This document shows positions 1 through 64,000 of a stretch of 64,000 bases of DNA, piece by piece. The stretch is taken from NCBI GenBank assembly GCA_964432825.1, contig CAYSOX010000007.1:975-64974 (forward strand), read 5' to 3'. Origin of the DNA: an uncultured Lachnospiraceae bacterium. Lineage in GTDB: Bacteria; Bacillota; Clostridia; Christensenellales; UBA1242. How positions within the stretch are numbered: the stretch's first letter is position 1; each line of letters begins with the position of its first letter. Position numbers and translations under genes: made by a program. The notes beneath the pieces are model-generated. The model was not told where the DNA came from and searched no databases. It was given only the letters and a program-made list of their open reading frames with translations.

Positions 1-2
1 AA

Positions 3-563
3 GATAACCTTTCTGAAACTGAGAAGACAAAAGAAAATGCGGATAATTTTTATGCTAATTATTTTAATCGAAAGCCCACAAATGTTGATGGTGTAGAAAG
101 TGATAGGCAAACAACAAACGCGAATACAGAAATTTCTGGATGCGAATTAGATGATTGTAATTGTCACGGAGAAGACAGTGAAGGATTGCATTCTCACAAC
201 TGCCACGATAATTGTTGCAATGAGCATCACCATAATTTAGAGCATAATTGCAATAAAGGGAAAAATTCTAACGAACAAGAGGTCGATTTATTAAATCAGC
301 AACTGTCAGAGGAAGAATACCTTGAAATTAGAGCAAAAAATCTTCAAACAAAACTTTCGAAATATAAAGAATATGAATTTGATGACGAGACGGATTTTTC
401 GTGCGAACTTGACCCGTCAAAAGTGTGTGATAATTGCGGAAAGTGTTTAGAGTCTTATAATACCGATAGTGAAGGTTTTACGCAAATTAAAATAGATAAA
501 ATTGACCAGTCTAAAACCTCACTTGATAGTCTATATAAAATGTACGGGCTGGATGACGAATAA
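3..563 (+). CDS. Cys/His-rich hypothetical protein, 5' end outside window
   Basis: Frame 3 is open from base 3 to the stop at 561-563. The TTG at 186 in the track is only the first in-window start. Contains His/Cys clusters HSHNCHDNCCNEHHHNLEHNC and CDNCGKC. A terminator hairpin follows. Confidence 0.5.
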   Translation, partial: DNLSETEKTKENADNFYANYFNRKPTNVDGVESDRQTTNANTEISGCELDDCNCHGEDSEGLHSHNCHDNCCNEHHHNLEHNCNKGKNSNEQEVDLLNQQLSEEEYLEIRAKNLQTKLSKYKEYEFDDETDFSCELDPSKVCDNCGKCLESYNTDSEGFTQIKIDKIDQSKTSLDSLYKMYGLDDE

Positions 564-565
564 AT

Positions 566-613
566 GCAAAAAAAACTTTACAAAAGGGAAATCCTAATGT
601 AAAGTTTTTTTAA
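566..613. terminator. bidirectional intrinsic terminator between convergent genes
   Basis: 10-bp stem aaactttaca (573-582) / tgtaaagttt (598-607). An A-run lies upstream and a T-run downstream. Confidence 0.6.
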
Positions 614-621
614 TTTAAAAC

Positions 622-1683
622 TTAATCGTTGTTTGGTGAATCGTCGCGAAGTTTTATTACATTTGCAACATTTCGTCTAATATCTTCACTCATAGCCGCA
701 TAGTGCTTTTTTGTTGTGTTTACATCTTTATGGCCTAAAACATCGGCAACAATATAAATATCTTTTGTTTCCCTATATAATTCGGTACCAAAAGTACTTC
801 GTAGTTTGTGGGGGGTTATCTTTTTAAGCGGGGTGGTTATATTTGCATATTTTTTTACCAGTTTTTGAACACTTCTTACAGTTATTCGTTTATTTTGTAA
901 GGATAAAAACAATGCGTTTTCTCCTCGGGCATCTTTGTTTTCGGCTCGAACGCGTAAATACTGTAAAAGGGCAATACGAACTTCGTCACCGAAATACACA
1001 ATCTCTTGATTTCCTCCTTTTCTCGTAATTCTAATTCCGTTTGTTTCAAAATCTACATCATCCAAATTTAAACCAACACATTCAGAAACTCGAATGCCAG
1101 TGCCTAACATCAATGTTATCATGGCAACATCGCGTTCTTTTGTCTTGTTATGATAGACCTGCTCGTGGTCAGATAAACATTTCCCACTTTCGGCAACTGT
1201 TATAAGTTTTGATATTTCATCTGTTTCTAGCCTAATTATTGGCTTATCGTGAATTTTTGGGGTTCTAACTTTTTGTGTTACATTTTCACGGATTAATTCT
1301 TTATTATAGAAATAACTGAAAAAAGATTTAATAGATGATAGTTTGCGTGCTTTTCCGATATCGCTATTGGTAAATTCTTTACTATTTTCTGTTTCATAAT
1401 GAGTTAAAAAACTTAAAAAATTTTCAATATCTTCAGCAGTTACAGCATTTAAATCCGAAACTTCTAAATTTTTAATGGTTTTTCCTTTAAATACATCTGT
1501 TTGAGTAGATAAATATCCTAAAAACAGCCTAATATCATAAGCATAATTAAGCCTTGTAAGAGGGGAAGTTGTTTGTTCGATCCCAACAAAATACTTATAG
1601 GCAAAATCTGGAAGTTCTGCCATAACCTGTCTTAATTTTATTAAAGTTGCTTTATTTCTTTGTTCAAAATATGTGTTTTTCAT
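622..1683 (-). CDS. tyrosine recombinase, Xer family (XerS/XerC-like, 353 aa)
   Basis: C-terminal catalytic signature: GIRVSE (Arg), ITPHKLRSTFGTELY (H-x-x-R), LGHKDVNTTKKHY (His and nucleophile Tyr). Has an N-terminal SAM-like core-binding domain. The length and the ITRKGGNQ motif recall single-recombinase XerS proteins as I remember them. Confidence 0.85.
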   Translation of the reverse strand: MKNTYFEQRNKATLIKLRQVMAELPDFAYKYFVGIEQTTSPLTRLNYAYDIRLFLGYLSTQTDVFKGKTIKNLEVSDLNAVTAEDIENFLSFLTHYETENSKEFTNSDIGKARKLSSIKSFFSYFYNKELIRENVTQKVRTPKIHDKPIIRLETDEISKLITVAESGKCLSDHEQVYHNKTKERDVAMITLMLGTGIRVSECVGLNLDDVDFETNGIRITRKGGNQEIVYFGDEVRIALLQYLRVRAENKDARGENALFLSLQNKRITVRSVQKLVKKYANITTPLKKITPHKLRSTFGTELYRETKDIYIVADVLGHKDVNTTKKHYAAMSEDIRRNVANVIKLRDDSPNND

Positions 1684-1760
1684 AATTTTATGATATCATA
1701 TTTTAAATTAATTGTAAAATAAATTTACAAACTTTTCGCAAAATTTATTTGCCGTACTAC

Positions 1761-1789
1761 TTGATTTTTTTATAAACTTTTAGTATAAT
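1761..1789 (+). promoter_or_regulatory. sigma-A-type promoter for the giant sigma-like gene
   Basis: TTGATT (1761-1766), 17-nt spacer, TATAAT (1784-1789). Confidence 0.5.
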
Positions 1790-1876
1790 AAGTCGCATAA
1801 AGTCGAGTAAAAAGAAATTCAATGTTTCAGATTCGAAATTTTAACATAAACTTTTAGTAAAAGCATTGATTTCTTT

Positions 1877-1911
1877 CTAAAAGAAGATGTGATGGCATCT
1901 TCTTTTTGTTT
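1877..1911 (+). terminator. terminator-like hairpin in the 5' leader (possible attenuator)
   Basis: Stem aagaagatg (1881-1889) / catcttctt (1896-1904), extendable to 11 bp, followed by tttttgttt. It lies between the promoter at 1761 and the RBS-backed ATG at 1943. Confidence 0.45.
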
Positions 1912-1942
1912 GAATATGTATGGCGATTTTTGGGAGATTTTT

Positions 1943-4900
1943 ATGGGAAAAGCAAATAATGATTTAATTGGTACAGCAGAAACTGAAAATCAGTCTGTTT
2001 TAGCGAGAAAGAGAAATAGGAAAAAATATGAAAGTCCTTCTTTTCAGATTATAAATTTTGAACAGGAGAATATTTGTGGAATAAAAGACAATTATGCATC
2101 TTCTTCACACTTAAGCGATTTGGATATATCTAATTCGCGGCTAGAAAATGGCAATACGGATTTAGGTGTTGAGAAAATTGTGCAGAGTCATCCACAAAAT
2201 CTACAAAGAGAGTCCTTTAGTAACCCCGTTAAAAATTTGACAGATGGTTCAAGGAGTGGGGATGTTCCTGCGGTTTTACAAATAAAAAATCAAATACCTG
2301 AAGAAATTCAATCTTTAATTTTAAACCTTGAAAGAATTGATAACCTTGCAAAGAAATTAAAAGAAAGAGGTAAAAGCGACGATGAAATTGCAGGTGCTTT
2401 AACTGAGGAAGATTTTGCAATTGCTGAACATTATGCAAGGGTTTATGTGTATTTGAAAGATGTCTTAAAATTAGGGAAAGAGTTTTTTTCTAAGATGGAC
2501 AGACTTGTTGGATTATTGGAGGCGGATAAGCATTTTAAAGATTTAGATGATTCGGTTGAATGTGTGGGAAGCAATACTCCAAAGATGGAAAATGCCGAAA
2601 ATACGGCATACAACACCCGAGAGGTAAATAATGACAGAATGATAGATGGTAATACACCTCGTGGCGGTTCTAAATCGACAACTGAAACGAGTGCAAAAAA
2701 TAGTCGCTCCAAAACCAGTAGTTTGCAAAATAAAACTAAAAATGGGAGAGTCGCCACTTCAAAACAAAGCGAAGAAAATTCAATTTTAACCTCTAAAATT
2801 TCCCAAGAAAAGCCCACTATAATAGGAGGGAAAAAGGTAGAACAAACATCTGCTACTCAATGTCACCCGAGCGAAATTAAGCCTTTAAGCGAAGAACAGA
2901 AGCAAGAAGTTCCAGTCATTAGTAGTGTCCAATATGGTGGATTATCAACAAAGGAACTTTTAGACCTTTATAATTCGTATGGAGTAGATACATCTATAGA
3001 AAAAATTGTATTTAAGAAAAAGGAGTTAAAACCCGAAATTAAAGAGAAAATGGGGGTTTTAAATCCTGAAAAATTGTTTTCATATATAAACAATAGAAAA
3101 CTTTGTATGCTTATTGAGACTGAAATTTATCAACCATCAGTTGTGGCTGAAAGATATGGGGTAAATAAAGATAGTTTAATTAATAACAATTCTGCAGTAC
3201 GAAGAGAACTATTAGATTTATTGGTGAATGCAATTAACATTAACTCGTTACAAAACGAGGGTTTTAGTGTGTCACAAATTGCCCAAAAACTGAACATATT
3301 TTCTGCTTCTGAGGTAACATATTATCAGTCTGTATACAAACATATCTTTGAAAATGGTGCAAAACCAAAAATTGAAACAGAAGATGTAATAAAAACCACT
3401 AGTGTGGTCACAAAAGAAGATTTTCGACTAGCACAACAAGCAATTAACAAGCCTAAAGATGTAGTTGTGCCAACAGAATGTACAAGGGCTATGAATAAGG
3501 TTTTTGAGGCACATTATGGATTGGTTAGGCTTATGAACCAAAGAGTTTTTGGAAATTTATCTTCAGGACAACGCGAGGAAATTGAAAACGCCATTTTGGA
3601 CGGATATTCTTTTGCGATTGAAACATTTGATTATGAGTCGTATGATAAATTTTCAACCTATGCAATCCGCTGGATGCAAATAAAAATGGGAGCGGTTTTA
3701 CGACGAATTTATAGCAGTTTGGGAACTTCTGAGCCATTGCTTAGAGCGGATACATTGTGGCTTGATAAACCAATAAACGATCAGCAAGCGGATAATAAAT
3801 ATAAAACAACTTATTCGGAATTTTTCTCGGATGGCTCTTATGAAGAAATGAAAGACGATATTGAGAGAAGAGATGATATTGAATACACGAAGCGATTACT
3901 AATGTATTTAAACCCTCAACAACAAGAAGTATTACTTAGAAAATATCGGGGTGAAACATTTGAATCTATTGGGCGTTCTAGAGGAATTACTCGACAGTCT
4001 ATCGAATTACAACATAGATTGGCTATGGATAAAATTAGAACATTAATTAGAAGAACATCTACGGTTGGTCAGTTTATAGATCAAGGGAAAACCTTTGAAG
4101 AAGTGTTTCGCGAAGTCGGTCAAGAGTTGGGGCTTAAAAATGTAGACAAGGTAAAGTTGGCATATAGACAATTTGTCCATATAAATAAAGGTGGGGCATT
4201 TCCATATGTAAAAACAAATGCAAGTACTACTACAAGTATGAATACTGCTCACCCTCAAGCAAAAGCACAAAAAACAAGTCGTTCAACAGAAAATAGTGTT
4301 GCAACAAAAAGCAAAACTTCGGAATTGGGCGTGTGGCATGTCTCACATCAAGATAGTAAAGCATATTTTGAATCTAAGATAGAAGAATTCAAAAAATCCG
4401 GATACTTGATTTCGGATGATTTTAGAACAAAAATGTCCATACTCAATATATTGGATGGAATAGAACTTTTGGTTGATGGAAAAATTAATTTAGATTTTCA
4501 AATATCTGAACTGTATGCAGGATTGTCTGTTTTTAATGCATTGTCTACTACTTCAAAAGAGTCTAGAACGCATATTAATGAATTTTTTAATGCAATATCT
4601 GAAGGTAAAACGCTGAGCGAAGTGCTAGAAATGATAATGCAAGCAAAACCTAACAATAAAAACAAAAAACGCCATGTAATACTGCAACAGAATTTTACAG
4701 TTTTGACTAATAACTTTATTAAAATTATTAAAAAAAGTTCGTTGGTACATCAAAAAAACGAATTATCAGCAAAATCACAAGGTGAAATGGAAATGCTTTC
4801 ATTATTGGATGGTTTTTATTTGAAGTTTGTGGATGGTGCTACAAATACACTACTAGAACCTAATTCAAAAGAAAATAAAATGATTAAGATTATCGATTTG

Positions 4901-5227
4901 CTTTATGGCAAATATGATGAAATAGATTTTGAACTTGTTGAAAAACTTGCAAATTGCAATATTCAAAAATTTTTTAAGGCAATTGGAAGTGGATTACCTT
5001 ATGAATATTACGATTTTGCAAAAAAAATATATTATAGGACTCCAGAATTCTACGAAGAAAAAGCGGGTGGTTTGAATTATTTCGCCCATAAAATGTATTT
5101 TACACAAACTAAGATTAAAAAATTCCTAGAACTCATAATTAATGAACATAACAATTCGGGTATAAATAGCCAACTGTTAAACTATTATTCGATAATATTT
5201 GAGGATGAAAGTCAAAATTTAAAGTAA
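1943..5227 (+). CDS. very large protein with an embedded sigma-70 family core (region 2 + region 4)
   Basis: ORF is open 1889-5227. I prefer ATG 1943 (RBS GGGAGA 5 nt upstream) because 1889-1911 is the leader hairpin. Region 2.x match: ILDGYSFAIETFDYESYDKFSTYAIRWMQIKMG (compare the canonical FD...G.KFSTYA.WWIRQ). Region 4 HTH: LNPQQQEVLLRKYRGETFESIGRSRGITRQSIELQHRLAMDKIRTL. About 540 aa N-terminal and about 370 aa C-terminal extensions have no motif I recognise. Confidence 0.7.
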   Translation: MGKANNDLIGTAETENQSVLARKRNRKKYESPSFQIINFEQENICGIKDNYASSSHLSDLDISNSRLENGNTDLGVEKIVQSHPQNLQRESFSNPVKNLTDGSRSGDVPAVLQIKNQIPEEIQSLILNLERIDNLAKKLKERGKSDDEIAGALTEEDFAIAEHYARVYVYLKDVLKLGKEFFSKMDRLVGLLEADKHFKDLDDSVECVGSNTPKMENAENTAYNTREVNNDRMIDGNTPRGGSKSTTETSAKNSRSKTSSLQNKTKNGRVATSKQSEENSILTSKISQEKPTIIGGKKVEQTSATQCHPSEIKPLSEEQKQEVPVISSVQYGGLSTKELLDLYNSYGVDTSIEKIVFKKKELKPEIKEKMGVLNPEKLFSYINNRKLCMLIETEIYQPSVVAERYGVNKDSLINNNSAVRRELLDLLVNAININSLQNEGFSVSQIAQKLNIFSASEVTYYQSVYKHIFENGAKPKIETEDVIKTTSVVTKEDFRLAQQAINKPKDVVVPTECTRAMNKVFEAHYGLVRLMNQRVFGNLSSGQREEIENAILDGYSFAIETFDYESYDKFSTYAIRWMQIKMGAVLRRIYSSLGTSEPLLRADTLWLDKPINDQQADNKYKTTYSEFFSDGSYEEMKDDIERRDDIEYTKRLLMYLNPQQQEVLLRKYRGETFESIGRSRGITRQSIELQHRLAMDKIRTLIRRTSTVGQFIDQGKTFEEVFREVGQELGLKNVDKVKLAYRQFVHINKGGAFPYVKTNASTTTSMNTAHPQAKAQKTSRSTENSVATKSKTSELGVWHVSHQDSKAYFESKIEEFKKSGYLISDDFRTKMSILNILDGIELLVDGKINLDFQISELYAGLSVFNALSTTSKESRTHINEFFNAISEGKTLSEVLEMIMQAKPNNKNKKRHVILQQNFTVLTNNFIKIIKKSSLVHQKNELSAKSQGEMEMLSLLDGFYLKFVDGATNTLLEPNSKENKMIKIIDLLYGKYDEIDFELVEKLANCNIQKFFKAIGSGLPYEYYDFAKKIYYRTPEFYEEKAGGLNYFAHKMYFTQTKIKKFLELIINEHNNSGINSQLLNYYSIIFEDESQNLK

Positions 5228-6031
5228 ATTGTATCCGTGCAAATTTTTGAACCTCAAAGACTAAGCATTTGGTTAAATTTAATCATTAATATTATACAAC
5301 AATAAACAATGTAAATTTTAAATAATACTTTAGTTAAACAAGTTTGCGAGGCTTTTGTAACAATTGTTAATGACAGTAAAATTTAAAACATAAAGTGGGG
5401 TAGGGACTTTGGATGTTTGATTTTATTTTAGAATTCAATAACTTTGACCCAAAATAATTCGCCAACTTTTCGTAAAAAATTATTTTGCTACTTTTTGTTT
5501 ATAATAACGCATAATAGTAATAAAACAAATTTTTACGAATACAATTTACGACACATAAAATTTAATTACTTACTTATTAAAATTTTACCACTTAAAACTT
5601 TTGCCAATATCACCAAACCAATTATAATTAAGCAATTTTTAAGAGAAATAATTTTATTAATTCTGTGTCAGTTTATATATGGCTTAAATTAATTTTTGAT
5701 AAGCGTTATGCCTACTAATTGCATTGTGAATTTTTCTGCTGTGTAATATTTTATAAAAATTAATTTTGATATTTTGCTTAATACAATTTGGCAATAAATC
5801 TTTAAGTTTCACGGTAATTTTGAATATGACAACATTTAATTAAAAAATTTTGTCCGTGCAAATTAAGTTTGTAGTCTAAAATTAAAGGCAGATGTTAATG
5901 AATTTTCGATTAAACAAATTAGACAGCAGAAGAACCTTAAAAAGTAAAAATAATTATAAAAATTTAAATATTATTCTTTTAAACTTGCATCCATACAAAA
6001 TATGACTAAAAACCTCTAACAATTCGTAAAA

Positions 6032-6093
6032 TCTGTATTTGGCGAATACTATCTTATTGATTATAATATACACAAAGACCTATTCCCTGTCAA
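6032..6093. repeat. attL direct repeat (62 bp)
   Basis: tctgtatttggcgaatactatcttattgattataatatacacaaagacctattccctgtcaa. About 59/63 identical to 12302-12364. Confidence 0.85.
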
Positions 6094-6111
6094 CTAAAAT
6101 TTCAATATTTT

Positions 6112-6993
6112 TTAAATATTTTTAAATTTGTCTATGATTTTTAGTAGATATGCAAAAATATATTCGTTAAAATCTAATACAAAATTTGAATTTATAAAAG
6201 GCTTAAGTTTTACTTGTTTATCCTTTCCAAGTTGTTTAAAGTAAAAAGACGGGTTGTCACATAACCAAAGAAGTTGCAATAACACATAATCACTTTTAGA
6301 CAATTTAATACAATCAAACAAATTTAAATTTCCACACACCATAATTTGAGGCAATTGCTTAGAAACAACCAAGTAATCACACGAATTGGTGCTAAGTTCT
6401 AATCGGGTCAAATCATAATCTAAATCGCTCTCAATGGCTTTATTGTAGAGTTTAACTCTTCCGTAATCACTAGTAGAACCTAAATATTCTGTACAATTTA
6501 CACCAGAACAATCATAAACAAATTTTTTATAAACACGTTTATCCTTAACAATAGACACATATTTTTTTGATATTGGTAAATCAATTGCAATATCATAAAC
6601 GCTCAAAGTCAAATTTATATGTAAATAATGCATATATTCTAGAACCATTGTTAACTCTTTACACTTCCCTACCCTATTCGGATTAAATTCAATAAAACAA
6701 CTAGTTTTTTCAGAAGACTTCAAACCTTTAAATCCTAAACCTACAGCAAATGTGTAAACACTATTATGAATATGCACCTTAAGTAAAACATTATATGCAA
6801 ACGACTTAGCAGACTGATAAACATCACAATCAGCAATGTCACTAATAAAACCTCTTAGTAAGTACATTTTTTGAGGAGAACAATAAAATTTAAACCTCAA
6901 CATATCAATTGAATAGATAACATTATTTAAACTTTTATAACAATCAAAATATTTTAACATACCAACCTCAAAATGCGGAAAACCGCCATTCAC
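6112..6993 (-). CDS. rolling-circle replication initiator (Rep_trans / pT181-RepC-like)
   Basis: Motifs FIEFNPNRV, YDIAIDL and EYLGSTSDYGRVKLYNKAIE...LTRLELS match my recollection of the Rep_trans family (E.NPNK; D.A.D; Y.GSR.S....R.Y.K..E...R.E). Position is next to att and the hairpin-rich intergenic region. Confidence 0.65.
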   Translation of the reverse strand: MNGGFPHFEVGMLKYFDCYKSLNNVIYSIDMLRFKFYCSPQKMYLLRGFISDIADCDVYQSAKSFAYNVLLKVHIHNSVYTFAVGLGFKGLKSSEKTSCFIEFNPNRVGKCKELTMVLEYMHYLHINLTLSVYDIAIDLPISKKYVSIVKDKRVYKKFVYDCSGVNCTEYLGSTSDYGRVKLYNKAIESDLDYDLTRLELSTNSCDYLVVSKQLPQIMVCGNLNLFDCIKLSKSDYVLLQLLWLCDNPSFYFKQLGKDKQVKLKPFINSNFVLDFNEYIFAYLLKIIDKFKNI

Positions 6994-6994
6994 C

Positions 6995-7308
6995 GCCCCT
7001 TGTTAGACGGGGGCTAACAATAAGTGCAATTTTTGTTTTTTTAAAAAAGGTGCCACTTCGTGGCATTATTTTTTTTTTGCATAAGTGCATACTATACACT
7101 CAACACAAATCGCAACACTAGACACAACTTTAGCATAGTAAAAATTAAGGGGACACCCCTTAACAACCAATGATTAGCACGAAGTCTTTTAATCAATTAA
7201 ACGCGAAATGTGTTTTTGAACACGCTGAAACATTGGGTACCCACAATGAACAGCAGAAAAAACTGTAACGCTGGTTAATAAAAGTTGACATACTTTTTGA
7301 AAAAGTAT
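6995..7308. other. phage intergenic region with four hairpins (candidate ori / packaging signal / terminator)
   Basis: Hairpins: gcccct/gggggc (6995-7014); tgccac-ttc-gtggca flanked by A6 and T13 (7043-7078); ttaagggg-aca-ccccttaa (7145-7163); atacttttt-g-aaaaagtat (7290-7308). Confidence 0.5.
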
Positions 7309-7350
7309 CAAAACAAGTAAGCAGAGCGTAAATTAAACGATAACAAAAAC

Positions 7351-7379
7351 TTGCAAACACACAGAAAAAAGTGTATAAT
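7351..7379 (+). promoter_or_regulatory. sigma-A-type promoter for ORF 7410-7997
   Basis: TTGCAA (7351-7356), 17-nt spacer, TATAAT (7374-7379). RBS AGGAGA at 7398-7403. Confidence 0.55.
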
Positions 7380-7409
7380 ATACAAAAATAAACAATTAGG
7401 AGAAAATAT

Positions 7410-7997
7410 ATGAAGAAAGAAAAAACAACAAAAATTATAATGCTAATAATTTTAAGTGTAATTGCAATACTAATAATAGCAACATCAATAATAACAAATA
7501 TGAATATTGCTATAACAATCTCTGTATCACTACTATCAGCAGTAGCAATAGTAATAACAATAACTACATTATTTGAAAATAAAGAAATTAAGTTCAAATA
7601 TCAAACCAAAACAAAGACAGAAACTAAAACCCAAGTCAACAATACAATAGAAATACAAAAACAAGAAAACGAAGAAACACATAAAACACTTCAACCGATA
7701 ATCAACGAAACGCCTACAAAAAAAGAAAATAAACCACAAAAACCAACAAGTGACAATGCAACCATTACAACTCTAAACATAATTAAATATATTTTATTTG
7801 GACTATTTGCAGTAAACACTATAATAACAATAGTATTTTATTTCACAATATTACTTATATACTTCAGCATAATAACAGAAATAATTGCAATAATCGAATT
7901 GATATTTGCTATATATATAGAAAAGAAAATTCAAAACATAAAAACAAACAATCTATTAAGCGAGATTCTAGAACAAATCAAAAATAATAAAAAATAA
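7410..7997 (+). CDS. phage-borne membrane protein on the opposite strand (4 predicted TM helices, Thr/Lys/Glu-rich linker)
   Basis: Strong RBS and promoter. Two N-terminal and two C-terminal hydrophobic helices. It is the only plus-strand gene in the element. Confidence 0.6.
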   Translation: MKKEKTTKIIMLIILSVIAILIIATSIITNMNIAITISVSLLSAVAIVITITTLFENKEIKFKYQTKTKTETKTQVNNTIEIQKQENEETHKTLQPIINETPTKKENKPQKPTSDNATITTLNIIKYILFGLFAVNTIITIVFYFTILLIYFSIITEIIAIIELIFAIYIEKKIQNIKTNNLLSEILEQIKNNKK

Positions 7998-8015
7998 TTT
8001 TTTAGTTTTTTTTTG

Positions 8016-8037
8016 GGGGGCGAATAAATTCGCCCCC
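8016..8037. terminator. GC-rich perfect hairpin between convergent phage genes
   Basis: gggggcgaat / attcgccccc forms a 9-10 bp stem. The long T-run is on the 5' side on the plus strand, so it is not a textbook terminator. It could instead be a packaging or origin hairpin. Confidence 0.4.
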
Positions 8038-8046
8038 TTTAAAACC

Positions 8047-8529
8047 CTAGAAAACAAAAAGCCAACCAATAAAATAAGTAACAAACACCAAAACTTGAAC
8101 AAGGCTAACACCAATAAAAATCAAAACATTAAAAACATTTATGAAGTAATTTAAAAAACGGAAAAAGGACCCCCAGACGACAGAACCGGTATCCAGCAAA
8201 GGAATAACCGAACTAAAATGAGCAATATTAACCGAAGGAACACTTTGAAGAAATTCCAAAAAACCACGAAAAGTTATAGTACTTGCACCAATCAATGTAC
8301 GATATAAAGCAAAAACAAGTAAAATCATAACAAAAATTTTAAAAATTGAACCAGAAAACTTAAATTTATCCGCTTTACTCATACTTGTATGCTTTGTAAT
8401 TTTAGTAAAACCCTCACCGTCACTAAATTTATCAACTGTTATCTTTCTAGAATGTATGCCACGACCAGTATAAGTTACACTTTGAGTTAAACTACCTTTT
8501 TGCTTTAAACTTTTATCACGAGAAACCAT
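8047..8529 (-). CDS. phage membrane protein (160 aa)
   Basis: Basic N-terminal region followed by about 3 TM helices. Directly follows the pIII-like gene. Confidence 0.55.
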   Translation of the reverse strand: MVSRDKSLKQKGSLTQSVTYTGRGIHSRKITVDKFSDGEGFTKITKHTSMSKADKFKFSGSIFKIFVMILLVFALYRTLIGASTITFRGFLEFLQSVPSVNIAHFSSVIPLLDTGSVVWGSFFRFLNYFINVFNVLIFIGVSLVQVLVFVTYFIGWLFVF

Positions 8530-8541
8530 AAAACTACCACA

Positions 8542-14694: not shown

Positions 14695-16776
14695 TTAACC
14701 TAACTTTTCTACTAGTTTTAGGTCAATTCGTCCCTTTTCATCAATTTTTAGCACATTTACTTTTACACGGTCACCAATTTTTACTACATCTTCAACTTTT
14801 TCAACCCTCTTTTCTGCAAGTTTTGAAATGTGAATCATTCCATCTACTCCGTGACGAATTTGCACAAATGCACCAATTGGAATTATGTTTACTACAGTGC
14901 CTTCATAAGTTTCACCAACAACAGGTTCGAAGCAAATATCTAAAATCATTGCCTTTGCCCTTTCTGCACTTTCCTCATCTGGAGTTGAAATCATAACCTT
15001 TCCTTCGTCAGTTATATCAATCTTTACACCAGTTTCGTCAATAATTTTGTTGATAGTTTTTCCACCACTTCCAATAACCTCTCTAATTTTTTCTGGGTCA
15101 ATATTGAATGCTATAATTTTTGGTGCATACTTAGACAAGTTTTCACGAGGCTTGTCAATAGTTGCAAGCATCTTCTTCATAATTTCCAATCTACCAACGC
15201 GTGCTTGTTCAAGTGCTGTGGTTAAAATGTTTTTATCAATACCCTTAATTTTAATATCCATTTGAATAGCGGTGATACCCTTTTCGGTACCGGTAACTTT
15301 AAAGTCCATATCACCATAGAAATCTTCTATACCTTGGATATCGGTTAAAACTGCAACTTGGTCATCCTGTTTGATAAGACCCATTGCGACACCGGCAACA
15401 GGTGCTTTAATTGGGACACCGGCATCCATAAGTGAAAGTGTGGATGCACAAGTGCTTGCCATTGACGAACTACCATTACTTGATAGAACCTCACTTACAA
15501 GTCTTAATGTGTATGGGAATTCATCCTCGCTTGGAATAACTGGTTCCAATGCTCTTTCGGCTAATGCTCCGTGGCCAATTTCTCTTCTGCCTGGGGCTTT
15601 AAGTTGACGAGCCTCACCAGTTGCGTATGGAGGCATATTATATTGATGCATATACCTCTTTTCTTCTTCCAAATCTAACCCATCTAATTTTTGAACCTCA
15701 CCTATTGAACCTAAAGTTAATGCATTCATAACTTGAGTTTGTCCTCTTGTAAATACTGCACTTCCGTGAACTCTTGGCAAAATTCCAACTTCACACCATA
15801 TAGGCCTAATCTCGGTTAAAGTTCTTCCGTCTGGGCGAATATGTTTATTAAAAATCATATCTCTAACGATTTCTTTTTTAAGTTTATAAAGAGTATCGTT
15901 AACTTCACGATTTTTTTCTGGATAAACTTCCTCAAAGTGCTTTACAACATCCGCTTCTACTGCATCAACAGCATTTTGGCGAGTTGCTTTGTCGGTTGTA
16001 GGGGTTAATGCCTCTTTTAATGCGTTGTATGAATACTCGCGAACCGTATTTTCAATTTCCTCCGGAACTGAATAGTATTCAATTTGTGCTTTTGGTTTGC
16101 CAATTTTTTGTACAATCTCTTCAATAAAAGCAATTTCTTGTTTAATATATTCATGTGCAAACATAATAGCATCAAGCATAGTTGCTTCACTCACTTCATT
16201 TGCACCTGCTTCTACCATCATAATAGCATCCTTTGTTCCAGATACTGTTAAATGCATATCGCTGATTTCTTGCTCTGCACTTGATGGGTTTAAAACAAAT
16301 TTTCCATCAATCATACCCACAACTACTGAGCCTGTAGGTCCTGCAAATGGAATATCTGAAATTGAAAGAGCAACAGATGAACCAATCATAGCAAGAACTT
16401 CTGTTGGAAATACATTGTCAACACTTAGTGGTGTTGCAACAACGGCTACATCATTATAAAAGCCCTTTGGGAATAATGGTCTTAGCGGTCTATCAATTAA
16501 TCTTGATATTAAAATAGCCTTGTCGCTACCCCTACCCTCTCTCTTTTTAAAGCCACCAGGAATCTTACCTACTGAATACATTTTTTCTTCAAAATCTACG
16601 CCCAAAGGAAAGAAATCCATTCCTGCGCGTGGGGCTTTGCTCATGGTAACATTTACCATTACCGAACTTTCGCCAACACTTACAATACAACTACCGTTTG
16701 CAAGTCCAGCATACTTTCCACTTTCAACAATGAGTTCTTTGCCGTCTAAGTTTAAAACGAAACGAAAATCGTCCAT
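14695..16776 (-). CDS. pnp: polyribonucleotide nucleotidyltransferase (PNPase)
   Basis: 693 aa. Two RNase-PH-like halves, a KH domain and a C-terminal S1 domain (GETYEGTVVNIIPIGAFVQI). Sits downstream of rpsO. Confidence 0.95.
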   Translation of the reverse strand: MDDFRFVLNLDGKELIVESGKYAGLANGSCIVSVGESSVMVNVTMSKAPRAGMDFFPLGVDFEEKMYSVGKIPGGFKKREGRGSDKAILISRLIDRPLRPLFPKGFYNDVAVVATPLSVDNVFPTEVLAMIGSSVALSISDIPFAGPTGSVVVGMIDGKFVLNPSSAEQEISDMHLTVSGTKDAIMMVEAGANEVSEATMLDAIMFAHEYIKQEIAFIEEIVQKIGKPKAQIEYYSVPEEIENTVREYSYNALKEALTPTTDKATRQNAVDAVEADVVKHFEEVYPEKNREVNDTLYKLKKEIVRDMIFNKHIRPDGRTLTEIRPIWCEVGILPRVHGSAVFTRGQTQVMNALTLGSIGEVQKLDGLDLEEEKRYMHQYNMPPYATGEARQLKAPGRREIGHGALAERALEPVIPSEDEFPYTLRLVSEVLSSNGSSSMASTCASTLSLMDAGVPIKAPVAGVAMGLIKQDDQVAVLTDIQGIEDFYGDMDFKVTGTEKGITAIQMDIKIKGIDKNILTTALEQARVGRLEIMKKMLATIDKPRENLSKYAPKIIAFNIDPEKIREVIGSGGKTINKIIDETGVKIDITDEGKVMISTPDEESAERAKAMILDICFEPVVGETYEGTVVNIIPIGAFVQIRHGVDGMIHISKLAEKRVEKVEDVVKIGDRVKVNVLKIDEKGRIDLKLVEKLG

Positions 16777-16856
16777 AAAATTTTCTCCTTTTATTAATTT
16801 AATTTATTTACTTCAAAAAAGGCGAACGGAAAAACCGTCCACCCCTTCAAAAATAA

Positions 16857-17120
16857 TTACTTTCTGATTTCAAGTCTTTCAATCAATGCACGATAACCTT
16901 CAAGATTTGTTGATTTGTAATAATCAAGCAAGCCTCTTCTTTTACCTACCAATTGTAACAATCCTCTTCTTGAGTGGTTGTCTTTTGGATGGGTCTTAAG
17001 GTGTTCGGTTAAGTGATTGATTCTTTCAGTTAAAAGTGCGATTTGAACTTCTGGAGAACCTGTATCTCCTTCTTTTCTTTGATAATCAGCAATAATCTTG
17101 TTCTTAACTTCTTTTTCCAT
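16857..17120 (-). CDS. rpsO: 30S ribosomal protein S15
   Basis: Classical S15 sequence ([38 protein letters not shown]). Start set at the ATG behind AAGGAG. The 12-codon extension in the track lacks an RBS. Confidence 0.93.
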
Positions 17121-17251
17121 TGTTTTACTCCTTATATAATTTTCACTAAAATCCAAGTAGCCGTCAGAGTAACCTCGCGAAACTTAGACTAAAGTACATT
17201 TAATATAATAACATAATATTTCTAATTTGTAAAGAGTTTTAATAAACTTTT

Positions 17252-19396
17252 TTATTTTCTAAACACATTTTTTACTCCGCTAATTTGCGAGAGTTTATTA
17301 ATTATATCGGTTATTTGGGAATTGTCTTTAATTGTTACAGTTAAGGTTATTGTTGCAATTGAGTTTGTTGCTTTTGCATTAACCGCGGTAAGCGACACAT
17401 TTTTCATTGAACCTAATTCCCCAGTAACTTTGGCTAGTAAATTTGGTGAATCGAGTGCCTTAATTTGAAGTATTGCAGAATACCATTTTGTTTCATAATC
17501 TCGCCACATTACCTTTACAAGGCGGTCACCATTTGAATGTAAGGCTCTAATATTTGAACAATCCGCCCTATGAACAACAATTCCCTTCCCTATGGATACA
17601 AATCCTAAAATATTGTCTGGAGGAATTGGATTGCAACAACCTGCAAGTCTAATTGGAAGCCCTTCCACACCTTTTACAGTAACACCGCAATCGGATGTGG
17701 CTTTGATTTTACCTAACCCGTTTGTTTCTTTGTATTTTTTGCGTTCTTGTGATTTAATTTCACTAATTAATTGGTTAACAATATGGGTTGCAGTGACCCC
17801 TGCATAACCGACTGCAGCACAAACATCGTCAAAAGATAAAAAGTTATGGAATTGCATAATTTTTTGAACTATCGACTCGTCTTTTGTAAGTTCTTGAAGC
17901 GTTGTACCCTTTCGCTTCGCCTCTAATTCTAGCATTTCACGACCAATTTTAACATTGTCCTCTTTTGTCTCTTTTTTAAAGAATGTTCGTATTTTGTTTC
18001 TAGCCGATGAGGTTTGTGCAATTTTTAGCCAGTCTCTGCTAGGCCCTTTACTATTTTGGGAGGTTACAATTTCTACAGTGTCACCTGTGGTTAGTTTGTA
18101 TGAAAGCGGAACCATTTTTCCATTAACCTTCGCACCAACACAAGTGTTTCCAATATCGGTATGCAAAGCATATGCAAAATCAATAGGGGTTGACTTTTCG
18201 GTTAATTCTATAACTTTATTTTTTGGCGTAAATACAAATATATCATTTGCGTAAAAGTCCGATTTTGCAATACTTAAGAAAGTTGTTGTATCCAATGTTT
18301 CGGCATTTTCTTCAATCATTTGACGAAGAAAGGTTAACTTTTTGTCCAAATCGGTCACCTTGCTGGTTTTTGCTTTATACATCCAATGGGCTGCAATACC
18401 ATATTCACAAACCTTATGCATTTCATAAGTTCTTATTTGAACTTCAAAAGGAAGCCCAGACTCAGTCAAAAGTGTGGTATGCAAGGACTGATATCCGTTT
18501 GGCTTAGGTGCAGCGATATAATCCTTAATACGCCCCGGAACAGGTTTCCAACGGTTATGAACCTCACCCAATAGCACATAACAATCCTTAATATCATTTA
18601 CCAAAATCCTAAGTGCTAGGATATCATAAATTTGCTCAATTCCTTTTGATAATTGTTTTTTGTATATACTATATTTTCGCTTAAACCTACTCTTTACTTC
18701 GCCTTTAATATGCAAATCTTTTAAAACATCTTTTAGTTCTTCACCTATTGTATCTAAGTCCTTTTGATGTTTTGCAAACACCTTTTCTAAAAGTCCAGAT
18801 ATTCTCTCGTGTTCTTCAGGATATAAATATTTAAAAACTAAATCTTCTAACTCACCCTTGATGGTGCTAAGACCTAATCTTTCCGCTATCGGAATATATA
18901 TGTCACGGGTGTCCATAGATTTTCTAATTTGATGTTCTTTAGATACGCTGTCCAATGTCCGCATATTATGTAAACGGTCGGCAAGTTTGATAAATATAAC
19001 TCGAATATCCTTTGCCATTGCAAGAAACATTTTACGTAGGGATTCATCATTTTCGTTTGCACTGCTTTTATATCTTAATGTTTTAACACGGCTTACTCCA
19101 TTTACTAGTTCAGACACTTCTTCGCCAAAAAGAACTTTAAGTTCTTCTGGAGTCACACCAGAATCTTCAACCACATCGTGCAAAAGTGCAGCACTGATAG
19201 CCCTTGCATCCAAACCGTATTGCAATAAAATGTCTGCTACTGCGATTGGATGAATTATATAAGGCTCGCCGGTATCCCTTTTTTGGTCTTTATGTTTTTC
19301 TATAGCAAAATCTAAAGCCCTCAAAATTAACTCTTCATCTTTGGCTTTAAACCTTTTATGAATTTCAAATTTAAAAACTTCTACTTCATTTATCAT
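17252..19396 (-). CDS. relA: bifunctional (p)ppGpp synthetase/hydrolase
   Basis: HD hydrolase motif (HDVVED), RelA/SpoT synthetase core, TGS and C-terminal ACT-like region. recJ-relA synteny. Confidence 0.93.
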   Translation of the reverse strand: MINEVEVFKFEIHKRFKAKDEELILRALDFAIEKHKDQKRDTGEPYIIHPIAVADILLQYGLDARAISAALLHDVVEDSGVTPEELKVLFGEEVSELVNGVSRVKTLRYKSSANENDESLRKMFLAMAKDIRVIFIKLADRLHNMRTLDSVSKEHQIRKSMDTRDIYIPIAERLGLSTIKGELEDLVFKYLYPEEHERISGLLEKVFAKHQKDLDTIGEELKDVLKDLHIKGEVKSRFKRKYSIYKKQLSKGIEQIYDILALRILVNDIKDCYVLLGEVHNRWKPVPGRIKDYIAAPKPNGYQSLHTTLLTESGLPFEVQIRTYEMHKVCEYGIAAHWMYKAKTSKVTDLDKKLTFLRQMIEENAETLDTTTFLSIAKSDFYANDIFVFTPKNKVIELTEKSTPIDFAYALHTDIGNTCVGAKVNGKMVPLSYKLTTGDTVEIVTSQNSKGPSRDWLKIAQTSSARNKIRTFFKKETKEDNVKIGREMLELEAKRKGTTLQELTKDESIVQKIMQFHNFLSFDDVCAAVGYAGVTATHIVNQLISEIKSQERKKYKETNGLGKIKATSDCGVTVKGVEGLPIRLAGCCNPIPPDNILGFVSIGKGIVVHRADCSNIRALHSNGDRLVKVMWRDYETKWYSAILQIKALDSPNLLAKVTGELGSMKNVSLTAVNAKATNSIATITLTVTIKDNSQITDIINKLSQISGVKNVFRK

Positions 19397-19408
19397 TAAA
19401 TTTTCCTC

Positions 19409-21670
19409 CTACAAAAAATTGAAAAACTTAGATGATTGCAAGTTTGTTTTTCCTTTTTTAGCGACCGTCAAAAGTTCTATTATATCACTTCGCCTATATC
19501 CTATGAAGCCAAGTTCTGCACACACAAAAATTGTAAATGCTAATTGCGTTAAACTTATGTCCTCGTAATTTGCTTTTATTTTCTTGGCAATTTCAATTAT
19601 ATCATTACCAGAATTTGGAACCCGTTGCATTACCAACTTATAATATTTTGCAAAAGTCTCTCTTGATTTATCGACCTCAATTTTGCAACACTTGTTGTAA
19701 ATAAAAGTGTTTGCCTTAATTTCACCAAATTGTGAATCACCCAAATTTGAATCCGCGAAAATAATGTTTTTATATTGGATATAATTTGTATAATTAATAC
19801 AAGATGTTGGGTTGTACAATACCATACTTCTACCATTGTTTATTGGAATTGTGGATAGTTTAAGGTTGTATTTTTTTGATAATTCTTCAGCCTTTTTAAA
19901 GTCTTCAGTTACAACTAAAGTTCCGCTTTTATAGTTTAAGTATTTTTCTACTTCGGTTAATGAATCAAACTTTTTAATATAATTACACTCTCCCGAAATT
20001 ATACTATTAAAAACCATTTCCATTTTTTTAACATTTATTTCTTCGCTTTTGTTTGCAATTTCTATAGGGTCAACGGCTATATCAACCAAAGTTGCCTTTG
20101 CTTTTGTGCATTTAAAATATGTGTCTACTTCTAAATTTAAATATATCTTTTTAGTGGTATTCATTTCAAAGATAGATTTGTATTTTTCACCATAAAAAGC
20201 AATAATTTCTTTCTTTTTAGGGGTAACAATTCTAAAATGGCGAAAACTTTTCATAGGCTCAATTTTTGCATTTTGAGTTTTTAATAAAAGTGTAGGCTTT
20301 GGATTACAGAAACCAAAAGGCTCTAGCGTTGCGATTGCTTGTGCAAAATTTAAATTTAAATCTTGTTCGGTAATTTCTTCATCATAGTTTATTTCGGTGG
20401 CAACCTCTAATTTGTCATATATTTCTTTAATGTCTGATTGAATTTGCTTTTTAAAGTTGTCGTAATTTTCAGGCGAAATTGTAAGCCCGCCCGCTAAACT
20501 ATGCCCGCCGACATCAATTAAATCTGCACGATATTTATCCAATAGTTCAAACACATTTATACCCTCAATACTTCTGATTGAGGCTTTAAAATTGCCACTT
20601 TCGTCAAGCGTGAATACAAAAACCGGGCGATTGTATTGCCCGCATAGTTTGGACGCTATAATACCAATAAGTCCTAAATTTATGTTGTCACTCTTCACAA
20701 AAATCGCAGGTTCAGAATTTAAATCTATGCCAACCAATTGTTTGTTTATTTCTTCTTGAATTTCTTGTGACTGGCGAAGTCTTTCATTGTTATCCGCTTC
20801 AATTGATGCGTATTTTTCAGCAATTTCATCCGCATTTTCGCTTATCAAAAACTCAAACCCTTTAAATGCGCTATCCATTCTTCCCGATGCATTAAGCCGT
20901 GGAACCAACTTAAAGGCAATATCGGTGCTATCAATTTTTGCCATTTTGATATGCTTTTTGAAAAAATCAATAGATGGCCTAGGGGAATCGCCATTGATTT
21001 TATCTAGTCCAAATTTGGTTAAAATTCGATTTTCATCTATAAGCGGAACAATATCACCAATTGTGGAAATTGCACAAATGTCGATATATTTTAGTGCCTC
21101 TTCAAGCCCGCCTAAATATTGTATAACTTTAAACACGACACCTGCACCACACAATCCATTGAATGGGTATTTTTGACCGCTACATTTTGGGTCTACAATA
21201 ATGCAATCGGGCAAAACTTCAGGAGGCTCGTGGTGGTCAGTTACAATAACATCTATACCACAGTCCTTTAGCATTTCTACTTCATTTTTAGCGGAAATTC
21301 CAGTATCCACCGTAATTACCAAATCCGGAAAATAGGTGCTTGCAATATATTCTACAGTTTCTTCGCTTAAACCATAACCATCGGTATGCCGATTCGGAAT
21401 AAAAGCAATAGGCTCTATGCCTTTAGTTTTTAGAAATAAAAAAAGCATACTGACAGAACAAATTCCGTCAGCATCATAATCACCATAAATTAATACAGTT
21501 TGTTTTTCTTCAATCGCTTGCAAAATGCGATTACCGGCTTCGCTCATTCCATTTAACAACTTAGGGTCGTGAAGCCCTGATAAAGAAGGATTGAGAAAAT
21601 TTTGGATTTCTTCTTCCGTTGAAACCCCTCGTTTCCTCAATATGTTTTTAACCTTCTCTTCATATAGCAT
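19409..21670 (-). CDS. recJ: single-stranded-DNA-specific exonuclease RecJ
   Basis: DHH family motifs DYDADG, TVDTG and TDHH. 753 aa. Confidence 0.9.
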   Translation of the reverse strand: MLYEEKVKNILRKRGVSTEEEIQNFLNPSLSGLHDPKLLNGMSEAGNRILQAIEEKQTVLIYGDYDADGICSVSMLFLFLKTKGIEPIAFIPNRHTDGYGLSEETVEYIASTYFPDLVITVDTGISAKNEVEMLKDCGIDVIVTDHHEPPEVLPDCIIVDPKCSGQKYPFNGLCGAGVVFKVIQYLGGLEEALKYIDICAISTIGDIVPLIDENRILTKFGLDKINGDSPRPSIDFFKKHIKMAKIDSTDIAFKLVPRLNASGRMDSAFKGFEFLISENADEIAEKYASIEADNNERLRQSQEIQEEINKQLVGIDLNSEPAIFVKSDNINLGLIGIIASKLCGQYNRPVFVFTLDESGNFKASIRSIEGINVFELLDKYRADLIDVGGHSLAGGLTISPENYDNFKKQIQSDIKEIYDKLEVATEINYDEEITEQDLNLNFAQAIATLEPFGFCNPKPTLLLKTQNAKIEPMKSFRHFRIVTPKKKEIIAFYGEKYKSIFEMNTTKKIYLNLEVDTYFKCTKAKATLVDIAVDPIEIANKSEEINVKKMEMVFNSIISGECNYIKKFDSLTEVEKYLNYKSGTLVVTEDFKKAEELSKKYNLKLSTIPINNGRSMVLYNPTSCINYTNYIQYKNIIFADSNLGDSQFGEIKANTFIYNKCCKIEVDKSRETFAKYYKLVMQRVPNSGNDIIEIAKKIKANYEDISLTQLAFTIFVCAELGFIGYRRSDIIELLTVAKKGKTNLQSSKFFNFL

Positions 21671-21694
21671 AATGTATTTTATTTACCTTTTCCT

Positions 21695-22615
21695 TTATTT
21701 TGTTTTGATTATTTTAGGTGCAACCTTTTCATCTTCTTTTATTGTGAAATAGAAGGCTCCACTTAAAAATACCGAACTCCAGCAACCAGCAAATGCACTA
21801 ATTATACCTGCAAGTCCAAATTGTACTAATGTTGCATTGAATGTAAACATAAATGCAATGCAAGTTAGAACTAGTAATGAAACTGGAACCAAAATTGTCC
21901 ATAATGATGAATTAATTGACTTTACATATAAATTAACTAATTTTTCTTTCTCGCCATGAACACTTGCCTTGTTCATAAAACTGGTTGAAGTATAATATAT
22001 AAACGCAACCACTCCAAGAATTGCACAAGCCGAAAGTACCCCTATGCTTGCAACACTTATTTGGGTTCGAGTTACTGCAAAAAGTGACAATCCTAAAAGA
22101 ATAGTTCCTGCAAATGCTATCATCAATGCAAAGCCATAAATGTAATTTCTTCTAAGCAATCCATACACAAATAGTCCTACAAGTGCTATTGCGAATGGTA
22201 AAATCAACCAAACTAAATTTTTTGTGAAGTATGTTTTTGATAATTTATTTACTGAAATGTGGTCGGCAACAACTTCACCATCAAACATTTCTACTAAAGT
22301 TTGTTTTACTGTAGCAATATCGGTTGAGTTTGATTTAAACTCAACACTAAGGGTGTATAAATATTCCTTTTCACCATTGGTTGAATGGGTAACTTCCCCA
22401 TCATTTTTTTCAATAACTTCAGAAATATTTTTGATGTAACTATCGGTTCTATTTGCATCAATATAATCAATGCAAACTTCGTATTGGTCACCAAATTGAT
22501 AAGATTTATTAAAACCAAACACACAAACAAAAATTACACCTAGTGCCAAAATTGTAGCACTGAATAGCAACATAAATTTTAACAATGTTTTTGGAGAACT
22601 AAACAATTTATTCAT
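21695..22615 (-). CDS. secF: SecF-like membrane protein (divergent)
   Basis: N-terminal TM, periplasmic-type loop and a C-terminal 5-TM bundle. 8-nt overlap with the SecD-like gene. Conserved Firmicutes position next to recJ. Confidence 0.55.
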   Translation of the reverse strand: MNKLFSSPKTLLKFMLLFSATILALGVIFVCVFGFNKSYQFGDQYEVCIDYIDANRTDSYIKNISEVIEKNDGEVTHSTNGEKEYLYTLSVEFKSNSTDIATVKQTLVEMFDGEVVADHISVNKLSKTYFTKNLVWLILPFAIALVGLFVYGLLRRNYIYGFALMIAFAGTILLGLSLFAVTRTQISVASIGVLSACAILGVVAFIYYTSTSFMNKASVHGEKEKLVNLYVKSINSSLWTILVPVSLLVLTCIAFMFTFNATLVQFGLAGIISAFAGCWSSVFLSGAFYFTIKEDEKVAPKIIKTK

Positions 22616-23915
22616 TTACAGTTTCCTCCCTTTGTGGTAATGCATAAATTTGAGGTTTCTTTTCACCAAATGCAAAACTTAATTGTATTAAATATCTTGC
22701 AAGAAGAATATTTACCAATGCGGTTATAACTGATGATAAAGCAAAAATTGTTCCAATAACAGTAATTTCTAGTTGTCCTAAACATGCAAAAGATAATCCC
22801 GCAATGAACATTATTGCACATACATCAAGTTCTACCCATCTAAATTTATTAAATGAATCCTCAATTGATGTAACTAAAGATTTACCTAAACTGTATTCGG
22901 TTTTAAACTGGCTAAGTTGTGCAATAGTTAAAGCGAATTGAATGATTTGAACAATACCTATTGTTATAACTCCGGCAACACCAACCGATGCCCAAGGCAT
23001 TAATTGTATTGAGAACAACAAAACATAGTCACCTAAAAGAATACTTAGCGAGAACAATAATCCTGCAACCCTAAACTTTATAATGGTGAATACTGCAAGT
23101 ATTACTAAAATTGCTAAAACGGAAATGAATGCAACAAGATTTGCTGTGCTGTTTGCATTTGTATAAACAATTTCAATATCTTCAGAGTCCAAATTGATAG
23201 GAATTAACCCACATCTAAAGGCTTCATAATAATAATTTGCAGAATCTAGCGAATCTTGTAACCAGAAAGTAAAAGAAGTTTGTTCGCTGGTAACATCTAC
23301 CGAATTGTAATTTGAACTTGGGAAAGCCTCACCATCAATAAACATATAGCAAGTTTGCCCTGCCATTTGCATAAACTTATCTTTACCGCTCTTTGTAAAT
23401 TCTACGGTGATGCCATATTGACCTTTGTAGTTTGTAGTTGAAACTGATTTCATTTCTGTCCAACCATCAATAACTATTAAATCTTGATGTTCGTCATCTT
23501 TTACAACGGTGGCACTTTTATTGTTTCTAAACTCTAAACGCCCACCTGCAAGTGTTGTGAAAAATGTTTCAAGTTCGCTTGCTGTTGACTGTTCTAAAGG
23601 TTTAGCAACTTCAACTTTAAGTTGGGAATTGCCAAATTTTGAAACATTGACGGTATTTGCTCCATATTTTTCTTCAAGAAGGTCACCAATCATTTTGATA
23701 GACTTATCTAAATTGGTTGCCTCACTCTCAGTAAAATTGTATATTGCACTAATGCTGTCACCGATTTCGCTGGTTTTACGAATAGCACCGAATGATGACA
23801 AAAAGTCCTTTGCGCCAAATTGCATTGGTACAAAAGTAAAAATTGTAAATACCGCAAATACTAGTGCGAAAATGCAGTAAAGAACAATAGTTTTTGTTTT
23901 GCTAAAATTTTCCAT
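22608..23915 (-). CDS. secD: SecD-like membrane protein (divergent)
   Basis: Same architecture as SecF. The C-terminal region GVAGVITIGIVQI...DVCAIMFIAGL aligns loosely with the SecD GIAG.IL.IGMAVD...TTLIA pattern, but key residues are substituted. Confidence 0.55.
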   Translation of the reverse strand: MENFSKTKTIVLYCIFALVFAVFTIFTFVPMQFGAKDFLSSFGAIRKTSEIGDSISAIYNFTESEATNLDKSIKMIGDLLEEKYGANTVNVSKFGNSQLKVEVAKPLEQSTASELETFFTTLAGGRLEFRNNKSATVVKDDEHQDLIVIDGWTEMKSVSTTNYKGQYGITVEFTKSGKDKFMQMAGQTCYMFIDGEAFPSSNYNSVDVTSEQTSFTFWLQDSLDSANYYYEAFRCGLIPINLDSEDIEIVYTNANSTANLVAFISVLAILVILAVFTIIKFRVAGLLFSLSILLGDYVLLFSIQLMPWASVGVAGVITIGIVQIIQFALTIAQLSQFKTEYSLGKSLVTSIEDSFNKFRWVELDVCAIMFIAGLSFACLGQLEITVIGTIFALSSVITALVNILLARYLIQLSFAFGEKKPQIYALPQREETVNE

Positions 23916-23993
23916 TTTGCCCTACCTTAAATTAATCTTACCTTATAATTATAATCATTTATTGACCGTGGGTCAAGCATTTAAGCGACCTTT

Positions 23994-25046
23994 TTACTCT
24001 TCTGTTGAATCGCTTTCAGTTTTTGTTTCGGAAACATCTTCCGTTTGCCCTTTGCATTTTGCAATTAAATCGTTTAATATCTCGGGGTTGTTTAATAGGT
24101 AATTTCTTGCATTTTCTCTGCCTTGACCTATCTTTTCGCCATTATACGCAAACCATGAACCGCTCTTTTCAATATAACCCATTTCAGTAGCCATATCCAA
24201 AACACAACCTTCTTGACTTATGCCTGCGCCGTAAATAATATCAAATTCTGCAGTTTTGAATGGAGGTGCGAGTTTGTTTTTTACAACCTTTACACGAGTT
24301 CTGTTTCCTACACTGTCCGAACCATCTTTAAGTGTATCAATTTTTCGAACATCCAAACGAATACTTGCATAGAACTTAAGTGCCTTTCCCCCAGGTGTGG
24401 TTTCTGGTGAACCAAACATAACGCCGACCTTTTCACGCAATTGGTTAATAAATACAACACAAGTTTTTGTTTTGTTTGTAATACCTGCAAGTTTACGAAG
24501 TGCTTGGCTCATAAGTCTTGCTTGAAGGCCTATATGGTTATCACCCATTTCCCCGTCAATTTCTGCCTTTGGGGTAAGTGCTGCAACGGAGTCTATAACA
24601 ACAACATCTAATGCCCCACTTCTTACAAGTTCTTCAGCAATTTCAAGCCCTTGCTCTCCGTTGTCTGGTTGTGAAACATAAAGATTTTGAAGGTCTACAC
24701 CAAGTCTTGCGGCGTATGTTGGGTCTAAAGCATGTTCGGCATCTATAAATGCACATGTGCCACCTGCCTTTTGGGCTTCTGCAATTATATGAAGTGAAAC
24801 AGTAGTTTTACCTGAAGATTCTGGTCCATATATTTCTACAATTCTTCCACGAGGAATACCACCTATTCCCAATGCAAGGTCTAAAGTTAAACAACCGGTA
24901 GAAATAACATCAATTGGTTGAACAGATTGTTCGCCAAGTCTCATAATTGAACCCTTGCCATGTTGTTTTTCAATAGATGCAATAATTTGCTCTAATGCTT
25001 TTAATTTGTCTTCTTTTGTTAAATTCTTTTCGTTTTCTTTTGCCAT
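23994..25046 (-). CDS. recA: recombinase RecA
   Basis: Walker [10 protein letters not shown]. Near-canonical RecA sequence throughout. Confidence 0.97.
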
Positions 25047-25195
25047 ATTTTTCCCCTCTACTAAATAGTTTTATTATTGGACTATGCTACCTTTTTGATT
25101 AATTGGATACATTTTTTTATTGTCCAAATGTGCGATACACACCAACTGATTAAATTATATCCTATAACCAATTCCATTTCAACATAAATTGAAAA

Positions 25196-25897
25196 TTATT
25201 TTTGCGAATTATTTTCTTCCTCAATATTTTTATCTAATTCAATCTCTAGTTGAACCTCGTTTGAATTTTCAACTTCTTTTGTTCCAACCAAATGTGCCCA
25301 AGCCCGTCTTGTATAATTTACGCAAGAAAGTATACTGAATACACCCGCAATTGAAAGCAACACTATTCCAAAACAACCAAGATATTCAAGGGTGACATCA
25401 CTAAAAAGCAAAGTATTTTGTCCATTTTTTAGCATTCCACATAATGCGGAATATAAAAACAATGCGCCTAATGAAATATCCATAAGAATTGATTTGATTT
25501 TACCCCAAACATCAGCAGATATTATTAATCCCTTTGATGCGGACAACTGCCTTATGGTGCTCATCCACGAATCTCTTAATAAAAATACTAACATTATAAT
25601 GATTGATATCCATAATCCTATTACATTATACTCGGATAGAAGTACCAAAATAAGTGCAGAGGTTTGTAAAAATTTATCAGCAGCCGCATCTAAAAGTTTT
25701 CCCATATCACTAATTAAATTGTATTTTCTTGCAAGGTATCCATCTAACCAATCGGTTGATGATGCAAGTAAATACACTACAAATGCTAAAAGTTTACAAA
25801 TTCCATTTGGAATTAAAAACAATGCAATTACGATTGGTGTTAATACTATTCTTGAAAGTGATAAAATATTTGGAATGTTTTTATTAATTTTCTTCAT
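25196..25897 (-). CDS. pgsA: CDP-diacylglycerol--glycerol-3-phosphate 3-phosphatidyltransferase
   Basis: CDP-alcohol phosphatidyltransferase motif DGYLARKYNLISDMGKLLDAAADK. Multi-TM. Upstream of recA as in Bacilli and Clostridia. Confidence 0.85.
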   Translation of the reverse strand: MKKINKNIPNILSLSRIVLTPIVIALFLIPNGICKLLAFVVYLLASSTDWLDGYLARKYNLISDMGKLLDAAADKFLQTSALILVLLSEYNVIGLWISIIIMLVFLLRDSWMSTIRQLSASKGLIISADVWGKIKSILMDISLGALFLYSALCGMLKNGQNTLLFSDVTLEYLGCFGIVLLSIAGVFSILSCVNYTRRAWAHLVGTKEVENSNEVQLEIELDKNIEEENNSQK

Positions 25898-27278
25898 TAC
25901 GGTTTCCTCTTTGTTCGTTTTCTTCTATGTGGGCAAATAAATCGTATCCTTTTGCTTTATCAATTGTTGCCATATAAAATTCGCCCGGTTTTAATCTTCC
26001 GGCATTTGTGATATAAATTATTGTGTCTACATCAGGGGATTGATATTCGCTTCGGGCAATATCTCGACCACTTTCAAGGTCAACACCTTCATACAATACC
26101 TTTATTGTTTTGCCTATAAGTGAACGGTTATACTCTTTTACTATTTGTTTTTGAACCTTAACAGCCTTCAATAATCTTCGCTTTTTGGTAACCTCATCAA
26201 CTTGATTATCAAGCCGTGCAGCAACCGTTCCATCCTCTCTTGAGTAGGTAAAAAATCCGACATTTGGCATCTTGTATTCTTTTATAAAATCCAACAATTC
26301 ATTAAACTCTTTTTTAGTTTCACCCGGGAACCCTAAAATAAAAGTACTTCGGATTGCAATATCGGAATTGTCTTTTCGTAACAATTCCAAAGTTCTTACA
26401 AGGTCTCCCTTTTGAACTTTTCGATTCATTATTTTTAAAATTTCATTATTGCAATGCTGGAATGGAATATCTATATATTTGCACACTTTAGGATTGGTTT
26501 TTATTTCATTAATAACCTCATCGGTTAAATGCTCAGGATAACAATACAATAATCTAATCCACTTTAATTCTTTAATTTCACTCAATCGTTGAATAAGTTT
26601 TGCAAGCCTATTTTCTTTATATAAATCTTCACCATACTTAGACACATCTTGGGCAACAAGAATAATTTCTTTTGCACCATTTTTTACTAGGTCTTTGGCT
26701 TCTGCAATTATACTTTCAATTTTTCTTGACCTGAATCTTCCACGAATGTAAGGAATTAAACAATATGAGCAAAAGTTGTCGCAACCATCGGCTATCTTTA
26801 AATATGCATAAAAGTTTGGAGTTGTAACAACTCTTCCCTCTTCAACCGAATCTACATTATAATTTTCATCAACCTTTACAATATCACCTTTTTCGGGATT
26901 TTGCAAAAACTCTTTAGTGATTTCTACAATCTGCTTATAATCATTAGTTCCAAGGAATATATCCACCTCAGGAAAATCGTTTCTCAAATCTTTCAACCTA
27001 ATTTGAGGAAAACAACCGGTTACAATTAAGCAAATACACCTTCCATTTGTTCGGTAATTTGTCATTTCATCAATTGTTCTATAAGATTCATCCCTACTAG
27101 ACTGAATGAACGCACAAGTATTAATAATTATAATATCCGCCTCCGAAGGGTCACCCGTGAAGGAAACTCCCTCCGATTGTAAATAAGTCATCATATTTTC
27201 GGTATCAATTCGGTTTTTGTCGCATCCTAATGATATTACACCAATTTGCATACCCTTTAAACTAACTTCTTTTTTCAT
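25884..27278 (-). CDS. rimO: ribosomal protein S12 methylthiotransferase RimO (MiaB-family radical SAM)
   Basis: N-terminal MTTase domain, radical-SAM motif CDNFCSYC, C-terminal TRAM-like domain. rimO-pgsA neighbourhood. Confidence 0.8.
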   Translation of the reverse strand: MKKEVSLKGMQIGVISLGCDKNRIDTENMMTYLQSEGVSFTGDPSEADIIIINTCAFIQSSRDESYRTIDEMTNYRTNGRCICLIVTGCFPQIRLKDLRNDFPEVDIFLGTNDYKQIVEITKEFLQNPEKGDIVKVDENYNVDSVEEGRVVTTPNFYAYLKIADGCDNFCSYCLIPYIRGRFRSRKIESIIAEAKDLVKNGAKEIILVAQDVSKYGEDLYKENRLAKLIQRLSEIKELKWIRLLYCYPEHLTDEVINEIKTNPKVCKYIDIPFQHCNNEILKIMNRKVQKGDLVRTLELLRKDNSDIAIRSTFILGFPGETKKEFNELLDFIKEYKMPNVGFFTYSREDGTVAARLDNQVDEVTKKRRLLKAVKVQKQIVKEYNRSLIGKTIKVLYEGVDLESGRDIARSEYQSPDVDTIIYITNAGRLKPGEFYMATIDKAKGYDLFAHIEENEQRGNRNEEN

Positions 27279-27289
27279 AGATTTTTCCT

Positions 27290-30061
27290 CTAATTGACAT
27301 TATCGCCAAACTTTTCATTAAATTCTTCCATTGACATATGAACGGTTCGGAGTTTACTTCCTTTACCCGGTGAAATATATCCTGCAAGTTCCATCTGGTC
27401 TATAATTCGTGCGGCTCGTGAATAGCCAACCCTAAATCTTCTTTGAACCATATTAATTGATGCTCCGCCGGATTGAATGCAAAGTTTTAAGGCTGATGGG
27501 AGCAATTCGTCTTGGTCGGGATTTTCAGGGTCATATCCACCCGTTGTATCTATTGCTGATTTACCTTCTTGTTTTGGGTCGGTTAAAATTTCTCTTTCAA
27601 GGTCATCGTCAAAATTTATTTCGTTGTGGTCTTTTATATACTCTACCACCTTTTTAACCTCATCCATACTCATATAACCACCTTGAAGTCTTACAGTAAC
27701 ATTTGAATCTTGAGCCGAAACCAACATATCCCCATAACCTAAAAGTTTTTCAGCACCCGTTTCATCTAGAATAACCCTAGAATCCACCGAACTACCAAGC
27801 GACAACGCAACTCTTGTTGGTAAATTGTTTTTAATGGTTCCGGTGATTATATCGGCAGATGGTCTTTGGGTTGCAATCATCATATGTATACCACTAGCAC
27901 GACCTAGTTGAGCAAGTCTTGCAATCTTTTCTTCTACATCTTTTTTCCCGACCATCATCAAATCTGCAAGTTCATCTATCACAATTACTAGATATGGTAT
28001 CATTTGTTCTTCATGTGTTTCGGTTACACATTTAGAATGGTTAAAGTCTTGAATATTTTGGAAACCATATTGTTGCAACTTCTTAAAACGCCTATCCATT
28101 TCTTTAACCGCCCAACCCAATGCATTTATTGCTTTGTCACAATCACAGACGGCATTTGGTATCATCATATGAGGCATACCATTGTAGCACGAAAATTCAA
28201 CTCGCTTTGGGTCAATCATAATAAACCGCAATTGTGATGGTGAACATTTGTACATTAAACTTAAAATCAAACTATGCAAAAATACAGATTTACCCGAACC
28301 GGTTGAACCGGCAATAAGCATATGAACAAGTTTTGGAAGTGACTTAACCACCACTTCGCCAGTGATACTCTTACCAAGTGCAACAGGAAGGTTTACGCTA
28401 GAAGTTTGAAATTCTTTACTTTCAAGCATTTCACGAAGTCCAACCGTGCTCCGTTTATCATTTGCAACTTCTACACCAACGGCATTCTTCCCTGGGATTG
28501 GAGCCTCTATTCTGACACCGCCTTTGCTTCTAAGTGCTGCCGAAATATCGCTATCGTAAGATAATATTTTTCTAACACTTGTTCCATACGGCATACTTAA
28601 TTCATACTGGGTTACATTAGGACCTCTTACAACACCTATCACTTTTGCATCTACATTAAAACTACTCAAAACTTGCTCTAGCGCAGTACTTTTCTGCTCA
28701 AAATCGCCACCATATGTACTTTCGTCATCCGAACGATATTCAAGTATTGATGTAGGAGGTGGACAATATGCTTTATCTGTTTGAGGCTTGTATTTTGTCG
28801 GTTTGCCAATATTAATGCCTATAGGGATTTGCTCAGGTCCTGCTTTAGGCTTTGAGCCAAAGAATTTATCTATAGGGTTTCCAAGAGTTTCTTGATCGTC
28901 AGTACCATTTTCCATGCCTGTTGAACTAAACGGAGTGAACGGATCACCCACGCCACCACCGAAACGGTCACGACCTCGTCCTCTTCCTAAACCGTCAATC
29001 GTGCCTGTTTTAGAAGTGTCATCAATTTCTTCTGTAGGTTGTCCTATTATCTTCGTTATCCAATCCGGTGTAGTACCATCGGAGTCATCTATAATTGGAT
29101 CATCGTCGGTTGGATATTCGTCATCATTTTCCGAATAATCATCACCTATTATATATCCTTCGTCTTCTGTATTGTCTACATCGTCACCATTTGTTTCGTA
29201 ACCTTGCTCAACATCCTCTTTAGGCGAATACACATAAACGCCATTTTCATCCTTAGTGTATACATAAGGTGTGGATGGTTTTTTATATGTATAAGGGTCG
29301 GTAATTGGAACCGCATTTTGAGGCGATGAATTTTCTGTTATATCATTATACCCATTTTTATCACCTGAAGTGTATCCACCATCAAAGTTAAAGGGTTCAG
29401 ACTCCATGTCATCTTCTTGCCCATTGTCAGCACCTGTATTTACTTTAGATGAATCTTCTAAAAGTCCACCGATTGTATCCGTCTTGGCAGTTTTTTCGTC
29501 ATCGACATACCTAGTGTTTGCCGTTGCTTTGATTTTTCTTCTATCCATACTTTTAATATTTAGATAATAATCGGCGGTTATGGCAACAAAAATAACTAGT
29601 ACTATGCCAAACATAATACATGCACCAACACCACTAAGTAAACACATAATTGGATAAGTGAATATGCTAAGAATCACTCCGCCTACGGTTACCCCTGACT
29701 GATATGTGACAACACTTTTTAAAAGGCTAAAATAATTAGAAAATTTGATTCCGTCTGTTTTTGCGAAATCAATCAAAAATGCCGTATGCAACAACATCGC
29801 CAAACTTATTGTTACACCTATAATGTATGCCAAATTTTTGTTTGACATAGAAAATCTCATATTAAGCGAATATGCAATACTTATTAGTATCCCTAAAATC
29901 ATCATAGGATAAAACATCAATCCAAAAATGCCTAAAATAAAATTGGTTATTTTATGCAAACCCGAAAAAAAAGTTAAAAGTGTAATGAGGGATAATATAC
30001 CCGCTACCACTATCCCCTTCCATTTAATTTCTTTTTTTACCTTTCTTGAATTAAAATACAC
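27290..30061 (-). CDS. ftsK: DNA translocase FtsK/SpoIIIE
   Basis: N-terminal TM helices, acidic low-complexity linker, motor domain with Walker A GSTGSGKS, C-terminal gamma winged helix (RRFRVGYSRAARIIDQME). Confidence 0.93.
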   Translation of the reverse strand: MYFNSRKVKKEIKWKGIVVAGILSLITLLTFFSGLHKITNFILGIFGLMFYPMMILGILISIAYSLNMRFSMSNKNLAYIIGVTISLAMLLHTAFLIDFAKTDGIKFSNYFSLLKSVVTYQSGVTVGGVILSIFTYPIMCLLSGVGACIMFGIVLVIFVAITADYYLNIKSMDRRKIKATANTRYVDDEKTAKTDTIGGLLEDSSKVNTGADNGQEDDMESEPFNFDGGYTSGDKNGYNDITENSSPQNAVPITDPYTYKKPSTPYVYTKDENGVYVYSPKEDVEQGYETNGDDVDNTEDEGYIIGDDYSENDDEYPTDDDPIIDDSDGTTPDWITKIIGQPTEEIDDTSKTGTIDGLGRGRGRDRFGGGVGDPFTPFSSTGMENGTDDQETLGNPIDKFFGSKPKAGPEQIPIGINIGKPTKYKPQTDKAYCPPPTSILEYRSDDESTYGGDFEQKSTALEQVLSSFNVDAKVIGVVRGPNVTQYELSMPYGTSVRKILSYDSDISAALRSKGGVRIEAPIPGKNAVGVEVANDKRSTVGLREMLESKEFQTSSVNLPVALGKSITGEVVVKSLPKLVHMLIAGSTGSGKSVFLHSLILSLMYKCSPSQLRFIMIDPKRVEFSCYNGMPHMMIPNAVCDCDKAINALGWAVKEMDRRFKKLQQYGFQNIQDFNHSKCVTETHEEQMIPYLVIVIDELADLMMVGKKDVEEKIARLAQLGRASGIHMMIATQRPSADIITGTIKNNLPTRVALSLGSSVDSRVILDETGAEKLLGYGDMLVSAQDSNVTVRLQGGYMSMDEVKKVVEYIKDHNEINFDDDLEREILTDPKQEGKSAIDTTGGYDPENPDQDELLPSALKLCIQSGGASINMVQRRFRVGYSRAARIIDQMELAGYISPGKGSKLRTVHMSMEEFNEKFGDNVN

Positions 30062-30266
30062 TTAAACGACACCACTCCTACTTAATCTAAATATTTTTCC
30101 TATTAATTTTACCATAAATATTGGCAAATTTGCAAATAAATTTATATACTAAAATTTAATTGTTTCTCTGAGTATTATCATATACTAACTTCAAATCTTT
30201 TTTAGCACCGAACATTTTTCTGAACGCTAAAAATAACTATATTCTAAAATTGATATACAAAAAAGT

Positions 30267-31496
30267 TTATTCTACGATTGATATATGCAATTCGTCTAAA
30301 TTAACGACCTCCCGAAAAACGCTTTCGCACTCGGCTTTTGTCATTGATTTTAAGTCGGCTAAAATCTCGTCTGTATCCTCAACCTTACCTGTATATGCAA
30401 AATAAGATAAATTTATATAAATATCGTCTTGTTGCATTAAAAAACTATTCACTAAAACGCTTTTTGCGGTTTCAAACTCCTCGTCGGTTATGCCGTTATC
30501 TAAAACATTTTGCAATTCCTTTTTTACCGCATCTATTGCAATATCACGGTTCTTTTTAGATGTTGCAAAGTCTATAAGCATAAACCCATTGTTTTTGTAA
30601 TAATACTTATCGGTATAAATACTATAGCAAAGAGACATTTCATTTCTAAGTTTTTTAAAAAGCCTTGAACTCATACTTCCACCCAAAATAAATGCCATAA
30701 GCGAAAATCTTCGGCGATTTGGGTTTAATGCATCCATAGTGTATAATCCCATCATAACATTTGATTGAAATAAATCTTTGGTGTTAATCACCGTGTTGGT
30801 TGCACGCTTTATGTTTGGAAGATAGGTTTTTACAAAAGATTCGTTGCCGTCAATTTCTTTAAACCGCTCTGAAAAATATGTTTGAACCAACGACTTAATC
30901 TCTTCAATATCAAAATCACCTATTACCGAAATAATTGTGTTTTGTGGGATGTAATGTGAATTTCTAAAGTTTATAAGTTCTTCTCTTGTAACCTTTGTTA
31001 ATAATTCAGGTACACCGGCAATATCATACCCCATTGGAGTATTGCTAAACATACTTTCCATAAGTTTATCAAATGCAAAATGAGGTGGATTGTCATTACA
31101 CATTTTAATTTCTTCAATTATTATTTGTTTTTCTTTTTCTAGTCCCTTTTCATCAAAGACGCTGTCAAAAAACATTGACGAAAACAACTCAAACACGCGT
31201 TTTACATTAAATTTTGGGAAGTGTGCCTTATAAGTTGTAAATTCGTTTGAGGTGCTAGCATTGGTGTTTGCACAAATTTTATCAAACTCAACACTAAGTT
31301 CCTCTTGGGAATAGTCTTTTGTTCCTTTAAACATTGAATGCTCCAATAAATGTGCCAATCCTTTTGGACTACTTTCATTTTCGCTACCAGTTAGTACCAA
31401 AATATCAAGCGAGGCCTTAACCTTGTTTGTCTCCTTCTTTTTAAAAATAAGCCTTAAACCATTTTCATACTCTACTATAATTTCTTTCTTCTTCAT
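30267..31496 (-). CDS. M16 (pitrilysin) family zinc peptidase, catalytic subunit
   Basis: HxxEH zinc motif HLLEHSMFKG. Start set at ATG 31496 behind GGAGGA. The TTG at 31514 in the track lies inside the RBS. Confidence 0.85.
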   Translation of the reverse strand: MKKKEIIVEYENGLRLIFKKKETNKVKASLDILVLTGSENESSPKGLAHLLEHSMFKGTKDYSQEELSVEFDKICANTNASTSNEFTTYKAHFPKFNVKRVFELFSSMFFDSVFDEKGLEKEKQIIIEEIKMCNDNPPHFAFDKLMESMFSNTPMGYDIAGVPELLTKVTREELINFRNSHYIPQNTIISVIGDFDIEEIKSLVQTYFSERFKEIDGNESFVKTYLPNIKRATNTVINTKDLFQSNVMMGLYTMDALNPNRRRFSLMAFILGGSMSSRLFKKLRNEMSLCYSIYTDKYYYKNNGFMLIDFATSKKNRDIAIDAVKKELQNVLDNGITDEEFETAKSVLVNSFLMQQDDIYINLSYFAYTGKVEDTDEILADLKSMTKAECESVFREVVNLDELHISIVE

Positions 31497-31503
31497 TATT
31501 ATT

Positions 31504-32781
31504 TTATCCTCCAATCTCTAAAAAGGGATTAAACTCTTTATCAATTTTTCCTATCGCAACTACCAATACCGAATTAAAATCCAGTGTTTTTACGCAAGTA
31601 ATATTAAAATTATCGTAACTCAAGGAGGAAATTTGCTGTAATTCGTTATCCAAATTGAAAAGTTCATCCTTTAAAAACAACATCTTGTTATACCTCACAG
31701 CAATTGTTTGAGGTGTGGTATGCTGAAGTGCAACCTCGGTTTTATATTTATCCAGCATTATATTAAACTCTTGACGCGTAATCTGTTCACTTTTAAGTTT
31801 TTTAAGTGACTTAACCACGCAATGATAAACATCTTCAGCCACCGCACTATCTACAGCAAAGGTAATAGAAATATGGCTATTGTTTTTAAACTGGCGAACA
31901 ACAACATCCACCCCATACACTCCCGAAACCATTTTTAATTCCATTCTTAGGTATAAATTTAAATACATTTCAAAAATTTTAGAATACTTATACCCTGCAG
32001 ATTCGTGTGGTGCCGTTGGAAAACTGATTTGAAACCTTGTTTGGTTTAGTGGTTTATTTTTTGAAATAAATACCGGACTTTGCAAAGCAACTGGCGGTGT
32101 GGAACGCGGTCTCCTTCGACCATTCTTTTCCATTATTCTAATATAAAAATATTGATTTATAAACGACTGAACCTTATCAAAAGCCTCAGCAGTTGTTAAA
32201 TTTTCTCCATTTTCATTTTTTTGTAAAGTTAATTCACCAACTATGGAAAGCAAAACATTTTCTGGAAGTAAACAATCATGTAAAAATGCACGAACATCCT
32301 CAAGGGTTATGGTTTGCAAAGTCTTTGCATTACCTAAAACCGTTGTGGATAGATTAGTCCCTTTATAAATATATTTTTGAGTAAGATTGTTTAACAACGC
32401 CGTTGGATTAAAACTTTCCTTTTCAATCTCTTGTGTAATTTTAAAAATTTCTCTATCCAAACTTGCCTGCTTTGGGAAAAAGTCAAAAATGCATTCGCTA
32501 AGTGCCTTTAAACACTTTTCTAATGCACTTGATTGACAAGACACATTAAATTCAATATGTTCAAAATCAGTTTTCGTTTCAATAATTCCACCGAACTCCG
32601 AAACACTAGCCGACAAATTCGACCTAATTAAGCGTTCTATCAAATGCGATATTCCCGACTTTCCCTTAGGTTCCAATTCAGCACCAATACAAATACTCAA
32701 CGACACTGCAACCATTCGGCAATCTTTATTACAAATAACCGCTTTAAACTTGTTTGGAAAATTAATCAATTTATGTTCCAT
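31504..32781 (-). CDS. M16 family peptidase-like protein, probably non-catalytic partner
   Basis: M16 fold-type sequence, but HxxEH is replaced by SHLIERL. Paired with the catalytic paralog, as ymfF/ymfH are in Bacillus. Confidence 0.75.
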   Translation of the reverse strand: MEHKLINFPNKFKAVICNKDCRMVAVSLSICIGAELEPKGKSGISHLIERLIRSNLSASVSEFGGIIETKTDFEHIEFNVSCQSSALEKCLKALSECIFDFFPKQASLDREIFKITQEIEKESFNPTALLNNLTQKYIYKGTNLSTTVLGNAKTLQTITLEDVRAFLHDCLLPENVLLSIVGELTLQKNENGENLTTAEAFDKVQSFINQYFYIRIMEKNGRRRPRSTPPVALQSPVFISKNKPLNQTRFQISFPTAPHESAGYKYSKIFEMYLNLYLRMELKMVSGVYGVDVVVRQFKNNSHISITFAVDSAVAEDVYHCVVKSLKKLKSEQITRQEFNIMLDKYKTEVALQHTTPQTIAVRYNKMLFLKDELFNLDNELQQISSLSYDNFNITCVKTLDFNSVLVVAIGKIDKEFNPFLEIGG

Positions 32782-32815
32782 ACACTTTCTCCTTATGTTC
32801 CATACACTTTCTCCT
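32771..32815. repeat. perfect 22-bp tandem duplication covering RBS + ATG
   Basis: tatgttccatacactttctcct occurs twice (32772-32793 and 32794-32815). On the minus strand this reads AGGAGAAAGTGTATGGAACATA twice. Confidence 0.9.
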
Positions 32816-33179
32816 AAGTTAGACTTTGATTTAATTATAACCTAAACACAACAAATTTTACAAATAAATTGCCATAATATTTTGAATTGTTTGGTTAAAC
32901 CCTTTGTTATTCCGCCTCGACCTTTAACTGGTAAGCAAAATGGGTCGAACAAAATTTTTAAACTTAGTGCAAATCAAAAAAGTTTTAAAAATTATTTTTA
33001 ATATTGTCAGCACAGGAGTTGATATCCACAATATAAAACAACAACCACCCCTCACCTCAAACAGTTTATTGGAGTGATTTTTAAGTAAGCACAAAGAAAG
33101 CCCAAACAGAATTGTTCGGGCTTTGCGGGGCGGATATTATCCACCCCCTACAACTATCGTATTGAAATCTTTTTAATTA

Positions 33180-33520
33180 AGGGAAATTTTTATCCTCATT
33201 TGGGGAGGATTTTAAAATTGGGTTAATCACATCCCCGAATTTGTTGAGGAGAGTTGCGAACCGCTTATTGGTGTAACTCTTAAATTGTGCTAATCACTTC
33301 CCGTATTTATTGGGGAGAGTTGCAAACCGCTTATTGGTGTAACTCTTAAATTGTGCTAATCACTTCCCGTATTTATTGGGGAGAGTTGCAAACCACATTT
33401 GGGTGCAACTCTTAAATTATACTAATCACTTCCCGTATTTATTGGGGAGAGTTGCAAACCACATTGGGTGTAACTCTTAAATTATGCTAATTACCTCCCC
33501 GTATTTGTTGAGGGAAAAAG
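33180..33520. repeat. about 66-bp tandem array (about 4.5-5 units), each unit with two hairpins
   Basis: Unit starts (taatcac) at 33224, 33291, 33357, 33423 and 33488. Unit hairpins are agagttgca..tg(c/t)aactct and cttccc..ggggag. Variation is concentrated in the loop. Confidence 0.85.
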
Positions 33521-34690
33521 TTAACCATCGATTACAATATGTTCTATAGAATTGAAGCATTCTTCAACTAATGCATCTACATCTAAACGGGCTTCTTGGT
33601 CTAGCACTTTTTGAAGTTTTGGTTTTATTACTGGGCTATCTGGCAAGAAAACTGTGCAACAATCGTCGTATGGGCGGATGCTAATATCGTAACTACCTAT
33701 CTTTTCGGCTAGGCAAATGGTTTCAATTTTATCAAATCCTATAAGCGGTTTAAAAAATGGCTTACCGGACTGAAGTACCGCACCAATGGTCGTCATACTC
33801 TCTAGTGTCTGACTTGCTACTTGTGCTAAACTTTCACCGCTCACTAAACTGCCTATATTTTTCTCACTTGCTAGTCTTTCGGCTATTCTTAACATAAATC
33901 GGCGAACTAGGGTAATCATATAATCTGGGTGACAATTTTCGTGAATTTGCTCTTGAATTTTTGCTATATTACAAACATACAAATTTGTTCGTCCGTTATA
34001 ACCCGCCAATACGGTGGCAAGTTCTATTGCCTTTTCTTTTGCTTGAGGCGAGGTATACGGAAAACTTTCAAAATGCAATGCTGTAAGTTTAAGTCCTCGC
34101 TTTGCCATCATATATCCCGCTACTGGGCTATCTATTCCGCCAGACAATAATAATAGTCCACTTCCCGCCGTTCCGACCGGCATTCCACCAACGCCAAATA
34201 TTTCATCGGTAAAAACATATGCTTTATGGTTTACGCGAATATCTATCTCCAAATTGGTATTAGGGTTATGCAAGTCCACCGACAAATCTTTATATTCACT
34301 TAAAATCTTTCCGCCCAACTCTTTAGAAAAGTCCATTGAGGATACTGGGAAGGTTTTATCCGCCCTTTTGGTTGTAACCCTAAATGTTCCTCTTTTATTC
34401 TTCATAATTTGTAGTGCAATTTCTAAAATATTTTCGGGTGTCGCGTCAACCTCAAATGCCGGCGACAATGAATATACACCTGCAACTTTTGAAAGTTTGT
34501 TTTGCAAACTTAGTCGGTCTGCTTGCTTAAAATTTGTTATTATAAGTCTACCCGCGGTGGTTTCTATATCCGCACCAAATGGCTCTATTACTCTTGATAT
34601 ATTAGTCTTTAATGCCTTTTCAAAAAAACCACGGTTTTTACCTTTTAAATATATTTCTCCATATCTTACTATTATAGTCTGTAATTCCAT
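33521..34690 (-). CDS. thiI: tRNA 4-thiouridine synthase ThiI
   Basis: N-terminal ferredoxin-like and THUMP domains (IVRYGEIYLKGKNR). PP-loop SGGIDSPVA. Confidence 0.9.
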   Translation of the reverse strand: MELQTIIVRYGEIYLKGKNRGFFEKALKTNISRVIEPFGADIETTAGRLIITNFKQADRLSLQNKLSKVAGVYSLSPAFEVDATPENILEIALQIMKNKRGTFRVTTKRADKTFPVSSMDFSKELGGKILSEYKDLSVDLHNPNTNLEIDIRVNHKAYVFTDEIFGVGGMPVGTAGSGLLLLSGGIDSPVAGYMMAKRGLKLTALHFESFPYTSPQAKEKAIELATVLAGYNGRTNLYVCNIAKIQEQIHENCHPDYMITLVRRFMLRIAERLASEKNIGSLVSGESLAQVASQTLESMTTIGAVLQSGKPFFKPLIGFDKIETICLAEKIGSYDISIRPYDDCCTVFLPDSPVIKPKLQKVLDQEARLDVDALVEECFNSIEHIVIDG

Positions 34691-34773
34691 CTACCTATTT
34701 CCTTTTAACTTTTAATCTTTAATGATTGTGTGATAATAAACGCATAATAAAATATAAATGCTTTACAATCTTC

Positions 34774-35913
34774 CTATTTTCTTTTTATTTCTTTTACACA
34801 CTCTATTACCTTAGTGGTTATATAGTCACTGTCGTAATTTGTGCTTTCTGGCTCAAATGAAAATCTAATATTGCCTTCTACCTCTGCTTTTGTTTTACCT
34901 AATCCCTCTAAAACTCGGTTTCCACTATGGTGAGAATTGCACGCCGAACCCGTTCCAACTAAAATTCCAAATCTTTCTAAACTATGCAACAATATCTCTG
35001 CACGAATACCAACAAAGGACACACTTAAAATGTAGGGCGACGAATTTTCCATTGAACCATTTAGGTGAACTATTATATTTTCTGCCTCTGCCCTTTTTGT
35101 TAAGCGTTCCCAAAACAACTCCTTAAATTCTTTAACCTTTTTATAGTCATCCTCAAGTGTGGCTTGGTGAATCTTAACCGAATTTATAAACCCCTTAACG
35201 CAAGGAAGGTTTTCAGTTCCACTGCGTACGCCATTTTCTTGCCCGCCTCCCAATATTTGAGGTAAGACTTTGCATTTTTTACGAACTACCAAAACTCCCA
35301 CACCTTTTGGTCCATTAACCTTATGGCTTGAAAGTGTTAAATAATCTACTCCCCATTCTTCCATAAAAATTGGAACCTTGCAAAAACCTTGAACGGCATC
35401 CACATGAACTAAAACCTTAGGATTGATTGATTTTGCAATTTCTACAATCTGCTTAATATCGTTAACACTACCTGTTTCATTATTTACTAGCATCACCGAT
35501 ACAAACCCAACCGCACCATCCATCCGTTTTGAAAAATCGTCTATATCCAATCTTCCGTCTGCCGTTAATGATAGAAACTCAATATTGAAATTATCCTTTT
35601 TATCTGCATTTGCTGGCTCATAAACCGAAGAATGCTCTCCGCCCGAAATTAAACTTTTATAATGCTTTGATATAAGTGTATTTAGTACAAGGTTATTACT
35701 TTCGGTTGCTGACCCTGTAAAATAGCAATCATAGTTTATTGCGCCTACCGAATTTAATAAAACCTTTCTGCACTCATTAAGTTCCTTTTGAGTGTTTAGC
35801 GCTTCGGCATATTTGGCGGAAGGATTAAAATAATCATTGATTAGTGCATCCTTAATTATTTCGGCACTTGACTCAAAACATCTTGTTGTGCTTGCATTGT
35901 CTAAAAAATACAT
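34774..35913 (-). CDS. cysteine desulfurase (class V aminotransferase), ThiI partner
   Basis: PLP-Lys motif SSHKVNGPKGVG. Active-site Cys in GTGSACNS. Start uncertain: ATG 35913 preferred (YFLDNAST), track TTG at 35934. Confidence 0.85.
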   Translation of the reverse strand: MYFLDNASTTRCFESSAEIIKDALINDYFNPSAKYAEALNTQKELNECRKVLLNSVGAINYDCYFTGSATESNNLVLNTLISKHYKSLISGGEHSSVYEPANADKKDNFNIEFLSLTADGRLDIDDFSKRMDGAVGFVSVMLVNNETGSVNDIKQIVEIAKSINPKVLVHVDAVQGFCKVPIFMEEWGVDYLTLSSHKVNGPKGVGVLVVRKKCKVLPQILGGGQENGVRSGTENLPCVKGFINSVKIHQATLEDDYKKVKEFKELFWERLTKRAEAENIIVHLNGSMENSSPYILSVSFVGIRAEILLHSLERFGILVGTGSACNSHHSGNRVLEGLGKTKAEVEGNIRFSFEPESTNYDSDYITTKVIECVKEIKRK

Positions 35914-36410
35914 ATCACTCATTTCCTTAATCAATTTATCAAAGGATAATATATCACATCAATCACCTTTTTTCAAGTTAAAAATCATAGTTCGCTAGGA
36001 AAATTCCAGTTTTTAGCAGTTGCGTTTGGAGTGGTTAAATTTTAAGCGATATAGTTTTTGTAAGCCGAACTTTAAACAGTGAAGTTTTTGCGGTTTGAAT
36101 TTTAAATTGCTAAGTTTGGAAAGATTGAGTTTACATGAGTTCTAATTTTTTGAGTTTTGGATAATTAAGTTTGATGAATAAATTTAAGGCATTTAAAGTG
36201 AAGGGTTGTTAAATTATTATATCCACTTTTAAATAACAAAGAATTTGATTTACAAATAACGAGGGTTAAGTTGAATATAAAAATGTAGATACTACTAGGA
36301 ATAAAAAATGTAGGTTCTGGCATTAACACAAACAAAACAAATACTAAAAAGAACAAAAATGTGATAATGTAGATACAGACAGATGCAAAAAAGAAAAATA
36401 CTAGCGGAAA

Positions 36411-36448
36411 TAAAAAAGGAAGCAGATATAAATTGTATCCACTTCCTT
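36411..36448 (-). terminator. intrinsic terminator downstream of 36579-37433
   Basis: Stem aaggaag / cttcctt with a T-run on the minus strand. Confidence 0.5.
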
Positions 36449-36578
36449 AAATTTGGTTGCTAACTATTGGTTATTAAATTTGCTTTTCAGACTTTTATGC
36501 TGAGAACCAAAGGTTAATATAAATTGTTTTTTGTTGTCTTTTAAGAAATCTTTCTTCAATTTCTTTTCAATTACTTAT

Positions 36579-37433
36579 TTATACTCTTTCTGCTTCTAGT
36601 AATTGGTGTCTGAATGCTTCCTTTCTTTCTTTTGCATAAAGTAAAGCGTCTTGGTATCTTGCAGGTCTATCCACACCTTTACCCTTTAGGTATGCTATTA
36701 TCTTTTCATAATTTTTGTATATGGTTTCGTCGTCTAGGTCGTAAACTTCAACTTCGTCATTCAAAAACTCATTTATTGTAGCCGATGCTTCCTTTGACTT
36801 TTTGTTTTTTGTGCCTTCTTTATCCGATTGTTTATTTAATAAGCCATCCATCACAGCCTCTACTACTTGGTTGGCATTTGAATGCATTGACTTAAACTCT
36901 TCATCAAAAGACTTTTTGCTTAATTTACCCATTGAGTCTATTATTCTCCACGAGGTCTCACCATTTGGCACAACCCATGCATATCCGCGAATATACTCTT
37001 CCGCCTTTTTGTAACTACCATGTAAGCCACCATCGATATCTAAATATTGGTAACCCTTTGCTGTTTTTACAAGTGCTAAACCGTTAGAACTATATGGATA
37101 AGCCTCAGAAAAGGTGTTTACAACAGGTTCGCCATTTTCATTCTTTCGTACTTTATTTGGCTTTTCAGGATTTACATATCTCCATATTCCATTAATCTCA
37201 TCTTGAACTGGTGCATATCCAAATGCACAATACCCTGCATCATAATAGCCTTGTGGATAAATTGTACCTTCTTCATTCATAAATTGGCATGGTGAATCTT
37301 TGGTTATCTTAATTATTGAAACTCCGCTAGAAAAATCACACATCAAATAGACACCGCCAACTAAAATGTCACCATCTTCGTTGACCAAATTGTAATTTCC
37401 TAAACAACCTTCAATGTGTACTTTGTTAGCCAT
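36579..37433 (-). CDS. hypothetical protein, possibly WG-repeat (beta-propeller-like) with helical C-terminal tail
   Basis: Recurrent aromatic/Gly segments (GYYDAGYCAFGYAPV, NGIWRYVN, GLALVKTAKGYQYLDIDG, RGYAWVV). Weak recognition only. Confidence 0.35.
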   Translation of the reverse strand: MANKVHIEGCLGNYNLVNEDGDILVGGVYLMCDFSSGVSIIKITKDSPCQFMNEEGTIYPQGYYDAGYCAFGYAPVQDEINGIWRYVNPEKPNKVRKNENGEPVVNTFSEAYPYSSNGLALVKTAKGYQYLDIDGGLHGSYKKAEEYIRGYAWVVPNGETSWRIIDSMGKLSKKSFDEEFKSMHSNANQVVEAVMDGLLNKQSDKEGTKNKKSKEASATINEFLNDEVEVYDLDDETIYKNYEKIIAYLKGKGVDRPARYQDALLYAKERKEAFRHQLLEAERV

Positions 37434-37551
37434 TTTCAGTAACCCCCTTTTTTTGTTGATATATTATAACATATACTTTTAGGTTTTGTCAATATTTATA
37501 ATAAAGTCCAATAAAATAACTAAATTAGAGGGAATGCCAACAAAAACTAGG

Positions 37552-38247
37552 TTAGCCTGCCATATTTAGAAGGTCGCTTTTATCTTCTGCCATTAAGTAG
37601 GTATCTGGAACCTCTCCTATAATTAAACTTTCGGCAACCAAAATATCTTCTTGTACCGCCTCGTTTATCTTTTTAACTGGCAAAACCGCCGAAACCGAAG
37701 TTTCAACCCTTGCATAAATTTGATGCAATGTTTGGTTTATGCCACAAGATGAAAATTTGCTTAAGAAATTGCAAACCACACTCCCGTACGGAACCATATC
37801 CACTTCTACAATAGGCCCGCTTGAAGCAAATGCGGGGACACCCGAAAATGAGCCCAGTGGAATTTGGAGAGGCGAATGCAAGCCACTAAAAAGTTGTTGG
37901 TAGGTTTTTTCTATCACCTCTTGTATAAGTGAATTTATAACTATGGTATTTGCTTGCAATAATACAATTTTGCCCGAACCATCGGTGACTATATGTATTA
38001 AATCATCATAACACACCGAACCCGCCATAACTTCCTTTACCGCCGAATTAATTGACTTGAAACTGATTTCGTTAATTTTTGCTTTACCTGTTTTTATTAT
38101 AACGGGAGTCACCAAAAACTTCATACATAGAACAAATACCGCCGTTACCCCCATAATTGATGCAAAAAATCGTATTATTTTACGGCGAGTTATAAAATTT
38201 ACCGCAATAATTCTGTTATTTTTTTGACTACCCACAACCTTTACCAT
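37552..38247 (-). CDS. yunB: sporulation protein YunB
   Basis: N-terminal TM. C-terminal GINQTLHQIYARVETSV...VAESLIIGEVPDTY matches my memory of the YunB family signature. Confidence 0.65.
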   Translation of the reverse strand: MVKVVGSQKNNRIIAVNFITRRKIIRFFASIMGVTAVFVLCMKFLVTPVIIKTGKAKINEISFKSINSAVKEVMAGSVCYDDLIHIVTDGSGKIVLLQANTIVINSLIQEVIEKTYQQLFSGLHSPLQIPLGSFSGVPAFASSGPIVEVDMVPYGSVVCNFLSKFSSCGINQTLHQIYARVETSVSAVLPVKKINEAVQEDILVAESLIIGEVPDTYLMAEDKSDLLNMAG

Positions 38248-38359
38248 TATTTATTACCCAATAAATTTTATGTTTTATCTAACAATTTTAGCACGGTAAC
38301 TATTTTAATTTTTTGTACGATAGTTTTTTCAATTTCTATATAAGCCTAAACTAAGCAAT

Positions 38360-38584
38360 AAAAGCCCAAACATAAAGTTCGGACTTTTAAAATTTGTAAG
38401 ATGTTTAAAAACTCAATCATACAAAACCAACACAAAATAAGTTTGATTTTAAAAACTAAAGACTTATAAACCTTTAGTGCAACCATAGACACATAGTAAG
38501 TTTGATTTTAAAAATTAGAGGCTTATAAACCTTTAGTACAACCATAGGCATAATAAGTTCTATGTTTTAAAATTTGAATGGTTT
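38360..38584. repeat. about 58-bp degenerate tandem array (about 4 units)
   Basis: aagtt(t/c) unit starts at 38375, 38439, 38498 and 38555. Located between the ALDH stop codon and a G-U-containing hairpin at 38361-38390. Confidence 0.7.
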
Positions 38585-39946
38585 TTACTTACAAAAACGC
38601 TTTATTGTTTTTAGTTTCTTTCTTGAATATGGCATATACTTTAGTTTTAAATCCTTTTTAGAATTTGTAACTAAGACACTTTTGAAGTGTGAGAAAGTAT
38701 TGAAGGTTTTTTCACCATGATATGAACCCATTCCGCTACTTCCAACACCACCAAAAGGCAAATGCTTATCACTAATATGCATAATACAATCATTAATACA
38801 CCCACCGCCATAAATTGCATTTTGCATTACATATTCTTGCTTTTTAAGGTCGCTTCCAAAATAGTACAATGCAAGTGGATGTTTTTTTGTTTTTAGGCGA
38901 TCTATCTCTTCAGTTAATGTGGTAAATGATATAATTGGTAAAATTGGCGCAAAAATCTCTTCTTGCATAATTGGGTCATCAAAAGACACATTATCCATAA
39001 CGGTTGGCTCAAGTGTTAAGCCGTCGAATTTTCCGCCAACAACAATTTTCTTTTCATCTAATAACTTTTCAATTCTTTGCTTTTTCTTTTCATCAACAAT
39101 TTTTACAAAATTTGGTGTTAAAAGTTCTTCAACATAAAATTGCTCTTTAATTTCTTTCTTTACACATTCCAAAAACTGCTCTTTGATGGTTTCGTGAACC
39201 AAGCAATAATCGGGAGCAATGCAAGTTTGACCAGCGTTCAAAAATTTACCCCAAACACATTTTTTTGCAGAAAGTTCTACATCTGCATCAAAGTCCACAA
39301 TGAGTGGAGACTTTCCGCCAAGTTCCAAAACGCAAGGTGTCAAATTTTTGCTTAGTTTTTCTGCCAAAATTTTACCCGAATCTTCTGAACCGGTGAAGAA
39401 TGCAAAATCATACTTTTGGTCAAAAAGTCCATCTGTTTCATTTCGGTTTCCACAAACACATGCAATATACTTTTCATCAAACACAGCCAAAATCTCTTTA
39501 ATTACACTTGAAATTGTTGGAACACTAGAAGACAATTTTAATACTGCAGTATTTCCAGCGGACATAGCACCTATTAGCGGAACTAAAGATAATTGCAAAG
39601 GATAATTCCAAGGGGCTACAATTAGCGTTACCCCATATGGCTCCGGAACGATTCTACCTGTACTGAAAAAATTGATTAAATCTGTTCCTGTTTTTCTAAT
39701 TTTTGTGAGTTTATGCAAATTTTTCATCAAATAGTTTAATTCTGACTTTACAATGAATAATTCAGTCATATAAACATCTTGCTCACACTTATTTAAGTCG
39801 TCCAAAAAGGCTTGCAAAAGGGCAGGCATATGTTCTTTTAAACTCTTTTCAAGTTTTTTTAGTTGTGCCATCCTGAAATCTATACTTAGCGTTTGGTGAG
39901 AATTGAAATATTCTCGTTGACCATCTACAATTTTTTGAATATCCAT
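38585..39946 (-). CDS. NAD(P)-dependent aldehyde dehydrogenase (ALDH3-like)
   Basis: ELGGKSP glutamate motif. Catalytic Cys in NAGQTCIAPDY. Confidence 0.88.
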   Translation of the reverse strand: MDIQKIVDGQREYFNSHQTLSIDFRMAQLKKLEKSLKEHMPALLQAFLDDLNKCEQDVYMTELFIVKSELNYLMKNLHKLTKIRKTGTDLINFFSTGRIVPEPYGVTLIVAPWNYPLQLSLVPLIGAMSAGNTAVLKLSSSVPTISSVIKEILAVFDEKYIACVCGNRNETDGLFDQKYDFAFFTGSEDSGKILAEKLSKNLTPCVLELGGKSPLIVDFDADVELSAKKCVWGKFLNAGQTCIAPDYCLVHETIKEQFLECVKKEIKEQFYVEELLTPNFVKIVDEKKKQRIEKLLDEKKIVVGGKFDGLTLEPTVMDNVSFDDPIMQEEIFAPILPIISFTTLTEEIDRLKTKKHPLALYYFGSDLKKQEYVMQNAIYGGGCINDCIMHISDKHLPFGGVGSSGMGSYHGEKTFNTFSHFKSVLVTNSKKDLKLKYMPYSRKKLKTIKRFCK

Positions 39947-39951
39947 AATTT

Positions 39952-40872
39952 TTACCTCAAAAATCCTTTAACTATTTTTTCTTGTGCTTCGCTTTCGGTT
40001 AGCCCAAGCGTCATAAGTTTTGTTATTTGCTCTCCAGCAATTTTACCTATCGCTGCTTCGTGAACCAAACTCGCAAGCGTGTCAAATGCATTTACTTCTG
40101 GGTCAGCATAGACATTTGCATTATCCATTATTATGCAGTCGCATTCGGTATGCCCAAAGCACTCATTTTTGCCGTTTAAAACCGACTTAAAATGTTGAAC
40201 CGAACTACCCTTTGCCACCGCTCTTGAAGTTATGTGTGCCGAACTATTTTTACCCTCCAAGTTACAAGTAAATTCCGTTCGGGCATTTTGGTTAAACTCG
40301 GTTAATATCTTTTCATTAATCTCCAACTTTGCATTGGTTGAAAGTGTCGAAGATGTTACGCGTTTGGTTTTTGTGATACCGCCAATTTGAACGGTTTCCA
40401 TTTTAAATAATGAATTTTCACCTACTTCAACCTGCGTTTCGGGATTCATTTCCTTATACTCGTTCGACCCTTCACCAAAATGCTTTTCTATATAGGTCAC
40501 ATTACAATTTTTACCAATAAAGAAGCGATGTAAACCGTTGTGTGCGGAAGCATTTTTGCCATCGTTATGGATTCCACATCCGGCAACTATGGTAACACAC
40601 GAATTGTCTCCCACAAAAAAGTCGTTTTTAACAACATCGGTTAGTCCGCTTTCCGACAAAATAACTGGGATATGCACACTTTCATTTTGTGTGTTTGGAG
40701 CAATTAAAATGTTTATTCCCGAACCCTCTTCATTTGTTTCAATTACAATATTTGCCGAACTGTTTCGACCAATACTTTTTCCATTTTTCCTTATATTATA
40801 TGCACCTTGTGGTATTTCGTGAAGGTCGGCAACAATCTGCAATAACTCTTTGTCTACTTTTTCAAGTTCCAT
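39952..40872 (-). CDS. SufB/SufD-family Fe-S assembly protein (short, 306 aa)
   Basis: Beta-helix-type SufBD C-terminal pattern (HEAAIGKI...QITKLMTLGL.E.EA...IV.GF). Translationally coupled to sufC. Confidence 0.75.
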   Translation of the reverse strand: MELEKVDKELLQIVADLHEIPQGAYNIRKNGKSIGRNSSANIVIETNEEGSGINILIAPNTQNESVHIPVILSESGLTDVVKNDFFVGDNSCVTIVAGCGIHNDGKNASAHNGLHRFFIGKNCNVTYIEKHFGEGSNEYKEMNPETQVEVGENSLFKMETVQIGGITKTKRVTSSTLSTNAKLEINEKILTEFNQNARTEFTCNLEGKNSSAHITSRAVAKGSSVQHFKSVLNGKNECFGHTECDCIIMDNANVYADPEVNAFDTLASLVHEAAIGKIAGEQITKLMTLGLTESEAQEKIVKGFLR

Positions 40873-41594
40873 TATTTGTCACCCCCTTCAATTCTTTTAC
40901 ATGCACCAACTGCGTTTATTTCTTTCAAAATCACATTTGGGCTATCAATCTTTTTGATTTCACCATTTACTAGCAAAATCACTTCGTCTGCAATTTCAAT
41001 TATGCGTTCTTGATGCGAAATTATTAATGTATTCATATTTTTTTGTTGAATACGCTTAAAAACGCCAATTAAGTTATTGAAACTCCAAAGGTCAATACCG
41101 GCTTCTGGTTCATCAAAAATGCTAAGTTTTGAATTTCTGGCCTCAAGCATTGCAATCTCAATTCTTTTTAGTTCTCCGCCCGAAAGTTTATCGTCTAATG
41201 GACGATTAATATACTCTCTAGCACAAAGCCCAACATCACTTAAATAGTTACAAGCAGTTGAAATATCCACACTTCCACCCGCACTGATTTCTATTAGGTC
41301 CTTAACCGTTAACCCCTTGAATTTTACTGGTTGCTGAAAGGCAAACCCGACTCCAAGATTTGCTCTTTCGGTAATTGACATATCGGTAATATCGGTGCCA
41401 TCTAAATATATTTTGCCCGCAGTAGGCTTTTGAATTCCCATAATTATTTTTGCAAGGGTACTTTTTCCGCTACCATTTGGGCCCGTTACGACGACAAATT
41501 TTTTATCGTCAATTTCTAAGTTTATATGTTTAAGAATATCTTTTTTTGCACCATTTTCAGTGACACTAAAAGATAAATCTTCAATTTTTAGCAT
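40872..41594 (-). CDS. sufC: Fe-S cluster assembly ATPase SufC
   Basis: Walker A GPNGSGKST. ABC signature LSGGELKRIEI. Walker B SIFDEPEAGID. Confidence 0.88.
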   Translation of the reverse strand: MLKIEDLSFSVTENGAKKDILKHINLEIDDKKFVVVTGPNGSGKSTLAKIIMGIQKPTAGKIYLDGTDITDMSITERANLGVGFAFQQPVKFKGLTVKDLIEISAGGSVDISTACNYLSDVGLCAREYINRPLDDKLSGGELKRIEIAMLEARNSKLSIFDEPEAGIDLWSFNNLIGVFKRIQQKNMNTLIISHQERIIEIADEVILLVNGEIKKIDSPNVILKEINAVGACKRIEGGDK

Positions 41595-41654
41595 AAAACC
41601 CTCCTTTGTATTAAAATTTTAGTAAATTTGTGATGGTTTTATTCTTTTTTTCAT

Positions 41655-41702
41655 AGAAAAAACCTCCATCGGGTAATAGTGTACCACATATTTATGGAGG
41701 TT
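41655..41702 (-). terminator. intrinsic terminator after the spoVA operon
   Basis: 9-bp stem aacctccat / atggaggtt followed by T6 on the minus strand. Long loop. Confidence 0.6.
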
Positions 41703-41721
41703 GACAACAACTTTTTTTATT

Positions 41722-42096
41722 TTATTCAGTTTTAGTTTTTGGTTTAAAAATAAGGGCTACAAGATATGATAAAGCAATTGAAACACTGACTCCGGCGGAA
41801 ATTGAAGCAAGCCCATGAGACAATGCACCGAGTAGTCCTTCTGAGTTTGCACCCTCAATTGCACCTCGGGAAATATTGTAGCCAAAGCCGGTTATTGGAA
41901 CTGTAGCACCCGCTCCCGCCCATTCAACAATATAACCATATAACCCAAGCCCGCCCAAAACAGCACCTGCCATTAAAAAGACGACCAAAATTCTTGCGGG
42001 AGTCATTTTTGTACGAATAATCAATATTTGAGCAATCAAACAAATAAGACCACCTACCAAAAACACTTTGCAATACATCCATAATGCCATTAACAT
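41722..42096 (-). CDS. spoVAE: stage V sporulation protein AE (SpoVAEB-type)
   Basis: SpoVAC/SpoVAEB-type TM protein (GAGATVPITGFGYNI). Start set at ATG 42096 behind GAGGAGGAA. Confidence 0.85.
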   Translation of the reverse strand: MLMALWMYCKVFLVGGLICLIAQILIIRTKMTPARILVVFLMAGAVLGGLGLYGYIVEWAGAGATVPITGFGYNISRGAIEGANSEGLLGALSHGLASISAGVSVSIALSYLVALIFKPKTKTE

Positions 42097-42100
42097 ATTT

Positions 42101-43117
42101 TTATTCCTCCTCGTGTTCAAATACTACAATTTGGGCTATACACGGTATGCTTTCGCCCTGCTGGTTGGTTGTGGTACTCATTAATGCTCCAGTCGCCATA
42201 AATATCACTTTACTAAACTCGCCCGACTCCACCTTGTCCAATATGTATGAATTTAACACCGACGCCGAACATCCTGCACCACTTCCGCCTTGAAAGGTTT
42301 TTTGTTCGTTATTATATATTGAATGCCCGCAATCCATATAATTTTGCCCAAGGGGATATCCTTTTGAGACCATTAAATCTTTCAATATATCCGAACCTAA
42401 TTTTCCAAGGTCGCCCGAAACTATTAAATCGTAATCTTCGGGTGCCGTTCCCGTTTGTTTAAAAAAGTTTGTTAAACTGGTTTGCGCCGCTGGTGCCATC
42501 GCTCCGCCCATATTGGCAATATCAGTTACTCCATAATCTACAACATTACCTATTGAAACCATTGTAATTTTTATTGAAGATTTTTGTTCGGTTGATAAAA
42601 CCGTGGCTCCCATACCAGTAACCGTCCACTGCGAGTAGGTTTGACGCTGACAACCGAGTTCCAATGGGTTTCGAAATTGTCTTTCCGATGCCGAAAAATG
42701 GCTCCCCGTTGCACACAATATATTGGTTGCACCACCGCCGTCTAATATTAAACTTGCCACAATTAAACTTTCACTCATAGTGGAACATGCACCATACACC
42801 CCTAAATAAGGAATATTATAAGCCCTTGCGGTATAATTTGTGGTAACAATTTGGTTTAATAGGTCGCCACCAATAAAAATATCTATGTCCTCTTCTGTTC
42901 TATTGGCATTTGAAATCGCGTGATGCACCGTTTCTTCCATCATTCGTCGTTCGGCTTTCTCAAATGAATCTTCACCCATTGTGTCGTCAATTACAGAATT
43001 TTCAAAATATTTGCCCAGTGGCCCATCCGCTTCCTTTTGGCTAGTCTTTGACGCTCTGCCAATAACATATATTGGCTTTTCTAATTGGTATGTACACCTT
43101 CCTATTTTTTTACTCAT
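42101..43117 (-). CDS. spoVAD: stage V sporulation protein AD
   Basis: Thiolase-like SpoVAD sequence (GGDLLNQ...YGACST). Start set at ATG 43117, 1 nt after the spoVAC stop. Confidence 0.88.
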   Translation of the reverse strand: MSKKIGRCTYQLEKPIYVIGRASKTSQKEADGPLGKYFENSVIDDTMGEDSFEKAERRMMEETVHHAISNANRTEEDIDIFIGGDLLNQIVTTNYTARAYNIPYLGVYGACSTMSESLIVASLILDGGGATNILCATGSHFSASERQFRNPLELGCQRQTYSQWTVTGMGATVLSTEQKSSIKITMVSIGNVVDYGVTDIANMGGAMAPAAQTSLTNFFKQTGTAPEDYDLIVSGDLGKLGSDILKDLMVSKGYPLGQNYMDCGHSIYNNEQKTFQGGSGAGCSASVLNSYILDKVESGEFSKVIFMATGALMSTTTNQQGESIPCIAQIVVFEHEEE

Positions 43118-43118
43118 A

Positions 43119-43652
43119 TTACACCCCACATATCAAATAAATTATTCCGACCAAAATTGAAAATGTTACGCCGTTTACAATAACCGGTCCTGCAACATAG
43201 AACATTTTGGCACCCAAACCGAAAACCAAACCTTCTTTTCTAAACTCCATTGCCGAACTTGTGATTGAATTTGCAAAACCAGTTATTGGAATAACCGTGC
43301 CGGCACCCGCAAATCGTCCAAGTTTATCAAAAACGCCCAAACCGGTTGTTATGGTTGTCAAACTTATGATGATTATATTTATCCAACTTGCAACCGTTTT
43401 GTAATTCATTATTGGGTCAACTGCTTTAAAAATATCTCCAATAAGTTGTCCAAAACAGCAGATACTTCCGCCCACCAAAAAGGCGTGAAAAAGTGGTTTT
43501 AGCCAAGAACCTTTGGGGGCTTTAGCCTCAATATAGTCCAAATACTCTGCATTTCGCTTTTCAAAATTCCTTTTTGCGTCACATTCTAAAACTTTTTCTA
43601 TTCTTTGGGTTGTAGAATTTAATTTGTTTTTTTTTGAAATATAAGTGTTCAT
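43119..43652 (-). CDS. spoVAC: stage V sporulation protein AC
   Basis: SpoVAC TM pattern (FLVGGSICCFGQ...GAGTVIPITGFANS). Start set at ATG 43652 behind AGAGGTGA. The 30-codon upstream extension is unsupported. Confidence 0.85.
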   Translation of the reverse strand: MNTYISKKNKLNSTTQRIEKVLECDAKRNFEKRNAEYLDYIEAKAPKGSWLKPLFHAFLVGGSICCFGQLIGDIFKAVDPIMNYKTVASWINIIIISLTTITTGLGVFDKLGRFAGAGTVIPITGFANSITSSAMEFRKEGLVFGLGAKMFYVAGPVIVNGVTFSILVGIIYLICGV

Positions 43653-43906
43653 AAATTCACCTCTAAATCGTTTTATACCGATTATCGCCAAAAAATTTGT
43701 TTTCATACACATAATTTTTGAATTATTTTTAAATTTTCTCAAAGACTATTACTATATACTATCATTTGACGCTAATTTTAATGTAATTTCTAAAGTTTAA
43801 AATTATTTGTATGAATTTTTGATAAAATTACATATTATTATCGTCAAATTATAAAAATTTTTAAACCTTTGATTTTATGCAAAAAAATAAACTTAGGAGA
43901 CTATTA

Positions 43907-46687
43907 ATGAAAAAATATATAATTATATTAGTTACTCTTTTAATTCCTACATTCTTTTGTTCGGGATGTGTTGCAACCGACACCGAAATTGCCAATTCTT
44001 TGGATGGCAATATGACACGACTCGTGTATTCCGTTGGGTATTTAGATAGCATTAGCCAAACCGAAATGGCTGACCTCATTCAAAACACTAGTTATTTTGG
44101 AGGCGTTGAAACTCTTCAAAATAGTAATTTGGGATTGTCTGGACTAAAAGAGAACAACTTTAGGACAAGTGTTTTTAGTAACCCGCTCACTTCTATAAAT
44201 TCTAGCATAAACCGAAATTTTGAATCGCCAAGCACTGCGAATTTTTCTTCCTCTAATTTTAATGGTGAAAATTGTTCTTCATATAATCAATACGGCTCAA
44301 CTGGTATATACGGAAATAATACAAACGAATCCGCCAATGTTTTAACGGGACTAGCAAACTCTTCGGGCGACGGATTAATTAATAACAGCAACACAAATTG
44401 TAATTTTTGCGAAAATTGTAATTATAGAAATAAAAATTTAACTGGTAACACTTTAAGCGGTAATAACAATTTTGCAGGGGGGACTAATATGTATGGTGGT
44501 AATTTGGCGGGTGGTTCTAATACATATAATTGCAACACATGTGCCGGTGGGTGCAACACCAAAGTTTATCCAAATGGAAATTTGAATACAAATGGTGAAA
44601 ATCTTAATGGAAACAATACGCCTTGCGAAAACTACGGAATTGCCACCCTTCCACTTGTGGATGATGAATACCCTATAGCGGATAATGTAAACACCGGAAA
44701 TGCATCTGCAAATGCTCTTGGAGGACTTTATGAAACAAATGGAGCAACATCAATTAACGGAACCCAAACTGGATTAAACACCTCTTTTAATGGTCAAGAA
44801 AACATTAACACTTTAGATAGTGTCGGAAATTTAAATTCGGCAACGACTGAAACAATCACGGATGAAAACAATCAAACAAGCGGACTTTCGGGGGTTGTGG
44901 ACACCTCGCTTCTATTATCTTCTGCTAGTGATTTGAATGAAATTTTAATGCTTATTAGTCAAAAACGCGGTATTATAATGCTTTACTGTACCGATTTGAG
45001 AGCGGGCAAAGGAACACTTACTGCCGACAGCAAAGAGGCTATAACTGAATATATTGCGATAATAAAAGAAACCACCAATTACCTAAACACCTACTCTAAT
45101 ACGCTAACAACTTATATGAACAATATAAAAACTATTGCTTACACCGAAAACGCACAAGAGTTAATAAATGCAAAACTCATTAGAACCAATGAAATATTAA
45201 AGACTCGATATGCAAAACTTGACACTTGTATTGATTCGCTTGATGCAATTATTTCAATACTTCAGCGGTCTATTGGAATGGATTATGCATCTAATTACAC
45301 ACTCCAAACTGAAACGCAAAATGTGGCTATAAACAATGGTTCAGCACTAAATAATTCTACCGAAATTATTGAATCACAAGGAAATATTTTAAACAATTCA
45401 ACGGCAAACTTGCAGTCTAGCCAAAATTTAAATTCGTATAATAACGAATTGAATTCAACCTCAAAAATTTTGAATGGTAGTACAAATTTAAACTATAATG
45501 AAAATTTTACGATTAACCCTTATTCTAATAACTCAAACCTCAGCAACAATAATTGTGAGAACAACCTTTCAAATAGTTGCGGGAACTATGATAACCCCGT
45601 TTATCCATATTGCAATAATTTAAGTATTAATAAAAATTGCACTTGCGACACAATAAATCGCACCGCAAATAATAACCGTATTAATGATAGTTTTAATACC
45701 AATGCGCAAAATCAAAATGGAAATACAAAAATACTAAATGAAAAATTTTCTTCGGGTAATAACTTGGTAAGCGAGACCAATAATATTGCGGGAAACACCT
45801 TGGGAAAGGAAATTGAGAATAGCACTATTGGGAGTAACTTGGCAGTCGGAATTGATAATACTACTGCGGGAAACACTTTGGGAAAGGAAATTGAGAATAA
45901 TACTGTTGGTGGCAACTTTGCTGACGGAATTAATAACAATGTTACGGGAAATAATTCTAATATTGAGAGTGTTTTAAGTGGACTGCCAGCAAACACGCAA
46001 ACTTTAATTTTAAATCAAAGCCCAAACCAAACCACTGAAGATATTTTAAACGGATACCCAACCGCCTCACCAATAACATCACCAAACCCAACCAATATAA
46101 TTTCATCAATTGAGGTGAGTTCCAGCGCGACCGATTTAATGGATGAAGAAAATACTACTCAATCAATAAAAGAATTAAAAGAAGACAAAACTAAAATTCA
46201 AAACAAAATAATAGATTCAAATGTTGTTGTTATGCCTCAAGGTGATGAATTAAGTTTATCCGAAAACCAAAAAGATTCAAAAAACAAGGGATTGAGTTTA
46301 GAAAATAATAATGTTGACAGTGAAAAATTGCACTCAAAATTAAATACAAAAAAGAACGAAACTAAAAGTGAAAAGACAAAAGATGAATTAAACACTAAAA
46401 ATAATCAAAATACTACTAATATTGAAAAAAATATAATTTTGGTTAATGACACAAAGTTTGCAAACAGCGACAATTTCGAAACTTCAAAAACTAGTTCAAG
46501 TTTAAACGAAAATCTTCAATTAGAAAACTTTGACGAAAAAACAACTACCGAATTTATAAACCATATTTCATCAACCACCCTACCTACTATTGAGTCAGAC
46601 AAAATGTTTTCAGCAACCACACTTTTACCCGTCGTTAAAGAACAGGACACCGTAAAAACTCTACCTTACTATCCACAATTTAATTAA
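43907..46687 (+). CDS. very Asn-rich putative lipoprotein (about 926 aa)
   Basis: RBS TAGGAGA before ATG 43907. Signal peptide with Cys (LLIPTFFCSGC). Asn/Cys-rich low-complexity blocks. Central helical region (aa about 340-470). Internal about 75-nt coding repeat at 45780-45960. Confidence 0.7.
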   Translation: MKKYIIILVTLLIPTFFCSGCVATDTEIANSLDGNMTRLVYSVGYLDSISQTEMADLIQNTSYFGGVETLQNSNLGLSGLKENNFRTSVFSNPLTSINSSINRNFESPSTANFSSSNFNGENCSSYNQYGSTGIYGNNTNESANVLTGLANSSGDGLINNSNTNCNFCENCNYRNKNLTGNTLSGNNNFAGGTNMYGGNLAGGSNTYNCNTCAGGCNTKVYPNGNLNTNGENLNGNNTPCENYGIATLPLVDDEYPIADNVNTGNASANALGGLYETNGATSINGTQTGLNTSFNGQENINTLDSVGNLNSATTETITDENNQTSGLSGVVDTSLLLSSASDLNEILMLISQKRGIIMLYCTDLRAGKGTLTADSKEAITEYIAIIKETTNYLNTYSNTLTTYMNNIKTIAYTENAQELINAKLIRTNEILKTRYAKLDTCIDSLDAIISILQRSIGMDYASNYTLQTETQNVAINNGSALNNSTEIIESQGNILNNSTANLQSSQNLNSYNNELNSTSKILNGSTNLNYNENFTINPYSNNSNLSNNNCENNLSNSCGNYDNPVYPYCNNLSINKNCTCDTINRTANNNRINDSFNTNAQNQNGNTKILNEKFSSGNNLVSETNNIAGNTLGKEIENSTIGSNLAVGIDNTTAGNTLGKEIENNTVGGNFADGINNNVTGNNSNIESVLSGLPANTQTLILNQSPNQTTEDILNGYPTASPITSPNPTNIISSIEVSSSATDLMDEENTTQSIKELKEDKTKIQNKIIDSNVVVMPQGDELSLSENQKDSKNKGLSLENNNVDSEKLHSKLNTKKNETKSEKTKDELNTKNNQNTTNIEKNIILVNDTKFANSDNFETSKTSSSLNENLQLENFDEKTTTEFINHISSTTLPTIESDKMFSATTLLPVVKEQDTVKTLPYYPQFN

Positions 46688-46882
46688 GTTTAATTTGCAA
46701 AATTTTAATAAATTTTCTAATTAAAATATTAAATTTCCCCTTAAAAATTTTTTGTAAATATTTATTGGATTTTTGAATTATTTTTACGATTTTTATGATT
46801 TATCAATTTTTAAAAGTTGTTTTTAGCCCCAAAATTGCCCCTATTTCGAAAACTATACCCTTATTAATAAGTAAGTCAACTT

Positions 46883-46920
46883 AAAAAACAGCCCAAATTT
46901 TAGGGCTGTTTCATTTATTT
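46883..46920. terminator. bidirectional terminator between convergent genes
   Basis: Stem acagccc (46888-46894) / gggctgt (46903-46909). A-run upstream and T-rich downstream. Confidence 0.6.
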
Positions 46921-46934
46921 ATTTTCGCAAAATT

Positions 46935-48152
46935 TTACGCAACTTTTGGGGCTTTTATAATAGACTCATGTGTCCAAGTTTTTTGATTTTTTTCAAGCCA
47001 TCCGCTGTTTTTTAGTACTATGTTGTTATTTGAACATTGCACATTGTAATCTGATTTTTTAGCCATATAAACAATATTTCCATTAAATGACTCATATTCA
47101 TTTTTTGAATAATTTACACACAAAGTTGTAACATAAACACACTCGGTATATTTTGAAATTACATCTATAAACTTTTGTGTTGGGAATTGATTTAAAACAT
47201 TTTGGGTGTATTCTGAACTTCCCGCACAACAGCAAACGCAAACTACTTTTGGTTTTACAACACTCATCAAATCGTCGGTTGAAGATGTTTTTGAGCCATG
47301 ATGACCCGCCTTGTATAAATCACAATCGGCAACATTTAATTCTCCAGTTTTATAATTTTCCGCCAACCACTTTTCACCCTCGGCTTCTAAATCCCCAGTA
47401 AACAAAAACTTCTGTTCGGGTGTTTTAATTAAAGTACAAACCGAATAATCGTTTTCGGTTGAGGCTTTTGTTGTATAATATTTGCTATTCAAAATATTTA
47501 AAGTTATATCACCACTTTCGGTATTTCCTATTACATATTGATTTTTTGCATCTCCCGAATTTTCAACACATTCACTAGCCGTATATGTTTTTGTTCCGCG
47601 AGCCTCGGCTTCCGCAAGTTCTCTTTTGAAGTTTTTATACAGCGAACTACTATCCTTTTGATTGGTTTTTGCAAAATAAATTATTGTGCCAATTTCATAT
47701 AAATCAAAAATACTTTTCACATTTTCTGGTGTCGCGAAACCCGCATAATGGTCTTGATGGGCGTGAGTTACTATAACATATTCAATTTTGCCGTCGGTTA
47801 TATAATTATTAAGGTAACTTGAAACAGTTGTTACACTGTTAGACTTTGAACCGCAATCTATCAATATATCCGTTTCATAGGCTTCTCCGCTTGCATTTAT
47901 TCCACTGGCCTTTATGTAGGTGCAGTCACCTGTATATTTATTTCCAAGTTCCAAAAAATGAACAGAAACATCAGATTCATTAACATTTATTTCCGCCAAA
48001 TTATTTGATGTATTACTGCTTGCTTTGGAATAAAAAACCTCTTCTGAGACTTCCAACTCTTCCGTTAATGGAAGGTTTACATAGGTGATTACTCCAAAAC
48101 CACCAACCACTCCAAGTATTAATGCAACAAAACAAATTATAAATCTTTTCAT
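46935..48152 (-). CDS. membrane-anchored metallo-beta-lactamase-fold hydrolase (ComEC C-terminal-domain type)
   Basis: N-terminal TM. HxHxDH motif VTHAHQDHYAGF. Late motif KAGHHGSKTSS, typical of ComEC/Rec2 MBL domains. Confidence 0.75.
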   Translation of the reverse strand: MKRFIICFVALILGVVGGFGVITYVNLPLTEELEVSEEVFYSKASSNTSNNLAEINVNESDVSVHFLELGNKYTGDCTYIKASGINASGEAYETDILIDCGSKSNSVTTVSSYLNNYITDGKIEYVIVTHAHQDHYAGFATPENVKSIFDLYEIGTIIYFAKTNQKDSSSLYKNFKRELAEAEARGTKTYTASECVENSGDAKNQYVIGNTESGDITLNILNSKYYTTKASTENDYSVCTLIKTPEQKFLFTGDLEAEGEKWLAENYKTGELNVADCDLYKAGHHGSKTSSTDDLMSVVKPKVVCVCCCAGSSEYTQNVLNQFPTQKFIDVISKYTECVYVTTLCVNYSKNEYESFNGNIVYMAKKSDYNVQCSNNNIVLKNSGWLEKNQKTWTHESIIKAPKVA

Positions 48153-48763
48153 TATTCAACTCCTCCATCAGGTGATACTGTAGATTCTTCAGTCGGCAAG
48201 TCGCTAGAACCCTCCTCAGGTGTAACCACCACTTCATTTGCCGAATTTTTTTCTTCTTCTTCAGAAGGCTCCACCACTGTTATTAAGCGAATTTTTTGGA
48301 CTTTGAAAATTGAACCATATTTTAGTTCGTTCGTTGAATAAATTATATAAAATGTACCTACTTTATCTGAGTGATACAAACCATTTTCATCAACTTTTAA
48401 ATTTGTGTCTACCACCACTTTATCTTCAATGTTTTTACCAAAAGCAACAATGTTGACACCTTCATCGCGGTATTTATCGTTTAATGTAATTGTGATTTCC
48501 TCTTCACCACGAATGGTAAATTCGTCCTTTTTACAAACTAAATAAAATGAGCCTATGCCAATGCCCACACCCAAAACCAAAACAAGCAATGCCATTAGCA
48601 CACCTTTAAGACCCAATCCCTTAACTGCCTTTTTGGCTTTTCTTGACCTTCGTTTTTTTGACCTTTTGGAATTGTAGGTATAACTAGCCTCTTCTTCACT
48701 TCCTATTGGGAAATTAATTGTTGCTCTTCTTGAAGTCTTTTTTACCGATGAATTTTCAGCCAT
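48152..48763 (-). CDS. membrane-anchored protein with a bacterial Ig-like (DUF5011-like) domain
   Basis: Basic N-terminus, one TM, then FTIRGEEEITITLNDKYRDEGVNIVAFGKNIEDKVVVDTN...GTFYIIYS, which resembles Ig-like DUF5011 repeats. Acidic C-terminal tail. Confidence 0.45.
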   Translation of the reverse strand: MAENSSVKKTSRRATINFPIGSEEEASYTYNSKRSKKRRSRKAKKAVKGLGLKGVLMALLVLVLGVGIGIGSFYLVCKKDEFTIRGEEEITITLNDKYRDEGVNIVAFGKNIEDKVVVDTNLKVDENGLYHSDKVGTFYIIYSTNELKYGSIFKVQKIRLITVVEPSEEEEKNSANEVVVTPEEGSSDLPTEESTVSPDGGVE

Positions 48764-48884
48764 TATTTTCTCCTTTTATTATTAATTAAAAACTATATTT
48801 CAGATTTGTTTGAATATGTCTAGTAATTAAAGAAGTCTTCCCATTTAATTAACTTATACTTACAGAATGTTCAAACAACACATT

Positions 48885-49035
48885 TTATACCCCGTGTGAT
48901 GTGAATTTGTTCTCAAGTTCACAAATCTCGTTTGCTAACGCAACCACCGTAATAGATAACGGCATCACAGTTTGTAAAACCATCAGTTGCGGGGATTTAT
49001 TCCTTCGGACTGCTTTTCGACAACTTCCGATAATA
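48885..49035 (-). ncRNA. candidate structured 5' leader / cis-regulatory RNA (class unknown)
   Basis: A GC-enriched patch in an otherwise AT-rich intergenic region, about 120-270 nt upstream of ATG 48763. Long-range helix: 48890-48894 (ccccg) pairs with 48990-48994 (cgggg), and 48897-48901 pairs with 48981-48985. Internal stems ACAAA/TTTGT, CCGT/ACGG and TTGC/GCAA suggest a multi-branch fold. Confidence 0.3.
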
Positions 49036-49265
49036 TAACATAACTATTTTAACATATTGCAAGAAAAACACAAAACATTTTTGTATACCTTGTAAAAATT
49101 GTTGATTTCTAAAATAGCAATATTTTAAACGGTTTGGTACAATAATTTAACTAGCATTTGGCAAAAAATTTTAACCTTTAAACAAATAAAGCGTATTTCT
49201 AAAATTTTCACCATTTAATTATTTTTCTCATTTTTTAGAACTATTTAAAAACTGAATTAAAATTG

Positions 49266-49294
49266 TTGACAAATTTGTTTCAATATGATATTAT
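49266..49294 (+). promoter_or_regulatory. consensus -35 / extended -10 promoter for tRNA-Trp
   Basis: TTGACA (49266-49271), 17-nt spacer ending in TGa, TATTAT (49289-49294). Confidence 0.65.
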
Positions 49295-49316
49295 AATTAA
49301 GTCAATTGAAAAATTT

Positions 49317-49392
49317 AGGGGAATAGCGCAATTGGTAGAGTAGCGGTCTCCAAAACCGTCGGTTGGGGGTTCGAGTCCCTCTTCCCCTGCCA
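49317..49392 (+). tRNA. trnW: tRNA-Trp (anticodon CCA), CCA end encoded
   Basis: 76 nt. Acceptor stem aggggaa/ttcccct. Anticodon stem gcggt/accgt with loop cuCCAaa. T arm ggggg-ttcgagt-ccctc. GG in the D loop. One G-A mismatch in the D stem. Confidence 0.9.
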
Positions 49393-49422
49393 AAATCCGT
49401 AAGTTAACTTGCGGATTTTTTT
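49393..49422 (+). terminator. intrinsic terminator of the tRNA-Trp transcript
   Basis: 11-bp stem aaatccgtaag / cttgcggattt, loop ttaa, then a T-run. Confidence 0.8.
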
Positions 49423-49424
49423 AT

Positions 49425-49479
49425 TGAAAAAAACCTCCCGCGGGACTTGACTAATTAGCCACCACGGGAAGTTTTTTTT
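49425..49479. terminator. bidirectional terminator (serves the nifS/iscU-like operon on the minus strand)
   Basis: Arms cctcccgcggg (49434-49444) / ccacgggaag (49462-49471). Fully paired on the minus strand with two G-U pairs. Flanked by an A-run and a T-run. Confidence 0.6.
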
Positions 49480-49654
49480 ACTTAAACTATAGAAATTTAA
49501 AAACTACAAAATTCTATTAATATACATTTAAGTTTCAATATTATTTATTACATGCTATTTGGTTTTAAAATCAAAATTAAAATTTCAATCACCATTTAAA
49601 CAAACTTTATATTGTTATCCTATTATTTCAACACAATATAATTGTGTGCAGGTT

Positions 49655-50638
49655 TTAAACTCTTTTTTTCTTCTTTGTTTTTCTTCCTTCTTCTGGAGTT
49701 TCATCAAACTTAAAATTTAGTTGAGAAATTGCATTGGTAAGTTGTTCGGTTATGCTATCAATTTCATCAATCATATTTTCGCTTTCCATTCCATCTTGAT
49801 TGTAAAACTTTGTTTCGGTATTTTCCGAATTTTCAACAATTTCGCCATTTACCTTTTTTTCGGTTTTTGTGGTAGTTGTTATAACTTTTGTAACTGGGCT
49901 TTCGCTATTTTCAGGTTCGTCAACAACTCTTACTTCAATTTTTGTTGGTGCAACAACTTTCTTTTTAGGTTTTTCTTCAACATTTTTAGAAACTTTAGCG
50001 GACTTGTCGCTATTTCTAACTTTTGCACTGTTTTTTGAAGTATTTGCTTTCGCTTTTGAGGTTGATTTGCTTTTTTCTATCTTTTTAGAATCCACTTTTT
50101 TATCCAAATCATCTGCTTTTTGTAAGTCTTTTATGGTTTTAGTTGTTACCATTTCAGATTCTTCTAGCAAATCCAACTTAGAGTCTTTAATGTTATTAAA
50201 AACTGTAATATTCTTTGATGGGAAAACTTCTTTCTTTCTTGAATCTCTTTGATTCAGCGTGCCTTTATCTCTTTTCTTGCGATAAAGCGTAATAACCTTT
50301 TTTAGAGTTAAAATGGAGAAAGTCACCTTTGAATAATCTTGCTTCGAAATTTGTTTTAATGATGCAATTATATCTTTTTCGGTGATTTTTTCGGCTTCTT
50401 CTAAACTTTTGCCCGAACTTAGTTCGCAAAGTGTTGTCATACAAGCAAACAAATTGATTGAACCAAAGGCTTGGAAGGATATTGATTTTATTTTGTTATC
50501 TCTAACAACTATGTAAAATTTAGCGACCTCGCCCGTTTCCTTGTTTTCGTTTTTTGCGATAGCATCGGCACCAATGGTTGCACCAGAATATTTCGAATTG
50601 TAAAAAAGTTCTATTGCGTTAGACGAATATTTTTGCAT
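49655..50638 (-). CDS. IscU/NifU-like domain protein lacking the Cys ligands, with a Lys-rich C-terminal tail
   Basis: Residues 1-125 align with IscU (YS...GEV.K..I.V....I....F.AFG...........GKSLEEAE.I...DI...L......K...SIL). The three cluster-ligand Cys positions read T, S and F. Residues 125-327 are Lys/Ser/Glu-rich low complexity. Confidence 0.7.
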   Translation of the reverse strand: MQKYSSNAIELFYNSKYSGATIGADAIAKNENKETGEVAKFYIVVRDNKIKSISFQAFGSINLFACMTTLCELSSGKSLEEAEKITEKDIIASLKQISKQDYSKVTFSILTLKKVITLYRKKRDKGTLNQRDSRKKEVFPSKNITVFNNIKDSKLDLLEESEMVTTKTIKDLQKADDLDKKVDSKKIEKSKSTSKAKANTSKNSAKVRNSDKSAKVSKNVEEKPKKKVVAPTKIEVRVVDEPENSESPVTKVITTTTKTEKKVNGEIVENSENTETKFYNQDGMESENMIDEIDSITEQLTNAISQLNFKFDETPEEGRKTKKKKRV

Positions 50639-50639
50639 A

Positions 50640-51809
50640 TTACTTTACCTCCTTTTTAACCTTAACGGGTGAAATTTGGCGAAGGTTAGCAACTATTTTC
50701 ATAAGTTCGGCTATTGTGTAATCGATTTCTTCAAGTGTGGTTAGGTAACTAAATGAAAATCTTACTGTGCTTTTTACTCTCTTTTTATCTAGCGCTTTAA
50801 TAACATGTGAGCCACCTGCAACGCCTGACGAACAAGCAGAACCTGTGCTAACTGCAACACCGGCAAGGTCTAAAAGCATCAAAACTGCCTCACCATCAAC
50901 ATTCCTAAAGTCTACACTTACAATATTATTGACCTGATTTATAAGACTGCCATTGATTTGTACATTTGGTATCTTTTCTAAAATTGTGTTGACAAAATAT
51001 TTTTTAATTTTTGCAATAGATTTGTCGTGATTAGCAAAATTTGATGACAACAACTCACACGCCTTTGCAAAACCAACAACGCTTGGAACATCCACCGTTC
51101 CCGCTCTCATATTTCGCTCTTGCTCACCACCAAACATCAACTTGTCAATTTTTGTGCCATTTTTAATGTATAATGCACCAATTCCTTTTGGACCATAGAT
51201 TTTGTGAGCAGATAAACTTAGTGCGTCAATCCCCATATCTTGAACATCAATTTTGATTGAACTTAAGGCTTGAACGGCATCGGTATGGAATAAAACCCCA
51301 TAACTTTCAGCAAGTTTAGCAATAGCCTTGATTGGTTGGATTGTGCCAAGTTCGTTATTTACAGTCATAACAGAAATTAAGATGGTCTTTTTTGTAATTA
51401 ATTTTACAAGGTCTTTGTAATTAATTAACCCATCTTTGCCAATTTTGACATATGAAACCTTGAAGCCTTCCCTTTCTAATTGTTTGCAAGACTCCAAAAT
51501 TGAAGGATGTTCAAACGCTGAAACAATTATATGGTCGCCTTTATCTCTGTTTGCTCGTGCAAGTCCAAAAATTGCCCAGTTATTTGCTTCAGTTCCGCCC
51601 GAAGTGAAGTAAACTTCGTTTGGCTTACAATTGATTGTTTTTGCAATTGACTGACGCGCATCCTCTAAAACACCCGAAGCCTCTCTTCCAAAAAAGTGCA
51701 AACTACTGCTATTGCCTGTGGTGTTTTGAAAGCAATTTAACATCTCTTTATATACATCTACATTTAAAGGCGTAGTAGCAGCGTAATCTAAATAAATTCT
51801 TTTATCCAT
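50640..51809 (-). CDS. nifS: cysteine desulfurase NifS/IscS-type
   Basis: PLP-Lys SAHKIYGPKGIGALY. Active-site loop STGSACSS. Start MDKRIYLDYAATTP. Confidence 0.9.
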   Translation of the reverse strand: MDKRIYLDYAATTPLNVDVYKEMLNCFQNTTGNSSSLHFFGREASGVLEDARQSIAKTINCKPNEVYFTSGGTEANNWAIFGLARANRDKGDHIIVSAFEHPSILESCKQLEREGFKVSYVKIGKDGLINYKDLVKLITKKTILISVMTVNNELGTIQPIKAIAKLAESYGVLFHTDAVQALSSIKIDVQDMGIDALSLSAHKIYGPKGIGALYIKNGTKIDKLMFGGEQERNMRAGTVDVPSVVGFAKACELLSSNFANHDKSIAKIKKYFVNTILEKIPNVQINGSLINQVNNIVSVDFRNVDGEAVLMLLDLAGVAVSTGSACSSGVAGGSHVIKALDKKRVKSTVRFSFSYLTTLEEIDYTIAELMKIVANLRQISPVKVKKEVK

Positions 51810-51840
51810 TAGAATTTGTCCCCCACTAATATTTGTATGT

Positions 51841-51869
51841 ATTTTACCACATTATGTGTGTTTTGTCAA
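51841..51869 (-). promoter_or_regulatory. sigma-A-type promoter of the nifS operon
   Basis: On the minus strand: TTGACA (51869-51864), 17-nt spacer, TAAAAT (51846-51841). A 5-bp inverted repeat tgtca-atag-tgaca overlaps the -35. Confidence 0.55.
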
Positions 51870-52192
51870 TAGTGACAGATTACAAAATAGCGTCTTTTGA
51901 TAATTTTTTGTTTTTTAAAATTAAAAAATAGTAGCGTTTAATATAACTCTACTATTTATTGTTTATTTTGGTTATTCAATCAAAATGTTTGAAGAATTAA
52001 AAGCGGATAAACCTATTGATAACCCTGTAAAAATTTTGCACCACTAGTACAACTTAATGCCGGAAATTTGTAGGAATTGCGTGCTTTGGGTACGGCTTAA
52101 TTTTGTGAACACCAGAAACTTCAATTCTTGAATATAACTAACTTTGTGAAACAATAAAATACCCGCTTTGGTAATTTAAAAAATTACGCTAA

Positions 52193-52513
52193 CTATTGCA
52201 AATTTTTAACAATTCGTGCTATTTCATCGCATCTTTTAAAACCTAAATCCCTTTCTTTTAGAACTCCATCAACAAAATAAAGCGTTGTTGGAAGAACGGA
52301 AACATCGTAACTTACTGCAAGGTCTTCATTTTCATCAGTATCAATATGCAAAATTGTAAGTTGCGAATTTTCTGCTTCTAGTTCTATCAATTCATCTTTT
52401 AATAACTGACAATATCTGCACCATTTTGCACCAAATGTTAGGATTGTAACTCCTAATTTATTTAAATCTTTTGCGAGTGAATCGGCTGATGATTCTTTCA
52501 TAATTTCCCTCAT
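52193..52513 (-). CDS. thioredoxin-family protein
   Basis: WCRYC active-site motif and cis-Pro context VLPT. 106 aa. Start overlaps the hslU stop. Confidence 0.8.
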   Translation of the reverse strand: MREIMKESSADSLAKDLNKLGVTILTFGAKWCRYCQLLKDELIELEAENSQLTILHIDTDENEDLAVSYDVSVLPTTLYFVDGVLKERDLGFKRCDEIARIVKNLQ

Positions 52514-53823
52514 TATAATACATATTTTTTAAGATTAAAGGACTTCAATGTATGACTTAAATTCTTTTCGATATATTCTTTATCAATCTTTACATTAATC
52601 ATTGGATGATTGCCATCGGCGTTGTATGAAATGTCTTCCAAAAGTTTTTCTAGCACATTGTGTAATCTTCTAGCCCCTATGTTTTCACTGGTTTCATTTT
52701 CTAGTTCGGCTATTCTTGAAATTTCATCAATAGCATCCGCGGTGAACTCTAAATTGATATTATCAACTTTTAAAAGTGCTTTATATTGCTTGATTAATGA
52801 ATTTTCAGTATTGTTTAAAATATCTGCAAAATCTTCCTTCTTTAAACTATTAAGTTCTACAAGTACTGGGAAACGACCTTGCAACTCAGGAATTAAATCT
52901 TCAACCTTTGCAACATGGAATGCTCCCGCTGCGATGAATAGTATATAATCCGTTTTAACTGGGCCGTATTTTGTTGAAACCGTGCAACCTTCAACAATTG
53001 GCAAAATATCCCTTTGAACACCCTCTCTTGAAACATCAGGCCCCGAAGAATTTCCGCCCTTACCCGTAATTTTATCTATTTCATCAATAAATATAATACC
53101 GCTTTGCTCGGCACGACGAACGGCTTCAGACTGAACAGCATCCATATCAATCAACTTTTCACTTTCTTCTTGAATGATTATCTCTCGGGCTTCACGAACA
53201 GTCTTTTTAGTCTTTTTCTTACGGCCACCACCAAGCATATTATCAAACATTTCAGATATATTTATATCCATACCCATATTTGAAAGCACATTTATTTGCT
53301 TTGGCATTTCGGTCATATCAATTTCTACAATATTTTCGGCAAACTTTCCATCCTTTAAGCCGTCTACAATTTGGTCTTCGGTTAGTTCTACACCGACTTC
53401 ATTGGTTGTGTGTTGGTCTTTTAATAATTTAGACAATTTTTCAATTGCTATCTTTTCACTCTTTTCGCGAACCTCGGTAAATCGTTCTTTTTTAACCAAA
53501 TGTAAACTAGCCTCAACCAAGTCTCTTACCATACTTTCGACATCTCTTCCAACATATCCAACTTCGGTAAACTTTGTGGCTTCGACCTTTACAAATGGTG
53601 CGTTTACAAGTTTACTAAGTCTTCGTGCAATTTCTGTTTTACCAACACCAGTTGGACCCTTCATTATAATATTTTTTGGGGTAACTTCATCTTTTAAACT
53701 TTCATCAAGTTTGCTTCTTCTGTATCTATTTCTAAGGGCAATAGCAACTGCTTTTTTTGCTTCTGTTTGCCCAATAATATACTTATCTAATTCACTTACA
53801 ATATCCTTTGGTGATAGTTCCAT
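52513..53823 (-). CDS. hslU: ATP-dependent protease ATPase subunit HslU
   Basis: N-terminus PKDIVSELDKYIIGQTEAKKAVAIALRNRYRR. Walker A GPTGVGKTEIARRL. Confidence 0.95.
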   Translation of the reverse strand: MELSPKDIVSELDKYIIGQTEAKKAVAIALRNRYRRSKLDESLKDEVTPKNIIMKGPTGVGKTEIARRLSKLVNAPFVKVEATKFTEVGYVGRDVESMVRDLVEASLHLVKKERFTEVREKSEKIAIEKLSKLLKDQHTTNEVGVELTEDQIVDGLKDGKFAENIVEIDMTEMPKQINVLSNMGMDINISEMFDNMLGGGRKKKTKKTVREAREIIIQEESEKLIDMDAVQSEAVRRAEQSGIIFIDEIDKITGKGGNSSGPDVSREGVQRDILPIVEGCTVSTKYGPVKTDYILFIAAGAFHVAKVEDLIPELQGRFPVLVELNSLKKEDFADILNNTENSLIKQYKALLKVDNINLEFTADAIDEISRIAELENETSENIGARRLHNVLEKLLEDISYNADGNHPMINVKIDKEYIEKNLSHTLKSFNLKKYVL

Positions 53824-53825
53824 TT

Positions 53826-54362
53826 TTAAACCTCCTCAACTGTTATATGTCCATTTGTGAAAACACACATACTTCCTGCAATTTCTATTGCCTTAACAGC
53901 AATTTCCCTGCTAGAAAGTGTGGTATTTTCAAGTAGGGCTAGTGCTGCAGCCTTGGCATAAGGTCCGCCCGAACCAATTTCTATAACATCATTTTCGGGT
54001 TCAATTACATCACCAACACCCGTCAATAAAAACATATTTTCTTTATCCGCAACAATCATTTGTGCTTCTAATTTTCGAAGTGCATCATTTCCTCTCCACA
54101 TCTGAGCGAGTTCTACGGCTGCACGCATCAAATTCCCGCTATACTTTTTGAGCATTTTTTCGAATTTTTCGGTCAATGTAAAAGCATCGGCGGTTGAACC
54201 GGCAAATCCGACTACTACTTTGTCTTCATAAATTCGTCTAACCTTAACGGCATTAGACTTGACCACATATCTTTCACCTGCGGTGACTTGACCATCGCCC
54301 GCAAGTACAATTTTGCCATCTCTTTTGACGGCTATAATAGTTGTTCCTCTAAGTTCCATCAT
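53826..54362 (-). CDS. hslV: ATP-dependent protease subunit HslV
   Basis: N-terminal [21 protein letters not shown] with catalytic Thr. GSGGPYA motif. Confidence 0.93.
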
Positions 54363-55690
54363 TTTTCTAATATCTCCTTTAATTTCTCTATTTCTGCCAT
54401 AGACCTATCAAATATTGCTTGGCGTTTTGATTGCTTATCCTTAAACTTTCCATCAATTGTTGCTATTATTCCAAAGTTTGAATTCATTGGCTGAAAAGAT
54501 TCTTGATTTGCAGGGTTTGAAATGAATCCCGCAATTGCACCTAACATTGTATTATTACTAAGTGTAAAAGTTGTGTTTTTTAACCTCAAAATTATAGAAA
54601 TTGCGGTCATTAGCCCACTAGCAGTACTTTCTACATATCCTTCTACACCGCTTAATTGCCCCGCTATATAAATATTTTTATTTTTTCTTAAACTAAAATC
54701 TCTATTTAAATTTTTGGGTGCATTGATAAATGAATTTCTATGCATTACACCGTATTTTATAAACTCGGCATTTTTGAGTGCTGGGATAAGTGAAAAAACT
54801 CGTTTTTGTTCGCCAAACTTAAGATTTGTCTGAAAGCCGACCAAATTATATGTCTCTTCTTCGGTATTTTCTTTTCGAAGTTGAAGAACAGCATACGGCT
54901 TTACACCTAATGGGTTGATATTTAACCCTACCGGTTTCATTGGTCCAAAGCGAAGCGAATCCTCGCCCCTCCTTGCCATAACCTCAATTGGCATACAGCC
55001 CTCAAAAATTTCACCCTTTTCAAAATCGTGCAAGGTTACAACCTCGGCATTTATTAGTTCATGAACAAAATTTAAATATTCCTCACGATTTAAAACAGCA
55101 TTTAAATAATCTCCCTCGCCAATATTTGAATATCTATCCTGTTTAAAACATTTTGAATAGTCTAACCCTTCCGAACTAACAATTGGTGCAGAAGCATCAA
55201 AAAAATGCAAAGATTCCTCACCTAAAATATTTTGAATTGTCTGTGAAAGCGAATCACTTGTAAGCGGTCCGGTTGCCACAACCCAAAAATCTTTGGTATT
55301 TTCATCTAAAGATGTAATTTCATCTTCAAAAAGCGTAATATTTGGATGGTTTTTTATAATTTCTGAAACGCGTGCACTAAACTTTTCACGGTCAACAGCA
55401 AGTGCCCCACCCGCCGGAACACGAGTTTCTCTTGCAACACGCAAAATCATCGACCCTAATTTATCCATTTCGGCTTTTAATAGCCCCGAAGATGTTAGCG
55501 GGTCTTCATTTTTTAATGAATTGGAGCAGACTATTTCGGCTAGGTTTTTGCTTTTATGTGCAGGAGAAAACTTTTTGGGTTTCATTTCATAAAGATTTAC
55601 ATGAACACCAAAATTTGCAAGAAAGTATGCACACTCACATCCTGCAAGCCCTCCACCTATTATATTAACCGTCGTTTTGAACACTTTCAT
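54359..55690 (-). CDS. trmFO: methylenetetrahydrofolate--tRNA-(uracil-5-)-methyltransferase TrmFO
   Basis: FAD-binding GGGLAGCE. Gid/TrmFO sequence. topA-trmFO-hslVU synteny. Confidence 0.92.
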
Positions 55691-57782
55691 CTTTTCCTTT
55701 TTCTATTTTTGTTTGATAATCACACTTTGTACATTTTATTAATTTATATCCCGTGTATTCTTTTTCTATCATCATTTCATTGCACTTTGGACACTTTTCC
55801 TTGCTTGGCAAATCCCAACTTGCAAAATCACATTTTGGATAATTTTTGCAACCGAAAAAGATATTCCCCTTGCGTGACTTCTTCTTTAATAATTCCCCTC
55901 CGCACTTAGGACAACTTCCTACGACTTCTTCATTCACTATATTTTTAGTATTTTTACATTCGGGATAATTTGGACAAGCCAAAAACTTTCCAAATCTGCC
56001 CATTTTATAAATCATTTTTGCACCACACTTGTCGCAGATAACATCGCTTTCTTCAACCTCAAGTTCCACCTTGTCACGGTCTTTGTAAGCACTCATAAGT
56101 TCTGTAAAGAAATTTTTATAAAAATCTTTAATTACATCTTGCCAAACTTGACCGCCCTCTTCGATTGTATCAAGCCTATTTTCCATATCGGCAGTAAATC
56201 CAACATCCATAATATCGCTAAAATACTTAAGTAGTAAATCAACAACCGTTCTACCGAGTTCGGTAGAAATTATATACTTGCCGTCTTTTTGCAAATACAA
56301 TCTTGAAAGAAGCGTGTTGACGGTTGGCGAATAAGTTGCCGGACGACCAATTCCCTTTTCTTCCATTGCTTTTACAAGGCTAGACTCTGTGTATCTTGCT
56401 GGAGGTTTCGTAAATTTTTGCTCGGGCTTTAACTCTTTGTTTTCTAATTTTTCGCCCTCTTCAACTTGAGGAATTTTGCTATTGCTTTCATTTTCAGAAT
56501 CTTCATTTACGACAGCATTGTTATATAGAACGGTAAAACCATCGAAAATCATAGTTTTACCAACAGCTTTGAAGATTTTTTCCGAACCTACCGCCTCAAT
56601 ATCTACATTTACGCTATCATATCTTGCTTCAGACATTTGGCTTGCAAGAAATCTATCATAAATAAGTTTATACAATTTATATAATTGTGGGTCAATCACA
56701 CCCTTTAAGTCCTCGGGTCTTCTTTCTAGTGTGATAGGTCTTATCGCTTCGTGGGCATCTTGAATGTTCTTTTTACCCTTATATATATTTGGAGTTTTAG
56801 GGCAATATTGCTCGCCGTATTTATCAATTATATACGCCTTTGCTTTTGCCTGTGCCTCTTCTGAAACTCGGACGGAGTCCGTTCTTATGTATGTTATAAG
56901 TGCAACCTTACCCTCACCCGGAATGGTTACGCCTTCATAAAGATTTTGCGCAAGCGAAGATGTTTGTTTTAATGTAAAACCAAGTTTGCTTTGAGCATCT
57001 TGTTGCATTGACGAAGTTGTAAAAGGTGCAGACGGATGAGACTTACTTTCCGCTTTTTTGACGCCAACAACTTTATATTCTCTATTTTTAAGGTCGGATA
57101 AAATTTCATCCATTTCTTCCTTTGACCTTATTTTTTCATTCTTTTTAAGTGACAAATTTGCTTTTATTGGTTCGCTTCCACCAATTTTCAAAAATGTAGC
57201 CTGAAGTGTCCAATACTCTTCTGGTTGGAAATTTTCAATTTCGCGGTCTTTATCCACCACAAGTCTTAATGTTACCGACTGAACTCTTCCAGCACTTAAA
57301 TTTTGACCGCCTTGAATTTTGTTGGTCACAAAAGGAGACAATTTATACCCCACTAGTCTGTCTAGAACACGCCTTGCTTGTTGGGCATCAACCAAATTTT
57401 CATTGATTGTTCTAGGCTTTGTTAATGCGGTATTAATTGCCGTTTTTGAAATTTCATTAAATTCAATTCTTGCTTTTTCACTTTTCTTTATACCTAAGCA
57501 ATGTGCAAGATGCCATGCAATAGCCTCACCTTCGCGGTCAGGGTCAGTTGCAATATATACGCATTCGCTCTTTTTGGCTTCGGCTTTTAATTGGTCTATT
57601 AATTTCTTTTTGTCGGGCATTATTTGATAGTCGGGCTTAAAATTTTGCTCAACATCAACCCCTAAGGTTCTAACAGGCAAATCCCGAACATGACCTTTGG
57701 TTGCAATTACTTTATATCCATTTCCTAAATATTTTGATACAGTTTCTTGTTTACCTGAACTTTCTATTAATACTAACTTCAT
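55665..57782 (-). CDS. topA: DNA topoisomerase I
   Basis: TOPRIM N-terminus (LVLIESSGKQETV). Active-site region. Three C-terminal CxxC zinc ribbons. Confidence 0.95.
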   Translation of the reverse strand: MKLVLIESSGKQETVSKYLGNGYKVIATKGHVRDLPVRTLGVDVEQNFKPDYQIMPDKKKLIDQLKAEAKKSECVYIATDPDREGEAIAWHLAHCLGIKKSEKARIEFNEISKTAINTALTKPRTINENLVDAQQARRVLDRLVGYKLSPFVTNKIQGGQNLSAGRVQSVTLRLVVDKDREIENFQPEEYWTLQATFLKIGGSEPIKANLSLKKNEKIRSKEEMDEILSDLKNREYKVVGVKKAESKSHPSAPFTTSSMQQDAQSKLGFTLKQTSSLAQNLYEGVTIPGEGKVALITYIRTDSVRVSEEAQAKAKAYIIDKYGEQYCPKTPNIYKGKKNIQDAHEAIRPITLERRPEDLKGVIDPQLYKLYKLIYDRFLASQMSEARYDSVNVDIEAVGSEKIFKAVGKTMIFDGFTVLYNNAVVNEDSENESNSKIPQVEEGEKLENKELKPEQKFTKPPARYTESSLVKAMEEKGIGRPATYSPTVNTLLSRLYLQKDGKYIISTELGRTVVDLLLKYFSDIMDVGFTADMENRLDTIEEGGQVWQDVIKDFYKNFFTELMSAYKDRDKVELEVEESDVICDKCGAKMIYKMGRFGKFLACPNYPECKNTKNIVNEEVVGSCPKCGGELLKKKSRKGNIFFGCKNYPKCDFASWDLPSKEKCPKCNEMMIEKEYTGYKLIKCTKCDYQTKIEKGKDESVQNDG

Positions 57783-58876
57783 TATTTCACTCCGTAATAA
57801 TTTCCAGATTGGCTTTTTATTATACCTAATATTTCCATATCGGTCAATAAAACATTTAATTCCCTTGGCGACATATTTAACTTTTGGGCTAGGTCGTCAA
57901 AGTGCATATCTTCCACCCTCAGCAAATCATACACTAATTGTTGTGCCATTGTCAACTGAACAATTTGATTTTCTGTTAGATTTTTATTTGCACAAGACTC
58001 CACCCCTAAACTGTTTAATATATTTTTAGGGTCTATAACTATAGAATGTGGGATTTCATAAATTAAACGATTACTGCCTTTACTTTGAACACTTGTTAAA
58101 TTCCCCGGAACTACAAACAACTCTTTCCCTTGATTTAACGCAGTTTCGGCGGTTATTAGAGAACCCGAACGCTCGCCTGCTTCTATTATCAAAACTCCGT
58201 CACTTAACCCGCTTATTAATCGGTTCCTTTCGGGGAAAGTGTATTGAGTTGGGCTTTGGAATGGTTTATATTCACTAATTATTAAACCGCCCGTCTCGAC
58301 AATATCTTTTGCAAGTGAGGTGTTTGTGCTTGGGTAAATTTTAGCAATTCCGCCACCTAATACTGCTATAGTTAAACCATTGTTTTTAAGTGTTGTATTT
58401 GCGACTACGCTATCGATTCCGTAAGCAAGCCCCGACACCGTTACCACCGAAGATTTTACAACTTCACTCACAAAAGCCTCGCAAATATCCCTACCATAAC
58501 TTGATGGTTTTCGCGTGCCTACCACCCCTAAAATATGTGGGCTGGATGCAATTGATAAATCTCCTTTGTAATAAATGATAACTGGAGAATCGGGAATTTC
58601 TTTTAATTTTTGCGGGAAATTGTCGTCCTTTTGTGTTACAAAATTTATTCCTAATTTATCTAACTCGGCTAATATTTCATCCACCCGCTCTTCATTCAAA
58701 TTTTCTTTTAAATTTCTATATGCGGATTGACCTAAAGCAGAATCTATCAATTCTTTCTTTTTATCCAAATCTGTTTGAATATCGGATAAATTTTCAAAAA
58801 TATTTTCAATTTTCTTTATCTTTGCTTTTGAGTAGCCTAAATAATCCAAGCATAATATAACATTACTTTCTTGCAT
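57782..58876 (-). CDS. dprA: DNA processing protein DprA (Smf)
   Basis: Rossmann-like core SGLAYGIDSVVANTTL...GGLIISEY. C-terminal winged helix. Confidence 0.9.
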   Translation of the reverse strand: MQESNVILCLDYLGYSKAKIKKIENIFENLSDIQTDLDKKKELIDSALGQSAYRNLKENLNEERVDEILAELDKLGINFVTQKDDNFPQKLKEIPDSPVIIYYKGDLSIASSPHILGVVGTRKPSSYGRDICEAFVSEVVKSSVVTVSGLAYGIDSVVANTTLKNNGLTIAVLGGGIAKIYPSTNTSLAKDIVETGGLIISEYKPFQSPTQYTFPERNRLISGLSDGVLIIEAGERSGSLITAETALNQGKELFVVPGNLTSVQSKGSNRLIYEIPHSIVIDPKNILNSLGVESCANKNLTENQIVQLTMAQQLVYDLLRVEDMHFDDLAQKLNMSPRELNVLLTDMEILGIIKSQSGNYYGVK

Positions 58877-58883
58877 TTTTCAC

Positions 58884-60407
58884 CTATAATTCGTATTTTT
58901 CTATCGTTCTGTAACTTATTGCCTCTGTTAAATGTCTAATTTGAATATTTTCTTCACCATCTAAATCGGCAATTGTTCGGGCGACTTTTAAAATTCTTGT
59001 ATATGCACGCGCCGAAAGTTTATACTTATCAAATGCACATTTTAAAAGGACTTCCGCATCTTGCCCAATTTTACAAAATTCCTTTATTTGTGCGGAATTC
59101 ATCTTTGCATTTGTGTGAATTTTGGTACCCATATATCGTTTTCGCTGAATTTCTCGGGCTTTGTTTATTCGCTCTTTAACAACGGCACTACTCTCCTCAA
59201 CACTTGTACTTGTAAGGTCATAAAAATCGACGCGGTCAACATCAATTTTTAAATCTATTCTATCAAGAAGTGGACCCGAAAGTTTTTTAAGATATTTATC
59301 AATCTGTGCCGGGCTACATTTACACTCCAATGTTCTTGAGCCAAAATTTCCACATGGACACGGATTCATACTTGCTATCATCATAAAATTTGCAGGATAT
59401 TGAACGGTTAGACTTGCACGGCTAACGGTTATGTATCCATCCTCTAAAGGCTGTCTTAATGTTTCAAGTAAATTTTTGCTAAACTCGGGCATTTCATCCA
59501 AAAACAAAACACCGTTGTGGGCAAGACTGATTTCACCCGGTCTTGCATTTTTACCTCCACCAGTTAGTGCTACGGGAGTTGCTGAATGGTGTGGTGCTCT
59601 ATACGGTCTGGAGGTTACAACTCCAAGGTTTTTATCCAAAACACCGGCAATGCTATGAATTTTGGTGATTTCTAAAGCCTCTTCAAATGTTAAATCCGGA
59701 AGAATAGACGGAACACATTTTGCAAGCATAGTTTTGCCCGAACCCGGAGCACCTACAAGCATTATATTATGACCGCCCGCTACGGCAATTTCTAGTGCTC
59801 TTTTTGCTTTGAACTGCCCTTTAACTCGGCTTAAATCTTCAGCATATGAAATGTTGTCCTTTGCCCAAATCTTAGGACTTACCGGCATTACCTGAATTTC
59901 TTCCTTTAAAAATTTTACAACTCCCTCCAAATCTTCAAACGCATATGCCTCCACCCCTTCAAGGTAGCACGCCTCAGCCTCATTACTCTTTGGGATAATA
60001 AACTTTTTGTAGCCTTGTTCTACCGCCGAAATTAATAACGGAAGCATTCCATTGATTGGTCGCAATTTGCCGTCTAGCGACAATTCACCCACTATTACAT
60101 ATCCTTCATAATTTTGGTTGTGGATATAACCGCCCGCCTGCAAAATTCCGATTGCTATTGCAAGGTCAAATAATGACCCTTCTTTTTTTACATCCGCAGG
60201 TGCAAGATTTATAACCGTTTTTTTTGTTGGCATATAAAAGCCTGAATTATATACCGCTGACGAAACTCTTTCTAGTGATTCTTTAACGGTAGAATCGGGA
60301 AGCCCAACGACAATCGTACTTGGATGCCCCTTTCCTAAATCAACCTCGACATCTATTTTTACACCCGTTAAACCAATAAGTGTAAAACTTTTTACTTTGC
60401 TTAACAT
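58884..60407 (-). CDS. comM: YifB/ComM family Mg-chelatase-like ATPase
   Basis: Lon-like N-domain. AAA+ Walker A GAPGSGKTMLAK. Cys cluster CPCGNFGS...CKC. Start likely MLSKVKS. Confidence 0.9.
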   Translation of the reverse strand: MLSKVKSFTLIGLTGVKIDVEVDLGKGHPSTIVVGLPDSTVKESLERVSSAVYNSGFYMPTKKTVINLAPADVKKEGSLFDLAIAIGILQAGGYIHNQNYEGYVIVGELSLDGKLRPINGMLPLLISAVEQGYKKFIIPKSNEAEACYLEGVEAYAFEDLEGVVKFLKEEIQVMPVSPKIWAKDNISYAEDLSRVKGQFKAKRALEIAVAGGHNIMLVGAPGSGKTMLAKCVPSILPDLTFEEALEITKIHSIAGVLDKNLGVVTSRPYRAPHHSATPVALTGGGKNARPGEISLAHNGVLFLDEMPEFSKNLLETLRQPLEDGYITVSRASLTVQYPANFMMIASMNPCPCGNFGSRTLECKCSPAQIDKYLKKLSGPLLDRIDLKIDVDRVDFYDLTSTSVEESSAVVKERINKAREIQRKRYMGTKIHTNAKMNSAQIKEFCKIGQDAEVLLKCAFDKYKLSARAYTRILKVARTIADLDGEENIQIRHLTEAISYRTIEKYEL

Positions 60408-60697
60408 AAACATACCCTCTCATTTTATTTCATAATTAATTATAAAACACAATAGAAAATAAAACAACAAAATTTTCTAAGATTTCAATTTGAATTAAAG
60501 TGAAAATTTTAGGTGCTTATATTTGTTGGTTTGAAATTTATGGTTTTTTGAAGAGGTTTTTAAACTTTTTAAAAAAGTCAATGATTTATTGATAAATTGG
60601 AGAGAATGTTTATTTTTTGAGGAGAGTGATTTTTTGGGGGTAATTAAAACAAAACATTTGTGAGTTTTATAAAAGTTATTGGATATTTATAAAAAAA

Positions 60698-60900
60698 TTG
60701 AATGCGTTGATTTTATAGGTTTTTGTAAAAAATTTGAGAGAGTTGAATTTTATAGGCTTTTGCAAAAATTTGAAGGAGTAATTTTATAGATTATTGTAAA
60801 AAATTTTGAAAGGGTTGAATTTTATAGGCTTTTGCAAAAATTTGAAGGAGTTAATTTTATAGATTATTGTAAAAAATTTGAGAGGGCTAAATTTTAAGCT
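60698..60900. repeat. about 39-bp degenerate tandem array (about 6 units, 78-bp higher-order repeat)
   Basis: ttgaattttataggcttttgcaaaaatttgaaggag alternates with taattttatagattattgtaaaaaattttgaaaggg. Located between rplS and comM. Confidence 0.8.
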
Positions 60901-61009
60901 AGAACATTTTGGGTTTTGTTGATATGAACCCGAAAGAAAAAATTTACATAAAAAAATCTTACCTAAAATTGCTTTTAGATAAGACTTTTTATGAAAGGTA
61001 TATTAAAAA

Positions 61010-61381
61010 CTATTCAGTAACAGTGGTGTTTTTGTTTTCAAATCTTTGTTCAAGCTTTGCAGCCTTACCAGACCTGTCACGAAGATAGTATAATTTTGCT
61101 CTTCTTACTTTACCATGTCTTAAAACATCAATATGGTCAATTTTTGTAGAATGCAATGGGAATGTTCTTTCTACACCAACACCATAAGATACATTTCTTA
61201 CAGTAAAGGTTTCACGGATTCCGCCATTCTTACGAGCGATTACCACACCTTCAAATCCTTGTAATCTTTCACGATTACCTTCAACTACCTTAACGAAAAC
61301 CTTAACGGTATCTCCAATAGCGAATTCAGGAAGATCAGTGCGCATACCTTCTTTTTCAATTACATCGATGATATTGCTCAT
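61010..61381 (-). CDS. rplS: 50S ribosomal protein L19
   Basis: Canonical L19 sequence ([35 protein letters not shown]). Confidence 0.95.
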
Positions 61382-61464
61382 TTGATTTCTCCTTTTAAAA
61401 AATTAGTATGTCCAAAGTGTTCATACGGCTCTTTCGTAGCGGACCACTCGTTTTACCTTATAGA

Positions 61465-61493
61465 ATAATAACATATATTTATTTATTTTTCAA
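61465..61493 (-). promoter_or_regulatory. extended -10 promoter of rplS followed by an about 80-nt GC-enriched leader
   Basis: On the minus strand: TTGAAA (61493-61488), 17-nt spacer ending in TGt, TATTAT (61470-61465). The leader gagtggtccgctacgaaagagccg may be an L19-type autoregulatory leader. Confidence 0.45.
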
Positions 61494-61603
61494 GCGTTTT
61501 TTGAAAATATTTTGAAAAAGTTTAAATTTATTCATTTTGTTTATTTTGCAAATAATTTTTATAAAAATTTTGATTATAAAAAGTTAAAATCAGATTTTTA
61601 CGA

Positions 61604-62626
61604 CTAAAACTCATCACCTACACCGAATTTTCGGGCTTTTTTATAGATGGCACCTTGACTTTTTGTTATTTTTATATTTTTTACTCCAAAGTCTTTGGTA
61701 CAGCAACACAAATCTACTTGACCTTTTTTATATTCCGGACGGCGAATTACAATATTTTGTGCTGAAATATTATCGAAATTCCCCTTTTTCATTATAATAT
61801 ATATAAAATTCTCGTCCTCATATGATTTTTCCGCCGATTTTACAAACTGGTCAAATCTTGGTCGTTGAATGCGGGTTCTAAACTCGCAAAAATCATTTTT
61901 AAGTGGGCAAATTAAACTTTTACATGGAGAAATAATTTTTGCACCAAGCGACAATAAAATATCTTTATATTTCATTATCCTATTAAAACCAAACATTGAA
62001 CCCGCCTCAATTATTAGCATATAATTGTTTGATAATTCGTACATTAATTTTAAAGTTTTTTCAATTTTTTCGTCGGGTAATTCATTTAAAACATAATTTG
62101 CCATTACCAAATTATAACTTATATTTTTCATCTGCAAATTGGTCAGGTCCTGTTTTATAATTTTACTGTTTAAATTTTCACAAAGATTTTGTGTTTTTTC
62201 TAAAATTTCAATCATAGCATTGCTATTTTCAACCATCTGAACTTCGGCACTTTCCATGGCTTCGCTCAAAGAAATTAACCCCGCCCCCGTTCCAGCCCCA
62301 AGGTCTAGAACACTTTTAATTTCCTCAAGATGTAATTTTTTTAAACAAAAAGATATAGCACCAATCGTTGCAGGCATTCGACCAACAACATACGCTTTGG
62401 CTTCGTCTTTAGTTTTTAAGGACACTCCACCCTTTCCACTATTGTTTTTGTACCTATCGCTAAATGATTGAAATGCCTGCTTTTTATTTTGTAACTTGTC
62501 AAACTCTATTAATTCAATTAATTTATCAATTTTTTCCATATAAACCCTATTTAAAATAACTGTAACAACTAATATTTTTTGGCTTTTAGTGTAAGTTATT
62601 ATCCGTTGACTTTCATTAAAAAGCAT
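61604..62626 (-). CDS. class I SAM-dependent methyltransferase (Rsm22-like?)
   Basis: SAM motif VLDLGAGTGAG. C-terminal Cys-rich segment SPCKSLICPLKNDFC. An alternative start ATG 62542 (MEKIDKL) would remove the overlap with yraN. Confidence 0.65.
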   Translation of the reverse strand: MLFNESQRIITYTKSQKILVVTVILNRVYMEKIDKLIELIEFDKLQNKKQAFQSFSDRYKNNSGKGGVSLKTKDEAKAYVVGRMPATIGAISFCLKKLHLEEIKSVLDLGAGTGAGLISLSEAMESAEVQMVENSNAMIEILEKTQNLCENLNSKIIKQDLTNLQMKNISYNLVMANYVLNELPDEKIEKTLKLMYELSNNYMLIIEAGSMFGFNRIMKYKDILLSLGAKIISPCKSLICPLKNDFCEFRTRIQRPRFDQFVKSAEKSYEDENFIYIIMKKGNFDNISAQNIVIRRPEYKKGQVDLCCCTKDFGVKNIKITKSQGAIYKKARKFGVGDEF

Positions 62627-63023
62627 TTTTAAAGTGATTTTTTACCGAAACATCCACAACTTCAATTATATCATAACGAATTTGATAATTTTGCAAGTGA
62701 TTTTTTTCAATAAATTCAAATGCAGTTTTGTAATATCGTTTTTGTTTTTCTTTATCGACCGCTTCATAAGGGTTGCCATACAAAACATCTTTTCGAGTTT
62801 TTACCTCAACAAAAACCAAAATATCTTCTTTTTTCATTTCATCACTCATTCGCTTATAATCTTCATCACATTTTCTTGCACTTTTGGTTTCTATTGCTAT
62901 GATATCAATTTCTCCCGAACGCGTAGTAAAATTTCGAGCAATAACTTTATATTTTCGTTTTTTTAAATATTTTACCGCCAAATCTTCACCGAAATTACCA
63001 TATTCCTTTTTTGGAGAAATCAT
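62616..63023 (-). CDS. yraN: YraN family (UPF0102) endonuclease-like protein
   Basis: GEDLAVKYLKKRKYKVIARNF...GEIDIIA...LVFVEVKTR pattern, with an about 25-aa insertion. rnhB-yraN synteny. Confidence 0.8.
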   Translation of the reverse strand: MISPKKEYGNFGEDLAVKYLKKRKYKVIARNFTTRSGEIDIIAIETKSARKCDEDYKRMSDEMKKEDILVFVEVKTRKDVLYGNPYEAVDKEKQKRYYKTAFEFIEKNHLQNYQIRYDIIEVVDVSVKNHFKNAF

Positions 63024-63647
63024 CTATGCCTCCTGAATAAAATTTTTAATAAACGACCGCCTATGCATTTTTGTTGCACCAAACTCTTTGAGTGCTTTTA
63101 TATGTTCGGCTGTTCCGTAGCCTTTATTTTTCTTAAAATTATATTGCGGAAACTCCTCATCGAGTTTAACCATCAATCGGTCTCGGTAAACTTTGGCTAA
63201 AATACTTGCACATGCAATATTATAACTTTTTGCATCGCCCTTTATGATTGGCACTTGTTTTATTTTAGGGTTTAGCCCATCAAGTTTGACCGCATCAACC
63301 AGCAATGTTTCGGGCTGAATAGTTAAACCCTCAACCGCCTTAACCATACAATTTTTGGTCGCATTTAAAATATTGATTTCGTCAATCGTTTTTTCATCAA
63401 CCTCTGCAATATTAAAACAAATCGCTTTTTCTTTTATAATGTCAAAAAGCCTTTCCCTAGTTTTTTCGGTTAACTTTTTACTATCATTAACACCCTCAAT
63501 CAATTCATCAAGTGGCATAATGCAACTTGCACAAACCACCGGACCGGCTAATGGACCCCTGCCCACTTCGTCCACACCAGCAATTAATTTTACACCATTT
63601 GCTATTTCAATATTTTCAAATTCAAGCAATTCTTTTGGGTCTTTCAT
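63024..63647 (-). CDS. rnhB: ribonuclease HII
   Basis: GVDEVGRGPLAGPVV catalytic motif. Confidence 0.93.
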   Translation of the reverse strand: MKDPKELLEFENIEIANGVKLIAGVDEVGRGPLAGPVVCASCIMPLDELIEGVNDSKKLTEKTRERLFDIIKEKAICFNIAEVDEKTIDEINILNATKNCMVKAVEGLTIQPETLLVDAVKLDGLNPKIKQVPIIKGDAKSYNIACASILAKVYRDRLMVKLDEEFPQYNFKKNKGYGTAEHIKALKEFGATKMHRRSFIKNFIQEA

Positions 63648-63686
63648 TTTATTCTCCTTAAAATTAACATTTTATGTTTATTAAAA

Positions 63687-63813
63687 ATCAATTTGCAACA
63701 TAAATTTTTCTATGCGGATATTTAATGTACCAATTCGAAACATAAATATTTCTATGCGGATATTCAATTTATCAATTTGCAACACAAATTTTTCTATGTG
63801 GATATTCAATTTT
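63687..63813. repeat. 42-bp tandem repeat x3 between rbgA and rnhB
   Basis: Units start at 63687, 63729 and 63771: a(t/c)caatt(t/c)g(c/a)aaca(t/c)aaat(t/a)tttctatg(c/t)ggatatt. Confidence 0.8.
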
Positions 63814-63859
63814 ATTAGACAAATTAATTTTATGAATGTATAACTATAATTAAAAATTT

Positions 63860-64000
63860 TTACTCTGGTTTTTCAAGGCTAATTTTTCCAATTCTCGTTT
63901 TTCTAAAATCATCCACCAAACTTGTGGATGCACGAGAAATATCAAGTTCTCCACCTTTTAAAACGAAGCCTCTAGACTTTGCAATTTTTTCTACTATAAC
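63860..64000 (-). CDS. rbgA: ribosome biogenesis GTPase A (YlqF/RbgA), C-terminal 46 codons only
   Basis: Translation ...IAKSRGFVLKGGELDISRASTSLVDDFRKTRIGKISLEKPE* resembles the RbgA C-terminus. ylqF-rnhB synteny. Truncated by the window edge. Confidence 0.6.
   Translation of the reverse strand, partial: VIVEKIAKSRGFVLKGGELDISRASTSLVDDFRKTRIGKISLEKPE

Follow-up and report, generated by a model that had tools for sequence, protein, structure and literature searches.

The window, that is, the entire 64,000-nucleotide stretch of DNA analysed here, derives from an uncultured low-GC bacterium, probably of the mammalian gut. Its forward strand carries an open frame of 1,112 codons, which starts with GTG at 1889 and runs to 5227, as the initial annotation had stated. 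An ATG at position 1943, with a GGAG six bases 5' of it, is conserved in all five aligned loci and is most likely the actual start codon; on this basis we take the protein to be 1,094 aa long and number its residues from there unless stated otherwise. The NCBI gene call, identical in sequence to the window's, starts at ATG 1892 and yields 1,111 aa. The gene has a conserved locus with lexA and a XerS-like tyrosine recombinase, and sits between the latter and an inovirus-like prophage bounded by 73-nt direct repeats (6021-6093 and 12291-12364). The promoter-like site upstream of it (Table 1) is conserved within the window's clade; since such sites are no commoner in this region than expected by chance, we treat it as a candidate only. 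The leader hairpin (dG -15.4 kcal/mol, z -4.5; none of 200 shuffles folds equally well) occurs in the window and in the related loci L003 and L006, is missing from L001 and L002, and might, together with the U-tract that follows it, act as an attenuator. The protein has no transmembrane segment (peak 19-aa hydropathy 0.96).

Table 1. Features of the gene and its leader, with residue ranges in the 1,094-aa numbering
Feature	Coordinates	Strand	Basis
Candidate sigma-A-type promoter-like site 5' of the gene, TTGATT-17-TATAAT	1761..1789	+	Consensus scan; conserved within the window's clade
Leader hairpin, 11-12 bp stem, then U-tract, ~30 nt 5' of the start codon	1879..1913	+	RNA fold
CDS, multi-module sigma-like protein, 1,094 aa, stop included	1943..5227	+	ORF; ATG/GGAG conservation in five loci; dN/dS ~0.25
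Ser/Asn-rich N-terminus, predicted disordered, residues 1-112	1943..2278	+	No secondary structure, pLDDT ~22; composition
Half-unit 1, residues 113-200: HTH/'YY module' ERGKSDDEIAGAL...YARVYVYLKD plus long helix	2279..2542	+	Small-sigma HMM, hhalign
Ser/Thr/Lys/Glu-rich linker, predicted disordered, with short helical lead-in, residues 201-367	2543..3043	+	Prediction, composition, HMM coordinates
Half-unit 2, residues 368-490: sigma4-like HTH plus YY module (NEGFSVSQIAQKLNIFSASEVTYYQSVYKHIFENGAKP)	3044..3412	+	Small-sigma HMM, pairwise identity
One complete small-sigma unit, residues 490-768	3410..4246	+	10-sequence small-sigma HMM; collinear alignment; PDB sigma matches
Basic Ser/Thr/Ala/Lys-rich linker, residues 769-795	4247..4327	+	Composition, pI 10
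Orphan C-terminal domain, predicted all-alpha-helical, residues 796-1094	4328..5224	+	AF2 helices; no family match

Modules of the protein

The sigma-70-type sigma2/sigma4 core that had been proposed for the middle of the protein is genuine by profile, HMM and structure-database matches alike. The NCBIfam model TIGR02937 (sigma70-ECF superfamily) aligns over positions 2-163 of its 165 with residues 516-700 (E 1.5e-9), and the best single-library match is to PHROG 351, an RNA polymerase sigma factor family (E 6.4e-16). A profile combining the core with its small relatives recovers the solved SigA, RpoD and SigB structures from the PDB with E-values of 5e-14 to 1e-8, in alignments that span sigma2, the 3.2 linker and sigma4; the last two of these align with residues 284-378 of Clostridioides difficile SigA. 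The top Foldseek matches of the (poor) AF2 model are likewise all sigma factors. The motifs cited in support of the core, FDYESYDKFSTYAIRWMQIKMG (580-601) and ITRQSIELQHRLAMDKIRTL (700-719), were found, as was a further one, GFSVSQIAQKLNIF (458-471), all three in the 1,112-aa numbering. Pfam Sigma70_r4 matches residues 654-699 (E 2.7e-4 with the full protein, 1.1e-4 with the core alone), and Sigma70_r2 is detected in 8 of the 12 aligned members, with no match at E<=0.01 in the window's own segment. The scores fall short of the curated cutoffs (20.8-22 against 24.1 bits for Sigma70_r4; 37.7 against 42.9 for TIGR02937) and hence mark a divergent sigma; the core retains every invariant residue of a 12-sequence alignment of two giant cores and 10 small sigmas. 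It does not belong with the primary (group 1) RpoD/SigA factors, as RpoD models reach at most 26 bits against cutoffs of at least 354. The regions 1.1 and 3.0-3.1 expected of a primary sigma are not present, region 2.4 being followed by the 3.2-like motif after a gap of only about 12-15 residues. The region 2.2/2.3 residues which in sigma70 contact the beta-prime clamp helices and melt the -10 element are partly substituted: relative to the Escherichia coli sequence, DLIQEGNIGL is replaced by EIENAILDGY, and the WW pair by RW in the protein of the window and by NM in that of its sister clade.

This core is part of a larger unit that corresponds to an entire small sigma. An HMM built from 10 small sigma-like proteins matches residues 508-768 over its positions 13-261 with 115 bits (domain E 2e-37 in a three-protein search; E 1.6e-34 in a six-frame scan). 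The unit comprises a 1.2-like helix (TKEDFRLAQQAI), sigma2 (~508-592), a 3.2-like linker (LWLDKPI...FFSDGSYEE), sigma4 (~641-705) and a module of about 40 aa after sigma4 (715-754), which we term the YY module. The same HMM dissects the N-terminal part, where the HTH-like stretches noted earlier prove to be real. The large unknown N-terminal domain claimed for this part instead consists of degenerate repeats of sigma4 and the post-sigma4 module of the small-sigma family. Half-unit 2 matches HMM positions 140-261 (domain E 5e-17 when three proteins are searched and 3.4e-14 when all six frames are scanned) and is 32% identical to sigma4 plus the YY module of a small sigma at L010 (E 1.7e-8). Half-unit 1 matches positions 179-241 over residues 113-171 (domain E 2e-5 and 0.018, respectively) and pairs with residues ~436-468 in hhalign (probability 84%, E 8e-6). 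The half-units are joined by disordered Ser/Thr/Lys/Asn-rich linkers, and by HMM coordinates the linker at residues 201-367 stands where sigma2 of the second unit would be. A sister form of 1,360 aa displays four such partial matches and one full match. Confidence in the AF2 model is low (mean pLDDT 39), half-unit 2 being its sole part with a pLDDT of 55-82.

The C-terminal stretch of about 300 aa is as devoid of known motifs as had been supposed. AF2 predicts some 15 helices in it (pLDDT 39), and residues 796-1094 match nothing in Pfam, NCBIfam, PHROG or PADLOC, nor any PDB entry at E<=10. An hhalign comparison reveals no resemblance between them and the sigma unit (probability 2%), and 1.84 billion representative proteins contain no homologue of this domain outside the four clusters described below.

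Distribution, selection and inheritance

NCBI and Logan assemblies yielded 14 distinct sequences, which fall into four clusters; intact full-length proteins of 1,093, 1,094/1,111 or 1,360 aa account for 12 of them. The family is limited to a handful of close relatives among uncultured, low-GC bacteria, probably of the gut. The overall dN/dS is about 0.25, and every structured module is under purifying selection: sigma2 has the lowest value of the protein (0.085), followed by sigma4 (0.14), the C-terminal domain (0.17) and half-units 2 (0.20) and 1 (0.21). The linkers range from 0.37 (residues 201-367) to 0.58 (residues 716-775), and for residues 1-130 the value is 0.51 in the comparison with L006 and 0.21 in that with L003, a closer pair with low counts. 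A fusion artefact of assembly or frameshifting, or else a decaying pseudogene, could be suspected from one frameshifted, split copy (P0004, at L002) and one NCBI gene call (P0003) that ends prematurely at a gap in the assembly. However, the frame underlying the latter, at L001, is open for 1,373 codons, and the 12 intact copies together with the domain-specific constraint effectively refute this reading.

The giant protein evolves fast: its clades share 31-33% protein identity, while the adjoining recombinase is 90% identical between them. The initial annotation had suggested that the gene might be part of a mobile element or control one. That it is carried or controlled by the tyrosine recombinase or by the inovirus-like prophage might be argued from its position between the two and from its match to PHROG 351. 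We consider this very unlikely. The gene lies on the chromosome, outside the 73-nt repeats of the prophage, and the sister clade retains it: L007, which lacks the prophage and has an empty attachment site, carries the gene in the corresponding position. Its dS equals that of the recombinase and is similar to that of lexA. No homologue was found in plasmids or phages (tblastn), in IMG/VR or in the JGI metagenome collections. The recombinase itself resembles a chromosomal XerS-type enzyme rather than the integrase of an element. The gene has been inherited vertically and shows no sign of mobility.

Origin from small-sigma units and candidate functions

The complete unit of the giant protein is collinear with the entire length of a rare family of uncharacterised small 'YY-module' sigma-like proteins of 257-295 aa (e.g. 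P0005-P0009, P0013, P0016, P0018, P0020 and P0021), which occur as tandem gene arrays in low-GC metagenome contigs. Successive genes lie 7-15 nt apart, with two consecutive copies at L010 and four within 2.8 kb at L012. Two of the array contigs come from sequencing runs numbered adjacent to the run of one giant copy. Both sets of proteins share an N-terminal TxEDYxxAK helix, sigma2, an SLD...SDxSYE linker, sigma4 and a C-terminal module of the form G...IA..L......YY..Y.YLY.G.KP, and an AINxPxDxxV insertion is common to the giant core and P0007. Residues 508-768 align collinearly with the whole of the small-family HMM (~261 positions), the YY module after sigma4 included, whereas the protein in its entirety is no single unit of ~260-295 aa: with 1,094 aa in the window and 1,360 aa in the sister clade, it is about 3-5 times as long as its small relatives. 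It also has two to four additional half-units of the sigma4+YY type as well as the orphan domain at its C-terminus, and its one gene occupies a fixed locus instead of forming arrays.

The match of unit 2 runs as far as HMM position 261 (residue 490), and that of unit 3 begins at position 13 (residue 508), a head-to-tail spacing that mirrors the tandem small-sigma genes and supports a fusion origin; the giant protein is built and derived from small-sigma units. We posit that a tandem array of ~270-aa sigma paralogues became one gene by read-through fusion. The upstream copies would have lost their sigma2 halves, which decayed into disordered linkers, and retained half-units of sigma4 HTH plus YY module, whereas the last recognisable copy would have remained complete, with the orphan helical domain behind it. 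Our favored reading, to which we assign a probability of about one half, is that this soluble, cytoplasmic, lineage-restricted member of the sigma-70 family, the product of tandem-paralogue fusion, acts as an alternative sigma with modules in cis. The complete unit would still bind core RNA polymerase and steer it to promoters of its own, and the half-units on its flank would work in cis together with the C-terminal domain, either by making additional DNA or protein contacts or by keeping the sigma unit switched off until it is freed by a signal or by proteolysis. Such modes of action are found in ECF sigma factors that bear fused extensions and in pro-sigma factors. Against the favored reading stand the low AF2 confidence, the scores below the curated cutoffs, the region 2.2/2.3 substitutions, the fast evolution, the one frameshifted copy among 14, and the fact that neither an anti-sigma gene nor a target operon nor a cognate promoter motif was identified.

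A more specific version, which we put forward tentatively, envisages a 'poly-sigma', a working sigma whose array of half-units, fused from tandem paralogues, functions in cis and whose orphan C-terminal domain serves as a sensor. Here, the extra sigma4-like HTHs might read -35-like elements further upstream, or vie with the true sigma4 in binding the beta-flap or DNA. In either case, promoter recognition or auto-regulation would take a form not known for any sigma factor.

Conversely, the protein might be an ex-sigma that no longer binds RNA polymerase and has become a multi-HTH DNA-binding protein, acting as a conventional regulator or organising DNA. With three HTH-bearing units per chain (five in the long form), region 2.2/2.3 substitutions that differ between clades and weak matches of GerE/LuxR-type HTH models to 6 of the 12 family members, this is possible, if doubtful. 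It would also have a parallel in the species-specific partial sigma homologues reported from Mollicutes, which often keep the -35-binding domain alone (PMC5138195). Yet, purifying selection is strongest on sigma2, not on the HTH units, and the 3.2-like linker motif LWLDKPI...SDGSYEE is kept in both clades and in the small family. We know of no role for this motif away from the polymerase. If the protein is still a working sigma, the question becomes what the additional sigma4 modules do on the holoenzyme; if it is one no longer, it would illustrate the conversion of a sigma into a multi-HTH regulator.

Comparison with known systems

Sigma factors are usually single units of 180-620 aa and, to our knowledge, their elaborations are short pro-sequences or one C-terminally fused sensor domain. 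The layout of half-copies, complete sigma and orphan tail had no match in the databases and literature that we searched. Group 4 (ECF) sigmas with fused regulatory extensions include ECF41, ECF42, ECF56 and others, and the described extensions are of the SnoaL-like, TPR, Cys-rich, transmembrane and DUF1835 types (Casas-Pastor et al., 2021; PMC7826278). The giant protein resembles these in its sigma2-sigma4 core without sigma3, evident from both the alignment and TIGR02937, in its cis-fused domains and in the lack of an adjoining anti-sigma gene. However, its core lies below the sigma70-ECF cutoff, it is extended on both sides by ~800 aa in total, its N-terminal extension consists of sigma-derived repeats, and its C-terminal one is of no known extension type, there being no Pfam match outside the core and no membrane-spanning segment.

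Pro-sigma factors, such as pro-sigmaE and pro-sigmaK in Bacillus and BldN in Streptomyces, also have an N-terminal extension ahead of a complete sigma. By this analogy, the giant protein could be an inactive long form or polyprotein, from which cleavage within the disordered linkers at ~491-507 and ~769-795 would free an active sigma of ~280 aa. The linkers flanking the complete unit are indeed short, fast-evolving and of low complexity, that unit matches the free-standing small sigmas in length and order, and N-terminal pro-sequences are a documented means of sigma control (PMC7826278). Nevertheless, known pro-sequences are tens of residues long, as against 490 aa of conserved modules and a C-terminal part of 330 aa here; the half-units and C-terminal domain are themselves constrained (dN/dS 0.17-0.21), and no protease gene was found linked to the locus, making such processing improbable.

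A further precedent is MzaA of the anti-phage MZA system (NF041931; PADLOC PDLC02203), a large protein (726-position model) in which a C-terminal sigma domain is likewise just one module. Together with the faster evolution of the gene relative to its neighbors, a weak match to the PADLOC MzaA model (E 0.0014) might suggest a component of this or another conflict system. Against this, the match is confined to sigma2 (residues 491-583), the flanking domains differ and the NCBIfam MzaA model is unmatched. None of the eight neighboring ORFs matches any PADLOC model, MZA partner genes included. Further, dN/dS is below 1 in all segments, with no sign of positive selection at this resolution, and the gene is a single one at a conserved chromosomal site. 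Hence, a role of this kind is very unlikely.

The practical impact of these findings is limited at present by the confinement of the family to a few uncultured gut bacteria. Bacillus subtilis SigO-RsoA is a split sigma. Like it and the partial sigmas of Mollicutes, the giant protein deploys sigma4-type modules without sigma2 in its N-terminal half-units; unlike them, these units are not separate polypeptides but precede a complete sigma within one covalent chain. As apparent free-standing tandem ancestors persist in other low-GC metagenome contigs, the protein offers a clear natural example of a new regulatory architecture arising through gene-array fusion and partial domain decay.

Reality and constraint of the giant gene

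The ORF at 1889..5227 (+), henceforth the giant gene, spans 1,112 open codons, counted from a GTG, as the initial annotation had read it, and its GC content is that of the window. The upstream regions of five aligned loci retain a GGAG followed by the ATG at 1943, and the stretch 1889-1943 is missing in the sister clade (the form of the gene at loci L001 and L007). The protein is thus most likely 1,094 aa long, starting at ATG 1943, and this form is used for residue numbering throughout. The NCBI gene call (on a 66,654-nt contig, sequence identical to the window) starts at ATG 1892 and gives 1,111 aa. In no stretch of 19 residues does hydrophobicity reach the level of a membrane helix, which predicts a soluble protein. 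The terminator-like hairpin in the 5' leader may serve as an attenuator; promoter-like sites inside the gene do not exceed the frequency seen after shuffling, and an Rfam search of positions 1-14,000 returned no match.

That the ORF might be a fusion artefact of separate genes is effectively excluded. Logan and NCBI assemblies hold 14 distinct giant sequences in four clusters at 90% identity, with intact gene calls in 12 (1,093, 1,094/1,111 or 1,360 aa) and an overall dN/dS of about 0.25 (Nei-Gojobori). The 906-aa call at L001 (P0003) is shortened by an assembly gap, in a frame that is open for 1,373 codons; at L002 a frameshift at about 9010-9030, beside an A-run, splits the gene within sigma2, which reflects an error of assembly or else a pseudogene allele. 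Constraint is modular across the protein, with dN/dS rising from 0.085 in sigma2 and 0.14 in sigma4 through 0.17 in the C-terminal domain and 0.20-0.21 in the half-units (sigma4 plus a C-terminal module, see below) to 0.37-0.58 in the linkers. Between the clades the giant protein is 31-33% identical, as against 90-91% for the adjacent recombinase. We found no further family members among GTDB species representatives, IMG/VR, JGI metagenomes, plasmids or phages; the family is tiny and limited to a small number of uncultured low-GC bacteria that are related to one another.

Sigma-like units and an orphan C-terminal domain

The motifs quoted in the initial annotation in support of a sigma-70 core are all present in the protein. 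Matches to single libraries are only suggestive of a sigma factor: Pfam Sigma70_r4 (E 2.7e-4, 20.8 bits; cutoff 24.1) and NCBIfam TIGR02937 (residues 516-700, E 1.5e-9, 37.7 bits; cutoff 42.9) fall below their cutoffs, and PHROG 351 'RNA polymerase sigma factor' matches at E 6e-16. A profile of the core and its ten closest small relatives, however, matches the solved structures of SigA, RpoD, SigB, SigH and WhiG with E-values from 5e-14 to 1e-8; one set of alignments spans sigma2, another the region 3.2 linker with sigma4. Judged by these alignments, the core is a bona fide, if divergent, unit of the sigma-70 family, and the lack of a sigma3 domain gives it an ECF-like layout. Searched exhaustively with HMMER and the family profile, 1.84 billion representative proteins yielded 46 hits. 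Three are full-length relatives, and the remaining 43 are shorter, at 180-430 aa, to be set against 1,093-1,360 aa for the full-length giants. In 42 of these 43 the highest-scoring part falls within profile positions ~500-745; in the exception, P0020, sigma4 has its best alignment with the second half-unit. The ten short hits scanned against NCBIfam all belong to the sigma-70 family. A word-indexed search with the small-family profile recovered mostly generic RpoD and added nothing, and a PDB fold search with the full-length model gave weak sigma matches only (best E 2.4e-3). The AF2 models are poor (mean pLDDT 39 for the full length) because the underlying alignments contain just 4-5 sequences.

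The closest relatives of the core form a rare, unannotated sigma-like family of 257-295 aa whose members are all built alike: first, at the N-terminus, a 'LTxEDYxxAKTD' helix, then sigma2, a 'SLD...LSDxSYE' linker, sigma4 and finally about 40 residues with the pattern G....IA..L.L.....V..YY..IY.YLY.DG.KP, which we name the YY module. Both flanks of the core had been described as unknown. For the N-terminal one this no longer holds: an HMM made from ten of these small proteins matches the window protein three times, at the complete unit and at two upstream half-units without sigma2 (table below). Consistently, hhalign aligns residues ~139-171 with ~436-468 (probability 84%), and BLASTP aligns the sigma4 plus YY segment of a small sigma with residues 387-477 (32% identity, E 1.7e-8). 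The sister-clade protein (1,360 aa in P0057 of L007; 1,373 codons at L001, where the assembly has a gap) carries four half-units ahead of a single full unit.

Genes for the small proteins also occur in tandem, separated by 7-15 nt, at loci L010 and L012. At most 18 residues lie between the end of unit 2 and the start of unit 3 in the giant protein, much like abutting tandem genes, and the expected sigma2 sites of units 1 and 2 hold Ser/Thr/Lys/Asn-rich, predicted-disordered segments of roughly the right length. The simplest reading of these features is that the giant gene would have arisen by fusion of a tandem array, the upstream sigma2 halves having then decayed. The pair at L010 adjoins genes for secreted or surface-type proteins, and a single small sigma gene (P0007) is found at L011; the run numbers of these two loci (SRR25400530 and SRR25400521) are close to SRR25400526, the source of the giant-gene locus L002.

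The C-terminal flank remains as first described. Its ~300 residues match no family in Pfam, NCBIfam, PHROG or PADLOC, have no relative beyond the four clusters among the 1.84 billion representative proteins, and find nothing at E<=10 among PDB sequences. The model of this domain alone is all-helical, at low confidence (pLDDT 38.7). A fourth, decayed sigma unit at this position is unsupported (hhalign probability 2% against the sigma unit).

The chromosomal locus and its prophage

Every sufficiently long locus has the same gene order: lexA, an ORF of 213-270 aa, a 353-aa tyrosine recombinase (-) and the giant gene (+). The intervening ORF, acidic and Cys/His-rich, is 50-58% identical between clades, and its 3' part lies at 186-563 (+) of the window. 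The recombinase scores 202 bits against XerS, under the equivalog cutoff of 267; its dN/dS between clades is 0.03-0.07, and its matches among GTDB representatives reach just 25-26% identity.

An inovirus-like (filamentous) prophage lies downstream, bounded by 73-nt direct repeats (6021-6093 and 12291-12364). Beyond the proteins in the table it encodes a pIII-like protein of 340 aa and a small, hydrophobic, coat-like one of 80 aa, and its Zot-like ATPase is also 43-55% identical to those of 'bajarodino viruses' of rodent faeces. A mammalian gut origin is suggested solely by these prophage relatives from pig and rodent faeces. The dif-like attachment site, together with the XerS-like recombinase 4 kb away, suggests by analogy that the prophage may have been integrated by Xer, in the manner of CTX-phage or IMEX; Xer-mediated integration of this type is a known mechanism.

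The giant gene had been suggested to belong to, or control, a mobile element. No support was found for this: at L007 the gene is present, the prophage absent and the matching site uninterrupted, and the gene is thus part of the chromosomal backbone rather than prophage cargo. Additionally, in two comparisons its dS (0.05 and 0.23) matches that of the adjacent recombinase gene (0.05 and 0.26) and is close to that of lexA (0.17, L003 vs L006, both of the window's clade); accordingly, it is co-inherited with its neighbors and is no recent import. A mobile-element role is among the less likely explanations.

GC skew changes sign at about 5500-6000. It is positive over 1-6 kb and negative over 6-64 kb, apart from two bins, 12-14 kb and 44-46 kb, the latter with a skew near zero; to the right of the switch almost every gene is on the minus strand. 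Replication may terminate at this switch, a reading that agrees with the presence of the dif-like site, the XerS-like gene and ftsK (27290-30061), though the switch lies too near the window start to be separated from an effect of gene orientation. One of the few plus-strand genes there (43877-46687) encodes a predicted 936-aa lipoprotein, Asn/Ser/Thr/Gly-rich and with a signal peptide bearing an FFCSGC lipobox, which matches no family and is unrelated to the giant sigma. A conserved 206-aa ORF with an N-terminal hydrophobic segment (13557-14177, +) is 78% identical in nucleotides to L007.

Features of the window, the giant protein and the compared loci (window positions unless stated)
Feature	Location	Strand	Remarks
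Tyrosine recombinase, 353 aa	622-1683	-	XerS best model, end to end, E 8.5e-60
Sigma-A-like promoter candidate	1761-1789		upstream of giant gene; window clade only
Terminator-like hairpin and U-tract, 5' leader	1879-1913		dG -15.4 kcal/mol, z -4.5; window clade only
Half-unit 1	residues 113-171		HMM positions 179-241
Half-unit 2 (sigma4 and YY module)	residues 368-490		HMM positions 140-261, E 5e-17
Whole unit	residues 508-768		HMM positions 13-261, E 2e-37
TCCGTGCAAATT	5234-5245 and 5853-5864		AT-rich 3' intergenic region; no third copy in window
Inovirus-like prophage, ~6.3 kb	6021-12364		genes 6112-12160 on -
dif-like 10-6-10 imperfect palindrome	6029-6054, 12296-12321; L007 5628-5653		ATTCGTAAAA-TCTGTA-TTTGGCGAAT
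Rep-like protein	6112-6993	-	31% identity to Dulem virus 72 replication protein
Zot-type ATPase	10004-10834	-	56% identity to Inovirus sp. (pig)
Small YY-module sigma pair	L010 942-2571		27% identical to each other
Small YY-module sigma array	L012 64-2805		four in a row within 2.8 kb

A putative alternative sigma factor among known systems

The giant protein thus combines an architecture derived from small sigma units with modular constraint, and its gene is inherited vertically on the chromosome. We infer that its complete unit still works as an alternative sigma factor, because constraint is strongest in sigma2, because the 3.2-like linker, meaningful only inside RNA polymerase, is kept by the two clades and the small family alike, and because the window core retains every invariant residue of a 12-sequence alignment (two giant cores and ten small sigmas). 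The half-units and the C-terminal domain would probably act in cis, either by adding contacts to DNA or protein or by serving as sensors or auto-inhibitors. A pro-sigma or polyprotein is less likely, and so is a role in a defence system.

The chief rival reading makes the protein a multi-HTH regulator of sigma origin that has lost the ability to bind polymerase. A precedent for such a regulator is given by the partial sigma homologues with the -35 domain alone reported in Mollicutes (PMC5138195). Counting against the sigma model are the scores below the curated cutoffs and the partial replacement, differing between clades, of residues equivalent to the clamp-helix contacts of sigma70 and to its -10-melting tryptophans. 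Also against it, we found neither an anti-sigma gene nor a regulon for the giant sigma, and the cognate promoter motif that had been proposed as a check did not emerge. The doubled TCCGTGCAAATT downstream of the gene is not significant (at least two matches in 8 of 100 shuffles).

In comparison with known systems, the core counts, broadly, as a sigma-70 family member and, going by collinearity, as one of the small YY-module subfamily; it fits no named subgroup and is not RpoD-like. The giant protein is not MzaA, and the extension types described for ECF sigma factors are all absent from it. No source searched has a name for it, and the literature searched yielded neither a report of tandem or poly-sigma proteins nor a description of a multi-unit, repeat-derived sigma architecture. 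In principle, sigma fusions that are large and multidomain are not without precedent; what is unusual here, and testable, is this architecture together with its evident evolutionary route.
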